Positions 1-54,392 of a DNA stretch of 54,392 bases are shown here, piece after piece (positions within the stretch are counted from its first letter, which is position 1; each line of letters opens with the position of its first letter). The stretch is from Coleofasciculus sp. B1-GNL1-01. GTDB taxonomy: Bacteria > Cyanobacteriota > Cyanobacteriia > Cyanobacteriales > Coleofasciculaceae. The notes under the pieces are model-generated. The model saw nothing but the letters and a program-made list of their open reading frames with translations, did no database searches and was not told the origin of the DNA. Where the stretch lies: NCBI GenBank assembly GCA_040220235.1, contig JAVJTO010000134.1; one strand, 5' to 3'. The translations under genes and the position numbers were made by a program.

Positions 1-126
1 TTGAGCAACCGTCAGCTACTGCACAGACATTGCCACGACCAAAAAACTGCTATGGATGCCTTGAGGCAAAAGAGGCAGTTGGCACATGAAGAGTTAGCGA
101 GGTATTTGGATGATAACCCGTTCTAA
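1..126 (+). CDS. 3' end of group II intron-encoded RT/maturase (C-terminal HNH endonuclease tail), partial
   Basis: Frame 1 reads LSNRQLLHRHCHDQKTAMDALRQKRQLAHEELARYLDDNPF*. The N-x-QLLHRHCHD motif is typical of the En domain of cyanobacterial group II intron proteins and lies just upstream of domain V. It is absent from the ORF track because it runs off the window. Confidence 0.85.
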   Translation: MSNRQLLHRHCHDQKTAMDALRQKRQLAHEELARYLDDNPF

Positions 127-259
127 CCGCCTAACCCTAACTGAGGGAAGAGGTGCCCATGACAAGGGTCAAGTCACTGAGGAGCCGTGTGACGGGAAAC
201 TGTCACGCACGGTTTTGAAAGGGAGACGGGAGGTAGCAATATCTCCCGCCGACCCAAAC
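1..259 (+). mobile_element. Group II intron (IIB-like), 3' part
   Basis: Domain V is GAGCCGTGTGACGGGAAACTGTCACGCACGGTTT (~182-215). The domain VI stem is GGG..CGGGAGGT/ATCTCCCG..CCC with a bulged A at 252, 8 nt before an AC terminus at 259. Confidence 0.9.
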
Positions 260-841
260 TATTGGCAGATTGAACAGTTAGAACAAGCTGGCTACACCGT
301 CCACACCCAAGAGGGATGGCACACCTCAACCCTAAGACAGTACCTTGGCTTGCCCAAGTCCAAGAACAAGGCTGAAGAGTCACCTGCCGCCCATGCTGTT
401 GATGGTATTTGCCTCGCCGCTTCCCAGTTCTTATGGTATCGCCAAATCAAAGGGAGAAGTGGCACCTTCAATGGTGGAATAGCGGTAACACCCTGTCAAT
501 TTGCGGTAATCAGCCGCCCCCCAATTTGCCGCCGCCAACTACACCTAATGATTCCCAGCAAGGGAGGGCGGCGGCGAAACTATGGTGGCACGGTTACTCG
601 CCACAGTGGGTTAAGGAAGGGCGATTATGTCAAGGCTGAAAAAGCAGGCATCACCTACTACGGTTACGTTTCCGGTGACACCAAAACCAAAGTTTCGGTG
701 AGTGACGCTAACTGGAAACGGTTGGGACAGTTCACTGCCAAAAAAGTCCAATTGTTGCAGCGAAATACCGGACTGGTATCAACAGTTGGATTGTCAAACC
801 TCACCACACTGAGCGAAGTCGAAGTGAGTGGCACGGTTTGA
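260..841 (+). CDS. 3' exon of RRXRR-family IsrB/IscB-like OMEGA nuclease (IS200/IS605 superfamily), interrupted by the intron
   Basis: YWQIEQL..GWHTSTLRQYLGLPKSKNKAEESPAAHAVDGICLA (RuvC-III-like H-x-x-D) and RRQLH..KGG.RRNYGGTVTRH..RKGDYV match cyanobacterial RRXRR proteins. The first 50 codons of the 110..841 ORF are intron RNA. Confidence 0.8.
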   Translation, partial: YWQIEQLEQAGYTVHTQEGWHTSTLRQYLGLPKSKNKAEESPAAHAVDGICLAASQFLWYRQIKGRSGTFNGGIAVTPCQFAVISRPPICRRQLHLMIPSKGGRRRNYGGTVTRHSGLRKGDYVKAEKAGITYYGYVSGDTKTKVSVSDANWKRLGQFTAKKVQLLQRNTGLVSTVGLSNLTTLSEVEVSGTV

Positions 842-842
842 C

Positions 843-896
843 CTCTATCCCTCCCCAACCTGCTTCGCTGAGGTTGGGGTCTCACGAGGTAAAGCG
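843..896 (+). mobile_element. Right end of the IsrB/IscB IS200/IS605-type element (subterminal hairpin)
   Basis: CTATCCCT, then hairpin CCCCAACCT(853-861)/AGGTTGGGG(871-879), followed by ATGA at 897. Confidence 0.65.
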
Positions 897-2435
897 ATGA
901 GCGAAAACCAGTATAAAGCGGTCATTTTAGATCTCGATGGCGTCATTACCCAGACGGCGCGTTTACACGCTAAAGCTTGGAAGCAGATGTTTGATGATTA
1001 TCTGCACCAACGTTCCCAACGCCAAGGAGATGATTACACGCCGTTTGATATTGATGCGGATTACCATGAATACGTGGATGGGAAGCCCCGTTACGATGGG
1101 GTAAAAAGTTTCTTAGCCTCCTGTGGGATTGAATTACCCCAGGGAAATCCTGATGATTCCACTGATCAGGAAACCATCTGTGGGCTGGGGAACCGCAAGA
1201 ATCAGCTTTTTCTGGATGTAATGGAACAGGAAGGCGTGGAAACCTATTCTGATACAGTCGAACAGATTCATCACTGGCGAAAGCAAGGTGTGAAAACGGC
1301 GGTTGTTTCCTCCAGTCGCAACTGTGCAGCGATTTTGGATAAGGCTGGGTTAATGGATCTGTTCGATACGAAGGTGGATGGCGTTGATTCTGCACAACTA
1401 AACCTCAATGGGAAACCCGCACCCGATATCTTTTTACAAGCCGCCCGTGAACTTTCTGTGGAACCGGAAAATGCGATCGCAGTCGAAGATGCGATATCTG
1501 GTGTGAAAGCGGGAAAAGCGGGACAATTTGGGTTAGTTGTCGGTGTGGTGCGCGATGGCGGTGGTGACGCCTTACGCCACCATGGTGCGGATGTTGTGGT
1601 TCGCGATTTACGGGATATCTCGGTAACGCCAGAGAAAACGACTCAATCCCTCCCCTCGGCGCTGGAACAAATTAGCACTATTGAAACTCGGCTGCGCGAT
1701 CGCCAATTGGCATTATTTACCGATTATGATGGGACACTGACGCCGATTGTACAACGCCCGGAAGCCGCCATCCTGTCTCAGGAAATGCGATCGCTACTCC
1801 TACAGTTATCTGATCAAGTGATTGTGGCGGTAATTAGTGGACGGGACTTGGCGGATGTACAAAACATGGTAGGTATCGATAAACTCTACTATGCAGGTAG
1901 CCACGGTTTTGATGTCGCTGGGGGTGGTATCCAGATGCAGCAGCAACAAGCCCAAGCCAGTCTCCCGGAATTAGATGAGGCGGAACACCAGCTACGGGAA
2001 CAGCTTAAACCCATTGCTGGGGCGAAAGTGGAACGGAAACGGTTTGCGATCGCACTTCATTATCGAGAAGTGGCTGAGTCAGATGTGGAACGGATTCAAG
2101 CCATTGTCGATCAGGTGGTTCAAAACCATCCACAGCTACGCCAAAGCCGTGGCAAAAAGATATTTGAACTACAGCCAGACGTAGCCTGGGATAAAGGGCG
2201 TGCTATCTGTTGGTTGCTGGATAAACTTGACATCAACACCCCAGATGTGCTGCCGATGTATTTAGGCGACGATACCACAGACGAAGATGCCTTCCAAGCG
2301 CTGCGCGATCGCGGAATTGGTATTCGTGTGGGTATGCCAGACGAACCAACCCAGGCTAATTATTATCTGCAAAACCCCGACGAGGTGAAGCAGTTTTTCC
2401 AAGCATTATTGAAGACATTAGACGAAAGGAATTAG
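897..2435 (+). CDS. otsB: Fusion of a beta-phosphoglucomutase-like HAD domain and trehalose-6-phosphate phosphatase
   Basis: N-terminal DLDGVIT / VDGKPRYDGV / GKPAPDIF / EDAISGV. C-terminal TDYDGTLTPI, ISGR, YAGSHG, WDKG and LGDDTTDEDAF. Start set at ATG 897 with GAGGT upstream. Confidence 0.85.
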   Translation: MSENQYKAVILDLDGVITQTARLHAKAWKQMFDDYLHQRSQRQGDDYTPFDIDADYHEYVDGKPRYDGVKSFLASCGIELPQGNPDDSTDQETICGLGNRKNQLFLDVMEQEGVETYSDTVEQIHHWRKQGVKTAVVSSSRNCAAILDKAGLMDLFDTKVDGVDSAQLNLNGKPAPDIFLQAARELSVEPENAIAVEDAISGVKAGKAGQFGLVVGVVRDGGGDALRHHGADVVVRDLRDISVTPEKTTQSLPSALEQISTIETRLRDRQLALFTDYDGTLTPIVQRPEAAILSQEMRSLLLQLSDQVIVAVISGRDLADVQNMVGIDKLYYAGSHGFDVAGGGIQMQQQQAQASLPELDEAEHQLREQLKPIAGAKVERKRFAIALHYREVAESDVERIQAIVDQVVQNHPQLRQSRGKKIFELQPDVAWDKGRAICWLLDKLDINTPDVLPMYLGDDTTDEDAFQALRDRGIGIRVGMPDEPTQANYYLQNPDEVKQFFQALLKTLDERN

Positions 2436-2439
2436 CATC

Positions 2440-4851
2440 GTGGCTGAACGGAAAACGCACGATTGGCAACTGATCTACCCCAACTGGGAACCCCAACAAC
2501 AGGGATTACGGGAAGCACTCTGTACATTGGGAAATGGCTACATTGCCACACGCGGCGCTTTCGAGGAGGTGAATGCTGGGGGTTCTCATTATCCCGGTAC
2601 TTACTTAGCAGGCGGGTATAATCGGCTGGAAACCAATATAGCGGGTCGTGTCCTGGAAAGCGAAGATCTGGTTAATTTTCCCAATTGGCTTCCTCTGAAC
2701 TTTCGCCCCAAAGATGGTGACTGGTTTGATATTGATGCGGTTGACGTATTGGATTTTTCCTATCGTTTAGACGTACACTGTGGCGTGCTGGAACGGATGG
2801 TACGTTTCCGTGACGCCAACGAGCGCGAGTTTACTCTCACCAGCCGACGCCTAGTTCATCAAGACAACCCCCATTTAGCCGCGATTGAGTGGCGGCTAAT
2901 TGCCCACAATTGGTCAGGAGAAATCGAGATTCGTTCCGCACTGGATGGGACTGTATCCAATCAAAACGTTGAGCGCTACCGACAGCTTAATAGTAAACAC
3001 TTAGACATCCTGGATACAGGTTATGAGGGCGAAGACGCTATTTTTCTGAGTGTTTGCACCAATCAATCTCATATCAGCATGACTCAAGCGGCGCGAACCC
3101 AAGTCTTCGAGGGTGATGTGGTGGTGCCAACGCAGCGAGAACGTCGGGATGAGAATGGACGGATTGCCCAGCACTTAGTTGTACCCTGTCAGCAACAGAA
3201 GGAACTGCGGGTTGAGAAGATTGTCGCGATTTATACATCAAGAGACTTTGCCATCAGTGAACCTGGACTAGAAGCTAGGAAGACTGTGCGCCGAGCGTCA
3301 GGCTTTGCGGATTTATTGCGATCGCACCAACGGAAATGGCGTCATCTCTGGAGTATTGCTGATATTAACCTGGAAAACGGTGATATCGACACCCAGTTTA
3401 TTTTGCGGTTACATATCTTCCATCTGCTGCAATCCACTTCACCGAATACCATTGATCGGGATGTGGGCGTACCGTCGCGAGGATGGCATGGAGAAGCCTA
3501 TCGCGGACACATTCTCTGGGATGAGTTATTCATTTTTCCCTTCCTGAATCTGCGCCTACCCGAATTGACCCGTTCTCTGCTAATGTACCGTTACCGCCGC
3601 CTCACCGAAGCGCGGCATTTGGCTTGTACAGCCGGATACCAGGGCGCAATGTTTCCCTGGCAAAGTGGCAGTGATGGACGCGAGGAAAGCCAGGAATTGC
3701 ACTTGAATCCTCGTTCTGGACGTTGGATTCCAGATAACTCCAATTTTCAGCGACACGTCAATGCGGCAATTGCCTATAACGTTTGGCGGTACTACCAAGC
3801 GACGAATGATATCGAGTTTCTCTCCTACTACGGTGCAGAACTATTGCTGGAACTCGCCCGATTTTGGGCAAGTATTACGGTATATAATGCAGAGCGCGAT
3901 CGCTATGAGATCCGTAACGTTATGGGTCCGGATGAATTCCACACCCATTATCCCGATACGGAGACGCCGGGATTAAATAATAACGCTTACACCAACGTGA
4001 TGGCAGCATGGGTATTACGTTGTGCCAGTGGCGTGTTACAGTTACTCGACGAAAAGCGCCGCGAAGAATTGACCGAGGTTCTGGATATCGAGGACGAAGA
4101 ACTGGTTCGCTGGGAGGAAATCAGTCGCAAAATGTTTGTTCCGTTCCACGATAAGGGAATAATTAGCCAGTTTGAGGGGTATGAGAATCTCAAGGAGTTT
4201 GACTGGGAAGGTTATCGAGAAAAATACGGCGATATCCAGCGCCTTGATCGCATCTTAGAGGCGGAAGATGAGGATGCGAACGGTTACAAAGCCAGCAAGC
4301 AGGCGGATGTACTGATGCTGTTCTATCTGTTCTCATCAGAGACGTTGCAGGATCTATTTGAATATATGGGCTACCCCTTCGATGCGGAAACCATCCCCCG
4401 CAATATCAACTATTACATGCAGCGCACCTCTCATGGTTCCACCCTCAGCCGGATGGTGCATTCCTGGGTATTATCCCGATCAGATCGAGAAAAAGCGTGG
4501 AAATTCTTTAAAGAGGCTCTCCATAGCGACATTGATGACATTCAGGGAGGTACAACGCCTGAAGGCATCCACTTAGGGGCGATGGCGGGAACGGTGGATC
4601 TGATGCAACGCTGTTATACCGGGTTGGACATTCGCGATCAGGTCTTGTGGTTAAATCCGTGTCTGCCTAGTGAATTATCCGATATACGCCTGCGATTGCG
4701 CTACCGAGGACATTGGCTATCACTGCGGTTGACTGATGAAAATCTCACCGTTTCCTTTGATCGCGGCTGGTCACAACCGGCTTGCATTGGCTTCCAAGGT
4801 GAGGTCTATGAGATGGTTGAGGGAGAGACAAGGGAGTTTAAATTGGCTTGA
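2440..4851 (+). CDS. Glycoside hydrolase family 65 (trehalose / trehalose-6-phosphate phosphorylase-like)
   Basis: REALCTLGNGY, GWHGEAYRGHILWDE, VMGPDEFH, KQADVLML, HGSTLS and GIHLGAMAG motifs. Starts 4 bp after the upstream gene. Confidence 0.9.
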   Translation: MAERKTHDWQLIYPNWEPQQQGLREALCTLGNGYIATRGAFEEVNAGGSHYPGTYLAGGYNRLETNIAGRVLESEDLVNFPNWLPLNFRPKDGDWFDIDAVDVLDFSYRLDVHCGVLERMVRFRDANEREFTLTSRRLVHQDNPHLAAIEWRLIAHNWSGEIEIRSALDGTVSNQNVERYRQLNSKHLDILDTGYEGEDAIFLSVCTNQSHISMTQAARTQVFEGDVVVPTQRERRDENGRIAQHLVVPCQQQKELRVEKIVAIYTSRDFAISEPGLEARKTVRRASGFADLLRSHQRKWRHLWSIADINLENGDIDTQFILRLHIFHLLQSTSPNTIDRDVGVPSRGWHGEAYRGHILWDELFIFPFLNLRLPELTRSLLMYRYRRLTEARHLACTAGYQGAMFPWQSGSDGREESQELHLNPRSGRWIPDNSNFQRHVNAAIAYNVWRYYQATNDIEFLSYYGAELLLELARFWASITVYNAERDRYEIRNVMGPDEFHTHYPDTETPGLNNNAYTNVMAAWVLRCASGVLQLLDEKRREELTEVLDIEDEELVRWEEISRKMFVPFHDKGIISQFEGYENLKEFDWEGYREKYGDIQRLDRILEAEDEDANGYKASKQADVLMLFYLFSSETLQDLFEYMGYPFDAETIPRNINYYMQRTSHGSTLSRMVHSWVLSRSDREKAWKFFKEALHSDIDDIQGGTTPEGIHLGAMAGTVDLMQRCYTGLDIRDQVLWLNPCLPSELSDIRLRLRYRGHWLSLRLTDENLTVSFDRGWSQPACIGFQGEVYEMVEGETREFKLA

Positions 4852-4871
4852 GGGAGATGGGGGAGAGGATT

Positions 4872-4920
4872 ACCAATGAACCATGAACCATAAACAATCA
4901 ACAAATGACGAATGACAAAT
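4872..4920 (+). repeat. Degenerate heptamer tandem repeat (STRR-like, ACAAATG type)
   Basis: accaatg aaccatg aaccata aacaatc aacaaatg acgaatg acaaat. Confidence 0.6.
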
Positions 4921-4947
4921 CACCACCTCTCCCTTGCCAGCAATGTA

Positions 4948-4982
4948 GTTTACTCCAATTTAACCTTAATCTGCTATCAATA
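4948..4982 (+). promoter_or_regulatory. Putative SphR/PhoB Pho box and -10 region upstream of phoU
   Basis: GTTTACTC (4948) and TTTAACCT (4959) at 11-bp period resemble PyTTAAPyPy(T/A). A -10-like AT-rich stretch follows at ~4976. Confidence 0.55.
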
Positions 4983-5015
4983 GAAGTAGACAGAATTGAA
5001 ATTGTCCTAGGGCAA

Positions 5016-5221
5016 GTCAATCACCCCGCCCATCAACAATATGGACGAGGCTAACATTAACCCGTACAGGGGAGATGCTTTAAACCATGAGGCAATTGGG
5101 TAGAAAGTATACTTCTTTTTACCCACCGCTTTGTATAAGTAAATTGAGTTAGGAGGTGTGGCTTTCCTCCCCGATCCTACGACCTAGTAGGCAGGAGGGA
5201 GGTGTTCAGCCACAAAGTAGG
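5016..5221 (+). mobile_element. Non-autonomous IscB/IsrB-type (IS200/IS605) mini-element
   Basis: Begins GTCAATCACCCCGCCC...GGACGAGGCT, like an omegaRNA/left-end hairpin. Ends with CTTTCCTCCCC...GGAGGGAGG..CAGCC, a right-end-like hairpin, and is followed by ATGA. No ORF. Confidence 0.6.
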
Positions 5222-5226
5222 ATGAG

Positions 5227-5895
5227 GTGAGTCTATCTTCTGCAAACCGCCCTTGCGATCGCAATCACTTTAAACGCGCCCTTAACCGCTTAGAGCAGGA
5301 TGTGCTGCGGATGGGCGCATTGGTGGAAAATTCTTTCCGCCTCGGTCATCAAGCTCTATTTTATCAAAATCTGGAGGCAATCCAGGAAATCACCTCCATT
5401 GAGAAACGAATTGATCGCTACTACCGCCATATAGAAATAGAGTGTGCCTCTCTGCTCACACTTCAATCGCCAGTGGCACAAGATCTACGTCTGGTTAGTG
5501 CGTTTATGCAATTAATCCGGGATTTGGAACGTATTGGTGATTATGCTGAGGATTTAACAGAAATTGCGGTAAAATTATTCGCTTATCCGCCTCATCCTTG
5601 TATGTCCCAGATTGAAGAAATGTCCCACCATGCCCAAGCGATGCTAGCGTCGAGTTTAGCCTCATTAGCGGACTTAGATGCGACGGCTGGACAAGCGGTT
5701 AAAGTACTAGATGATAAAGTCGATAATGCCTACGACAAGTTGTATCACACGTTAGCTTTTCAGCGAGATATTCCAGGCGTAGTGGAGCCAATTGTCCTCT
5801 TGGTCTTGGCAATTCGTCATATCGAACGCATGGCTGATCATGCGACCAACATCGGTCAACGGGTGACTTATATTGTTACAGGTCATCGTTCCTAG
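5227..5895 (+). CDS. phoU: Phosphate signalling complex protein PhoU
   Basis: QSPVAQDLR, DLERIGDYA and IERMADHATNI motifs (two PhoU repeats). Confidence 0.95.
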   Translation: MSLSSANRPCDRNHFKRALNRLEQDVLRMGALVENSFRLGHQALFYQNLEAIQEITSIEKRIDRYYRHIEIECASLLTLQSPVAQDLRLVSAFMQLIRDLERIGDYAEDLTEIAVKLFAYPPHPCMSQIEEMSHHAQAMLASSLASLADLDATAGQAVKVLDDKVDNAYDKLYHTLAFQRDIPGVVEPIVLLVLAIRHIERMADHATNIGQRVTYIVTGHRS

Positions 5896-5919
5896 AAAAG
5901 AAAGCAGAAGGCAGAAGAT

Positions 5920-6107
5920 TGTAGAGGCAGGTTTAGAAACTGTAGGGGCGGGTTTAGGAACTAGCGCTAGCTTTTTACTAATAACTGAAAAACAAAACCC
6001 GCCCTGCCTCACCAATAACTGAAAAACAAAATCTACCCTGCCTCACCAATAACTGAAAAACAAAACCCACCCTGCCTCACCAATAACTGAAAAACAAAAC
6101 CCGCTCT
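5920..6107. repeat. REP-like GTAGGGGCGGGTTT...AAACCCGCCC element with amplified arms (21-bp x2, 34-bp x~3.7)
   Basis: Unit AATAACTGAAAAACAAAACCCGCCCTGCCTCACC starts at 5980, 6014, 6048 and 6082. The left arm is duplicated at 5920 and 5941. Confidence 0.85.
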
Positions 6108-6130
6108 TATTCATTATCATTTCAGCCCAG

Positions 6131-6185
6131 CTTAACCTAACGATTACCAATACCTTACCTTTTTCTAACCTGCAAGATTTAAAGT
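6131..6185 (+). promoter_or_regulatory. Pho box (four units) and -10 of phoX
   Basis: CTTAACCT 6131, GATTACCA 6142, CCTTACCT 6153 and TCTAACCT 6164, at exact 11-bp period. TAAAGT at 6180. Confidence 0.8.
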
Positions 6186-6245
6186 AATATCGCATCTAGG
6201 GTATTCCTATCACGAAACCCGAAACTGAAAGGGTAAGGCAAAACT

Positions 6246-8456
6246 ATGGCTCTCAAACGTCGTCATTTTCTGCTATTTCTGGGAGCTAGTGCAGGAACAG
6301 TAGCGCTGGGGTCTTGTAGTTCTCCGAGTCAGAAGGGTTCAGGTTCATTAACCCAAATTAACCCGAATACAGATAATCTGAGTTTTAAACCCGTTAAAGG
6401 TCCCCTACCGTTAGAAAGCGATCGCGTGCCATCAACGAAACAAATCGAAGCCTACAGCCGTTATGAAGTGGTGGATGATTTGGTACTACCCGAAGGTTTT
6501 ACCTACGATGTGATCGGCGCTTGGGGAGATCCGGTGGGGGATTCTCGCTTTGGTTATAACAATGATTATTTATCATTTATAGAAACAGGTCAGGATGAAG
6601 GATACCTGACCATTAATTTTGAATATATTAGCGGTGGCACCTGGATGCAAACCTACTCTCAGGTTATCGGTGAGTCATTACCATTTGAAGAAGTTAAAGC
6701 GGTGGCGGCGAAGAGTGATGGTAAAATTAATGCCTTTGCTTTACCCGATGCTGATCCGCTAAAAGCCAAAATTCGCCAGATTTCCCAAGCGGGTTTGATT
6801 GATCAGGGATTGGGTGTGATTTCACTGCGTCGAACAGCCGATGGAACCTGGATGCGAACGAATTCTGGTGCTGATCGACGGATTACCGGAATCTCTGGAT
6901 TAGCAGACGATCGCTATCTCAAAGCCACGGGACCTGCTGTCGCGGTTTTCCGCAAGACTCAAGCACAAGGATACCAGGATGGCTTAGGCGATCGCATTAT
7001 TGGGACATTCCAAAATTGTGCGGGTGGAACCACCCCTTGGGGAACAGTATTCAGTGCAGAGGAAAATTTTCAAGACCAAGTGCCAGAAGCCGTTTACGCT
7101 GATGGTACGTCCTTTGACCCCGCTGCGCTTCCCTTTGTGATTAACGATTACTTTGTCGATGGACGAGGGAATGTCTTGGGTTTAGCTGGGAATAAATATG
7201 GCTGGATGGTAGAAGTTGATCCGGCTAATGCCAATGATTATGGGACAAAACACACTTGGCTGGGTCGATTTCGTCATGAAGCCGTGGCGTTTAAGGTTGT
7301 ATCTGGGAAACCCTTAGCGGTATATTCGGGATGCGATCGCCGAGGCGGTCATCTGTATAAGTTTGTCAGTAAAGACACCGTTAGTGATCCAACCGATAAA
7401 ACCAATTCCCGTTTAATGGCAGAGGGAATGCTTTACGCGGCGGTGTTTGCACCTGATGGCACAGGACGCTGGATGGCATTAACACCCAGTACCCCCGTTA
7501 ACCCTGTGTTACCCAGTACCGTTGAAGGCAGCTTAGTCCCCTTACCCAAACGTCCCCAGGGGGGAATTGTGGAGGTGACAACCGATGCGGAAGCCTTGGC
7601 GTTTAAACAGCAGTTTGCCACACTGGGGGACTTATACCAAGGGAATGATATCGAAAAACAAGGAGCAATTTTAATCGACGCCCATTTTGCCGCCAATGCT
7701 GCTGGTGCAACCACCACCGCCCGTCCGGAAGATACAGATATGGCAGCGGATGGTTCGCTGTATATCGCCTTTACCTCTGGTAGTCCAGGGGGAGATGGCG
7801 GACCCGACAAGCGCGTTTTCCAGGGACCCAAGGGAGAAACGCCCTGGGAATATGGTTGGATTCTGCGTCTAGTAGAAAACCAAGATAATCCCGCCGCAAT
7901 GACATTTCGCTGGGACTCCTTTGCCATGGGGGGCGAACCCGCTGAAGGGGGTGCCGGATTTTCTAATCCCGATAATTTAGAATTTGACAACAATGGTAAT
8001 GTTTGGATGGTGACGGATATATCTACCTCCAAACACAATCAGCCCGTAACCAGTCGGGTCAATGACCAAGGTGAATCCATAAGTCAAACTGATATCCAGG
8101 GCATTTTTGGCAATAATTCGATCTGGTGTCTGCCCACATCAGGGGAAATGGCAGGGAATGCTTACTTATTTGGCATTGGACCGATGGAATGTGAAACCAC
8201 CGGACCCTTTTTTAGTCCTGATCAAAAAACCCTATTCCTCGCCGTACAACACCCAGGGGAAAAATACGGTATCCGCAAGGATAACCAGACTGAGACTCGT
8301 AAGTTTGTGATAAAAACTACTACCGGAGAAGAATTTCTGCAAGAACGTCAAGTCCCCCTGGGTTCCAACTGGCCCCGTAAAGGCACAAGCGATCCACCCC
8401 AGCCAGCCGTGGTCGCGATTCGGCGATTGGATAACCAACCGATTACTATGGCATAA
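6246..8456 (+). CDS. phoX: PhoX-family alkaline phosphatase, Tat-exported lipoprotein
   Basis: KRRHFL Tat motif and LGSC lipobox. Also GYNND, NCAGGTTPWGT..AEEN, GRFRHE, RPE, NPDN and QHPGE. Confidence 0.93.
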   Translation: MALKRRHFLLFLGASAGTVALGSCSSPSQKGSGSLTQINPNTDNLSFKPVKGPLPLESDRVPSTKQIEAYSRYEVVDDLVLPEGFTYDVIGAWGDPVGDSRFGYNNDYLSFIETGQDEGYLTINFEYISGGTWMQTYSQVIGESLPFEEVKAVAAKSDGKINAFALPDADPLKAKIRQISQAGLIDQGLGVISLRRTADGTWMRTNSGADRRITGISGLADDRYLKATGPAVAVFRKTQAQGYQDGLGDRIIGTFQNCAGGTTPWGTVFSAEENFQDQVPEAVYADGTSFDPAALPFVINDYFVDGRGNVLGLAGNKYGWMVEVDPANANDYGTKHTWLGRFRHEAVAFKVVSGKPLAVYSGCDRRGGHLYKFVSKDTVSDPTDKTNSRLMAEGMLYAAVFAPDGTGRWMALTPSTPVNPVLPSTVEGSLVPLPKRPQGGIVEVTTDAEALAFKQQFATLGDLYQGNDIEKQGAILIDAHFAANAAGATTTARPEDTDMAADGSLYIAFTSGSPGGDGGPDKRVFQGPKGETPWEYGWILRLVENQDNPAAMTFRWDSFAMGGEPAEGGAGFSNPDNLEFDNNGNVWMVTDISTSKHNQPVTSRVNDQGESISQTDIQGIFGNNSIWCLPTSGEMAGNAYLFGIGPMECETTGPFFSPDQKTLFLAVQHPGEKYGIRKDNQTETRKFVIKTTTGEEFLQERQVPLGSNWPRKGTSDPPQPAVVAIRRLDNQPITMA

Positions 8457-8709
8457 AATACTCTTAATAGAGATGTAATATGCTATATCTCCACATTTCT
8501 ACATTAATTGATTCAGATAAATAATTCTAATCTTTTCGTGGTATCCAGCTCAACAGCTTTGATTTAGAATCTATTTCTTAGAGGATAAAAACGTGTAACA
8601 GTTAAAGCGTAAAATTAGTGATATGTTTTGAGTAAACGCAAAAAAGCTATTGCTCATTCAGTCCAATTGGTTTACAGTTTTGGCATGGAAGTAGGTGTGA
8701 GGATTGTTT

Positions 8710-10626
8710 ATGATTATGTCAACTCTATTCTGGAAAACGGTAAAGGCAAGTCCCGTCCTGTTGGTTGCCTCTTTATTCGTCGCTAGTGGTGCATCGGCGG
8801 CTGAGTCAAATTCCCATCAGACGGCTGCTGATCTGTCTACAGCCGCGATAAATTTGGACGCTGAACCGACAGCCTCAATCAGTCCCACGTTGGATGATGC
8901 AGCACTGACTGAAGCCATCCCAGCAACGGATACGCCCAAACCCACCGTAACCGTTAGTCCCACGTTCCAACTGGCAGATAGTACCTTCCCTGAACCTGTT
9001 CCGGCGGCTGGAGATAGCTCGGTTAACTCTAATCAGGAAATTTTGCAGCAAATCCAGCGCTATGGCAACGAAGGATCTGCCTCTCTTGACCAAGTAACCA
9101 GCGTGGGTCAGTTGCGAGACGTTTCTCCGGGTGACTGGGCGTATGAAGCGCTGCGTAGTTTAGTTGAGCGCTACGGTTGTATTGCCGGGTATCCAGATGG
9201 TACCTATCGGGGCAATCGCGCCTTGACCCGTTACGAATTTGCGGCTGGTTTGAATGCCTGTTTACAGCAAATTGAACGTTTAATTGGGGATGGCGGAGAA
9301 ATTCCTGATTTAGAAACCCTGCGCCGATTAATTCAGGAGTTTGAAGCAGAATTGGCAACCCTGGGTGCGCGGGTGGATAACCTGGAAGGGCGCGTAGCGT
9401 TCTTGGAAGACAATCAGTTCTCAACAACGACTAAGTTGAGAGGGGAAGTCATCTTTGGTCTGGCTGATACTTTCGGCGATACGATTGCTACTGGGGATGA
9501 TGACACGAATACAGTCTTGGGTGATCGGGTACGTCTGAACTTTGAAACCAGCTTTACGGGACGCGATCGCTTGCGTACTCGTTTGGAAGCCATAAACATG
9601 GCTGAATTTGATAGTGGTGTTACTGGCACTAACATGACCCGCTTGGGGTTTGATGGAGCCGACGGTAACGACGTTGCCGTTGATGAACTTTGGTATCGCT
9701 TCCCCTTCGGTGACAACCTCCTTGTCCAAATTGATGCGGCTAACGGTGAGTTTCAGGACACCATTATCGATGTAGTTAACCCTTTCTTTGACAGTAGTGG
9801 TAGTGGTTCTATTTCCCGCTTTGGTCGCTTCAATCCGATTTATCGGACAGGAGGCGGTGCTGGTGGAACCTTAACTTATAGCTTGGGAGATGCCTTAGAG
9901 TTGTCAGCGAGTTACTTTGCTGACGAAGGATCAGATCCAGGTGAGGACAGGGGACTCTTTAACGGCAATTTCGCTGCCTTGGGTCAGATAACGTTCAAGC
10001 CGACTGAAAATATTAGCATAGCTGGAACTTATGTGCGTTCCTACTACCGGGGAGAAGACTTAAACGATGCAGACGGGAATGTGAATGTTACTGGGTCTAC
10101 AGGTAGCCTTTTAGCACGCCGACCTTTTACCAATAATGTAGCAACTTCAGCCGATTCTTTCGGGTTGCAAGCGAATGCAACATTTGGTAAGTTTTCTGTT
10201 GGCGGTTGGGTCGGTTATCAAGATGTTCAAGCTGAAGATGATTTCGGCTTCAATCCATTGTTCCCAATGTTGGGTTCCGAATCCCTTGTGAAAGAAGGTG
10301 ATGATGCTGAAATCTGGAATTGGGCGGTTAACTTAGCATTGCTCGATTTGGGTGGTGAAGGCAATAAGCTAGGTGTCGTGTTCGGTCAGCCACCTAAAGT
10401 TACCGATAATGATGCAGAGAATTTGGTTGTCGATGCTGATGGTAACCAAATCTTATCTGGGCGCGACGATGATGATACCTCCTACCATTTAGAGGTGTTC
10501 TACCGCTATCAACTGACCGACAATATCGCGATTACTCCTGGCGCTTTTGTCATCTTTAACCCAGAACACGAGGATGACAATGATGACATCTGGGTAGGAA
10601 CTATCCGCACTGTCTTCAGTTTCTAA
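8710..10626 (+). CDS. SLH-domain OprB/SomA-type outer-membrane porin (paralog 1)
   Basis: Signal peptide, DVSPGDWAYEALRSLVERYGCIAGYPDG SLH motif, FSTTTKL and C-terminal RTVFSF. Start is 8710 or 8716. Confidence 0.92.
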   Translation: MIMSTLFWKTVKASPVLLVASLFVASGASAAESNSHQTAADLSTAAINLDAEPTASISPTLDDAALTEAIPATDTPKPTVTVSPTFQLADSTFPEPVPAAGDSSVNSNQEILQQIQRYGNEGSASLDQVTSVGQLRDVSPGDWAYEALRSLVERYGCIAGYPDGTYRGNRALTRYEFAAGLNACLQQIERLIGDGGEIPDLETLRRLIQEFEAELATLGARVDNLEGRVAFLEDNQFSTTTKLRGEVIFGLADTFGDTIATGDDDTNTVLGDRVRLNFETSFTGRDRLRTRLEAINMAEFDSGVTGTNMTRLGFDGADGNDVAVDELWYRFPFGDNLLVQIDAANGEFQDTIIDVVNPFFDSSGSGSISRFGRFNPIYRTGGGAGGTLTYSLGDALELSASYFADEGSDPGEDRGLFNGNFAALGQITFKPTENISIAGTYVRSYYRGEDLNDADGNVNVTGSTGSLLARRPFTNNVATSADSFGLQANATFGKFSVGGWVGYQDVQAEDDFGFNPLFPMLGSESLVKEGDDAEIWNWAVNLALLDLGGEGNKLGVVFGQPPKVTDNDAENLVVDADGNQILSGRDDDDTSYHLEVFYRYQLTDNIAITPGAFVIFNPEHEDDNDDIWVGTIRTVFSF

Positions 10627-10665
10627 GCCTGTCTCGGCTATCGTTGACAATTGAATCATTTGGTG

Positions 10666-10692
10666 TAGGGGTACAGCATTGCTGTACCCCTA
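10666..10692. terminator. Hairpin after porin 1 (terminator or REP-like)
   Basis: TAGGGGTACAGCA-T-TGCTGTACCCCTA perfect inverted repeat. Confidence 0.6.
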
Positions 10693-10775
10693 TTAATCCT
10701 AACCTTATATTAATAAGCGCGATCGCTTGCGTAATTGCCTATGCTAAGGTCTAAATATATGCTGGATTAAAGCTC

Positions 10776-10967
10776 ATGACTGCATCAACTCAAAAGATTC
10801 TTCAGACCTTTGATCAGTTGCCTGATTCAGAGCAACTTGAGATTTCCGTAGAAATCTTGAAGCGGCTCATCCATTTTGACTTTCCACCATTGGCAGATGA
10901 AGATTTTGTCTTCAATGCTGAAGAGTTATTCTTGACACTAGACCAACAAGAAGCGGATTATGAGTAG
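10776..10967 (+). CDS. Small acidic protein, probable antitoxin of a PemK/MazF pair
   Basis: 63 aa, acidic; its stop overlaps the start of the toxin-like ORF. Confidence 0.6.
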   Translation: MTASTQKILQTFDQLPDSEQLEISVEILKRLIHFDFPPLADEDFVFNAEELFLTLDQQEADYE

Positions 10968-11080
10968 TCCTGATCGTGGTGAAGTCTGGCTTGTCGATCT
11001 GGGCTATGCGGCAAAAGTTAGACCATGCTTAGTAGTCAGTATTCCTACTCTCAACCAAGATCGTGCGCTAGTTACTCTAG
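10960..11080 (+). pseudogene. PemK/MazF-family toxin, truncated by a MITE
   Basis: RGEVWLVDL..AKVRPCLVVS N-terminal MazF motif. Homology stops after ~40 codons, where the MITE terminal repeat begins. Confidence 0.75.
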
Positions 11081-11197
11081 TGGCGTGGCACAGCTTATTT
11101 AATGAATTAACCATTAGCCGCGAAACCGTAGGGGCGCAAAGACTTGCGCCCGATTCAATGGTAAAATCTCTTCCACAATTTTAGCTGTGCCGAGCCA
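11081..11197. mobile_element. MITE (~117 bp) with 15-bp terminal inverted repeats
   Basis: TGGCGTGGCACAGCT ... AGCTGTGCCGAGCCA (13/15 match), with an internal GGGCGCAA..TTGCGCCC hairpin. A related end TGACGTGGCACACCT lies at ~49172. Confidence 0.75.
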
Positions 11198-11278
11198 ATA
11201 GTTAGCGTTAACGCCCGTTTTGGATAAGAATGAGCCAATAAGCATTTTAAGTTTATTCGGTGTGAGGAAAGTGAATCG

Positions 11279-13039
11279 ATGAAATCAACCCTAGTCTGGA
11301 AGACGCTGAAACTCAGTCCAGCCCTACTTGGACTGTCTCTATTCGCCGTCAGCCACGCTGATGCGGCGATTCCTGACCAAACAGCAAATACCAGCAAATC
11401 TACAGTAGAACTCAATCGCCAGTTATCGGAAACTTCAATAGAAATTGATCCTCTACAAATCGCTTCCGATGTCCCCCCAAGCTTGAATCCCACCAACATG
11501 ACGGCTGATTCTAATCGGGAACTATTAGAACAAATCCAACGCTACAGTGGTGAAAATGATGCCGAATCCCTCAACCAAGTAACCAGCGTGGGTCAACTGC
11601 GAGATGTTTCTCCGGGAGATTGGGCGTATGAAGCGCTGCGAAGCTTAGTAGAACGCTATGGCTGTATTGCAGGGTATCCGGATGGCACCTATCGCGGTAA
11701 TCGCGCCCTGACTCGTTACGAATTTGCCGCAGGTTTAAATGCCTGTTTAAACCAAATTGAACGTTTGATTGGTACGGGTGGTTTTGACGAGACTGAGTTA
11801 GAAACTCTGCGGCGGTTAATTCAGGAATTTGAAGCGGAATTGGCAACTTTAGGCGCACGAGTCGATAACCTAGAAAGGCGTGTGGCATTCTTAGAAGACA
11901 ACCAGTTCTCTACCACCACCAAACTGAAAGGGGAAGTTATTTTTAACCTAGGTGGTGCATTTAGTGATGAAGACTTAAGGATTGATGGTGAAGACGACGA
12001 TGACGATGGTGACGTTGATGCGTTTGGTGATAACCTCACCTTTAGTCACCGGACTCGTTTAAACTTTGACACCAGTTTCATGGGAGAAGACCGCCTGAGA
12101 GTTCGCTTACAAGCGGGAAATATTCCCGAATTCGATGAGGCGACAGGTACAGAAATGGCTCGCTTAGGGTATGAAGCAGCAACAGATAACGATATCGTGA
12201 TTGATGACTTGATCTATGAATTTCCCTTGGGCGATAAAATCATGATTGCCATTGGTGCTAATGACTTTGATTTTAATGAAATAGCTAACCTACACAATCC
12301 CTATCTAGAAAGTAGCGGTACGGGAGCCTTAAATCGCTTTTATCGCCGCAATCCTTTTGTCTTCCGAAATAATGCTGAACAAGGCGTAGGCGCTAATATT
12401 ATGTTCAGTGATTCCCTGAGTTTAGATGTGGCGTATGTGACGGGTGAAAGTGAAAGTCCAGCCGATAAGGATGGAGTATTCAATGGTGATTTTACTGCCA
12501 TTTCTCAGTTAAATCTAGCCTTAGCAGACACCTTAGATTTAGGCTTTGCGTTTGGTTATTCTTACTATCCCGGTGAAGATGTCAACCTTTCTGGTAGTAC
12601 AGGGAGTCCACGGGCAAAAGAACCCTTTGGCGAAATTGCGACTTCCGCCTTGCGCTTTGGCATCCAAGGAAACTGGCGAGTTACGCCGACAATAAACCTA
12701 GCGGGTTGGGGGGGTTACATTGATGCAGAAGCTGAAGCGGGTGACCGAGAAGGAGATGATGCTGACCTATGGACGTGGATGGCAAGTGTATCTTTCCTGG
12801 ACTTAGGGAAAGAGGGGGCTATTTTTTCAGTGGCTGGAGGAATGCCACCCAAGTTAACGGATGTTGATGGCGGTGATGAGGATGATGATACTTCTTTCTT
12901 AATCGAGGCGCAGTACAAATATCCAATTACCGATAATATCCTGATTACACCGGGAGCTTATGTCATTTTAAATCCCAATCATGATGATGGGAATGATGAT
13001 ATTTGGGTCGGCACAATTCGCACAACCTTTAGCTTCTAA
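11279..13039 (+). CDS. SLH-domain OprB/SomA-type porin (paralog 2)
   Basis: Same SLH motif, FSTTTKL and C-terminal RTTFSF. Confidence 0.92.
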   Translation: MKSTLVWKTLKLSPALLGLSLFAVSHADAAIPDQTANTSKSTVELNRQLSETSIEIDPLQIASDVPPSLNPTNMTADSNRELLEQIQRYSGENDAESLNQVTSVGQLRDVSPGDWAYEALRSLVERYGCIAGYPDGTYRGNRALTRYEFAAGLNACLNQIERLIGTGGFDETELETLRRLIQEFEAELATLGARVDNLERRVAFLEDNQFSTTTKLKGEVIFNLGGAFSDEDLRIDGEDDDDDGDVDAFGDNLTFSHRTRLNFDTSFMGEDRLRVRLQAGNIPEFDEATGTEMARLGYEAATDNDIVIDDLIYEFPLGDKIMIAIGANDFDFNEIANLHNPYLESSGTGALNRFYRRNPFVFRNNAEQGVGANIMFSDSLSLDVAYVTGESESPADKDGVFNGDFTAISQLNLALADTLDLGFAFGYSYYPGEDVNLSGSTGSPRAKEPFGEIATSALRFGIQGNWRVTPTINLAGWGGYIDAEAEAGDREGDDADLWTWMASVSFLDLGKEGAIFSVAGGMPPKLTDVDGGDEDDDTSFLIEAQYKYPITDNILITPGAYVILNPNHDDGNDDIWVGTIRTTFSF

Positions 13040-13051
13040 TCACCTTTAATG

Positions 13052-13084
13052 AGATCCCCGACTTCTTCAAGAAGTCGGGGATCT
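13052..13084. terminator. Bidirectional hairpin between convergent porin 2 and ftn2
   Basis: AGATCCCCGACTTCTT-C-AAGAAGTCGGGGATCT. Confidence 0.65.
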
Positions 13085-13099
13085 GGTAGACTTTCCTTA

Positions 13100-13148
13100 A
13101 CAAATGACCAATGACGAATGACAAATGACCAATGACAAATGACGAATA
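13100..13148 (+). repeat. Heptamer tandem repeat ACNAATG x7 (STRR)
   Basis: acaaatg accaatg acgaatg acaaatg accaatg acaaatg acgaata. Confidence 0.85.
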
Positions 13149-13150
13149 GC

Positions 13151-15490
13151 CTACCTTACCGCCATATCCTTAATAAACCATTGACCCTCCTGACGCACCA
13201 ACTCATACTGAACCCGCAAGTTCTCATCGTATGAAAGTGCCTGATTAATTTCACCATTTTGATAGAAACGGGCTTGTTCTTTAACCGCCGCGTCCACCTT
13301 CGCTTGGTCAGAATTAGCCGGATTCGTTTGCACAGATGTTACTTTAACCTGGTGATCATACTGGGCATAAATATTCCGTTGCTGATTCGCTTGCGCCCGC
13401 CGCTGCCAAACTGACAAAACTGGATCAACTAGAATTTGATCCAATCGATCAATTTGATAATCGGGTCCGAACACTTGCGATTTCGTCGAAAGCCAGGTTT
13501 GAATCACTTGCTGGGCGGTATCTTGGGTCAGCGGACCTCCGGGTGCGATTAACTGACTATCGGCTTCAGGAATCGGAATCGGAGGCTGAGCCAGTTCCAC
13601 CATGGGTTGTTCACCTTCTAAGGCTGGCGCAGAGGAACCTTGGCGGAGGTTTTGTATCCAAGCGATTAACAACCACCCGATTAATCCGATACCCACGACT
13701 CCAGCAATAACCAGCAAGATAGAGCGTCGGTTTTTAGCTGCCTTGCGGCGTTCCGGTAGTCGTTGCAGACGTCCTGGAGCTGACTGATCTAGATGTCCGG
13801 GTTCAGAGGAGCCAGTAGCCGATGTCGGTGTAGTCCGAACTCGACCAGCCGCTTCTGCTTGTGATCGGGTTTTTGGTTGACGCCCTGAGTCTGGTGATTT
13901 GACAGCCGTGTTTGTTGGCGAATCCCCAGAAGAATTAATGGCTTGAGTTGTGGGTTCTGCCACCCGACTCGTTGCTGAAGCAACCCGTTGGCTGGCGGGT
14001 AACGTCGAGACACCGGATACCGAGGCGCGATCGCTCCCCCCTGCAAAACTTGCTGTCTGAGCTGCCCGATCGCGCTCTCTGCTGCTATATGAACCCACAA
14101 CGGCTGGTTCGCGATCGCGGGAATGACCATTACTCCGACCTGCGGATGCGCCTGTTGTCGTGTAGGCTTTTTTCTGAGCCGTCACTGACCATTCATTATT
14201 AGCCGTTGGCGTCGATTCCGGAAGCTGTTCTAAATAGGCTTGTACCTGCTCATCGGCAAAATAGTCTTTCAGCGAGGCGGTTTGTTCTGCCAAGTCGCGG
14301 AAATGGGGAAAGACGGAATTTTGCAGCCAGCGTTCTCCATACAGACATAATCCCGGTAACAAATCTGGAGCGCCTTGAGACTGTTCCCGAATAAAGGCTA
14401 ACGGTTCGTATTCATGACTCAGTTCTAAAGCGTGGCTGGCTTCTTCCGTTTGACCCAACAGCAGCGCACAGACGGCTTGTTCTAAATGCACATCCTGACG
14501 CCGCCCCAACCGCATTAGCATTTGTTTCGCCCGGGCAATTAAAGCGGGTTGGCGCTGGGCAAATCCTCTAGCAATCAAGGCATAAACCGCCAGATAGGTG
14601 GCGACGGCGGAAGGGCGACGGGCTTCTGCCTCAAATAGGGTTTGTTGTTGCGCCGCTGTTAAGTAACCCCGTAACTGCTGGATAAACCGCAAAAAATCAT
14701 CAATACTCAGCCCCGACTGGTCATCCCCGTTGCCATCAATTCCTTGGCGCTCCTGTAGCATATCTTGCAACAGTTGTAAACCCTTACGCCGTTCAGCAAT
14801 CTGTTCATCGGGTAATGCCAGCAATTCCAGAATCCGGTAGGGACGCAGCTTATAGAGATCCGCTTGAATTTCGCCCCGCACCGTAGGAAATAAACCCTCA
14901 CTCAGCAGTAATTCTTGACCCGTTTCCAGGGACAAGGCGGCATTTTCGTACCGACCTTGCTGCCATTGTTCCCGCCCCAGTTCCAAACACGCCAGCGCCA
15001 GGGTCAGGAAAATATCGGGTCGCACCAGTTGCGGGTCACCTAAGTGACCTTTATCCAAACTGATGCTGTCACGACTGTGTAAGTAAGGTCGTCCTAAGTC
15101 CAAGACGAGTTCATATTCCCCAAGTTCTTGCAGAATCAGCAAAGCGCCAACAAATTGTTCCTTGCTGATGTCTAAGCTGGGACTACTTGGATCAATCGCC
15201 TCCGTAGCTGTGGTTTCAGCCGTCGCCGTTGATTCCAACGGTAAAGAAGGGCTAGACTCTGGGTCGTAGGTTTTCTCCAGAAAACTAGCATCATAACTTG
15301 AGCGCTGTTCCGGGTCAGAGAGAACCGCATACGCCTCATCCAGCAACTCCTTGCGAGATGCGATCGCCACTTCCGAATATTCCCGACGTGGAAGTTGGAG
15401 AGTGCGATCGCGATAGGCGACTTGAAGCTGTTCTGGTGTTGCCTGGATCGGCAATCCTAATATTCGGTAGTAATCGAGCGGAATTCGCAC
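13151..15490 (-). CDS. ftn2: Cell-division protein Ftn2/ZipN (ARC6 homolog: J-like domain, TM helix, IMS domain)
   Basis: MRIPLDYYRILGLP..., DLLPGLCLYGERWL, a TM helix and a C-terminal IMS-like domain. Divergent from pdhA. Confidence 0.92.
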   Translation of the reverse strand: MRIPLDYYRILGLPIQATPEQLQVAYRDRTLQLPRREYSEVAIASRKELLDEAYAVLSDPEQRSSYDASFLEKTYDPESSPSLPLESTATAETTATEAIDPSSPSLDISKEQFVGALLILQELGEYELVLDLGRPYLHSRDSISLDKGHLGDPQLVRPDIFLTLALACLELGREQWQQGRYENAALSLETGQELLLSEGLFPTVRGEIQADLYKLRPYRILELLALPDEQIAERRKGLQLLQDMLQERQGIDGNGDDQSGLSIDDFLRFIQQLRGYLTAAQQQTLFEAEARRPSAVATYLAVYALIARGFAQRQPALIARAKQMLMRLGRRQDVHLEQAVCALLLGQTEEASHALELSHEYEPLAFIREQSQGAPDLLPGLCLYGERWLQNSVFPHFRDLAEQTASLKDYFADEQVQAYLEQLPESTPTANNEWSVTAQKKAYTTTGASAGRSNGHSRDREPAVVGSYSSRERDRAAQTASFAGGSDRASVSGVSTLPASQRVASATSRVAEPTTQAINSSGDSPTNTAVKSPDSGRQPKTRSQAEAAGRVRTTPTSATGSSEPGHLDQSAPGRLQRLPERRKAAKNRRSILLVIAGVVGIGLIGWLLIAWIQNLRQGSSAPALEGEQPMVELAQPPIPIPEADSQLIAPGGPLTQDTAQQVIQTWLSTKSQVFGPDYQIDRLDQILVDPVLSVWQRRAQANQQRNIYAQYDHQVKVTSVQTNPANSDQAKVDAAVKEQARFYQNGEINQALSYDENLRVQYELVRQEGQWFIKDMAVR

Positions 15491-15657
15491 GGTTCACTTC
15501 CCCAGCGCTGCAACAACTGAATTCATGTATGTTAACTCATAGAATCCCCAATGTAGTAGTCATTCTACCAAGACTCACCTATCCTAGCTGAAAAATAGGT
15601 TTGAGTTTTGAGAACAAAATACCAGTATAGTATTGCTGCAAGGATACTCGATTCGCC

Positions 15658-16689
15658 ATGGTTCAGGAACGGACGTTACCCAAGTTTCAAGTTGAAGACG
15701 GTCAAATTAGTAGAGACGAAGGATTGCTGCTCTACGAAGATATGGTTTTAGGGCGCTTGTTTGAGGACAAGTGTGCTGAGATGTATTACCGGGGCAAAAT
15801 GTTTGGCTTTGTTCACCTCTACAACGGTCAAGAAGCCGTGTCCACGGGGGTGATTCGGGCAATGCGCCGGGATTATGATTATGTATGCAGCACCTATCGC
15901 GATCATGTCCATGCTTTGAGCGCAGGTGTTCCCCCACGGGAGGTGATGGCGGAGTTATTTGGCAAAGCCACTGGATGCTCTAAAGGACGCGGGGGTTCGA
16001 TGCATATATTTTCAGAACCCCATCATCTTTTGGGGGGGTTTGCCTTTGTCGCGGAGGGGATTCCCGTTGCTACAGGCGCGGCATTTACGTCAAAATATCA
16101 CCGTGACGCTTTGGGTGATCCGAATGCTGATCAGGTGACAGCCTGCTTTTTTGGCGATGGTGCCTGCAATAACGGTCAGTTTTTTGAATGCTTAAACATG
16201 GCAGCCTTATGGAAATTGCCGATTATTTATGTTGTGGAAAATAACAAATGGGCAATTGGCATGGCGCACGAACGAGCAACCTCCCAGCCAGAAATTTACA
16301 AAAAAGCCAGTGTTTTTGGCATGCCGGGAATCGAAGTCGATGGCATGGATGTTCTGGCAGTACACTCCGTCGCCCAAGAAGCCGTTGCCCGGGCGCGGGC
16401 GGGTGAAGGTCCCACCTTAATTGAAGCCCTTACCTACCGCTTCCGAGGTCACTCCCTTGCTGATCCTGATGAACTTCGTACCTCCGAAGAGAAGGATTTT
16501 TGGATGACTCGCGATCCGATTAAAAGGCTAGCCGCCTACCTAAGTGAGCAAAATCTTGCTGACGAGGAAGAACTCAAGGCGATCGACAAACGCATTCAAG
16601 AGGTTCTCAATGACGCGGTACAGTTTGCTCAAACCAGTCCAGAACCTGACAAGAGTGAATTACATCGTTACATTTTTGCCGAAGATTGA
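15658..16689 (+). CDS. pdhA: Pyruvate dehydrogenase E1 alpha subunit
   Basis: [19 protein letters not shown] motif and [11 protein letters not shown]. Confidence 0.97.
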
Positions 16690-16831
16690 GGTATAGTATT
16701 TCAACTTGGCATCGGTAAACGCCAGAGGCAAGAGGGCTTAATTTTCACCATCTCATTGAACCTCTCGCCTCGCGTTACCTGAAGTCTTGCCTTAAGACAA
16801 GGAAACGGTGATGTTCCAAACACTCTGACTT

Positions 16832-17215
16832 TTAACCAATCACTTCAATCGATTCGCGCTCAGAGTGAATTGGCGATCGCGCTGGAGTGTAACGAACCTC
16901 AGCAGACGGTTGAATTTGGTATTTGACCAGATCCGCTAAGTCCTGAAGTTGGCTAATCGCTTCAGCGCCTTCGAGCTTCATCAGTTCGCGATCATCGCGC
17001 ATTTCCGTCCAAGTGATCCCGTAATCGGAGACCAAAAAACGAATCAGGTGACTATCGCCCAGACTAACCATGAATGAGGCACTATTCATTTGATTGCCGC
17101 AGGTATAGCATGATGCCAAATAGCCTCGGTTTTCTAGCACGATCGCCAAAGCCTGAAGATTCATGACTAAATCTCGTACAAATTGACGATGTTGCTCTGC
17201 AAGTCTTATGAACAC
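16832..17215 (-). CDS. Conserved cyanobacterial protein (DUF1815-like)
   Basis: MFIRLAEQHRQFVRDLVMNLQALAIVLE..ASCYTCG recognised as this family. Confidence 0.8.
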   Translation of the reverse strand: MFIRLAEQHRQFVRDLVMNLQALAIVLENRGYLASCYTCGNQMNSASFMVSLGDSHLIRFLVSDYGITWTEMRDDRELMKLEGAEAISQLQDLADLVKYQIQPSAEVRYTPARSPIHSERESIEVIG

Positions 17216-17553
17216 GTTAATCCTCCAAACACCTTTCCTACGAATATTAGATTTTATACTTTCTTAAGGATTTAAGACTCTATTGTGGGAGGGGTCAGTG
17301 CAAAACATGAAAAAGCCTTGTCTTCGGCTGATTCCTCAAATTGACTAACAGAGTTAGGGATTTGAGCAATTCCAGCTTGATGATTTGGCTCCACGATTCT
17401 AGCCCACTTCAGACGAGTTGCTCTTTAGGTAGCTCAAGTCATTGGGGCAATCCTCAAGTTATCCGATACAAATTCCTAATGAGTTGTATCAGCCGTCACA
17501 ATGGCGATACTCAATCTGATACCATTGCCGCCTAGTCCATCGGTGGGAATTGG

Positions 17554-17766
17554 CTAATTGATTTGCCACCAACCGAATGTTGGTCCAATAAAGCGCACGG
17601 TTAGCCACCAGACTACGAGGAAGCCGATGCCAATCCAAGCGCCCTTAGTCGTTAGTTTGACGAACTGCTCACCCTGACTTTTACTAATTGGGAGCCAGGG
17701 GAAGAGTCGCGCCTCTTGACCGTACTTGTCTCCAAGTGCAGTTTTACGACGTTTTGCTTCACCCAT
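17554..17766 (-). CDS. Conserved small membrane protein (DUF2839-like)
   Basis: MGEAKRRK...GAWIGIG...VRFIGP.FGWW. Start set at the second Met. Confidence 0.85.
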   Translation of the reverse strand: MGEAKRRKTALGDKYGQEARLFPWLPISKSQGEQFVKLTTKGAWIGIGFLVVWWLTVRFIGPTFGWWQIN

Positions 17767-17967
17767 TCCTTGCATTCCTCAACTAAATGAATTCGATCTT
17801 AGCGTTATTCCTGAGATTTGGTTGGCATAAGTTTACGAAATGACAAGTAATTCTGACAATTTCTCCGGGATCGGGGATCGTTAGATTAGAAATCCTGAGC
17901 CAATTGGCAACTCAACCCTACTTAAGTTAATAATTATTTTTCATCGATAGTCTATCGGGAAACCGCC

Positions 17968-18009
17968 GAGAAACCCCGTACTTCAAGGCGAGAAGGGACA
18001 GGAGTGTCA
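17968..18009 (+). mobile_element. Degraded IS605/tnpB-type right-end remnant
   Basis: GAGAAACCCCGTACTTCAAG...GGAGTGTCA resembles IS605 right ends, but the hairpin is broken. Confidence 0.4.
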
Positions 18010-18446
18010 GTCGAGGATACTTGGGTTGGATGCTTTCAGGTTAAGAAGGGGTTAAGAAAATTCTGGACTCTCTGTCTTTGTATAGATATTTGACGACTCC
18101 TCAGCTTACAGCGCTTTTGGTAGTAAGTGAGGTACACAGACAGATCTTACCCTGACAGATAGTCCTGTTCCTCTAGGAAGACTCTCGCCAGTCAAGCTAT
18201 CGGACATCGAAGGAAGGCGATCGGTAAAACCCGCCCTTAATGACCTGAACATAAATTTTGTTAACTAGGTTAAGAATTGTCAACGTCCTCAATTCCTTGT
18301 TCCTGTTTCCTGTTTCCCGTTCCCTTTTCTTTTTCTCCAAAAGGAAACTTACCTTTGATTAAGGAATAAAAAACTAATTGACAGTTGCCTCTTCTTTCTA
18401 GCTACAATCGAGGGCGAGTGTGGTTTTTGTGAGGAGTTATAAAACC

Positions 18447-20426
18447 ATGACGACTTATGGACGTTTGGGAAAAACGGCGTCTTCAGCCTTGATATTCGCT
18501 ACCTTAGGTTGCTGGGTGACCAGCTTCTCTGCCGCGCAAGCAACGCCTGTTGAATCTTCAGAGCAACAGCCAACAGATTTGGCTCGGCGGACTGAAACGT
18601 CAGGAGTAGACCCAGGATTGTTTCTGTCAACTGAAACGGGACGGGTGAATTCTCCGGTTGAGATAGCTTTTCCAGGCACTGAAGCAGAGATCACCACTGA
18701 ACTAGAGGTATCCACCACCAGTGAAGTCGGAATGATCACGTCAACGGATTCCCTAATCGAGTCCGAAGACACCTTTGTGGAAACCCAAGTTCAAGACTTA
18801 GCCCAAGCCTTACCAGAAATGGAAGACAGCAGTGATCCCACTGTCCCTGATCCGCTGTTCGTTGATCCCCTAGACGCCGTAGAGGAATCTGACCCGATGG
18901 GTCAAGTGACCAATGTGTCTCAACTAAGAGATGTTTCGCCTGGAGACTGGGCGTATGAGGCACTGCGGAGTCTGGTGGAACGGTATGGTTGTATTGCCGG
19001 ATATCCAGATGGCACGTTTCGGGGGAATCGAGCGATGACCCGGTATGAATTTGCCGCTGGGTTGAATGCTTGTATGCAGCAAATTGAGCGGTTGATTGCA
19101 GGGCGTTCTGACTTTCCCACGGGGGATTTAGAGACGCTGCGGCGGTTGGTGCTGGAGTTTGAGGCAGAAATCGCGACCCTAGGGGCACGGGTGGATAATT
19201 TGGAAGATCGAACTGCCTTTTTGGAGGATAATCAGTTCTCGACAACGACAAAACTGTTTGGACAGGCGATTTTTGGGGTTCAGGGGCGCAGCGAGGATAA
19301 TGAATATGAATTAGCCACTAACCAATTAACGGATCAAGACACCAATGTCACGTTCATTAACAATGTGCAGTTGAGCTTGTTTACTCAATTGAGTCCTCGC
19401 AGTCTGTTGTTAACCAGTTTCCAGGCGGGTAACGGTAGCACAACTACGGCTGCAACAAGATTTGCCTTAAGTAACTACGTAAGCTTGGGCTATGAGGGTG
19501 ACAATGATAATGACTTAGAGATTACTGACCTCAATTATCGTCAGCTAATCGGCAGGAATGTTGCTGTAATTGTCGGACCTGAAGGTGTGAACCCAGTTAA
19601 CGTTTTCCGGGGAGTCAACCGGATTGAAAGTGCAGGTTCAGGTCCTCTATCTCGCTTCGCTCAACGTAACCCAGTTATTAATGTAGGCAATGGCAGTGGT
19701 GGTATTGGTTTTGACTGGCAAATTGCGACTCGCCTGAGTTTGCAGGGGGTCTATTCAGCCAGCACACCAGCAGATACAGATAATGGGGGTATCTTTGGCG
19801 GAGATAGTGGAGAAACCTCAGCCGGTGCACAGTTAGTCGTCTCTCCTACGGATAATATCGATGTTTCTTTCCAGTACATTAATGCCTATTCTCCTTTTGG
19901 TCGATTAGGCACTGGTGTTGGGGATGATCAGGTAGTGATTGATTTATTTGACGATAATCTCAGAGCACCAATTAACACCAATGCCTTCGGTGCTGGTTTA
20001 GAATGGCGAGTTACGCCTCGTATTACCTTTGGGGGATGGGCAGGTTATACCGATTCAGATTTTGAAAGCGGTTCAGGAGATGTGCAGACGTTTAACTGGA
20101 TGGCGTTCCTGAATTTTCCTGACTTATTTGGTGAAGGTAATATGGGGGGTATTTATGTGGGTCAGCCTCCTAAAATCACGGACAGTAATGTTACAGACAG
20201 CCAAGGTATGGGTAGAAATTTTCCTGGCTTGATTAATGAAGGAGGCAACCTAGATGATGATGGTGGTCAACCGGACACGACCACCCATGTCGAAGCGTTC
20301 TATCGCTGGCAAGTGGCAGACAATATCAGCATTACGCCGGGAGTGATTGTGATTTTTAATCCCTTGCATAACGACGACAACGACACAATCACGATTGGTG
20401 CAATTCGCACAACGTTTACCTTCTAG
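18447..20426 (+). CDS. SLH-domain OprB/SomA-type porin (paralog 3, long acidic N-terminal extension)
   Basis: SD GAGGAG before ATG 18447, SLH motif, FSTTTKLFG and C-terminal RTTFTF. Confidence 0.92.
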   Translation: MTTYGRLGKTASSALIFATLGCWVTSFSAAQATPVESSEQQPTDLARRTETSGVDPGLFLSTETGRVNSPVEIAFPGTEAEITTELEVSTTSEVGMITSTDSLIESEDTFVETQVQDLAQALPEMEDSSDPTVPDPLFVDPLDAVEESDPMGQVTNVSQLRDVSPGDWAYEALRSLVERYGCIAGYPDGTFRGNRAMTRYEFAAGLNACMQQIERLIAGRSDFPTGDLETLRRLVLEFEAEIATLGARVDNLEDRTAFLEDNQFSTTTKLFGQAIFGVQGRSEDNEYELATNQLTDQDTNVTFINNVQLSLFTQLSPRSLLLTSFQAGNGSTTTAATRFALSNYVSLGYEGDNDNDLEITDLNYRQLIGRNVAVIVGPEGVNPVNVFRGVNRIESAGSGPLSRFAQRNPVINVGNGSGGIGFDWQIATRLSLQGVYSASTPADTDNGGIFGGDSGETSAGAQLVVSPTDNIDVSFQYINAYSPFGRLGTGVGDDQVVIDLFDDNLRAPINTNAFGAGLEWRVTPRITFGGWAGYTDSDFESGSGDVQTFNWMAFLNFPDLFGEGNMGGIYVGQPPKITDSNVTDSQGMGRNFPGLINEGGNLDDDGGQPDTTTHVEAFYRWQVADNISITPGVIVIFNPLHNDDNDTITIGAIRTTFTF

Positions 20427-20581
20427 CTAGGAAGAGATATTCGGGTCAAGAGTTAGGAGTCAGTGATTTAGGACAGTGGGATTTCAAGTTTGATACGTCT
20501 CGCTGGAAAAGACTGACTCCTGGTTCCACAACTGATTACAGAAAACTCGGATAGTTGATGCTAAACGGTAGAGAGCATGGA

Positions 20582-20670
20582 GCGTGAAAGCCCACACTAT
20601 CAAAGCTAACCCGATCAGTTGGGTTACTCTTCGAGAAGGCTTCGCCTACGTTGCTTAACCCAACCTACCA
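20582..20670. repeat. Composite of dispersed repeats (IS605-end-like GAAAGCCCACACTAT; GTTGGGTT...AACCCAACCTAC palindrome with internal short insert)
   Basis: Inverted arms GTTGGGTTA / TAACCCAAC enclose CTCTTCGAGAAGGCTTCGCCTACG. Confidence 0.5.
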
Positions 20671-21004
20671 AGTTGACATGCATCCAAACGGTATGCCAAG
20701 TCTGGATTCTAGGTTATGTATAAAGCTTCTGTAAAGATGCCCCTGTGGGGGAACTGCACTAATTTGGAGGCGTCTTGAAAAGGAAAGGCTGAAAAAATAA
20801 CCAGTAACCTGCATTGTGTAATCGACGGATACACTGACCTGGCAAAGCAGTCTTGGGGTACTTTTTCCCCTCTTCTAACCTCTACTACTTCGTGAACTGA
20901 CTCTGGTCAGGATTAAATCAAGACAAGCCTAATAGTGGAGGTTGAATATCGAAGCCAGGAAAATACCTCAGTTCATTTAGTTCATTCACGGATGGAGTCT
21001 TAAG

Positions 21005-22939
21005 ATGATTGTAAAATCACTTCGCTACATTGTTGGTTTAGGTATCGTTGGTGGCTTGGCTGTTTTACTGTCCCCGGCAGCTGAAGCGCAAATTGAAGTC
21101 ACCGGGGGTAATGTAAAAGGTGAAGCGGCATTTTTTGTACCAACTACAGATGCCAACGGGAATGTTACGCTGTTTGATGCCACGGTTCAACAACTCCGCA
21201 TCGAAAGTCCCAATGGTGTCACTACGAATTCTCAATTTGTACCCAATGCTGCCAGTTTCACAGATAACGGCGATGGTATGCCGAATGCAGGTGACACCGG
21301 TGTGCTTCAAGGTAGACTCTCAGGTATTGCCTTTACCCAAAATGGTGGTTTGGTGACCTTTTCAGGACGGGATACCCTGTTAAACTTTACCCTCGATTCG
21401 TTTACTGAAAGCCTGAACGTGACGGGTTCGCTGATTTCACCTGAGATGGTTGGTGATGCGCCACCCATCTTTTTACCCGGTCTTGAAGATGTTACTGTTT
21501 CTACAAGTGGTTTTGCGGCTGCTGATGGAGAATTGCAAGTTGGTGACTTTGAAGCCGGTCTAGACAGTGGTCTGATTGACCTGCCACCGACTTTAGAGTT
21601 CCGGGGAGGTGGCAGTAGCATGCCCCCAGATTCTGATCAAAGTACTCTGGTTCGGCGGATTAAGTTTAAGTTTGAAGGGCAGGATTTAGAGGCGGGTAAC
21701 TACGTCTTTGATAGCACTACTGACGAAATTAGCTTTGTTGGTAACGCCAACCAGAAATTTGAAATTCAGACCGTTGGCTCTTCCGGCACAACCCAAGAAT
21801 TTAAATTTAAGATTGAAGGTGAAGGCGGTATTGTCGATGCGAGGCTCTCAGATTTAGAGAGTTTAAAGCTTGAAGGGTCAGGTATCGATACTGAGGTTGC
21901 TTTAGACAGCTTCGAGATTAAAGGGAAAGACGAAGGAGAAGTTTCTGGTATTGCTTCAGTATTTAGTGCTGATGGATTAGCCTTCGCCAGCACAGGCGAT
22001 AGTGACAAAACTAAGTTCAAATTTGAGCAAGAAGGCGCTAAAGTCGAAGGTGAAGCTAGAAGTATAAGTTTCCGCGCTTTTGGTGGAGTCAGCAATATCG
22101 ATGATGTCGATACAGATTTCGACGGAGATATTGATGACGATGACATGATGGATATGGATGATGATGCCGGCTTTGAATATGATGATGACTTTGGTGATGG
22201 AACTAACATTGATTTAGTCTGTGTGATTTGTGACAGTGCCACACTGAATGTTAGTAACATCACATTCGGCGGCAGCACCATTTCGATTGAGAATAACAAC
22301 GAAATTAATTTCCGCAGTGGTGACACCCTCATCGTTTTCACAGGAGATGGTTCGGGACAATCCCAAGTCTCATCGACTGCTTCGGCTTCAGCTACCGCCT
22401 CTGCTACAGCATCAGCAAGTACTACAACCACAGCAGCAGGTGCTAGCTCGGCGAATACTAACCTGATTGCTTTCTCTAACACTTCCAGTACGGCGGAAAG
22501 TCAGTACGAAATCTCCAACTCTATCCGCTTTACCAGCGCCAGTGCTGCTCAAGGGCGAGTAAGAGTTAACTATACAGAACGTGGCGGTAATCGTTACCTT
22601 GTCGCCACTCGCCGCAGTCGCGGTGTAGCTTTAGGTCGCCAAGGCTACAAGATGGTTGGTCCGAGCAGTCGTTGCTTCCCAGGGTTGGTTGGTTTGCGCC
22701 AGATTTCTGATGAGGAACTCGACACCATTGTCGATGAAGATGATACTGCGATGGATATGGACGATCAGGATACTAGCGTCGATGAGGATACCGACGATGA
22801 GATGGATCTAGACATGGACGATGACGATGATGACGATGATGACGATGATGACGATGACGATGATGACGATGACGATGATGACGACGATGACGATGATGAC
22901 GACGATGACGATGATGACGACGATGACGATGATGACTAA
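21005..22939 (+). CDS. Secreted, extremely acidic hypothetical protein with a C-terminal poly-Asp tract
   Basis: Signal peptide (..LLSPAAEA/QI), beta-rich body, Ser/Ala/Thr linker, a basic segment and 40 terminal Asp. Confidence 0.85.
   Translation: MIVKSLRYIVGLGIVGGLAVLLSPAAEAQIEVTGGNVKGEAAFFVPTTDANGNVTLFDATVQQLRIESPNGVTTNSQFVPNAASFTDNGDGMPNAGDTGVLQGRLSGIAFTQNGGLVTFSGRDTLLNFTLDSFTESLNVTGSLISPEMVGDAPPIFLPGLEDVTVSTSGFAAADGELQVGDFEAGLDSGLIDLPPTLEFRGGGSSMPPDSDQSTLVRRIKFKFEGQDLEAGNYVFDSTTDEISFVGNANQKFEIQTVGSSGTTQEFKFKIEGEGGIVDARLSDLESLKLEGSGIDTEVALDSFEIKGKDEGEVSGIASVFSADGLAFASTGDSDKTKFKFEQEGAKVEGEARSISFRAFGGVSNIDDVDTDFDGDIDDDDMMDMDDDAGFEYDDDFGDGTNIDLVCVICDSATLNVSNITFGGSTISIENNNEINFRSGDTLIVFTGDGSGQSQVSSTASASATASATASASTTTTAAGASSANTNLIAFSNTSSTAESQYEISNSIRFTSASAAQGRVRVNYTERGGNRYLVATRRSRGVALGRQGYKMVGPSSRCFPGLVGLRQISDEELDTIVDEDDTAMDMDDQDTSVDEDTDDEMDLDMDDDDDDDDDDDDDDDDDDDDDDDDDDDDDDDDDDDDDDDD
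22817..22936 (+). repeat. (GAY)40 trinucleotide repeat encoding poly-Asp
   Basis: 120 bp of mixed GAC/GAT codons immediately before TAA. Confidence 0.95.
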
Positions 22940-23133
22940 GCTTGGAGTCAGATAAATCGTCACTACGGGGTTGGCAAGGATTCAGAAGGGGGAATCCCAG
23001 TAACTTCCAACCCCATGGAGATAACCATCTAGTCATCCAGTCAATCGTTCAGGGCGGTTAAAGAATAAGTGTCTTCTGAGATAGGTTTAGGGGTAGCAAT
23101 ACCCCTACCTATGTCGTTTAAGTCAAAAAACAC

Positions 23134-23247
23134 AGCCTTGGGTTTAAACCCAAGGCTAAAAGTTCTAGTCGTCTTTAGACGACTACAAAAGAATTCCAGT
23201 CGATTTCAATCGACTTGCGCTATAAGCCAAGAACTTGAGTTCTTGGC
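23134..23247. repeat. Four-hairpin palindromic element (REP/MITE-like)
   Basis: AGCCTTGGG/CCCAAGGCT, TAGTCGTC/GACGACTA, AGTCGATT/AATCGACT and GCCAAGAAC/GTTCTTGGC. Confidence 0.75.
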
Positions 23248-23309
23248 GGCTGTCGGCGCTGACTAAAAATGGTGCAAGCTATCAGTTTTAACTGACGCGG
23301 ATCATATCT

Positions 23310-24725
23310 CTATGACTGCGCCCATTCGGTATGGAAAACCCCTTCCTTGTCGGTTCGCTGATACGTGTGAGCGCCAAAGTAGTCGCGCTGTGCTTGGGTC
23401 AGGTTTTGCGGTAAGCGATCGCGCCGATAGCTGTCGAAGTAATCCAACGACGCACTAAACGCTGGAACCGGGATTCCTAACTGGTTAGAAGCCACCAGCA
23501 CCTCCCGCCATGCATCTTGGCGATCCAGAATGGTTTGCTTAAACTCTGGCGCTAATAATAAATTCGGCAATTTTGGATTCTCATTGAAGGCATTTTTAAT
23601 CTTATCCAGGAATCCTGCCCGAATAATACAACCCCCTTTCCAAATCCGGGCAGTTTCTGCCAAATTCAGGTTGTAATTAAACTCCTCCGAAGCCTTACCC
23701 AACAATGCCATGCCCTGAGCATAGGAACACATTTTGGAGCAATAAAGCGCATCACGGACTTTATTGATAAACGCTTGGCTATCTCCCTCATAGTTGCCCG
23801 TCGTCCCGATTAGCTCCTTCGCCGCCGCGACTCGTTCCTGTTTATAAGACGAAATCACCCGCGCATTCACCGCCGCATAAATCGTGGGAATCGGTACACC
23901 CAATTCCAGAGAACTAACCACCGTCCAGCGTCCAGTTCCCTTTTGTCCAGCAGAATCCAGAATTAAATCAACCAGAGGCTGATTCGTATCCGGATCAATG
24001 TACTTAAAGATATCCGCCGTAATTTCAATTAAAAAGGAATTTAGCTCATCAGTCGTGTTCCATTCGGAAAACACCTGATGAAGCTGCTTGTGATCCAGTC
24101 CTAAACCATGTTTGAGCAAATCATAAGCTTCGGCAATGAGCTGCATATCGCCATACTCAATCCCGTTATGCACCATCTTCACATAATGACCTGCACCCCC
24201 AGGACCAATATAGGTGACACAGGGTCCATCATCCACCTGAGCGGCGATTTTGGTCAAAATTGGTTCTAACTCTTGATACGCCGTATCCGTGCCTCCCGGC
24301 ATCAAGCTAGGACCATGGAGCGCTCCTTCTTCGCCACCACTGACCCCCATCCCAACAAAACCGAGTCCGGTGGCTTCTAAGTCTTTAGTGCGGCGTTCGG
24401 TTTCTTCGTAGAGGGAGTTCCCGCCATCGATAATCATATCGCCCGGTTCGAGCAGGGGTTTGAGTTGATCGATAACAATATCAACAGGTTTCCCAGCTTT
24501 AACCATAACCAGGATTTTGCGGGGACGTGCCAAGGTTTTGACAAACTCTTCCAGAGAATAGGCGGCGGTAACATTTTTATCCGAAGCCCGCTTTGCCATA
24601 AACTCTTCCGTTTTTGAGCTAGTCCGGTTATACACCGCCACCGGAAACCCGCGACTTTCCACATTGAGCGCCAGGTTTTCCCCCATCACTGCTAAACCGA
24701 TGACTCCGAAGCTTGGTTGTGTCAT
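23310..24725 (-). CDS. gnd: 6-phosphogluconate dehydrogenase (decarboxylating, NADP+)
   Basis: GLAVMG, GVSGGEEGA, KMVHNGIEYGDMQ and QAQRDYFGAHTY. Confidence 0.97.
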   Translation of the reverse strand: MTQPSFGVIGLAVMGENLALNVESRGFPVAVYNRTSSKTEEFMAKRASDKNVTAAYSLEEFVKTLARPRKILVMVKAGKPVDIVIDQLKPLLEPGDMIIDGGNSLYEETERRTKDLEATGLGFVGMGVSGGEEGALHGPSLMPGGTDTAYQELEPILTKIAAQVDDGPCVTYIGPGGAGHYVKMVHNGIEYGDMQLIAEAYDLLKHGLGLDHKQLHQVFSEWNTTDELNSFLIEITADIFKYIDPDTNQPLVDLILDSAGQKGTGRWTVVSSLELGVPIPTIYAAVNARVISSYKQERVAAAKELIGTTGNYEGDSQAFINKVRDALYCSKMCSYAQGMALLGKASEEFNYNLNLAETARIWKGGCIIRAGFLDKIKNAFNENPKLPNLLLAPEFKQTILDRQDAWREVLVASNQLGIPVPAFSASLDYFDSYRRDRLPQNLTQAQRDYFGAHTYQRTDKEGVFHTEWAQS

Positions 24726-25004
24726 ATATCTCTCGTCAGAATGTAGTTGAACGTGTACTCGTGTTTATTTCCCCTACAGGGTAGCCTGCTCTGCGGCGGA
24801 ATCTTGTAAACTTTGCATTACGAGTATGCCCCAACTAGGATACATAAAACCTCAAACCGGATAATCTCGCTAGAGGTGGAAACAAGGCAGAAGGCAGGAT
24901 TTTTGTAGGGGCTGGCGCATTCTTGCCAAAAATTAAGTACAAAGCCCAGAAGCTTTATCTAAGAATGTGTCGCCCAGCGCTCAGCACCAAAGCGACAAAA
25001 TCGA

Positions 25005-25403
25005 TTAATTCGAGGGTGAAGTTTGAGGAGTCGCAGACGGTTGAACTCCAGGCGGGGATACGGTAGGGGAGGGTTGGGTGACGGGTGATGTTTCCACGGG
25101 AGATGGTGTAACCGCAGGAGATTCTTCCACCAAAGGTACAGGTTGAACCACAGGAGATGACTCGGCTGGGGGAGGAGGTTCAGTCGGAAGAATTTCTTTT
25201 TTGGGAACCTCTTGTTTGTGAACCGCTCGTTTGACACAATCACCAAACTCAACGGCTGTATCTTTGAACCGAGTGGCGTCTTTGACGTTAAATTGAAAGG
25301 CTGTACAACCAGAACGATGCAAGAACTGGTACAACACGATACTGTTAACTGTGATTACAGTAATCGATGTGAGGATTTGCAGTAAAAGGATGATTCGCTT
25401 CAC
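25005..25403 (-). CDS. Hypothetical membrane-anchored Pro-rich protein
   Basis: N-terminal hydrophobic helix, two Cys and a Pro/Ser/Thr-rich tail. Confidence 0.6.
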   Translation of the reverse strand: MKRIILLLQILTSITVITVNSIVLYQFLHRSGCTAFQFNVKDATRFKDTAVEFGDCVKRAVHKQEVPKKEILPTEPPPPAESSPVVQPVPLVEESPAVTPSPVETSPVTQPSPTVSPPGVQPSATPQTSPSN

Positions 25404-25596
25404 GCTGATGTCTTCCGAAGAGACTCCCGTTCTTATATGTTAAACGGTGGCGAGGGAGACAGGGAGTTAGAGTATCGGTTCCGTATCGCATCGTTCTTTG
25501 AGCGCTTCAATTTGCCCATAGTCTTGACTCAGTAGTTGTTGATAGCGTCTTAAGGATTTTTCAGGGGTAAGCTTTTCTCGTTTACTAGGCAAATAC

Positions 25597-25736
25597 TAAG
25601 TAGGTGGACACAATAAAAGCTAACGGTGGAGAACTCGCTTTCGTGAGAAGCAAGCTACGTCATTCGTCATTTTTAAGGGTTTGAGGCTTGTTTACAAAAC
25701 TTAGTACGGTGTTGTTTTCTTTTGTACGACTACTTA
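25597..25736. mobile_element. MITE with TAAGTAG terminal inverted repeats
   Basis: TAAGTAGGTGGACACAA ... TTGTACGACTACTTA. Homologous, in inverted orientation, to 45844-46138. Confidence 0.7.
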
Positions 25737-26021
25737 GAGGCGTTGTGGTAGAACGTCTGGAAAAAAATTAAATTAGAGCTTATCCGAGCAGTCTTGGGTT
25801 AACTCCTGACTATTGAGCTTACCCGAAAGTATGAGCCGGATGGGGGAAGTTAAATTCCTGGAGAAACAGATAGCCTCATAATCAAATCATTCTTCTTATA
25901 CTCAAATTGAATCTGACATTAGTTTGCCCTGAGTTCAGTTGAGTCCAGATGGAGAATTATTAGTAGTCGTTGCGCCAACGACGAAGATTTGGCGACATTA
26001 AACCTTTTACCCGGTTCGAGT

Positions 26022-26804
26022 ATGAATAAGTCTATTGTTTTGATAATTAGTCTGTGCAGCATTCTCTTTTGTGGATGCTCTCAAGCCGATACAGTGTCTA
26101 GTCAAGGGGAAACAGTACCACCAAAAACCATAACTCAAGTTCCCGACGCTCAAACGGCTAAACCCCTAACACCCGCAGACGCTGATGTGTTAATTGCTGC
26201 CACAATTCAGGCAATTAATCAGGAAAATGTTAACTTCTTTATGCCCTACTTGATGGAACGCGATCGCGCCACCGAAAATGTGCAAGCGGCACTCAACCAT
26301 TATCAGACTTATTTTCAAGGGGAAGAGATAACTGATTTTGAGCGTCTGGGTGTTGAACAACTGGGTGAAACAGGCAATCAAACCCCGATTCAACGCTTTA
26401 ATTACCGCATCGCTAACAATGGTGGGATTAGTAAACAGATTGCTGTTTATCAAGACCAAACCATTCGGTTAGATGATCCATTTTTGCTCTATTCTGTTTA
26501 CGCTAACCGTTTAGTAGAACGGTATATAGATGCCATTCAAAACCAAGACATTGAGAAGCTAAGCCGAGTTTTGAATAGTGAGGAAACCTTGTTTAGTCAA
26601 GACGAGTTGAGGGTAATCATATCACAATACAAGGATTTATTCTCTTTAGACTCACTCAATTATCAGTTTATTGGTTTAGAGTCTGAGCGTCAGCAGTTTC
26701 TTTATACTATTTCTGGACAAAATGGACGTGAGCATGAAATCAAAGTTATCTATGGTGACGGGTTAGTCAGTCTCCATGATAATTTTATTCCTCTAAATAG
26801 ATAA
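26022..26804 (+). CDS. Hypothetical lipoprotein with two similar ~100-aa domains
   Basis: MNKSIVLIISLCSILFCG-C lipobox. IQAINQENV and IDAIQNQDI suggest an internal duplication. Confidence 0.7.
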   Translation: MNKSIVLIISLCSILFCGCSQADTVSSQGETVPPKTITQVPDAQTAKPLTPADADVLIAATIQAINQENVNFFMPYLMERDRATENVQAALNHYQTYFQGEEITDFERLGVEQLGETGNQTPIQRFNYRIANNGGISKQIAVYQDQTIRLDDPFLLYSVYANRLVERYIDAIQNQDIEKLSRVLNSEETLFSQDELRVIISQYKDLFSLDSLNYQFIGLESERQQFLYTISGQNGREHEIKVIYGDGLVSLHDNFIPLNR

Positions 26805-26869
26805 CCGATTACTTCTATTGACTGCCCTAGAACTCGGTTGACAGATTCTTAGGGGCGGGAAGAGGGGCA

Positions 26870-26931
26870 ACCCTCAACCCCTCACCCCCAGCCCCTCACC
26901 CCCAGCCCCTCTCCCAAGCTTGGGAGAGGGG
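26870..26931. repeat. CCCCTCACCCCCAGCCCCTCTCCC...GGGAGAGGGG dispersed repeat
   Basis: Tandem CCCCTCACCCCCAG units plus a CCCCTCTCCCA/TGGGAGAGGGG hairpin. Confidence 0.65.
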
Positions 26932-27045
26932 AGCAAGAGGGGAGTAAGAGAATTCGGTTCCCCTTCTCCCATGCAACAAAAGCGAAGCATCCTCTGTCAT
27001 CCCTCCTCGCTTTCTACCTTAAGTTGACACCAATGCCCTCAACCC

Positions 27046-27765
27046 TTACCCACCCTTCTTTTTCGGTGACGCTGAGGATGAACGAGACCCAGATCCGCCA
27101 ATCCCGTCTTTATCTTGCGGTTGTCCGGGTGGTACATCCTGGTAAAGTTGCTGACGCCCATTGCGAATTACCCTCAGCATGTCAGTAAGCTGTTGCTCGA
27201 TACTATTGAGTACAGAATCAGCATAATCATCCGCACCGTTTTGAATGTCTTCGCATTCTTCGAGTGCGAGTTGGCGCAGTTGTGCCAATTCCTGCTGGGC
27301 TTGTCGGCGCATCTGTTCAATGTCAGTCCGGGTTTGTTCTTGCAGCGTTTCACACTCTTGCTGAACCCGTTGCCGGATTTGCTTGGCTTCCAGTTCTGCT
27401 TGTTGCACAATCCCCATGTCATCCAGAATCTGTTGAGCTTGTCGTTCAGCGGCTTCTAGGATTTCTTGGGCATAGTCTTCCGCTTGTAGGAGAATATCTT
27501 CCCCTTGCTGAACAATCTTTTGAGATTTTTCAAATGCCTCTGGTAGACTCGCCCGCACTACATCCAATTGGGTTAAGAACGCTTCTTCATCAATCAAAGT
27601 GTACTTGGTTAAAGGGATGTGTGGGCTATCAAACAGCATCTCCTCTAGCTTAGTCAGTTCTCGCTGAATATCTACATCGGGGGTTCCAGAGGAAAGGGGT
27701 TTCTCTGGGGGGTTGGGTTCTGAGAGTTGGTTGGGTTCGATGCGGGATGACTCTGGGCGTAACAT
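27046..27765 (-). CDS. DivIVA-like coiled-coil cell-division protein (Cdv3-like)
   Basis: [22 protein letters not shown], a long coiled coil and GADDYAD. Lies downstream of, and overlaps, coaD. Confidence 0.8.
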
Positions 27766-28226
27766 CGGCAAATATCTAGGGCAACCTGCGGGGGAACAAG
27801 ATGGTTAACAGATCCGCCAAATTTGGCAATCTCTTTCACTACGCTACTACTTAAAAAACTGTACTCGTTAGACGTGGCGAGAAAAACGGTTTCTATTTCA
27901 TCCCAGAGGGTTTGATTGGTATGCGCCATCTGGAGTTCTTTCTCAAAGTCTGAAAGCACCCGTAGTCCCCGCAGTAAGACTTGAGCATTTTTGAGTTTGG
28001 CATAGTCCACAGTCAAACCTGTGAAGCTATCGATTTCGACATTCGAGAGATGTTGGGTACAGCCGCGAATCTGTTGTACTCGCTCTTGTATTGTAAACAA
28101 TGGCGATTTACTCGGGTTGCGGAGTACGGCAACAATGACGGTCTCAAAGAGCTTACAGCTACGCTCAATGATATCGAGGTGTCCTAGAGTGATCGGATCG
28201 AAGCTGCCTGGATAAATTGCAATCAC
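27672..28226 (-). CDS. coaD: Phosphopantetheine adenylyltransferase
   Basis: [27 protein letters not shown] and [10 protein letters not shown]. Confidence 0.96.
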
Positions 28227-28399
28227 GACAGAGACATCTGGAGGGGTACTGAGGAATTATAAGCTGTTATGTATTTAATTTGATCGTTGAGGCTTTATAG
28301 CAGGAGGCAGAAGGCTCCAGGGCAGAGGGCAAAGGAGACAGAAGCTGGATGGCAGATTAAGTAGGGGCTGCTGCAGGGAGTGTTGTGGTGAGGGGGAGC

Positions 28400-28497
28400 G
28401 GGGGAAGCTGGGGAAGCTGGGGAAGCTGGGGAAGATGGGGAAGCTGGGGAAGATGGGGAAGCTGGGGGAGCTGGGGAAGCTGGGGAAGATGGGGAAG
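28400..28497. repeat. 9-mer tandem repeat GGGGAAGMT x~11
   Basis: ggggaagct/ggggaagat array. The complementary form lies at ~32878-32935. Confidence 0.9.
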
Positions 28498-28518
28498 TTA
28501 ACTCGAAATTCTACCTTA

Positions 28519-28605
28519 CCTGTTCCCTGTTCCCTGTTCCCTGTTCCCTGTTCCCTGTTCCCTGTTCCCTGTTCCCTGTTCCCTGTTCCCTGTTCCCTGT
28601 TCCCT
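28519..28605. repeat. Heptamer tandem repeat CCTGTTC x~12 (STRR)
   Basis: Perfect cctgttc array. Confidence 0.95.
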
Positions 28606-28641
28606 AATCTCAACCGTTAACTTTAATTGTCCCCACCTAGT

Positions 28642-31557
28642 CTACTCCCACTCTCGCCATTGATCGATCCAATCTTGAAAAAGGTCAAGAATTGGCTCAC
28701 GTTGCTTGACAATGTTAGCGGTTATGCTGATAAAAATAATGCCAGCAATTATGAGCATAATCCACTTAGAGAATGGGTAGCGAAAACCAAAATAGACTAA
28801 CTGGTAAAATACTGTAAAAATAAATGTGATCGTTCCAACCATTAAAAATGCCCGGACTTGCAGTCCTAATCCAGCACCAATAGCAACCAGACTAATAATT
28901 CCCGGAATGAGTCCAACGTCTTGATGAAACCCTAACGCTACCCAACAGATTATGCCGCTACCCAGTAAGCGGATGTAGTGACGCCAATTCCGTTTTTGCG
29001 GTAATCTTAATTCTGGATCAATTTGGGCGATGTAGAGGAAAAAATAACCAATCACGGCAGCATAGGCTAAGGGTTCATTAACCTGCTGACTTTGCAAAAC
29101 ACGCCAAATTGCCCAATCGATGAAAAATAAACTTAAGTAAGTCCAACGTAAATTAGATTGGCGATTGGTGACCCAGGCATAAAAACCTGCAAGAACCAAT
29201 AAATTAAAAGAAGAGAGGGTTTGAGGATTGATTAGAATGCTCAAAAGAGGCAATATCGTGGCGTATCTTTGCCAAGGTTGCTCATTCCATCCCCACCGCC
29301 ACCAGGACGTTTGATAAACAGCGATCGCGAATAGACTTGCAATAATGGCTCGCCACGGATCAAATAGGCTTAACGGTGTCCATATCAAACGCGCATAAAT
29401 CCCAATGGCGACAACCTCGGTTAATCCGGCGTATATCCAGATGTGAGACTCTGGGAAAAATGGGGAAGATGAGAGAAATGGGGAAGATGAGGGAAATGAG
29501 GGAGAAAACTGGCGTTGTTGAATTCGTAAATTTCCTTGGAAAAACGCATAACTAGCAAGGATCAAACTGAGAACAAGTCCAACAAATCCCATCAGGTTAG
29601 GGGGGGTTCCCACAGACATCCCAGCCGCTATAACCATCAAGACACTACCCATTGCCCAATGAATGTGGGCGGTAATTTCGATTTGGGTGACGCTGATATG
29701 GAAAAATGTAGCCTGATCGCGCGACCGCAAAAACCAGGCGAGTGAACGATAAATACAGCAGAGTACAGCCGTGACTAACGCTAAAATAATCAAGCCATCC
29801 CCAGGATTTCCCCCATCGCTTTGCAGTATCTGATAAATTACCAGTTCATACCAAGCCAGTGAAATACCTGCCAGAGAAAGATAGATAATACCTTTGGCTT
29901 GAGTACGGTGATACGCTACGCTGATACCGATTAAAGCTGCACCTAGGGTGAGCAACCCCGTATAAGGGGTGAAATAAAAAAAGCGTAAACTAATGCCAAT
30001 CAGAGAATAAATTACCAATTCGTACCAGGCAAGGGAAATACCTGCCAGGAAAAGATAGGTGATACCTTTGGCTTGAGTACGGCGACGCCCTAGAATAATG
30101 CCCGTTAAAGCCGCACCTAGGGTGAGCAATCCTGTATAGGGAGTGAAATAAGAAAAGCGCAAGTTAATGCCAATCATGGCATAGACTAAGGATAAAGATT
30201 CCAGTATCTCTTGCCAATTTTCTCTCCACTTTCCAGACGTGCCATGGTACGTCTCTAAATGCTCCCTGTCTTCCCTACCCAAAGGGGCAAACCACCAACG
30301 GTTGAGAATTAGTGTTATAAATGCCAGGATAATGTTCGCAGCACCGAGGATTAAGGATGAACCATTAAGCAGTACAATAGCATTAGCGATTGTCAATTCT
30401 ATTGCCCAACTAATGCCATAAATACTGAATTTGGGAAAAGAATGCCAATATCGGTAAAGAATAGCACCACCAATGAGCATTGATGCAGTCAGGTACTGCC
30501 AACTGGATGGAATGAATTCTAGATACATATTGGCGCTTTGCAGCGTCAGTAGTCCTAGTTCCGTAGTAGACAAAGCAATTGCCCAGCGATCGCAGGCTTG
30601 AGCGTACAATTGAGCTAGCTTGCTAGACTGGGGCGTTAAGCCAGCCCGTAGCAGCCATAATCCGAAAATGGCGATCGCGCCCACCCAATACCAATCAGCA
30701 GAAGACACTGGGGATAATCCGGCAATGCCTTGTGCCAGATACACTGCACCAAAACTTAGGCTAAATCCAATCGCGATCGCGGCGGCTAAGGGTTGCTTGA
30801 GATAGCAGCTATTGATGAACATCACGAAAGTGGCGACACCCAAACCGATGAGACTGATATCCGGTTGGAATAGGGTTAGCCCTTGGACGAGAAATAAGGC
30901 GATCGCACTCCACCAAAATACTTGGATTTGCTTTGAGTTTAGCTCCTGATCAGAAGTAGTATCCGAGTCTAACTCAGCATCTTCTACCGATGACCAAAGA
31001 CTCATTTGAGAATCCCTCAACGATGCTCTGAGAAAGGAATTAGCCTCTTTGTTCCCTTGGCGCGATCGCGTACTTCGGCTGGCAATGTCAGTTAAACTTA
31101 ACGGGGTTAACAGCCATAAGAGTCCCCAAGGTGGCATAGAAGCGGGAACAAAAAATAGGTCAATAAAGATCTCATCGGCTAGCAAGACATAACTGAGTCC
31201 GGCTAGCACAAAACCCAAATGCCAGCAACTGCGATACCAAATTTGTTTAATGCTAGGGAATGGGGGATTCGGCTCAACAGTTTGCCCTTTGCTCAGATTC
31301 CATTCTGCCACCATCAGCGCCAAGAATAGAGTCGCCCAGAGGGGTTCCCTGAGAGTCGGTATCCATCTGTGAATCAAGAAACAGATGGTCAACAATCCAC
31401 CAATATGGGTGAGGTAGACGAGAACAACTCGCACAAAATTAATCCGTTGACCGGGTGGCTGATATTTTTTATTGTGACTTAACTTGTCACGCCAGACTAC
31501 GATAACGGGTTTATCCTGCGCGAATACATTGAGATAGCGATGGTTATTCAGCCGCAC
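28642..31557 (-). CDS. Large polytopic membrane protein (DUF2157-like), start uncertain
   Basis: Many hydrophobic helices and C-terminal GLGLQVRAFL..GT...W.EWE. Contains an internal 58-aa duplication. Confidence 0.7.
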   Translation of the reverse strand: MRLNNHRYLNVFAQDKPVIVVWRDKLSHNKKYQPPGQRINFVRVVLVYLTHIGGLLTICFLIHRWIPTLREPLWATLFLALMVAEWNLSKGQTVEPNPPFPSIKQIWYRSCWHLGFVLAGLSYVLLADEIFIDLFFVPASMPPWGLLWLLTPLSLTDIASRSTRSRQGNKEANSFLRASLRDSQMSLWSSVEDAELDSDTTSDQELNSKQIQVFWWSAIALFLVQGLTLFQPDISLIGLGVATFVMFINSCYLKQPLAAAIAIGFSLSFGAVYLAQGIAGLSPVSSADWYWVGAIAIFGLWLLRAGLTPQSSKLAQLYAQACDRWAIALSTTELGLLTLQSANMYLEFIPSSWQYLTASMLIGGAILYRYWHSFPKFSIYGISWAIELTIANAIVLLNGSSLILGAANIILAFITLILNRWWFAPLGREDREHLETYHGTSGKWRENWQEILESLSLVYAMIGINLRFSYFTPYTGLLTLGAALTGIILGRRRTQAKGITYLFLAGISLAWYELVIYSLIGISLRFFYFTPYTGLLTLGAALIGISVAYHRTQAKGIIYLSLAGISLAWYELVIYQILQSDGGNPGDGLIILALVTAVLCCIYRSLAWFLRSRDQATFFHISVTQIEITAHIHWAMGSVLMVIAAGMSVGTPPNLMGFVGLVLSLILASYAFFQGNLRIQQRQFSPSFPSSSPFLSSSPFFPESHIWIYAGLTEVVAIGIYARLIWTPLSLFDPWRAIIASLFAIAVYQTSWWRWGWNEQPWQRYATILPLLSILINPQTLSSFNLLVLAGFYAWVTNRQSNLRWTYLSLFFIDWAIWRVLQSQQVNEPLAYAAVIGYFFLYIAQIDPELRLPQKRNWRHYIRLLGSGIICWVALGFHQDVGLIPGIISLVAIGAGLGLQVRAFLMVGTITFIFTVFYQLVYFGFRYPFSKWIMLIIAGIIFISITANIVKQREPILDLFQDWIDQWREWE

Positions 31558-32683
31558 TGATCAAGCCATCTTTTAAACCATAGACTACCTGCTGCTGTTC
31601 GGAGAAGGACAATTCTGGAAATATAGGTAGAGACAAAACTTGGTGACACACTTGCTCAACAACTGGAAAATCACCCACTTGATACCCTAAGCTCTGATAA
31701 ACCGACTGCAAGTGCAACGGTAGAGGGTAATAAACCATCGAAATAATGCCCATCTGTTGCAGATTTTGGCGGACGTGATCTCGATAGTCACTGCTGCGAC
31801 TGTTTTTAGTTAGACGAATCGTGTACTGATTCCAGACAGCATGGCTTCCTAGAGTTTCTTGAGGTAAGGCGATTTCTGGAACAGGTTGTAATAACTGATG
31901 ATACCGATTAGCAATCTGAGAGCGTGCTTGATTCCATTGATCGAGATAACCGAGTTTGATTTGTAAAATGGTCGCTTGTAGGGCATCTAAACGGCTATTG
32001 ATCCCTGTCGCTTCGTGATGGTAGCGATCGCGCATTCCATGTTCCCGCAACATTCTGATTGTAGCTGCCAAGGTTGGGTCATTGGTAATCACAGCACCAC
32101 CATCCCCACAAGCCCCAAGATTCTTGGTGGGAAAGAAGCTAAAACAGCCAATATGTCCAATACTACCCACCTTTTGTCCTGCCCATTCCGCGCCCGTTGC
32201 TTGAGCGCAGTCTTCAATCACCGCTAAACCCTGCGCTTGGGCGATGTCCATAATCGCCGTCATATCCACAGGCTGTCCAAACAAATGAACGGGTAGAATC
32301 GCCTTTGTTTTCGGAGTAATCGTCGCCGCAATCTGATTAACGTCAAGATTAAAGGTTTGGGGATCAATGTCCACAAAAATAGGTGTCGCCCCCACCCGGG
32401 TAATCACTTCCGCCGTAGCGATAAACGTGAAGGGCGTGGTAATCACCTCGTCCCCTTGTCCAATTTGTAAGGCTCGCAGCGCCAGATACAAGGCGTCTGT
32501 GCCAGAGTTACAGGCGACGCATTCGCTGGTATTCATATACGCCGCAAATTGCTCCTCAAAGCCTTGAACCGGAAGCCCACCCACGTAACGTCCAGAGGTG
32601 AGTATCTCCTGAACAGCCGCACTGACTTGTTTTTCAATGCGCTGATACTGTCGTGCCAGATCAATAGGGGGAATGTGATTCAC
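31544..32683 (-). CDS. DegT/DnrJ/EryC1/StrS PLP-dependent aminotransferase
   Basis: NSGTDAL, PVHLFGQ, EDCAQA, SFFPTKNLG..GDGG and NSRLD. GTG start at 32683. Confidence 0.93.
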   Translation of the reverse strand: MNHIPPIDLARQYQRIEKQVSAAVQEILTSGRYVGGLPVQGFEEQFAAYMNTSECVACNSGTDALYLALRALQIGQGDEVITTPFTFIATAEVITRVGATPIFVDIDPQTFNLDVNQIAATITPKTKAILPVHLFGQPVDMTAIMDIAQAQGLAVIEDCAQATGAEWAGQKVGSIGHIGCFSFFPTKNLGACGDGGAVITNDPTLAATIRMLREHGMRDRYHHEATGINSRLDALQATILQIKLGYLDQWNQARSQIANRYHQLLQPVPEIALPQETLGSHAVWNQYTIRLTKNSRSSDYRDHVRQNLQQMGIISMVYYPLPLHLQSVYQSLGYQVGDFPVVEQVCHQVLSLPIFPELSFSEQQQVVYGLKDGLISAAE

Positions 32684-33160
32684 TCGCTTACACCTAGAAG
32701 TTTTTATCCAATCCAATAAATCAAATTTTGCGGAAAAAGGGAATCCTGCTGATGTGTACTCTCCTCAATCCATCACTTTGAGGGTGGAAGTGGGCAATCC
32801 TGATAAGTCTTGAGACGCTCAATAATGCAGCTAAACCTAGTACAAGAAGGCAGAAATAACGCCAACAGCTAACATCTTTCCCAGCTTCCCCAGCTTCCCC
32901 AGCTTCCCCATCTCCCCCAGCTTCCCCATCTCCCTTATTTCCCCCCTCCCCCCATGCTTCACAAACTCTTCAAACCATCTTTATCATAGCTACACCTAAA
33001 ACCGCGCTGGAACAGGCAAACTAAGAAAAGCAGATGCACCCTGCTGAACCCTGAGTAAAACCCACATTATCGCTTAAATTTCAAAATTAGGCGATATGTG
33101 GGTCTTGTATTTATTTCCCGCGATCGCTCTTCCTCTATCCGGAGGGTTTAGGTTGACTGA

Positions 33161-33287
33161 TATAGCGCTACGCGCCAGGGAATAGGGAATAGGGAATAGG
33201 CAATAGTGAAGACAAAAGCTTGCCTGACAAGGGATTGAGCGATTTGAATTTTTCTTTTATGTCCTAACTTGAGTGCGTAGTGCTATA
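33161..33287. mobile_element. MITE with TATAGCGCTACGC terminal inverted repeats, carrying an AGGGAAT heptamer array
   Basis: TATAGCGCTACGC ... GCGTAGTGCTATA. Confidence 0.7.
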
Positions 33288-33361
33288 ACGGTGCAAGATT
33301 GCAATGAAGCGGAGTATCCTGAAGTTGGATTCACGGCTATAGTTCCATTTCAGATAGTCCA

Positions 33362-36127
33362 ATGAGCGCTACAGGAAAACGATTCAAGCAATTCCTCAAG
33401 TATCTAGGCTTAGTGGGTTTGACTACGGTGTTGACGGTTGCATTGGCGTGGCAAGATTTCCCTAGCCGAATGGGAATCCGTGAGGTGAAGGCGGCGATTC
33501 CCCATACTTCCGTGGTTCAGGTTTCTCCCTCAAATGCGGCTGAATTGGTGCAAGTGGGTTTACAACGATATAAATCGGGGGAATTTGCCCACGCTATCAC
33601 CGCTTGGCAACAGGCAGCCGATCTCTTTGCCAGTCAAGGGGATTCCCTGAATCAAGCTATGGTACTGAGCAATTTAGCACTCGCCTATCAGCAGTTGGGA
33701 CAGTGGACGCCAGCAAATCAGGCAATTGAGAAGAGTTTACACCTTTTGCAAACTGAAACAGCTAGTCGCGATCGCACGAGGATTTTGGCGCAGGTGCTGA
33801 ATACGCAGGGGAAGCTGCAATTGGCACAGGGACAACCGGAACAGGCGCTGAAGACGTGGGAGGAGGCGACAGAAACCTATCAGCAGGTGGGCGATGACAT
33901 TGGGGTGGTGCGTAGCTTGATGAATCAGGCGCAAGCCTTGCGAGTTTTGGGGTTTTATCCGCGAGTTAGGACGACTTTAGAACAGGTGAACCAACTGCTG
34001 CAAAATCAGCCAGATTCGGCGATAAAGGCGGCTGGATTATTGAGTTTTGGTGATACGTTGCGCTTGGTGGGTGACTTGGGAGAATCGGAGACAGTGTTGC
34101 AGGAAAGTTTAACTATTGCCCAAGAGTTAGACTTATCTTCAGGGATTCCGGCGGCGTTTTTGAGCTTGGGGAATACGGCGTACAGTCAGGGAGAATTGAA
34201 GGCGGCAATTGAGTTTTATCAACAGGCGATCGCGTCTTCAACTTCAGCCACGACAACCCTACAGGCACAGTTAAACCAACTGCGTTTATTCATAGAACTA
34301 GAAAATTGGGAAGACGCGGAAAAATTAGCCGAGAAAATACAGTCAAAATTTGCTAATTTACCCATAAATCGTAGCAGCATTTATGCTCGAATTAATTTTA
34401 GCCAAAGTTTCCTCAAACTGTGGCGTCAGCAAGCCGGAATTGTAGGGGCGGGTTTAACTAATAACCTTTCAGAGAAAACCGCTAACGTAACTAAACCCGC
34501 CCCATTCCCCATCCTAGGGGTGGATTTAACTAATAACCTTCCAGAGAAAACCGCTAACGTAACTAAACCCACCCTGAACCCACAAACGGTGGCTCAAATT
34601 CTAACCACAGGAATTGAGCAAGCCAAAGAGTTAGGAGACAAACGGGCGGAATCTTACGCTTTGGGTTATTTGGGTCAGATTTACGAGTATATTCAACAAT
34701 GGTCGGAAGCAAAAACGCTAACCGAACAGGCGTTACTTTTGACGCAATCGGTCAATTCTCCTGATATTGCTTATTTGTGGCAATGGCAGTTAGGACGACT
34801 GCTGAAAGCTCAGATAGACCGAGGGATTGCCGATAATTCTGCTTATCCTAGCGCTGTTGCTGCTTATCAAGAAGCGATTCATTCTCTCAATTCCCTACGG
34901 AATGATTTAGTGGCGACAAATTTAGAATTACAGTTCTCATTTCGAGAGAGTGTAGAACCAATTTATCGCCAACTTGTTAGCTTATTGTTGCAACCGGGTG
35001 ATCAAGGGATTAGCCAGAAGAATTTAGTTCAAGCCCGTGAGGTAATTGAATCGCTACAGTTAGCCGAATTAGATAATTTCTTCCGTGAAGCTTGTTTGAC
35101 GGCGCAACCGGAACCGGTTGACCAAGTTGATGGGAATGCGGCGGTAATTTATCCGATTATTTTACCGGATCGAGTAGAGGTGATTATCGCGATCGCCAAT
35201 CAACCGCTACGACATTACGCGACTAATATATCTGAGACAGAAGTAGAAACGGTTCTGGCTCAAACCCGCCGTTCTCTGCGACGAGTAGCAAGCGATCGCG
35301 AACGATTACCTCTGTTTTCTCAATTGTACGATTGGTTGGTGCAACCGATTGAGACGGAGTTAGCCGCATCTGAGATTAAAACTTTAGTATTTGCTTTAGA
35401 TGGTTCCCTGAAAAGCCTGCCCATGGCAGCATTATATGATGGTGAAAACTATCTGATTGAAAAATATAGTGTCGCCCTGACTCCAAGTCTACAAATCCTG
35501 GAACCCCAACCGTTAAGCCGTACTCCAATTAAGGTGTTAGTTGGCGGATTGAGTGAAGCCAAGCAGAACTTTCCCGCGCTACCGGGTGTGGAGTCGGAGG
35601 TGCAGCAGATTCAGGCGGAGATTCCGGCGCAGGTGTTGCTGAATCAGCAATTTACTAGCGCGGCGTTGCAAGAAGAGATTAGCGCTGCGCCATTTCCAGT
35701 GGTTCATTTAGCCACTCATGGTCAGTTTAGTTCTGATGCTGAAGATACCTTTATTTTGGCGTGGGACGATCGCGTCAATGTGAAAGAGTTAGGGGAAGTT
35801 CTCCAGGTGCGGGAGGAGAGGGAACGTCAACCCTTGGAATTGCTGGTATTGAGCGCTTGTCAAACCGCCGCAGGTGACAAACGGGCGGCGTTAGGAATAG
35901 CGGGAGTCGCGGTGCGATCGGGGGCGCGGAGTACGTTGGCGACGTTATGGTCAGTGGATGATCAGTCTACGGCGATGTTGATGGTGAAATTTTATCAGGA
36001 ATTGGCACAAGCCAATGTCACCAAGGCGGAAGCGTTGCGTCAGGCTCAGTTGGCGCTATTGCAGCAGTCGAGATTCAGACATCCTTACTATTGGGCACCG
36101 TTTGTGTTGCTGGGTAATTGGCTTTGA
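33362..36127 (+). CDS. TPR + CHAT-domain (caspase-like) protein with N-terminal signal/TM segment
   Basis: TPR helices, HLATHG and LVLSAC (His/Cys dyad), ATLWSVDD and HPYYWAPFVLLGNWL. Confidence 0.92.
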   Translation: MSATGKRFKQFLKYLGLVGLTTVLTVALAWQDFPSRMGIREVKAAIPHTSVVQVSPSNAAELVQVGLQRYKSGEFAHAITAWQQAADLFASQGDSLNQAMVLSNLALAYQQLGQWTPANQAIEKSLHLLQTETASRDRTRILAQVLNTQGKLQLAQGQPEQALKTWEEATETYQQVGDDIGVVRSLMNQAQALRVLGFYPRVRTTLEQVNQLLQNQPDSAIKAAGLLSFGDTLRLVGDLGESETVLQESLTIAQELDLSSGIPAAFLSLGNTAYSQGELKAAIEFYQQAIASSTSATTTLQAQLNQLRLFIELENWEDAEKLAEKIQSKFANLPINRSSIYARINFSQSFLKLWRQQAGIVGAGLTNNLSEKTANVTKPAPFPILGVDLTNNLPEKTANVTKPTLNPQTVAQILTTGIEQAKELGDKRAESYALGYLGQIYEYIQQWSEAKTLTEQALLLTQSVNSPDIAYLWQWQLGRLLKAQIDRGIADNSAYPSAVAAYQEAIHSLNSLRNDLVATNLELQFSFRESVEPIYRQLVSLLLQPGDQGISQKNLVQAREVIESLQLAELDNFFREACLTAQPEPVDQVDGNAAVIYPIILPDRVEVIIAIANQPLRHYATNISETEVETVLAQTRRSLRRVASDRERLPLFSQLYDWLVQPIETELAASEIKTLVFALDGSLKSLPMAALYDGENYLIEKYSVALTPSLQILEPQPLSRTPIKVLVGGLSEAKQNFPALPGVESEVQQIQAEIPAQVLLNQQFTSAALQEEISAAPFPVVHLATHGQFSSDAEDTFILAWDDRVNVKELGEVLQVREERERQPLELLVLSACQTAAGDKRAALGIAGVAVRSGARSTLATLWSVDDQSTAMLMVKFYQELAQANVTKAEALRQAQLALLQQSRFRHPYYWAPFVLLGNWL

Positions 36128-36631
36128 ATATGTTAACTTAAATCCTTTCACCGAGAAATAATTTATTTCATTTTGTAAGGCTTTGTGTCAAAGTTCAATT
36201 TTTTTAGAAGAAATTTTGAGATTTTTTTGAACGGAAACAGGGCTAAGGTATTATTTAATAGAGGCAGCGATTATCTTTTTAATCAACAGAGCAACTGAGC
36301 CAAGATTACCATCTAAATGCGGGTAATCTAGGGTCTTGATAGATTTTGTATAGCTATTAACTGATTTTAAACTTCGGTAATACGTTACTAAAGCATCAGT
36401 TCAGTAACCAAAGTTAGTGGTTGCAAAAAGTAAAAACTATACCTTTTAGGAAAGTAAGGAGTAAAAAATGGAAAATAACAATGGTAATTTGGGTGTCGTA
36501 TTATTCTAGTGGGGTAGATTTGAAGTAGATAGTCTGATTATAAATCTGGTGTTATAGCGTTGTAATCATTCAACGCAAAAATGCCTTAAAATATGCGATG
36601 TGAGTTCATTAATTATGATTAGGAGAGGATC

Positions 36632-37516
36632 ATGGTTTGTACAAAACTCTCTCGGTATATCACCATTCTGTCAGCATCAGTGTTATTAGAACTAGGGATA
36701 ATTCCTAATTTTTACCTAATTACACAAGCACAGATCGAAATACCCTCTTACATTAAATCAAAACGAGTAATTTTTCAACCCAACCCTGACCAACCTGCAC
36801 CGGAGATCACCACAGGTGCAGGAAAGCGCAATGATGGACGATGTTTTCAGGATCAAAGTATTGAAGATGATGCTACAGTATCTCACTCTCTAACAGTACT
36901 TGTACCAACGGTTTTAGTGAACCCAGAGTTTCAGGAATCAGAGCCATCCCCGGTTGGAGTTAATTTTCAGTTAACGGTCTCAGAGCAACCGACATTTCTG
37001 GTTTATGTTCCTCCCACCTCTGCTAACTTCCTAGAATTGAGAGTGGAAGATAACCAAAATCAGCAAATTGGTGAAACAGTGAGACTAAATTTAACAGAAA
37101 CTCCAGGAATTTATAGTATTAGTGTACCTGAAAATGCACCCCCATTGGACATCGGTAAGGATTATAAATGGTTGGTGTCGATGACTTGTCAAGCTGGTGA
37201 TCCTAACGATCCCTTGGTCGAGGGATTAATCCGCCGCATCTCAATGGATTCAAGCCTAACACTTTCATTAGACTCAGTAGAAGATCTGGATAAAGTGGCG
37301 GTGTATGCTGAGGCTGGGATTTGGCAGAATGCAGTCGTTAATCTAGCGGCGCTTCGTCAAAGCAAACCCAATAATCCAGATGTGGTATCGGCATGGGAAA
37401 ATTTGCTGGAGTATGCTGAGTTGGAAGACATTATTAATGCACCTTTGATATCAACTTTTGAAGACATACATATTGGTGAAAACCAAGCCGAGGGTAGAAA
37501 TGATAGAGAAGAATAA
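36632..37516 (+). CDS. DUF928-like exported protein
   Basis: Signal peptide, T.GAGKR..C, LTVSEQPTFLVYVP, L.IGK.YKW and YAEAGIW. Confidence 0.8.
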   Translation: MVCTKLSRYITILSASVLLELGIIPNFYLITQAQIEIPSYIKSKRVIFQPNPDQPAPEITTGAGKRNDGRCFQDQSIEDDATVSHSLTVLVPTVLVNPEFQESEPSPVGVNFQLTVSEQPTFLVYVPPTSANFLELRVEDNQNQQIGETVRLNLTETPGIYSISVPENAPPLDIGKDYKWLVSMTCQAGDPNDPLVEGLIRRISMDSSLTLSLDSVEDLDKVAVYAEAGIWQNAVVNLAALRQSKPNNPDVVSAWENLLEYAELEDIINAPLISTFEDIHIGENQAEGRNDREE

Positions 37517-37608
37517 AAAGTGACGTAACCTTCGACCCAGTTAAGGCACAGGGTTGACGAAAAAATTTATTTCCCGCAATAAAAACCGCAACTATCAGGG
37601 AAAAAACC

Positions 37609-40600
37609 ATGCAACATTTAATCAACCGCTTTTTGATTAGCAGCGTGACTCTCAGCTTTTGGACAAATGTCACAATAGCATCGGCTCAAATTGTCCCCGA
37701 TAATACACTTCCGGTTAATTCTCAGGTCGATACATTTCAGGTGACGGGGATTCCGGTTCACCTAATTACAGGAGGAACGGAAATACAGGGAGTTAATCTG
37801 TTCCATAGTTTTGAAGATTTTTCCGTACCGACAGGAAATGTAGCATTTTTTAATAATGGCTTGAATATTGAGAACATTTTGAGTCGGGTAACGGGTGATA
37901 ATCTATCGAATATCGATGGGTTGATTCTGGCAAATGGCACAGCTAATCTGTTTTTAATTAATCCGAATGGGATTATTTTTGGTGAGAATGCTCGGTTAAA
38001 TGTTGGCGGTTCTTTTGTCGCATCTACAGCGAATGCCATTGGTTTTGGGAATCAAGGTATTTTTAGTGCAACTGATCCAGAGGCTCCGCCTTTACTCACG
38101 GTTAACCCAGATGTGCTTTTCTTTAATCAATTGGCGGCTCAAGGAGTGAGTTCGATTGAGGTGAGAGGTTCTCTATCTGTACCGTCGGGGGAAACTTTGT
38201 TACTTGTGGGGGGAAATGTTGCCCCTTCTTTGACTTCAACGGGGGAACTATTAATCGATGGTGGCAGTTTAACTGCTCCCGGTGGTCGAGTGGAATTAGC
38301 GGGAGTCGGCGCACCAGGAGAGGTAGGATTAACAGTTGATAAGGGGAATTTAAGATTAGATTTTCCAGAGGATTTGGCGCGGACGGATATAGCAATTTTT
38401 GGTAGTACTATCGATGTGGTAGGAGTCGATGGTGGTGATATTGTCATTTATGCCAGAGATTTAACCATCGGTAGCAGTATTGTCGGCAACCAACCTGATT
38501 TAGGGGAAACTTATACGCTGCACATTTCGATTGAAAATCAGGCAATAGATTCCCAGAATCCGAGCCAAGAAACTGAACCCAATAACTCAATTCATCGAGC
38601 GCAAAGCCTTGATGGTTCGTTCTCACTCGCGACTAATCCTAATATTGAATCTTCGACGACAATTCCATTTGTCTCGATTTCCGGTACAGGAGATGGAACA
38701 TTTGACTACTACTCATTTACGGTGGAAACGGCTGGGAGTCGGGGTATCTTTGATATTGACCAAGGCGATACGGGTGGAGCAGGTAGCTTAGACACAGAGA
38801 TTTTTTTGTTTGATGCTCAGGGAGGGTTACTGGCAAGTAATGATGATGCACCCACTACTCAGGGAGCCGACGGTAGCATCAGCATAGCAGATTCCTATAT
38901 AAGTTTTAATTTTGATACGCCTGGCACTTATGTAATTGGGGTGGGTAAGTACAATTCCAATTCAAAATTTAGTCAATTGACGGCTGGAATCGCTTCAGGT
39001 TTGGGTTCAGTAGATGCTCAAGCGGGGGATATTACCATTGATGCAACTGGAACCGTGGCTTTAGCCGAAGGGGTGATTGGTAATAATGTTGAAAATGGAG
39101 CCACAGGAAGCGGAGGAGATATCAGGATTGCAACTTCCTCAGTTTCTCTAACGAATGGCGCTAGAATTGACGCCTCTACCTGGGGAGAAGGAAATGTGGG
39201 TCAGGTCGTAATTCGGGCAACGGATAGCCTCTTATTGGATGGGGAAGATAGTCAAGGATTTGTGAGTGGAATTTTTAGTCGAGTGAAATCAGGAGCTATG
39301 GGAAATTCTGGAGGAGTAGAAATTGAGACTGGCTCTTTAAGTTTAAGTAATGGCGCTCTAATTAATACCAGCACTGAAGGAGAAGGAGATGCTGGCCAGG
39401 TTATCATTCGAGTAACGGATAGCCTCTTATTGGATGGGGAAGATAGTCAAGGCTTCGGCAGTAGTGTTTTTAGTCGAGTGGAATCAGGAGCCAAGGGAAA
39501 TTCTGGAGGAGTAGACATTGAGAGTGGTTCTTTAACCGCTACTAATGGCGGTCGAATTAATGCTTCTACTTTTGGAGAAGGAAATGTCGGTCAGGTTGTC
39601 ATTCTAACAGATAGCCTTTTAATTGATGGAGAAGATAGTCGAGGATTACCCAGTGGTATTTTGAGTACAGTCCAGCCAGGAGCCAAGGGTAATTCTGGCG
39701 ATGTGGACATTGAAAGTGGCTCTTTAATCGTTACTAATGGCGGTCGAATTAATGCCTTTACCTTTGGAGAAAGAGATGCGGGTCAGGTGGTAATTCGGGT
39801 GACCGATAGCCTCTTGCTGGATGGAGAAAATAGTCAAGGATTACCCAGTAGTGTTGTGAGTCAAGTGGAATCAGGAGCTATGGGTAATTCTGGGGGTGTG
39901 GATATTGAAACTGGCTCTTTAACTGTAACTAATGGGGCAAAAATTTCTGCTTCTATTCTTGGAGAAGGAGATGCGGGTCAGGTGGTAATTCGGGTGACCG
40001 ATAGCCTCTTGCTGGATGGAGAAAATAGTCAAGGATTACCCAGTAGTGTTTTGAGTCGAGTGGAATCAGAAGCTAAGGGAAATTCTGGAGGAATAGAAAT
40101 TGAAAGTAGATCTTTAACTGCAACTAATGGCGCTCTAATTGATGCTAGTACTGAAGGAGAAGGAAATGCAGGTCAGATGGTCATTCGGGTAACCGATAGT
40201 CTCTTATTGAATGGGGAAAGCCGTCAAGGATTTCTCAGTGGTGTTGTTAGTCGAGTGGAATCAGGAGCTAAAGGCAATTCAGGGGGCGTGGACATTGAGA
40301 GTGGTTCTTTAACTTTAAGTAATGGCGCTATAATTGATGCTTCGACCTGGGGAGAAGGAGATGCGGGTCAGGTGGTAATTCGGGCAACCGATAGCCTCTT
40401 ATTGGATGGGGAATTTAGTCAAGGATTCGGCAGTAGTATTTTTAGTACCGTACAGCCGGGAGCTAAGGGAAATTCTGGAGGAGTAGACATTGATACTGGC
40501 ACTTTAACTTTAAACAATGGCGCTATAATTGATGCTTCGACCTGGGGAGAAGGAGATGCGGGTCAGATAGTAATTCAGGTAACAGATAGCTTTTTATTGG

Positions 40601-43149
40601 ATGGGGAAGATAGTCAAGGATTACCTAGTGGTGTTTTGAGTACAGTGTTCTCAGGAGCCAAGGGAAATTCTGGGGGTGTGGATATTGAGACTGGCACTTT
40701 AACTGCAACCAATGGTGCACGAATTATTACCTCGACTTTTGGAGGAGGAAATGCGGGTCAGATAGAAATTTGGGCAATAGATAGCCTCTTGTTGGATGGG
40801 GAATCTAGTCAAGGATTTCTCAGTGGTGTTTTGAGTCGAGTGGAAGATGGAGCCAAGGGAAATTCTGGGGGTGTGGACATTGAAACTGGCTCTTTAACCG
40901 CTACCAATGGCGCACTAATTGATGCCTCGACCTTTGGAGAAGGAAATGCGGGTCAGATAGAAATTCAGGTAACGGATAGCCTCTTATTGGATGGGGAATC
41001 TCGTCAAGGAGACATCAGTGGCATTTTTAGTCAAGTGGAATCAGGAGCCAAGGGGAATTCTGGAGGAGTAGAAATTGAGACTGGCTCTTTAACCGCTACC
41101 AATGGCGCACTAATTATTGCCTCGACCTTGGGAGAAGGAAATGCGGGTCAGATAGAAATTCAGGCAACGGATAGCCTCTTATTGGATGGGGAATCTCGTC
41201 AAGGATTACCTAGTGGTGTTGCTAGTCAAGTATTACCAGGAGCTAAGGGAAATTCTGGGGGTGTGAACATCGAGACTGGCTTTTTAAGTGCGACTAACGG
41301 CGCTCAAATTACTGCCAGTACGGGAGGAGAAGGAGATGCGGGTCAGATAGAAATTCGGGCAACAGATAGCCTCTTATTAGATGGGGAATCTCGTCAAGGA
41401 TTTCTCAGTGGTGTTTTTAGTACAGTGGAATTAGGAGCTAAGGGAAATTCTAGGGGTGTAGACATTGAGACTGGCTTTTTAAGTGCAACTAATGGCGCTC
41501 AAATTACTGCCAGTACGGGAGGAGAAGGAGATGCGGGTCAGATAGAAATTCGGGTAATGGATAGCCTTTTATTGGATGGGGAATCTAGTCAAGTATTCTC
41601 CAGTGGTGTTTTTAGTACAGTGGAATCAGGAGCCAAGGGAAATTCTGGGGGTGTGGACATTGAGACTGGCTCTTTAACCGCAACCAATGGCGCACTAATT
41701 GATGCCTCGACCTTTGGAGAAGGAGATGCTGGTCAGGTCGTAATTCGGGCAACGGATAGTATTCTATTGGATGGGGAAGATAGCCAAGGATTCGGCAGTA
41801 GTATTTTTAGTACAGTGCAGCCAGGAGCTAAGGGGAATTCTGGAGGAGTAGACATTGAGAGTGACTCTGTAACCGCCACTAATGGCGCTCAAATTTCTGC
41901 CGAAACCCAAAGTACGGGTATGGCTGGAGGGGTAAGAATTTCTGCTACAGATTTTATCCAATTGATTGAGGATAGTTCCATCCGTGCTAATGCCACGGCG
42001 ACAGGTGCTGCTGGAGATATTATCTTAAACACTCAACAATTGACTCTGGAAAATAATGCACAGATACTAGCATCCAATATCTCCAGTCGGAGTGAGGGTA
42101 TTACCCTAGAAGGCTTGGATACCTTGAGTGTTAGCCAGAATAGTGCAATTTCGGCTTCAACTCAAACAGGTGCAGCTGGAAATTTAAGAATTAATTCTAA
42201 CTCCCATCCGGCTAATTCGGTGCAAGTGAGTCATGATAGTCGCCTATCTGTAGAAGCGATTCAAGGTGGCACAGCCGGTGATTTAACTGTGAAAACCTCT
42301 CAGATGTCTGTCGAAGATGGGTCATCTGTAACTGTGAGTAGTTCATCGGGACGAGCCGGAAATTTGACGATTTGGGCAAACTCCCTGGTTCTTGATGACG
42401 GTCAACTTACGGCGGAAACCGGAACCAGTGGTGTAGAAGCTGGGGCGAATATCAGTTTGGACGGCTTAGACATATTACTCATGAGGGATGACAGCTTGAT
42501 TTCTGCCAAAGCCTCTGGTGATGCCAATGGCGGTAATATCGACATTAACACCCTTTTTCTGTTAGTCCTACCCCCAGAAGGTGTCAACGGCAGTGATATT
42601 ATTGCTAGTGCTGAACGGGGTGATGGGGGTCGCATTATTATCACGGGTGAAGGCATTTTTGGCATTGAGGAACGTCCAGCTATTCCCGGCAATCGGACTA
42701 ACGATATTGATGCCAGTTCTCAGTTTGGCAATCCGGGTCAAGTCATAACCAATGTACCCCTTGATCCCAGTCGAGGTCTGATTCAATTACCTAGCACTTT
42801 TATTGACCCCTCTGGACAAATTAATCGGACTTGTGCCCCTAGTAATCGTCAGAATCAATTTATGGTCACGGGACGGGGAGGTTTACCGGAAAACCCGACG
42901 GATTTAGTTAGTCCTGACTGGGTACAAGATGATTTTGGTACGGTGATACCCAGGGAGGAAGATGAGGAAATAAAAGAACCAGCGGACGAGGAGAATTCTT
43001 CTATTTCTCATCCTCCCAAACAGATTATTGAAGCTCAAGGTTGGATTATTGATGCTGAAGGTAATGTGGTGTTGACGGCTAATGTTCCCAATGGAACGCC
43101 TCACGGCGGTTGGCAAAATTCGGTCAATTGTCAGGTTTCTGCCCCGTAG
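37609..43149 (+). CDS. Filamentous haemagglutinin-like (TpsA) exoprotein
   Basis: AQIVPDNTL, NLFHSF..FSV and LINPNGIIFG TPS domain. About 14 x 65-aa repeats. C-terminal F.VTGRGGLP and IIEAQGW. Confidence 0.92.
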   Translation: MQHLINRFLISSVTLSFWTNVTIASAQIVPDNTLPVNSQVDTFQVTGIPVHLITGGTEIQGVNLFHSFEDFSVPTGNVAFFNNGLNIENILSRVTGDNLSNIDGLILANGTANLFLINPNGIIFGENARLNVGGSFVASTANAIGFGNQGIFSATDPEAPPLLTVNPDVLFFNQLAAQGVSSIEVRGSLSVPSGETLLLVGGNVAPSLTSTGELLIDGGSLTAPGGRVELAGVGAPGEVGLTVDKGNLRLDFPEDLARTDIAIFGSTIDVVGVDGGDIVIYARDLTIGSSIVGNQPDLGETYTLHISIENQAIDSQNPSQETEPNNSIHRAQSLDGSFSLATNPNIESSTTIPFVSISGTGDGTFDYYSFTVETAGSRGIFDIDQGDTGGAGSLDTEIFLFDAQGGLLASNDDAPTTQGADGSISIADSYISFNFDTPGTYVIGVGKYNSNSKFSQLTAGIASGLGSVDAQAGDITIDATGTVALAEGVIGNNVENGATGSGGDIRIATSSVSLTNGARIDASTWGEGNVGQVVIRATDSLLLDGEDSQGFVSGIFSRVKSGAMGNSGGVEIETGSLSLSNGALINTSTEGEGDAGQVIIRVTDSLLLDGEDSQGFGSSVFSRVESGAKGNSGGVDIESGSLTATNGGRINASTFGEGNVGQVVILTDSLLIDGEDSRGLPSGILSTVQPGAKGNSGDVDIESGSLIVTNGGRINAFTFGERDAGQVVIRVTDSLLLDGENSQGLPSSVVSQVESGAMGNSGGVDIETGSLTVTNGAKISASILGEGDAGQVVIRVTDSLLLDGENSQGLPSSVLSRVESEAKGNSGGIEIESRSLTATNGALIDASTEGEGNAGQMVIRVTDSLLLNGESRQGFLSGVVSRVESGAKGNSGGVDIESGSLTLSNGAIIDASTWGEGDAGQVVIRATDSLLLDGEFSQGFGSSIFSTVQPGAKGNSGGVDIDTGTLTLNNGAIIDASTWGEGDAGQIVIQVTDSFLLDGEDSQGLPSGVLSTVFSGAKGNSGGVDIETGTLTATNGARIITSTFGGGNAGQIEIWAIDSLLLDGESSQGFLSGVLSRVEDGAKGNSGGVDIETGSLTATNGALIDASTFGEGNAGQIEIQVTDSLLLDGESRQGDISGIFSQVESGAKGNSGGVEIETGSLTATNGALIIASTLGEGNAGQIEIQATDSLLLDGESRQGLPSGVASQVLPGAKGNSGGVNIETGFLSATNGAQITASTGGEGDAGQIEIRATDSLLLDGESRQGFLSGVFSTVELGAKGNSRGVDIETGFLSATNGAQITASTGGEGDAGQIEIRVMDSLLLDGESSQVFSSGVFSTVESGAKGNSGGVDIETGSLTATNGALIDASTFGEGDAGQVVIRATDSILLDGEDSQGFGSSIFSTVQPGAKGNSGGVDIESDSVTATNGAQISAETQSTGMAGGVRISATDFIQLIEDSSIRANATATGAAGDIILNTQQLTLENNAQILASNISSRSEGITLEGLDTLSVSQNSAISASTQTGAAGNLRINSNSHPANSVQVSHDSRLSVEAIQGGTAGDLTVKTSQMSVEDGSSVTVSSSSGRAGNLTIWANSLVLDDGQLTAETGTSGVEAGANISLDGLDILLMRDDSLISAKASGDANGGNIDINTLFLLVLPPEGVNGSDIIASAERGDGGRIIITGEGIFGIEERPAIPGNRTNDIDASSQFGNPGQVITNVPLDPSRGLIQLPSTFIDPSGQINRTCAPSNRQNQFMVTGRGGLPENPTDLVSPDWVQDDFGTVIPREEDEEIKEPADEENSSISHPPKQIIEAQGWIIDAEGNVVLTANVPNGTPHGGWQNSVNCQVSAP
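39106..41900 (+). repeat. ~14 tandem 195-bp (65-aa) beta-helix repeats inside the haemagglutinin gene
   Basis: GNSGGVDIETGSL..TNGA.I.AST.GEG.AGQ..I...DSLLLDGE recurs at 39301, 39496, ... ~41833. Confidence 0.9.
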
Positions 43150-43374
43150 AGACTCCTCATGCTACGTCTCTACAATTGACAGGATTGCTGATTCTTTCTT
43201 TAGAGGCTGCTGAATAAGTCTTGTGGTGGGAATAGGGAATAGGGCATAGAGAATAGACAACGGCTATAAATGGTGCGTTAGCGAAGCGTAACGCACCCTA
43301 CAATTTCGCAATGATTTGGTGGGTTGCGAAGAGGACACCCTGACAAACATTGAAGATAATAAAATATAGATTAG

Positions 43375-45627
43375 TCAATCTGAAGAAAACTGACGCAAAT
43401 AATAAAACATCGCTGCGATTTCAGGAGTAATCCCAGTAAACCGAATACTGAAACATCTGGGATTATCTACCGATTTCTCAACAACTTTCGCGTAAATATC
43501 TCCTAATTCCTTTGCCTTGTGGGTTCCTGTGACTAAGTTAATCTTGAGGTTACTGAACAATTCTACAGACTTTTGGGTGTGAATCTCAGCCCCATGAGTC
43601 GATAATTTTAAAATCGCCCCGTGACCGACTGTTTCCCCTAAATACTTCCCCTCTAAAACCGTGTACTGGATTTTAATTTCCTTCACTAAGACGACAAAAT
43701 TTGAGTCTGATTTCGGCAAAAATAAATTAAACTGACCGCCAATCCCACCAATCTCATAAACCATAATCAGTTCACAAAAGCCTTTCGGGTGAACTTTAAA
43801 TTTCCTATCAACCCTGAGAAGTGAACCCACCTGTTTAAACAGATACTCAGAAATTAAAATTTGTCCACCAACGGTATAGGATTCAATCCGAGACGCCAAG
43901 TTAACCGGATTACCAACAATCGCATACTTTGCCCGTTTTTGTGACCCAATATTCCCCGCTAATACATCTCCCCCATGAATGCCAATCCCCATTTCTAAGG
44001 TTGGCAAATCTAGGGTATCATTGTACTGATTAACATCCGCCATCGCCAATTGCATCGCAATCCCACAAGCGATCGCGCGTTGGCAATCGTCCTCTCGCTC
44101 AATCGGCGCACCAAATATAACCAGCATCCCATCACCCATAATCTCACTAATCACACCCTGATAGTGATCAATCACATCCGTCATCACTTGCAAGTAATGG
44201 TTAATGACTATCATGCCTGTCTTCGGCGACATTCGTTGGGAAATTGCTGAAAATCCCCTTAAATCGGAAAATAAAACCGTAACCTGGCGGTTTTCTCCAC
44301 CTAACTGCAATCCTTGAGGCGTCTCCAGCAAATTCGCCACCACTGCATCCGTGACATAGCGACCAAATATGCGGCGCATCTGATCCGCACCGTAAGCCAC
44401 ATACCCGATAATCGCGATCGCAGACCCCGTTAACCCCAGAATCGGCGGTATCACGGGAATCCACCACCCCTGCAAAAACGCCCAGTAACAGCCGCCAACC
44501 AAGCTACCGCCCACTAAAATCAGACTCACCACCTTAACAGGCGATCGCCCAGTCACACCCCCCCGATAACGTTGTCTCCAGGTCAATATCGCCCCGACTA
44601 CCGTCCAAGCTACGATCCACAGGATTTCCCAGGGTTCCGACCAAACCTGAATCAGCGGACGCCCTTCTAACGCCGCACTCAGTATCTGACTCACCACATC
44701 TGCATGAATTTCCACCCCCGTTGATTGATTCACCAACCCGCGACTATAGGGGGTGAAAAAGTGATCAGCAACACTTTCAGCGGTGACTCCAATCAAGACA
44801 ATGCGTCCTGCCAAAGCAGCGCCGGAGGCATCGCGTCCCCAATCTTTTGGTATTGTTCCCTCTAGGACATCCGAAATCGAAACCGACTCAAACCCTTGCC
44901 TGAGATTGCGAAAATTAGAGATGATCTGAAATCCACCCGCATCTGTCCGGACATAGCCCCCATCATGCTGATTGAAACGAGTAAAAATAGCTTGACCCAA
45001 CCGATACTGAGTTCCCGCCTCATCGACTTGCTCAAGCGTAATCCCTTCTGCCTCTAAATAAGTCAACGCTAACATCGTGCTAAAACTAGGGATAATGTCC
45101 CCCGATGGAGTTCCCAGAGACAGTAAACTGCGACGAACTTTACCATCACTATCCACAACCAAATCATTCGCGCCAATCTGACCCAATTCGTTCAATACTG
45201 GTGGTGGATTAACTGCCGTTCCCGACCCATCTCCGGCTACCTTACGAATGCCAATCAAATTCGGAGTCGATTGAAATACCTCAACCAATTCCTGATACCC
45301 AGGTTCTACAGGTAAATCGCGATACAGATCCAAACCAATGGCTCTGGGTTGTTGTTGTTTGAGTATTTTTAGTAATTGGGCAAGTGTCCGATCTGAGGGG
45401 GGCCACTTGCCGAGTTTTTGGATATCCTGCTCATTAATTTCAACAATCACAATCCGCGAGTCCACCGCTTCAGGGGGACGCCAGCGAAAAAATTGATCCA
45501 GAGCGGCGAGTTCCAGTTCTTGCAGCCATCCCGCCCAGCGTAACCCGATGACGATTCCCGCTACAGTCGGAGCCGCAATAAACACACCCCGCCATTGCCA
45601 GAGTTGTTTTCTCAGTGTTGCCCACAT
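43375..45627 (-). CDS. CHASE2-domain class III adenylate/guanylate cyclase (Cya2-like)
   Basis: CHASE2 (IVIVEINE, IGLDLYRD, GVEIHA), 3 TM helices, FSDLRGF, EIMGDG and VNLASRIESYT. Start set at MWATLRK. Confidence 0.9.
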   Translation of the reverse strand: MWATLRKQLWQWRGVFIAAPTVAGIVIGLRWAGWLQELELAALDQFFRWRPPEAVDSRIVIVEINEQDIQKLGKWPPSDRTLAQLLKILKQQQPRAIGLDLYRDLPVEPGYQELVEVFQSTPNLIGIRKVAGDGSGTAVNPPPVLNELGQIGANDLVVDSDGKVRRSLLSLGTPSGDIIPSFSTMLALTYLEAEGITLEQVDEAGTQYRLGQAIFTRFNQHDGGYVRTDAGGFQIISNFRNLRQGFESVSISDVLEGTIPKDWGRDASGAALAGRIVLIGVTAESVADHFFTPYSRGLVNQSTGVEIHADVVSQILSAALEGRPLIQVWSEPWEILWIVAWTVVGAILTWRQRYRGGVTGRSPVKVVSLILVGGSLVGGCYWAFLQGWWIPVIPPILGLTGSAIAIIGYVAYGADQMRRIFGRYVTDAVVANLLETPQGLQLGGENRQVTVLFSDLRGFSAISQRMSPKTGMIVINHYLQVMTDVIDHYQGVISEIMGDGMLVIFGAPIEREDDCQRAIACGIAMQLAMADVNQYNDTLDLPTLEMGIGIHGGDVLAGNIGSQKRAKYAIVGNPVNLASRIESYTVGGQILISEYLFKQVGSLLRVDRKFKVHPKGFCELIMVYEIGGIGGQFNLFLPKSDSNFVVLVKEIKIQYTVLEGKYLGETVGHGAILKLSTHGAEIHTQKSVELFSNLKINLVTGTHKAKELGDIYAKVVEKSVDNPRCFSIRFTGITPEIAAMFYYLRQFSSD

Positions 45628-45843
45628 AACCTCAATCGACCCCCGCAAAGAAACAGGTTTAGCTGTTATCTTACCTGTAAGTCGTCGGATAAAATTATGA
45701 GACGAGGGAACAGGGAATAGCGAACAGGGAATGGTTGTAGTGCGAGCGTCTCGCTCGCTATTGTGTATTTGTCTTCCTCGTGTGAGGTTACTCCACCTTT
45801 CGGGTTCTCCTCTAAAGTACGAGAAGGCTTCGTCTTAAACTGA

Positions 45844-46138
45844 TAAGTAGATTGGTGAAAATAAATTCAACCATATTAAGTTATGCAAACCCAACTCAAA
45901 TCCTTACATAAACGTAGCTTGCTTGGCGCTCCCTTGAGTAAGCTGTCATGCATTTAAATTGGGTATTAGTAGCGAGCAAGATGCAAAGCCTGCGGCATGG
46001 CTTCGCTAAAGCCTGCGGCATGGCTTCGCTAAACGCACTACAAGGATTGCGCCATTATTGATATTAAGGTTTAAATGCCGAACAGCTTATGACGAATGAC
46101 GATTACCACCGTTAACTTTAACAGTCTCTACCTACTTA
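45844..46138. mobile_element. TAAGTAG-type MITE containing a nested TAAGCTG-type MITE (45939-46089)
   Basis: Outer TAAGTAG...CTACTTA. Inner TAAGCTGTCATGCATTTAAA...TTTAAATGCCGAACAGCTTA. 23-bp direct repeat at 45985 and 46008. Confidence 0.7.
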
Positions 46139-46144
46139 AAACTG

Positions 46145-46732
46145 ATGCCAATCAACCAACAGGAAACCCAAATCCCCCTATACCTGTGGACAGTTGAAGA
46201 CTATCACCGGATGGTAGAAGTGGGCATTTTATCACCTGATCAACCCGTCGAATTAATAGCCGGACAGATTATCCGAAAAATGAGTCCCCAAGGAACACCC
46301 CATGCGACAGCCATTACCCTAACCCGATTGCTGTTAGAAGATAACTTAAGACAACAAGTGCTAGTCAGGACGCAACTTCCCGTAACATTAAGCGATCGCT
46401 CAGAACCGGAACCTGATGTGGCGGTGGTTATGCCCGATGTTTTACGCTACATTGATCATCACCCTCACCCCTCAGAAATCTATCTGATTATTGAAGTTGC
46501 CGATAGGACACTCAATACAGACTGCGGTATCAAGGCAAATGATTATGCCAACTCGGACATTCAAGAGTATTGGGTGCTAAACCTCAAGCAACGTCAACTG
46601 CACGTTTTTCGAGAACCGACTCCACAAGGGTATCAGCGAGAGGTAATCCTAGCGGAAAATGATCGGATTTCTCCATTACAGTTTCCGAATTTGAGCATCG
46701 CAGTGATGCAGATGTTACCACCTAGGTTCTAG
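46145..46732 (+). CDS. Uma2-family PD-(D/E)xK endonuclease-like protein
   Basis: WTVEDYHRM, VELIAGQI, SEPEPDVAV, LIIEVAD and EYWVLNL. Confidence 0.9.
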   Translation: MPINQQETQIPLYLWTVEDYHRMVEVGILSPDQPVELIAGQIIRKMSPQGTPHATAITLTRLLLEDNLRQQVLVRTQLPVTLSDRSEPEPDVAVVMPDVLRYIDHHPHPSEIYLIIEVADRTLNTDCGIKANDYANSDIQEYWVLNLKQRQLHVFREPTPQGYQREVILAENDRISPLQFPNLSIAVMQMLPPRF

Positions 46733-46811
46733 GGTAGGGGTTTGGTTGCCAAACTCCTAACGGTGAGGATGTCAAGAATCTAACGTTTCACGCGAAGTCT
46801 ATAAACCTGAG

Positions 46812-46883
46812 TCGGGGCGGGTGTAGGGTGCGTTAGCGTAAGCGTAACGCACCACAAAAGATAGTAGTGAAACCCGCCCCTAC
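46812..46883. repeat. Nested REP-like palindromes (GGGGCGGG...CCCGCCCC enclosing GGTGCGTTA..TAACGCACC)
   Basis: Two inverted-repeat families. The inner one also occurs at ~43272-43298. Confidence 0.65.
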
Positions 46884-47026
46884 ACACTTAACACTCACGT
46901 TGCACCACATACCGTGACAAGTCAGGTCAAGAATAGGGTTAAACTAGGAAAACTGGCAGCCACTATACTCTGCTAGCTGTTCATCCTATTCACACCCAAC
47001 CCTTGTCCACGAAGCGCGATCGCATT

Positions 47027-49171
47027 ATGTCCACATTCTTATTGGAAGTCGGTACAGAAGAATTACCTGCAAATTTCGTCGAGAGTGCGATTAAACAATG
47101 GCAGTCGCGCCTGTCACAAAGCCTTGATCAATACCTACTGACTCCTGACAGTATCCAAGTGTACGGCACACCCCGCCGTCTAGCGGTACTGATTCAGGGA
47201 TTACCCCGTCAACAACCCGATCGCGAAGAGGAAGTTAAGGGTCCACCTGTCAAAGCTGCATTTAAAGACGGGAAACCCACCAAAGCCGCCGAAGGGTTTG
47301 CCCGTAAACAGGGCGTTAGCCTTGATGATCTGGAAATCCGAGAGACAAAGAAAGGGGAATTTGTCTTTGTTGTCAAGAAAATCATCGGTCGTTCAGCGAT
47401 TGAAATTCTCCCCGAAGTCATCCCCCAGTGGATTTTTGGCTTAGAAGGAAAGCGGTTTATGTGTTGGGGGGATGGAGACTTGAAGTTTTCTCGCCCAATT
47501 CGCTGGTTGGTGGCGCTGCTGGATGATACGGTGTTGCCAATTGAATTAGTGAATGGTTCGGAAACGATAATCAGCGATCGCCTATCTCGTGGACACCGTA
47601 TCTTACACCCAGAATCGGTAACCCTTGCCAAAGCTGAGGACTATGTAAAATCCTTAGAATCCGCCTTTGTGATTGTAGAACGCGATCGCCGTAAGCAGAT
47701 CATCCAAGACCAAGTTCAGTCAGCCGCACAAAAACTCAACGGTCATACCCTACTCTATGAGGAACTATGGGATGAAGTCACGGATTTAGTCGAATATCCC
47801 ACCGCCATTGTCGGCAAATTTGATGCAGAATACTTAATCTTACCGCCAGAGGTGGTGAAAACGGTAATGGTAACGCATCAGCGCTATTTCCCAGTATTCA
47901 AGGATGAAACAGCGACTGAATTACTGCCTCATTTTATTACCTTGTCCAATGGTGATCCGGCAAAATCTGAGATTATCGCCGCCGGAAATGAACGAGTGAT
48001 TCGCGCCCGTTTAGCGGATGGCGAGTATTTCTATAAAACAGATTTAGCCTCACCCCTAGAGAGTTATTTACCCAAATTAGAAACTGTAACCTTCCAAGAT
48101 GAATTAGGGTCAATGCGTCAGAAAGTCGGGCGCATCGAAAAAACCGCATCCCGGATTGCAGAGCAATTGGCAGTGTCACAGACGCAGTGGACAGATATTA
48201 TTCGCGCCGCCGCCCTTTGTAAAGCGGATCTTGTCACCCAAATGGTCTACGAGTTTCCTGAATTACAGGGTGTAATCGGACAAAAGTATGCGGTGGCGAG
48301 TGGTGAATCTGAGGCGGTAGCTACGGCGATTTTTGAGCATTATTTACCCAGAGGTGCAGGGGACAAGTTACCGGAAACGTTAATCGGTCAAGTGGTGGGA
48401 TTGGCAGATCGCTTAGATACATTAGTGAGTATCTTTGGCTTAGGCATGATTCCCACAGGTTCCTCTGACCCCTTTGCCTTGCGCCGTGCAGCAAATGCTG
48501 TAGTTAATATTACCTGGGAAGGGAATTTAGGGATTAATTTAGATCAGCTATTGCAGGATGTTTCTGCCGATTTTGTCGCCACCTATTCTGAGAAATCATC
48601 GCCCGTTGAAGTTTTGCAAGAGTTTTTCATTCAACGGATTCGCACCTTGCTGCAAGACGAACAGATGATTGATTATGACTTGGTAAATGCGGTTTTGGGT
48701 GAGAATGATCAGGAGTATACGCAACGGGCATTAAAAGACGTGTTAGATGTTCGCGATCGCGCTTTGTTCTTGCAAGGAATTCGGAAGAACGGCAAGCTGG
48801 ATGAAATCTATGAAACCGTGAACCGTTCGGCGCGGTTATCGATGCAAGGAGATTTAGATTTCCAACAGTTAGATCCCAAAGCAGTTGTGCATCCCGATTT
48901 ATTTGAAAAATCGAGTGAACCTGCTTTTTATGAAGCATTAGTTGCATTAGTGCCCCGCACTCAAACGGCACAAAAAGAGCGCAATTATCAGCAAATTGTT
49001 GATGCCTTGGCAGAGGTGACGCCAATTGTGAGTACCTTCTTTGATGATAAAGAAGCCGGGGTGATGGTGATGGACGAAAATCCAGAGATTCGCCGCAATC
49101 GGCTGAACCTATTGGGGTTACTGCGAAACCACGCACGGGTACTGGCAGAATTTGGCGCGATCGTCAAGTAG
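47027..49171 (+). CDS. glyS: Glycine--tRNA ligase beta subunit
   Basis: [33 protein letters not shown] and [11 protein letters not shown]. Confidence 0.96.
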
Positions 49172-49232
49172 TGACGTGGCACACCTAATTTGATGGATTA
49201 GATTCGGCTTGTAGTAAGGGCTTTAGCCCTAA

Positions 49233-49454
49233 CGGTTAAAAAACTTTGCTTGTGTAGTCGTGCTAACCAACACTCACTGTCTAGTCGTTTACCTCAAACT
49301 AGATCCCGACACCGTACAAATAGAAGAAGGATTCAGTCGAGATATGCGAGGAATTGGACATTGGGGGACGGGTGACTTAGAATTGACAATTAAGAATTTA
49401 GAGGGTTTAGAGAAAGCCAAACCCTTAATTGTCAGAAGCCATGAGGGAAACTGA
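49233..49454 (+). pseudogene. C-terminal fragment of a DUF5655-like domain protein
   Basis: RLKNFAC...YLKLDPD..GFSRDMRGIGHWGTGDLE. The 5' part is replaced by MITE/REP sequence (49172-49232), with an in-frame stop at 49230. Confidence 0.65.
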
Positions 49455-49565
49455 AGCCTAACTGCAAATTAAATCCAATTATAAAATTAGATTTAAACTT
49501 ATCACATTCAATATAGTTTTACTTGACAAAACATATCAGTCTAAGTAGGCGGCGATATAAAACAT

Positions 49566-49979
49566 TTACAAGTCATCCAGTTCCAAGGGTTCTCGTATTT
49601 GTCGCTGGAATAATTGCTGTTGTAGCGATGGCGGCTGTTGCAACGTTTGTCGAATTTCTTGTTCGGCTTTCTGTTGCAAGTTTTCAGTTTGAGCCGATTC
49701 TAACTGTAAAAATAAATACAAAAGGGGCTGTTCTCGCTGGAGGCGTTGTTGAAATCGTCGGAGTTGTGCCGGATTGGTGAGTTGATCAATACTGGAGGGA
49801 AGTTGTTGCTCCGATAAGGGTTGCGCTTTCGCGGGTAGCGTCCAACTCAGTAGGGTTAAACCCATTGCTGCTGCCAGACGTTTAAAAGAAATGTTGGTAG
49901 TCAGCGCTTTAGCGCTTCTGGCACTAAAGTGCCTACTACGAACCCAGCTTAAGTCAGCGACATTCATTTTAAGAATCAT
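49566..49979 (-). CDS. Small Gln-rich exported hypothetical protein (start uncertain)
   Basis: KRLAAAMGLTLLSWTLPAKA signal-like segment followed by a Gln-rich helix. A REP palindrome lies in the 5' region. Confidence 0.55.
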   Translation of the reverse strand: MILKMNVADLSWVRSRHFSARSAKALTTNISFKRLAAAMGLTLLSWTLPAKAQPLSEQQLPSSIDQLTNPAQLRRFQQRLQREQPLLYLFLQLESAQTENLQQKAEQEIRQTLQQPPSLQQQLFQRQIREPLELDDL

Positions 49980-50093
49980 GATGCTAAGCCTTGTTTGATG
50001 TCAACGAAAATTATTCGATGACCTTCGACATTATACATGTAGAGAGGTTCCCAGGGAACGTCCCTACAAAATTTGTAGAGACGTAACCAAATC

Positions 50094-52061
50094 CTAATTC
50101 ATAGTCGGTAATAATTCCTGATGTTCAGGCAGTTTCCCGGTTCGTAACCATTCATCAAGTCCCTTAGGTCGCTGCATCTGATCTAACTTTTCCAGAAGGG
50201 CTTGGGCTTCTAAGACTTCTTCTTGGAGCAACACTTGGGCAGTTTGTTCCAAAATCTCTCGATTATCGTCAAGAATCTTAAGTGCCATTTGGTGGGCACC
50301 ATCCACCATCGCTTTCACTTCTTGGTCAATCGCTTCGGCGACTTGGGGACTGACTGAACGACGCGGACTGCCCATTCCAGCTAGGAACTGAGATTGGGGC
50401 TTGTCAAAGGCGATGGGTCCAAGTTTATCACTCATGCCATAGATGGTGACAAACCGTTCTGCCATATCTGTCGCCTTCTGGATGTCATCACTAGCACCCG
50501 TCGAGACTTTGCCAAATATTAACTCTTCGGCTGAACGTCCCGCTAGCATAATCGCAATGCGACCGCGAATTTCATCTTCACCGACTAAAAAGCGGTCTTC
50601 TTCTGGTAGTTGCAAGGTGTAGCCTAAGGCACCAACACCACGGGGTACAATCGATATTTTCTCGACAGTACCTGCGCCCGGTATCAGGGAACCGACTAAG
50701 GCATGACCCGTTTCGTGATACGCTACTGTCTTTTTCTCGGTATCCGTCAGCACACGCGATTTTTTCTTCAATCCAGCGATGACTCGCTCAATCGCTTCAT
50801 TAAAATCTGCCATGGTCACGGTATCCTGGTCTTGACGTGCTGCCAGTAGCGCCGCTTCATTAACTAAGTTGGCTAAATCAGCCCCAGCAAAACCGGGAGT
50901 CCGAATCGCCAGCTTCTCTAAGTCCACATCGTCGGCTAGTTTCACATTGGGAACATGCACCGCTAAAATTGCCTTGCGTCCAATCTTATCTGGACGGTCT
51001 ACGACAACCTGTCGGTCAAAACGCCCCGGACGCTGAAGTGCTGGGTCGAGGACTTCGGGACGGTTGGTGGCGGCAATCAGAATGATACCGATATTCGGCT
51101 CAAACCCATCCATCTCATTTAAGAGTTGGTTCAGGGTTTGTTCCCGTTCATCATTGCTGCCACCAACCATTGAATTACCACCCCCACGGGATTTTCCTAA
51201 GGCGTCTAATTCGTCAATAAAGACAATACAAGGGGCATTTTCTTTTGCCTGCTTAAACAAATCGCGTACACGAGACGCACCAACCCCGACGAATAATTCA
51301 ATAAACTCGGAACCGGAGAGACTGAAAAAGGGAACATTGGCTTCACCGGCAACGGCTCTGGCTAATAAGGTTTTGCCTGTCCCCGGAGGACCAATGAGTA
51401 AAATTCCTTTGGGAAATTTGGCACCCAAGCGGGTGTATTTTTGGGAATTCTTGAGAAAGTCGATGACTTCTTGCAGTTCGGCTTTGGCTTCATCAACTCC
51501 GGCTACATCGTCAAACTTGACACCTGTTTTACCTTCCGAATAAATACGGGCTTTACTTTTGCCCACATTGAGAGCGGCTGGTCCCCCAGCACCTCCTCCC
51601 GCCGCCGCACGGCGCAATAGCCATATCCAAAAGCCGAAGAATAAAAACAGCATGAACAGCCAACCTAAGATGCCTCCGTCATCGGTGTCAGACAGTGAGC
51701 CGGTAAACTCTACATTATGCTGTCGTAAAATTTCGACTAATTTCTGATCTTGGGGAACAGCGGTTGTCTCGAAACTACGAGACTCTTGGGATTCAGATGT
51801 TGCACCTTCTTTAAGTTGATAGCGAATTTGCTCTCGACCAATCGTCGCTTGCTCAACTTTATCAGCTTGGACTTGTTCCAGAAATTGACTGTAAGGAACC
51901 TGTCGGCGGTTAGCACCGAGATTGGGGAGCAGACCAAAGTTTATGAGTAAGACAGTGGCGGCGAGGAGAAATAAGCTCGTACCATACTTTTTAACCCAAG
52001 AGCGTTTGGGTTCAGATGGTTTATTGGTATTGTCGTTGGAGTTGTTATTGTCAACGGGCAT
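50094..52061 (-). CDS. ftsH: ATP-dependent zinc metalloprotease FtsH
   Basis: 2 TM helices, Walker A GPPGTGKT, Walker B VFIDE, RPGRFDR and HETGH zinc motif. Confidence 0.96.
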
Positions 52062-52252
52062 AAGAATTCGCTAAAACAGAAGTTGTCATCAATGATACGA
52101 TTGAAATTACAATCGGACATGATTAAGAGAGTCAGGAAAATAGGTCACGATAACCTGTAATTCGTAATTTATGAGGGCGGATGTCTCTTTCAATCTCGCA
52201 CTTCATCCGGAATCTGACAGCTATCTTCTGGTAGAATTGTTAGTCCCTGGAC

Positions 52253-52282
52253 TGTAGAGACGTTGCATGGAACGTCTCTACA
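52253..52282. repeat. TGTAGAGACG...CGTCTCTACA palindromic dispersed repeat
   Basis: Related copies at ~43146 and ~50038, and inside CDSs at 30235 and 52782. Confidence 0.8.
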
Positions 52283-52318
52283 TGGTAATTAGATTTAAGA
52301 ACAAACCATCATCAGGTT

Positions 52319-53713
52319 ATGCCCAACGCTCACGTCATTGGTCTGGGACGCTCCGGAATAGCCGCCTCACGACTCCTAAAACAGGAAGGGTGGACGGTAA
52401 CAGTCAGTGATAGCAAAACGTCTGAATCTCTGCAACAGCAACAACAAGTCCTTAATGTTGAGGGAATTACGGTTAAACTAGGTTATTCGCTCACTCTTGG
52501 CGATGCGGATTTACCTGAACTGATTGTGGTGAGTCCTGGTGTTCCTTGGGATATTCCGGTTTTAATTGAAGCCAGGAATCGAGGGATTGATACGATTGGT
52601 GAGATGGAACTGGCTTGGCGTTATCTCAAGTCCTCTCCGTGGGTTGGTATCACGGGGACCAATGGAAAAACCACGACAACGGCTTTGATTGCGGCTATTT
52701 TTCAAGCGGCTGGTTTCCATGCTCCCGCCTGCGGTAATATTGGCTATGCGGCTTGTGAATTGGCTCTGGCGCAGCCCGACAAGACGCGCCATGGCGCGTC
52801 TCTACATGAGAAACTACCCCAATCCAAAATTGACTGGGTGATTGCAGAAATTAGTAGTTATCAAATTGAGTCGTCACGGGAGTTAGCCCCAACAATTGGG
52901 GTTTGGACAACCTTTACCCCTGATCACTTGAATCGCCACAAGACGCTGGAAAATTACTACACTATCAAGGCTGACTTACTGTCGCGATCGCACGATCAAA
53001 TCTTTAACGGGGATGACCCGTATTTGCGTCGGTTGGGGACAACCCATTGGTCAAAGGCGTACTGGACAAGTGTTAAGGGGCGTGACGCGACGCCTCGTCC
53101 CTGGGTGTATATTGAAAATGGCTGGGTGATGGTAGAATCGGAACCGATTGTGCCTGTGGATTCGTTGCGGATGGTGGGGAATCACAATCAGCAGAATTTA
53201 CTCATGGCAGTCGCCGCCGCCCGGTTAGCTGGGATTGAGAAACAGGCAATTGTTGAGGCAATTACCAATTTTCCCGGTGTTCCTCACCGCCTCGAACATA
53301 TTATCACCTGGAAGGGGATTGACTTTATTAATGATAGTAAAGCCACTAATTATGATGCGGCGCAAGTGGGATTAGCGGCGGTTGATAGTCCGGTTATTTT
53401 AATTGCTGGGGGTGAAGCGAAAGCCGGAGACGATACGCAATGGTTGAACATAATCCAAGCGAAAGCGGCGGCTGTTTTACTGATTGGTGAGGCGGCATCA
53501 GCATTTGCCCAACGCTTACAGGAAGTGGGTTATTATCGTTATGAAATTGTGGAAACACTGGCAAGAGCCGTTCCTAGAGCAGCCGAATTAGCACAACAAG
53601 ATAATGCGCGTGTGGTTTTGTTGTCACCTGCTTGTGCTAGTTTTGACCAATATCAAAGTTTTGAACATCGGGGTGATGATTTCCGTCAGCAGTGTTTACA
53701 GGTTTTAGCTTAA
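52319..53713 (+). CDS. murD: UDP-N-acetylmuramoyl-L-alanine--D-glutamate ligase
   Basis: [38 protein letters not shown] and [11 protein letters not shown]. Confidence 0.96.
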
Positions 53714-53718
53714 TCTTT

Positions 53719-54087
53719 TCAGAGGCTATGTGCCAATCGGTCGATGCGTTCGGAATAACTTTTCATCACATTCAAGGCAAACATTGGTGTTTCCTGAACC
53801 GCAAACAGAAATCGCTGTTGATCCAGAAAAGCCAAGGTACAATCTGTTTTTGCGATCGCGCTATAGGTTCTGTCACTGACTCCAATCAATGTTCCGGTAC
53901 CAAACACCTCAACCTTGCCGATGGTTTCGACAATTTTACCATTGACCGAGATGTTGACTTCTCCATCTAATATGCCATACATATAGTTCGCTGGATCACC
54001 TTCTTGAAAAATAACCTGATCGGCAGAAAATGTCTTAGGTTCAGCCTGTTGTTGTAAGATGCTGACTGTGTTTGCGGGTTCTAACAT
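53719..54087 (-). CDS. Stand-alone cyclic-nucleotide-binding domain protein
   Basis: IFQEGD..YMYGILDGEV...VFG..LI...RTYSAIA cNMP-fold motifs, with no HTH. Confidence 0.85.
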   Translation of the reverse strand: MLEPANTVSILQQQAEPKTFSADQVIFQEGDPANYMYGILDGEVNISVNGKIVETIGKVEVFGTGTLIGVSDRTYSAIAKTDCTLAFLDQQRFLFAVQETPMFALNVMKSYSERIDRLAHSL

Positions 54088-54206
54088 GGTCTGTATGCCA
54101 GATCATTTTATGTTGGGTCATTATACCGCAAGGAGGCAAAATACCAGATGTAGCCAAAGGCAGAAGACAGAGGGCAATGGCGTGTGATTGTGTAGGGGCG
54201 GGTTTA

Positions 54207-54259
54207 GGGGGAGCAGGGGGAGCAGGGGGAGCAGGGGGAGCAGGGGGAGCAGGGGAAGC
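54207..54259. repeat. 9-mer tandem repeat GGGGGAGCA adjoining a GTAGGGGCGGGTTT REP arm
   Basis: Five perfect copies plus a variant. Confidence 0.85.
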
Positions 54260-54392
54260 AATGATACATTTTCCCTGATAATGGTGCAAAGGTATGAAAG
54301 GGTTTTATCCTTTTTCTTTGAAGATGAGCCAATGTTCATGCTACTCAAAGCTTTGGTAGCCAAGGGTTTCGGTCTTGTGCAGCAAGCCCTAA

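Follow-up and report, generated by a model that had tools for sequence, protein, structure and literature searches.

A group II intron within the gene for a predicted IsrB nickase in a cyanobacterium, and its probable homing among isrB copies

The closest precedents for the locus described here, which lies at the start of a 54,392-nucleotide stretch of DNA from Coleofasciculus sp. B1-GNL1-01 (the window, meaning the whole stretch that was analysed), are group II introns living within insertion sequences. Kapitonov et al. (2016, PMC4810608, Fig. S9) presented introns encoding RT, GIIM and HNH domains that home into the TnpB genes of IS605-1_CC and IS605B-1_CC. Like the introns of that figure, the present one is ~2.5 kb long, encodes an RT, a maturase and an HNH domain and is oriented as the host ORF; near-identical copies occupy one site in divergent IS200/605-family elements, and intron-plus and intron-minus copies occur side by side. 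Unlike them, it has as its host IsrB (IscB1), a protein of the Cas9 line and a forerunner of Cas9. The legend of Fig. S9C in PMC4810608 names 'ISC1-2_CC', whereas the element aligned is the 4399-bp IS605-1_CC, and we read the name as a slip.

RmInt1, which resides in ISRm2011-2 of Sinorhizobium meliloti, retrohomes among the multicopy IS copies and has been proposed to curb its host element (PMC1802570, PMC3035460); its splicing within the IS is given as 0.07% (PMC3035460). The present intron likewise appears to spread among the copies of a multicopy mobile element, but it has an En domain, which RmInt1 lacks, its host gene is predicted to encode an RNA-guided nickase, and its target is common to elements only 53-60% alike. 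An IStron is, as an entire element, a group I intron whose mobility comes from the IS (PMC4227781, PMC10690162). IStrons also combine an intron with an IS605-family element bearing an RNA-guided nuclease, whereas in the window element the ORF of the nuclease is split by an independent retroelement of the group II type. Identity with an IStron was rejected, since the domains that Rfam found in the window are exclusively those of group II and the intron lies inside the ORF. The original prediction compared the locus with IStrons only and overlooked the TnpB introns and RmInt1, and because these are closer precedents the novelty is narrower than it implied.

On the host side, ISC1-1_CC and DtIsrB (PMC4810608, PDB 8DMB, PMC9581776) share with the window element and its protein PLMP, RuvC-I, RuvC-II and RuvC-III, a bridge helix, the lack of an HNH and insertion before ATGA without duplication, as well as an upstream HEARO-like omega-RNA, which in the window element is a candidate. 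ISC1-1_CC, printed intron-free in PMC4810608, also has the ...FSPAMVGQYWQIEQLEQAG... stretch in common with the IsrB family of the window. Unlike these, the window isrB has a coding region split by an intron, and its nicking activity is a prediction. Nested parasitism as such is thus known, from TnpB introns and RmInt1; IsrB as the host appears to be new, and a literature search covering few subscription journals turned up no earlier case of an isrB or iscB coding region interrupted by a group II intron. With this case, the IS200/605 nuclease genes parasitised by group II introns come to include the Cas9 line besides TnpB.

The split isrB gene and its element

The window forms the start of contig C134 of the host genome (G000; 8.66 Mb in 172 contigs). 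Its first 259 nt are the 3' end of a group II intron, followed by the 3' exon of an IsrB gene within an ISC1 element. All features lie on the plus strand. The 3' end of the intron-encoded RT-maturase-HNH (En) ORF occupies positions 1-126 (the last 41 codons, with the stop at 124-126), the remainder of the intron being unassembled in this genome. Domain V follows at 182-215, with its AGC triad at 183-185 and a GAAA loop, and domain VI at 221-255, with a bulged branch A252 (-8), domain VI and the 3' end ...AAAC259 together spanning 221-259. The isrB 3' exon (260-841) encodes residues 182-374, comprising RuvC-III with HAVD and the C-terminal TAM-interacting part, in a frame that is open from YW at 260 to the stop at 839-841, as had been claimed. 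The right end of the element (842-896) holds a subterminal hairpin recognised by sequence inspection, and its predicted limit at 896 agrees with empty sites in two relatives (G004 and G006). The ATGA target tetranucleotide (897-900), which is not duplicated, doubles as the start codon of the gene that follows, a HAD hydrolase/trehalose-phosphatase (897-2435) that belongs to the host and lies outside the element.

The other half, with the 5' exon, omega-RNA and GUGYG intron start that the original prediction had proposed to look for, was found at the end of contig C14, where a putative omega-RNA (about C14:2304-2526) lies directly 5' of an isrB 5' exon with RRXRR (C14:2527-3069), which is followed by an intron 5' end beginning GTGCG (C14:3070-3207). 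The element has the order putative omega-RNA, 5' exon, intron, 3' exon and right end, and is placed before ATGA. A second copy was also present. At the end of contig C117 these 259 nt recur with 258 identical, ahead of a paralogous exon, and contigs C14 and C74 both end in an isrB 5' exon (...FSPAMVGQ) and then 138 identical bases from GTGCG, which on C74 begins at 27370; both starts match GUGYG.

The halves were paired by means of empty sites. Five relatives were searched for the empty site of the window copy, and in both of the two that matched the downstream gene (G004 and G006) the left flank of C14 joins window position 897 directly, so that C14 is the 5' half of the window copy. For C74 and C117 the flanks were contiguous in 5/5 relatives, with the junction letters kept in three. 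The break of C134 inside the intron is explained by the intron being repeated in the genome. The window element shows the terminal hairpins, the 4-bp target without duplication, the empty sites and the lack of a transposase of its own that mark a non-autonomous IS200/605 element of the ISC1 type, and Y1 transposases are encoded elsewhere in the genome (13 matches). The ATGA target also agrees with the NTG TAM of IsrB (PMC9581776).

The insertion sits on the start codon of the HAD/trehalose-phosphatase gene, parting the genes at 897-4851 from their upstream region on C14; the 809-codon ORF that comes next looks, by eye, glycoside phosphorylase-like. The frame of the 3' exon is open back through domains VI and V to position 98 (98-841), with an ATG at 110, so that gene callers predict a false intron-exon fusion protein.

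Apart from the intron, which separates codons 181 and 182 (FSPAMVGQ|YW) without disturbing the frame, the gene is intact. An intron-free twin decided both splice sites. The same element occurs at another place in a related genome (G003:C54), where 765/766 nt are identical to the C14 half, and where 5 substitutions in the first 552 nt and a 21-nt indel near the end separate it from the window exon. Because its junction reads GGGCAG|TATTGG, both splice sites are fixed in frame, and the exons joined in silico give the same frame as this natural allele. Both sequence checks named with the original prediction, for a matching 5' exon and for an in-frame spliced product, thus came out in its favour. 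Contig C52 of the Coleofasciculus genome holds the empty site of the G003:C54 insertion.

The gene had been predicted to encode an RRXRR protein of IsrB or IscB type. The RRXRR domain is present in the C14 5' exon (PF14239, 156 bits), but positions 260-838 of the window gave no Pfam match. Across the exons, which contain no stops, the GIDPG, VVEV and HAVD motifs are all present, and D62, E164, H226 and D229 (numbered by the intron-free C29 paralog) are conserved in >90% of a 58-row alignment. The C29 paralog has DtIsrB as its best sequence match (E 1e-40), and its predicted fold (pLDDT 91) is best matched by 8DMB (E 3e-32). The isrB paralogs show only RRXRR in Pfam and no HNH, and have a gap of ~100 aa against IscB. 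IscB was rejected as the host, since the sole HNH belongs to the intron ORF, in a different frame that is stopped at 124-126. The host protein is IsrB, with predicted nicking activity; the name was reportedly given in a 2021 Science paper.

Upstream of the C14 exon the HEARO model matched over its full length, with a score of 40.9 bits (E 3.5e-7) that falls short of the cut-off of 83, and the fold of this candidate omega-RNA had a z-score of -3.3. A partial duplicate of the omega-RNA and the first isrB codons lies just upstream of the intact C29 copy (C29:13543-13269, L001). The contigs of one DNA run and three metatranscriptome runs were compared with the intron-free allele; intron-free alleles give the same junction as splicing. 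The RNA runs probably include DNA, because they hold contigs of up to 37-109 kb, and a coverage gap at 4264-4371 carries no meaning.

The intron and its pairing with the exons

The HNH tail, domains V and VI, branch A252 and the splice site after C259 had all been predicted, and every predicted coordinate held. RF00029 matched positions 180-259 with 58.9 bits (E 4e-9; cut-off 40), the fold z-score was -4.0, A252 was read from sequence and alignment as unpaired at -8 in domain VI, and the terminal AC259 agrees with an AY 3' end. From the branch A at -8, which we take to be a class IIB feature, we infer that the intron belongs to class IIB. The product of positions 1-123 gave a weak partial HNH match (E 0.009), and over 38 aa it does not differ from the C-terminal end of a complete RT-maturase-HNH protein of 596 aa. 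This protein, encoded by complete intron copies of 2522 nt, has YADD and an intact RT and HNH. The complete relatives L024 and L111 carry RVT_N, RVT_1, GIIM and HNH, and L111 passes TIGR04416. Five metagenome copies are mutually identical, and the copy at G004:C194 differs from them at 61 positions; in L033 the RT is split into two frames.

Pairing with the exon was found for both expected sequences. EBS1 (UUGUCC or UUGACC) lies in a domain I hairpin loop, TTTTG[A/T]CC, and pairs with the last six exon bases, and EBS2 (ACCAUU or ACCAUG; ACCAT[G/T] in the DNA), upstream of the EBS1 loop, pairs with exon bases -13 to -8. The complementary exon sequences, GGNCAR and NATGGT respectively, are the conserved Gly-Gln and Met-Val codons of IsrB, with the wobble base of the Val codon between both pairings. 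The C14 exon pairs with EBS1 at 6/6 and with EBS2 at 6/6 positions, G-U allowed, the EBS sequences being those of copies L111-L115, which are 258/259 identical to the window at the 3' end, as the EBS region and RT of the window copy itself are unassembled. The EBS1 loop varies with the exon in L116, L034 and L117 (L116 has the exon GCTCAA and the EBS1 TTGCGT), and sister introns hosted by TnpB have different EBS1 loops that fit their own exons at 5/6 positions. Of the further features of the class IIB or CL lineage, EBS3 was not located in the intron; T, A or C stands at the first position of the 3' exon.

Probable homing among isrB copies and the alternatives

It is very probable that an En-bearing mobile group II intron of ~2.52 kb homes to a conserved segment of isrB genes in cyanobacteria, and the homing among copies that had been foreseen is supported on several counts. 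The two intron copies, at independent loci of the Coleofasciculus genome, are identical at 396/397 positions of their ends (138/138 and 258/259), a near-identity that may partly be an assembly effect as these are contig ends, whereas the exons around them agree at only 431/543 and 454/564 positions (79-80%); near-identical introns in exons ~80% identical within one genome indicate homing. The occupied site reads FSPxMVG[Q/L]| and was found occupied in IsrBs down to 53% identity, among 21 intron-bearing 5' halves. At least 12 short IsrB-like proteins, among the 120 listed out of 495, end in SPxMVG[Q/L]VR[F/L]VG, which is intron read-through; two of these 12 duplicate loci already counted. An intron 93% identical was found at an ectopic position outside any IsrB (L032), in a near-cognate site pairing at 5/6 and 5/6 positions.

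Intron-plus and intron-minus alleles, of which a survey had been proposed, are both present. In the Coleofasciculus genome 2/15 isrB sites found were occupied and 13/15 empty, and G003:C54 is intron-free. The C164 site is also intron-free despite pairing at 6/6 and 6/6 positions, and with 13/15 sites free it follows that pairing alone does not set occupancy. The exact junction pattern occurred in 3/52 genomes of the family, twice in each, and matches with one mismatch were other targets. Across the phylum 5/401 genomes matched the junction pattern, but the four besides the Coleofasciculus genome had no IsrB near the match, leaving no true site in 400 other genomes of the phylum; the distribution of the intron is therefore patchy.

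By the established group II pathway, the transcript of the element would release the intron lariat, and the intron RNP would then reverse-splice into intron-free isrB copies, where the HNH would cut the second strand and the RT would copy the RNA in. The intron would also travel with the element each time a Y1 transposase mobilises the latter in trans. An occupied copy would yield the nickase after splicing only, and probably seldom. Unspliced RNA of the window copy would encode 186 aa without RuvC-III, so that the nickase is to be expected from this copy only after splicing, and since RmInt1 splices from its IS at 0.07%, near-silencing of an occupied isrB copy would be the likelier outcome. 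The candidate omega-RNA lies upstream of the intron and is uninterrupted. The intron is probably a parasite of a parasite, with targets that are neutral, multicopy and mobile, and probably dampens the nickase of its host element. Whether an RNA-guided nickase can be silenced by an intron could be studied here in a natural setting. The case shows an intron lineage aimed at a protein motif common to IsrBs only 53-60% alike, with a mobile-element family as its habitat.

A connection to the origin of IscB has to be weighed. According to PMC4810608, IscB may have originated when iscB1 took up an HNH, possibly from a group II intron, and an RT-HNH intron inside iscB1/isrB is the arrangement which that scenario needs and which PMC4810608, in the part concerned, shows in TnpB only. 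The window intron would be a present-day case of this route from IsrB to IscB if an RT-HNH intron at the HNH linker were later reduced to its HNH. Its site maps to DtIsrB 181/182, two codons beyond the HNH linker at 161-179 (numbering by a sequence alignment anchored on residues named in PMC9581776), and a local profile alignment pairs FSPAM of IsrB with ISGVE of IscB, just before the HNH. A global profile alignment, against this, places the IscB-specific insertion upstream of the site, between residues 169 and 175 of IsrB, and the site falls within a single predicted helix (176-190).

The intron HNH does match the NCBIfam models of IscB (E 1e-7) and Cas9d (E 3e-6). However, on a cyanobacterial IscB-HNH profile it reached 10-14 bits, while eight stand-alone HNH proteins encoded in the same genome, themselves picked as the best scorers on that profile, reached 25-43, and on NF040563 it reached 29-31 against 34-65 bits for the same eight. 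Special kinship of the intron HNH to that of IscB was thus unsupported in two profile comparisons, and an HNH motif search matched 0/146 IsrB-like representatives. F174, S175 and G180 are >90% conserved, and as few stretches of IsrB are so well conserved as this motif, the choice of insertion site is explained; other introns use other OMEGA sites. We consider the route improbable as an account of the window intron. The broader proposition, that HNH group II introns recurrently invade IsrB/IscB loci and that the window intron is a living counterpart of the HNH capture by IsrB which founded IscB and Cas9, seems to us doubtful to the same high degree; if true, it would allow a direct test of whether losing the intron RNA and RT parts leaves a working HNH inside IsrB.

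Returning to homing, its contrary would be a single old insertion into an ancestral IsrB element, copied since then solely by composite transposition. Composite elements are able to transpose, such an alternative was raised for the near-identical TnpB copies of Fig. S9 (PMC4810608), and collapsed repeats could homogenise assembled intron ends. The exons of the two copies nevertheless differ by ~20% throughout, including beside the intron, while the intron ends differ at 1/397 positions; an element 99% identical exists without the intron, and hosts range down to 53% amino-acid identity. We regard transposition alone as very unlikely. Co-conversion of exon flanks proved uninformative, since identity of the two copies was barely higher next to the intron (52/60 and 57/60) than elsewhere (40-53/60). 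At three loci (L031, i.e. the G004:C194 locus, L114 and L115) the 5' exon of one IsrB subfamily is joined to the 3' exon of another; the left flank of G004:C194 and the right flank of G004:C198 map to one gene on C120 of the Coleofasciculus genome, ~930 bp apart, and mis-assembly over the repeated intron is the probable cause rather than recombination.

Domestication of the intron as a splicing-dependent IsrB switch, of use to the element or the host, would suit an insertion that is in frame, with exons that keep three RuvC motifs and no stops, but it is just as unlikely as transposition alone, as any precise splicer is expected to insert in frame, 13/15 isrB sites lack the intron, the distribution is patchy with an ectopic copy in L032, the closest relatives are in TnpB genes, and RmInt1 splices so rarely in its IS (PMC3035460).

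Related introns in OMEGA and TnpB loci

The closest relatives found for the RT (74-77%) are located in TnpB genes, and the tree groups them with the window intron in a single clade (support 1.0). The tree was built with FastTree and midpoint-rooted from 80 of 162 sequences (those with labelled hosts, the RTs of the Coleofasciculus genome, or >=61% identity), with no classified reference RTs, and it gives sister groups rather than the direction of host change. Its 'IsrB' labels on L045, L084 and L104 actually belong to IscB loci.

Among 159 RT-relative loci, four further loci carried introns at iscB genes. Those at L045:2120-4610 and L035:2403-4894 are group II introns in iscB coding regions, at the same site past the N-terminal PLMP region (AVFRRF|PFTIIL); L045 retains an intact HNH in the 3' exon and is preceded by a HEARO match of 151 bits, whereas the 3' exon of L035 is broken. 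At L084:2371-4793 a group II intron splits the HEARO omega-RNA of an iscB gene, and at L104:2423-4792 one lies directly 5' of the 3' three quarters of such an RNA. Split isrB and iscB genes fall out of catalogues that discard short proteins, and they also break assemblies, as happened with the window copy; one such catalogue removed proteins of <250 aa (PMC10055086).

Within the Coleofasciculus genome a different complete group II intron (C34:56110-53542, minus strand, in L002) of 2569 nt, with an RT 59% identical, interrupts another isrB just after RuvC-I (GIDPGKCYS|GIG). It starts with CTGCG and ends in AGC, as against GTGCG and AY, a paired change of the first and the next-to-last base. The start of ISC1-2_CC as printed in PMC4810608 is intron-free where C34 carries this intron. 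Protein P0036 is a false intron-exon fusion call, of the kind described above, for the C34 type of intron, and bears traces of both introns.

Judging by eye from exon translations, group II introns at C45:9094-6548 and on C161 (3' end near 9961) are apparently in TnpB genes, and the C161 3' exon starts with NCLPEFKKVW, resembling the site in Fig. S9 of Kapitonov et al. (PMC4810608). Two group II introns lie near each other at C83:12583-17003 (L007). One of them and its relatives in three genomes (L201, L202 and L204) insert after ...LAMMGC, where the DNA resembles the AMVGQ target. The gene so interrupted carries a GAYNCTS motif and is presumably class II ribonucleotide reductase-like.
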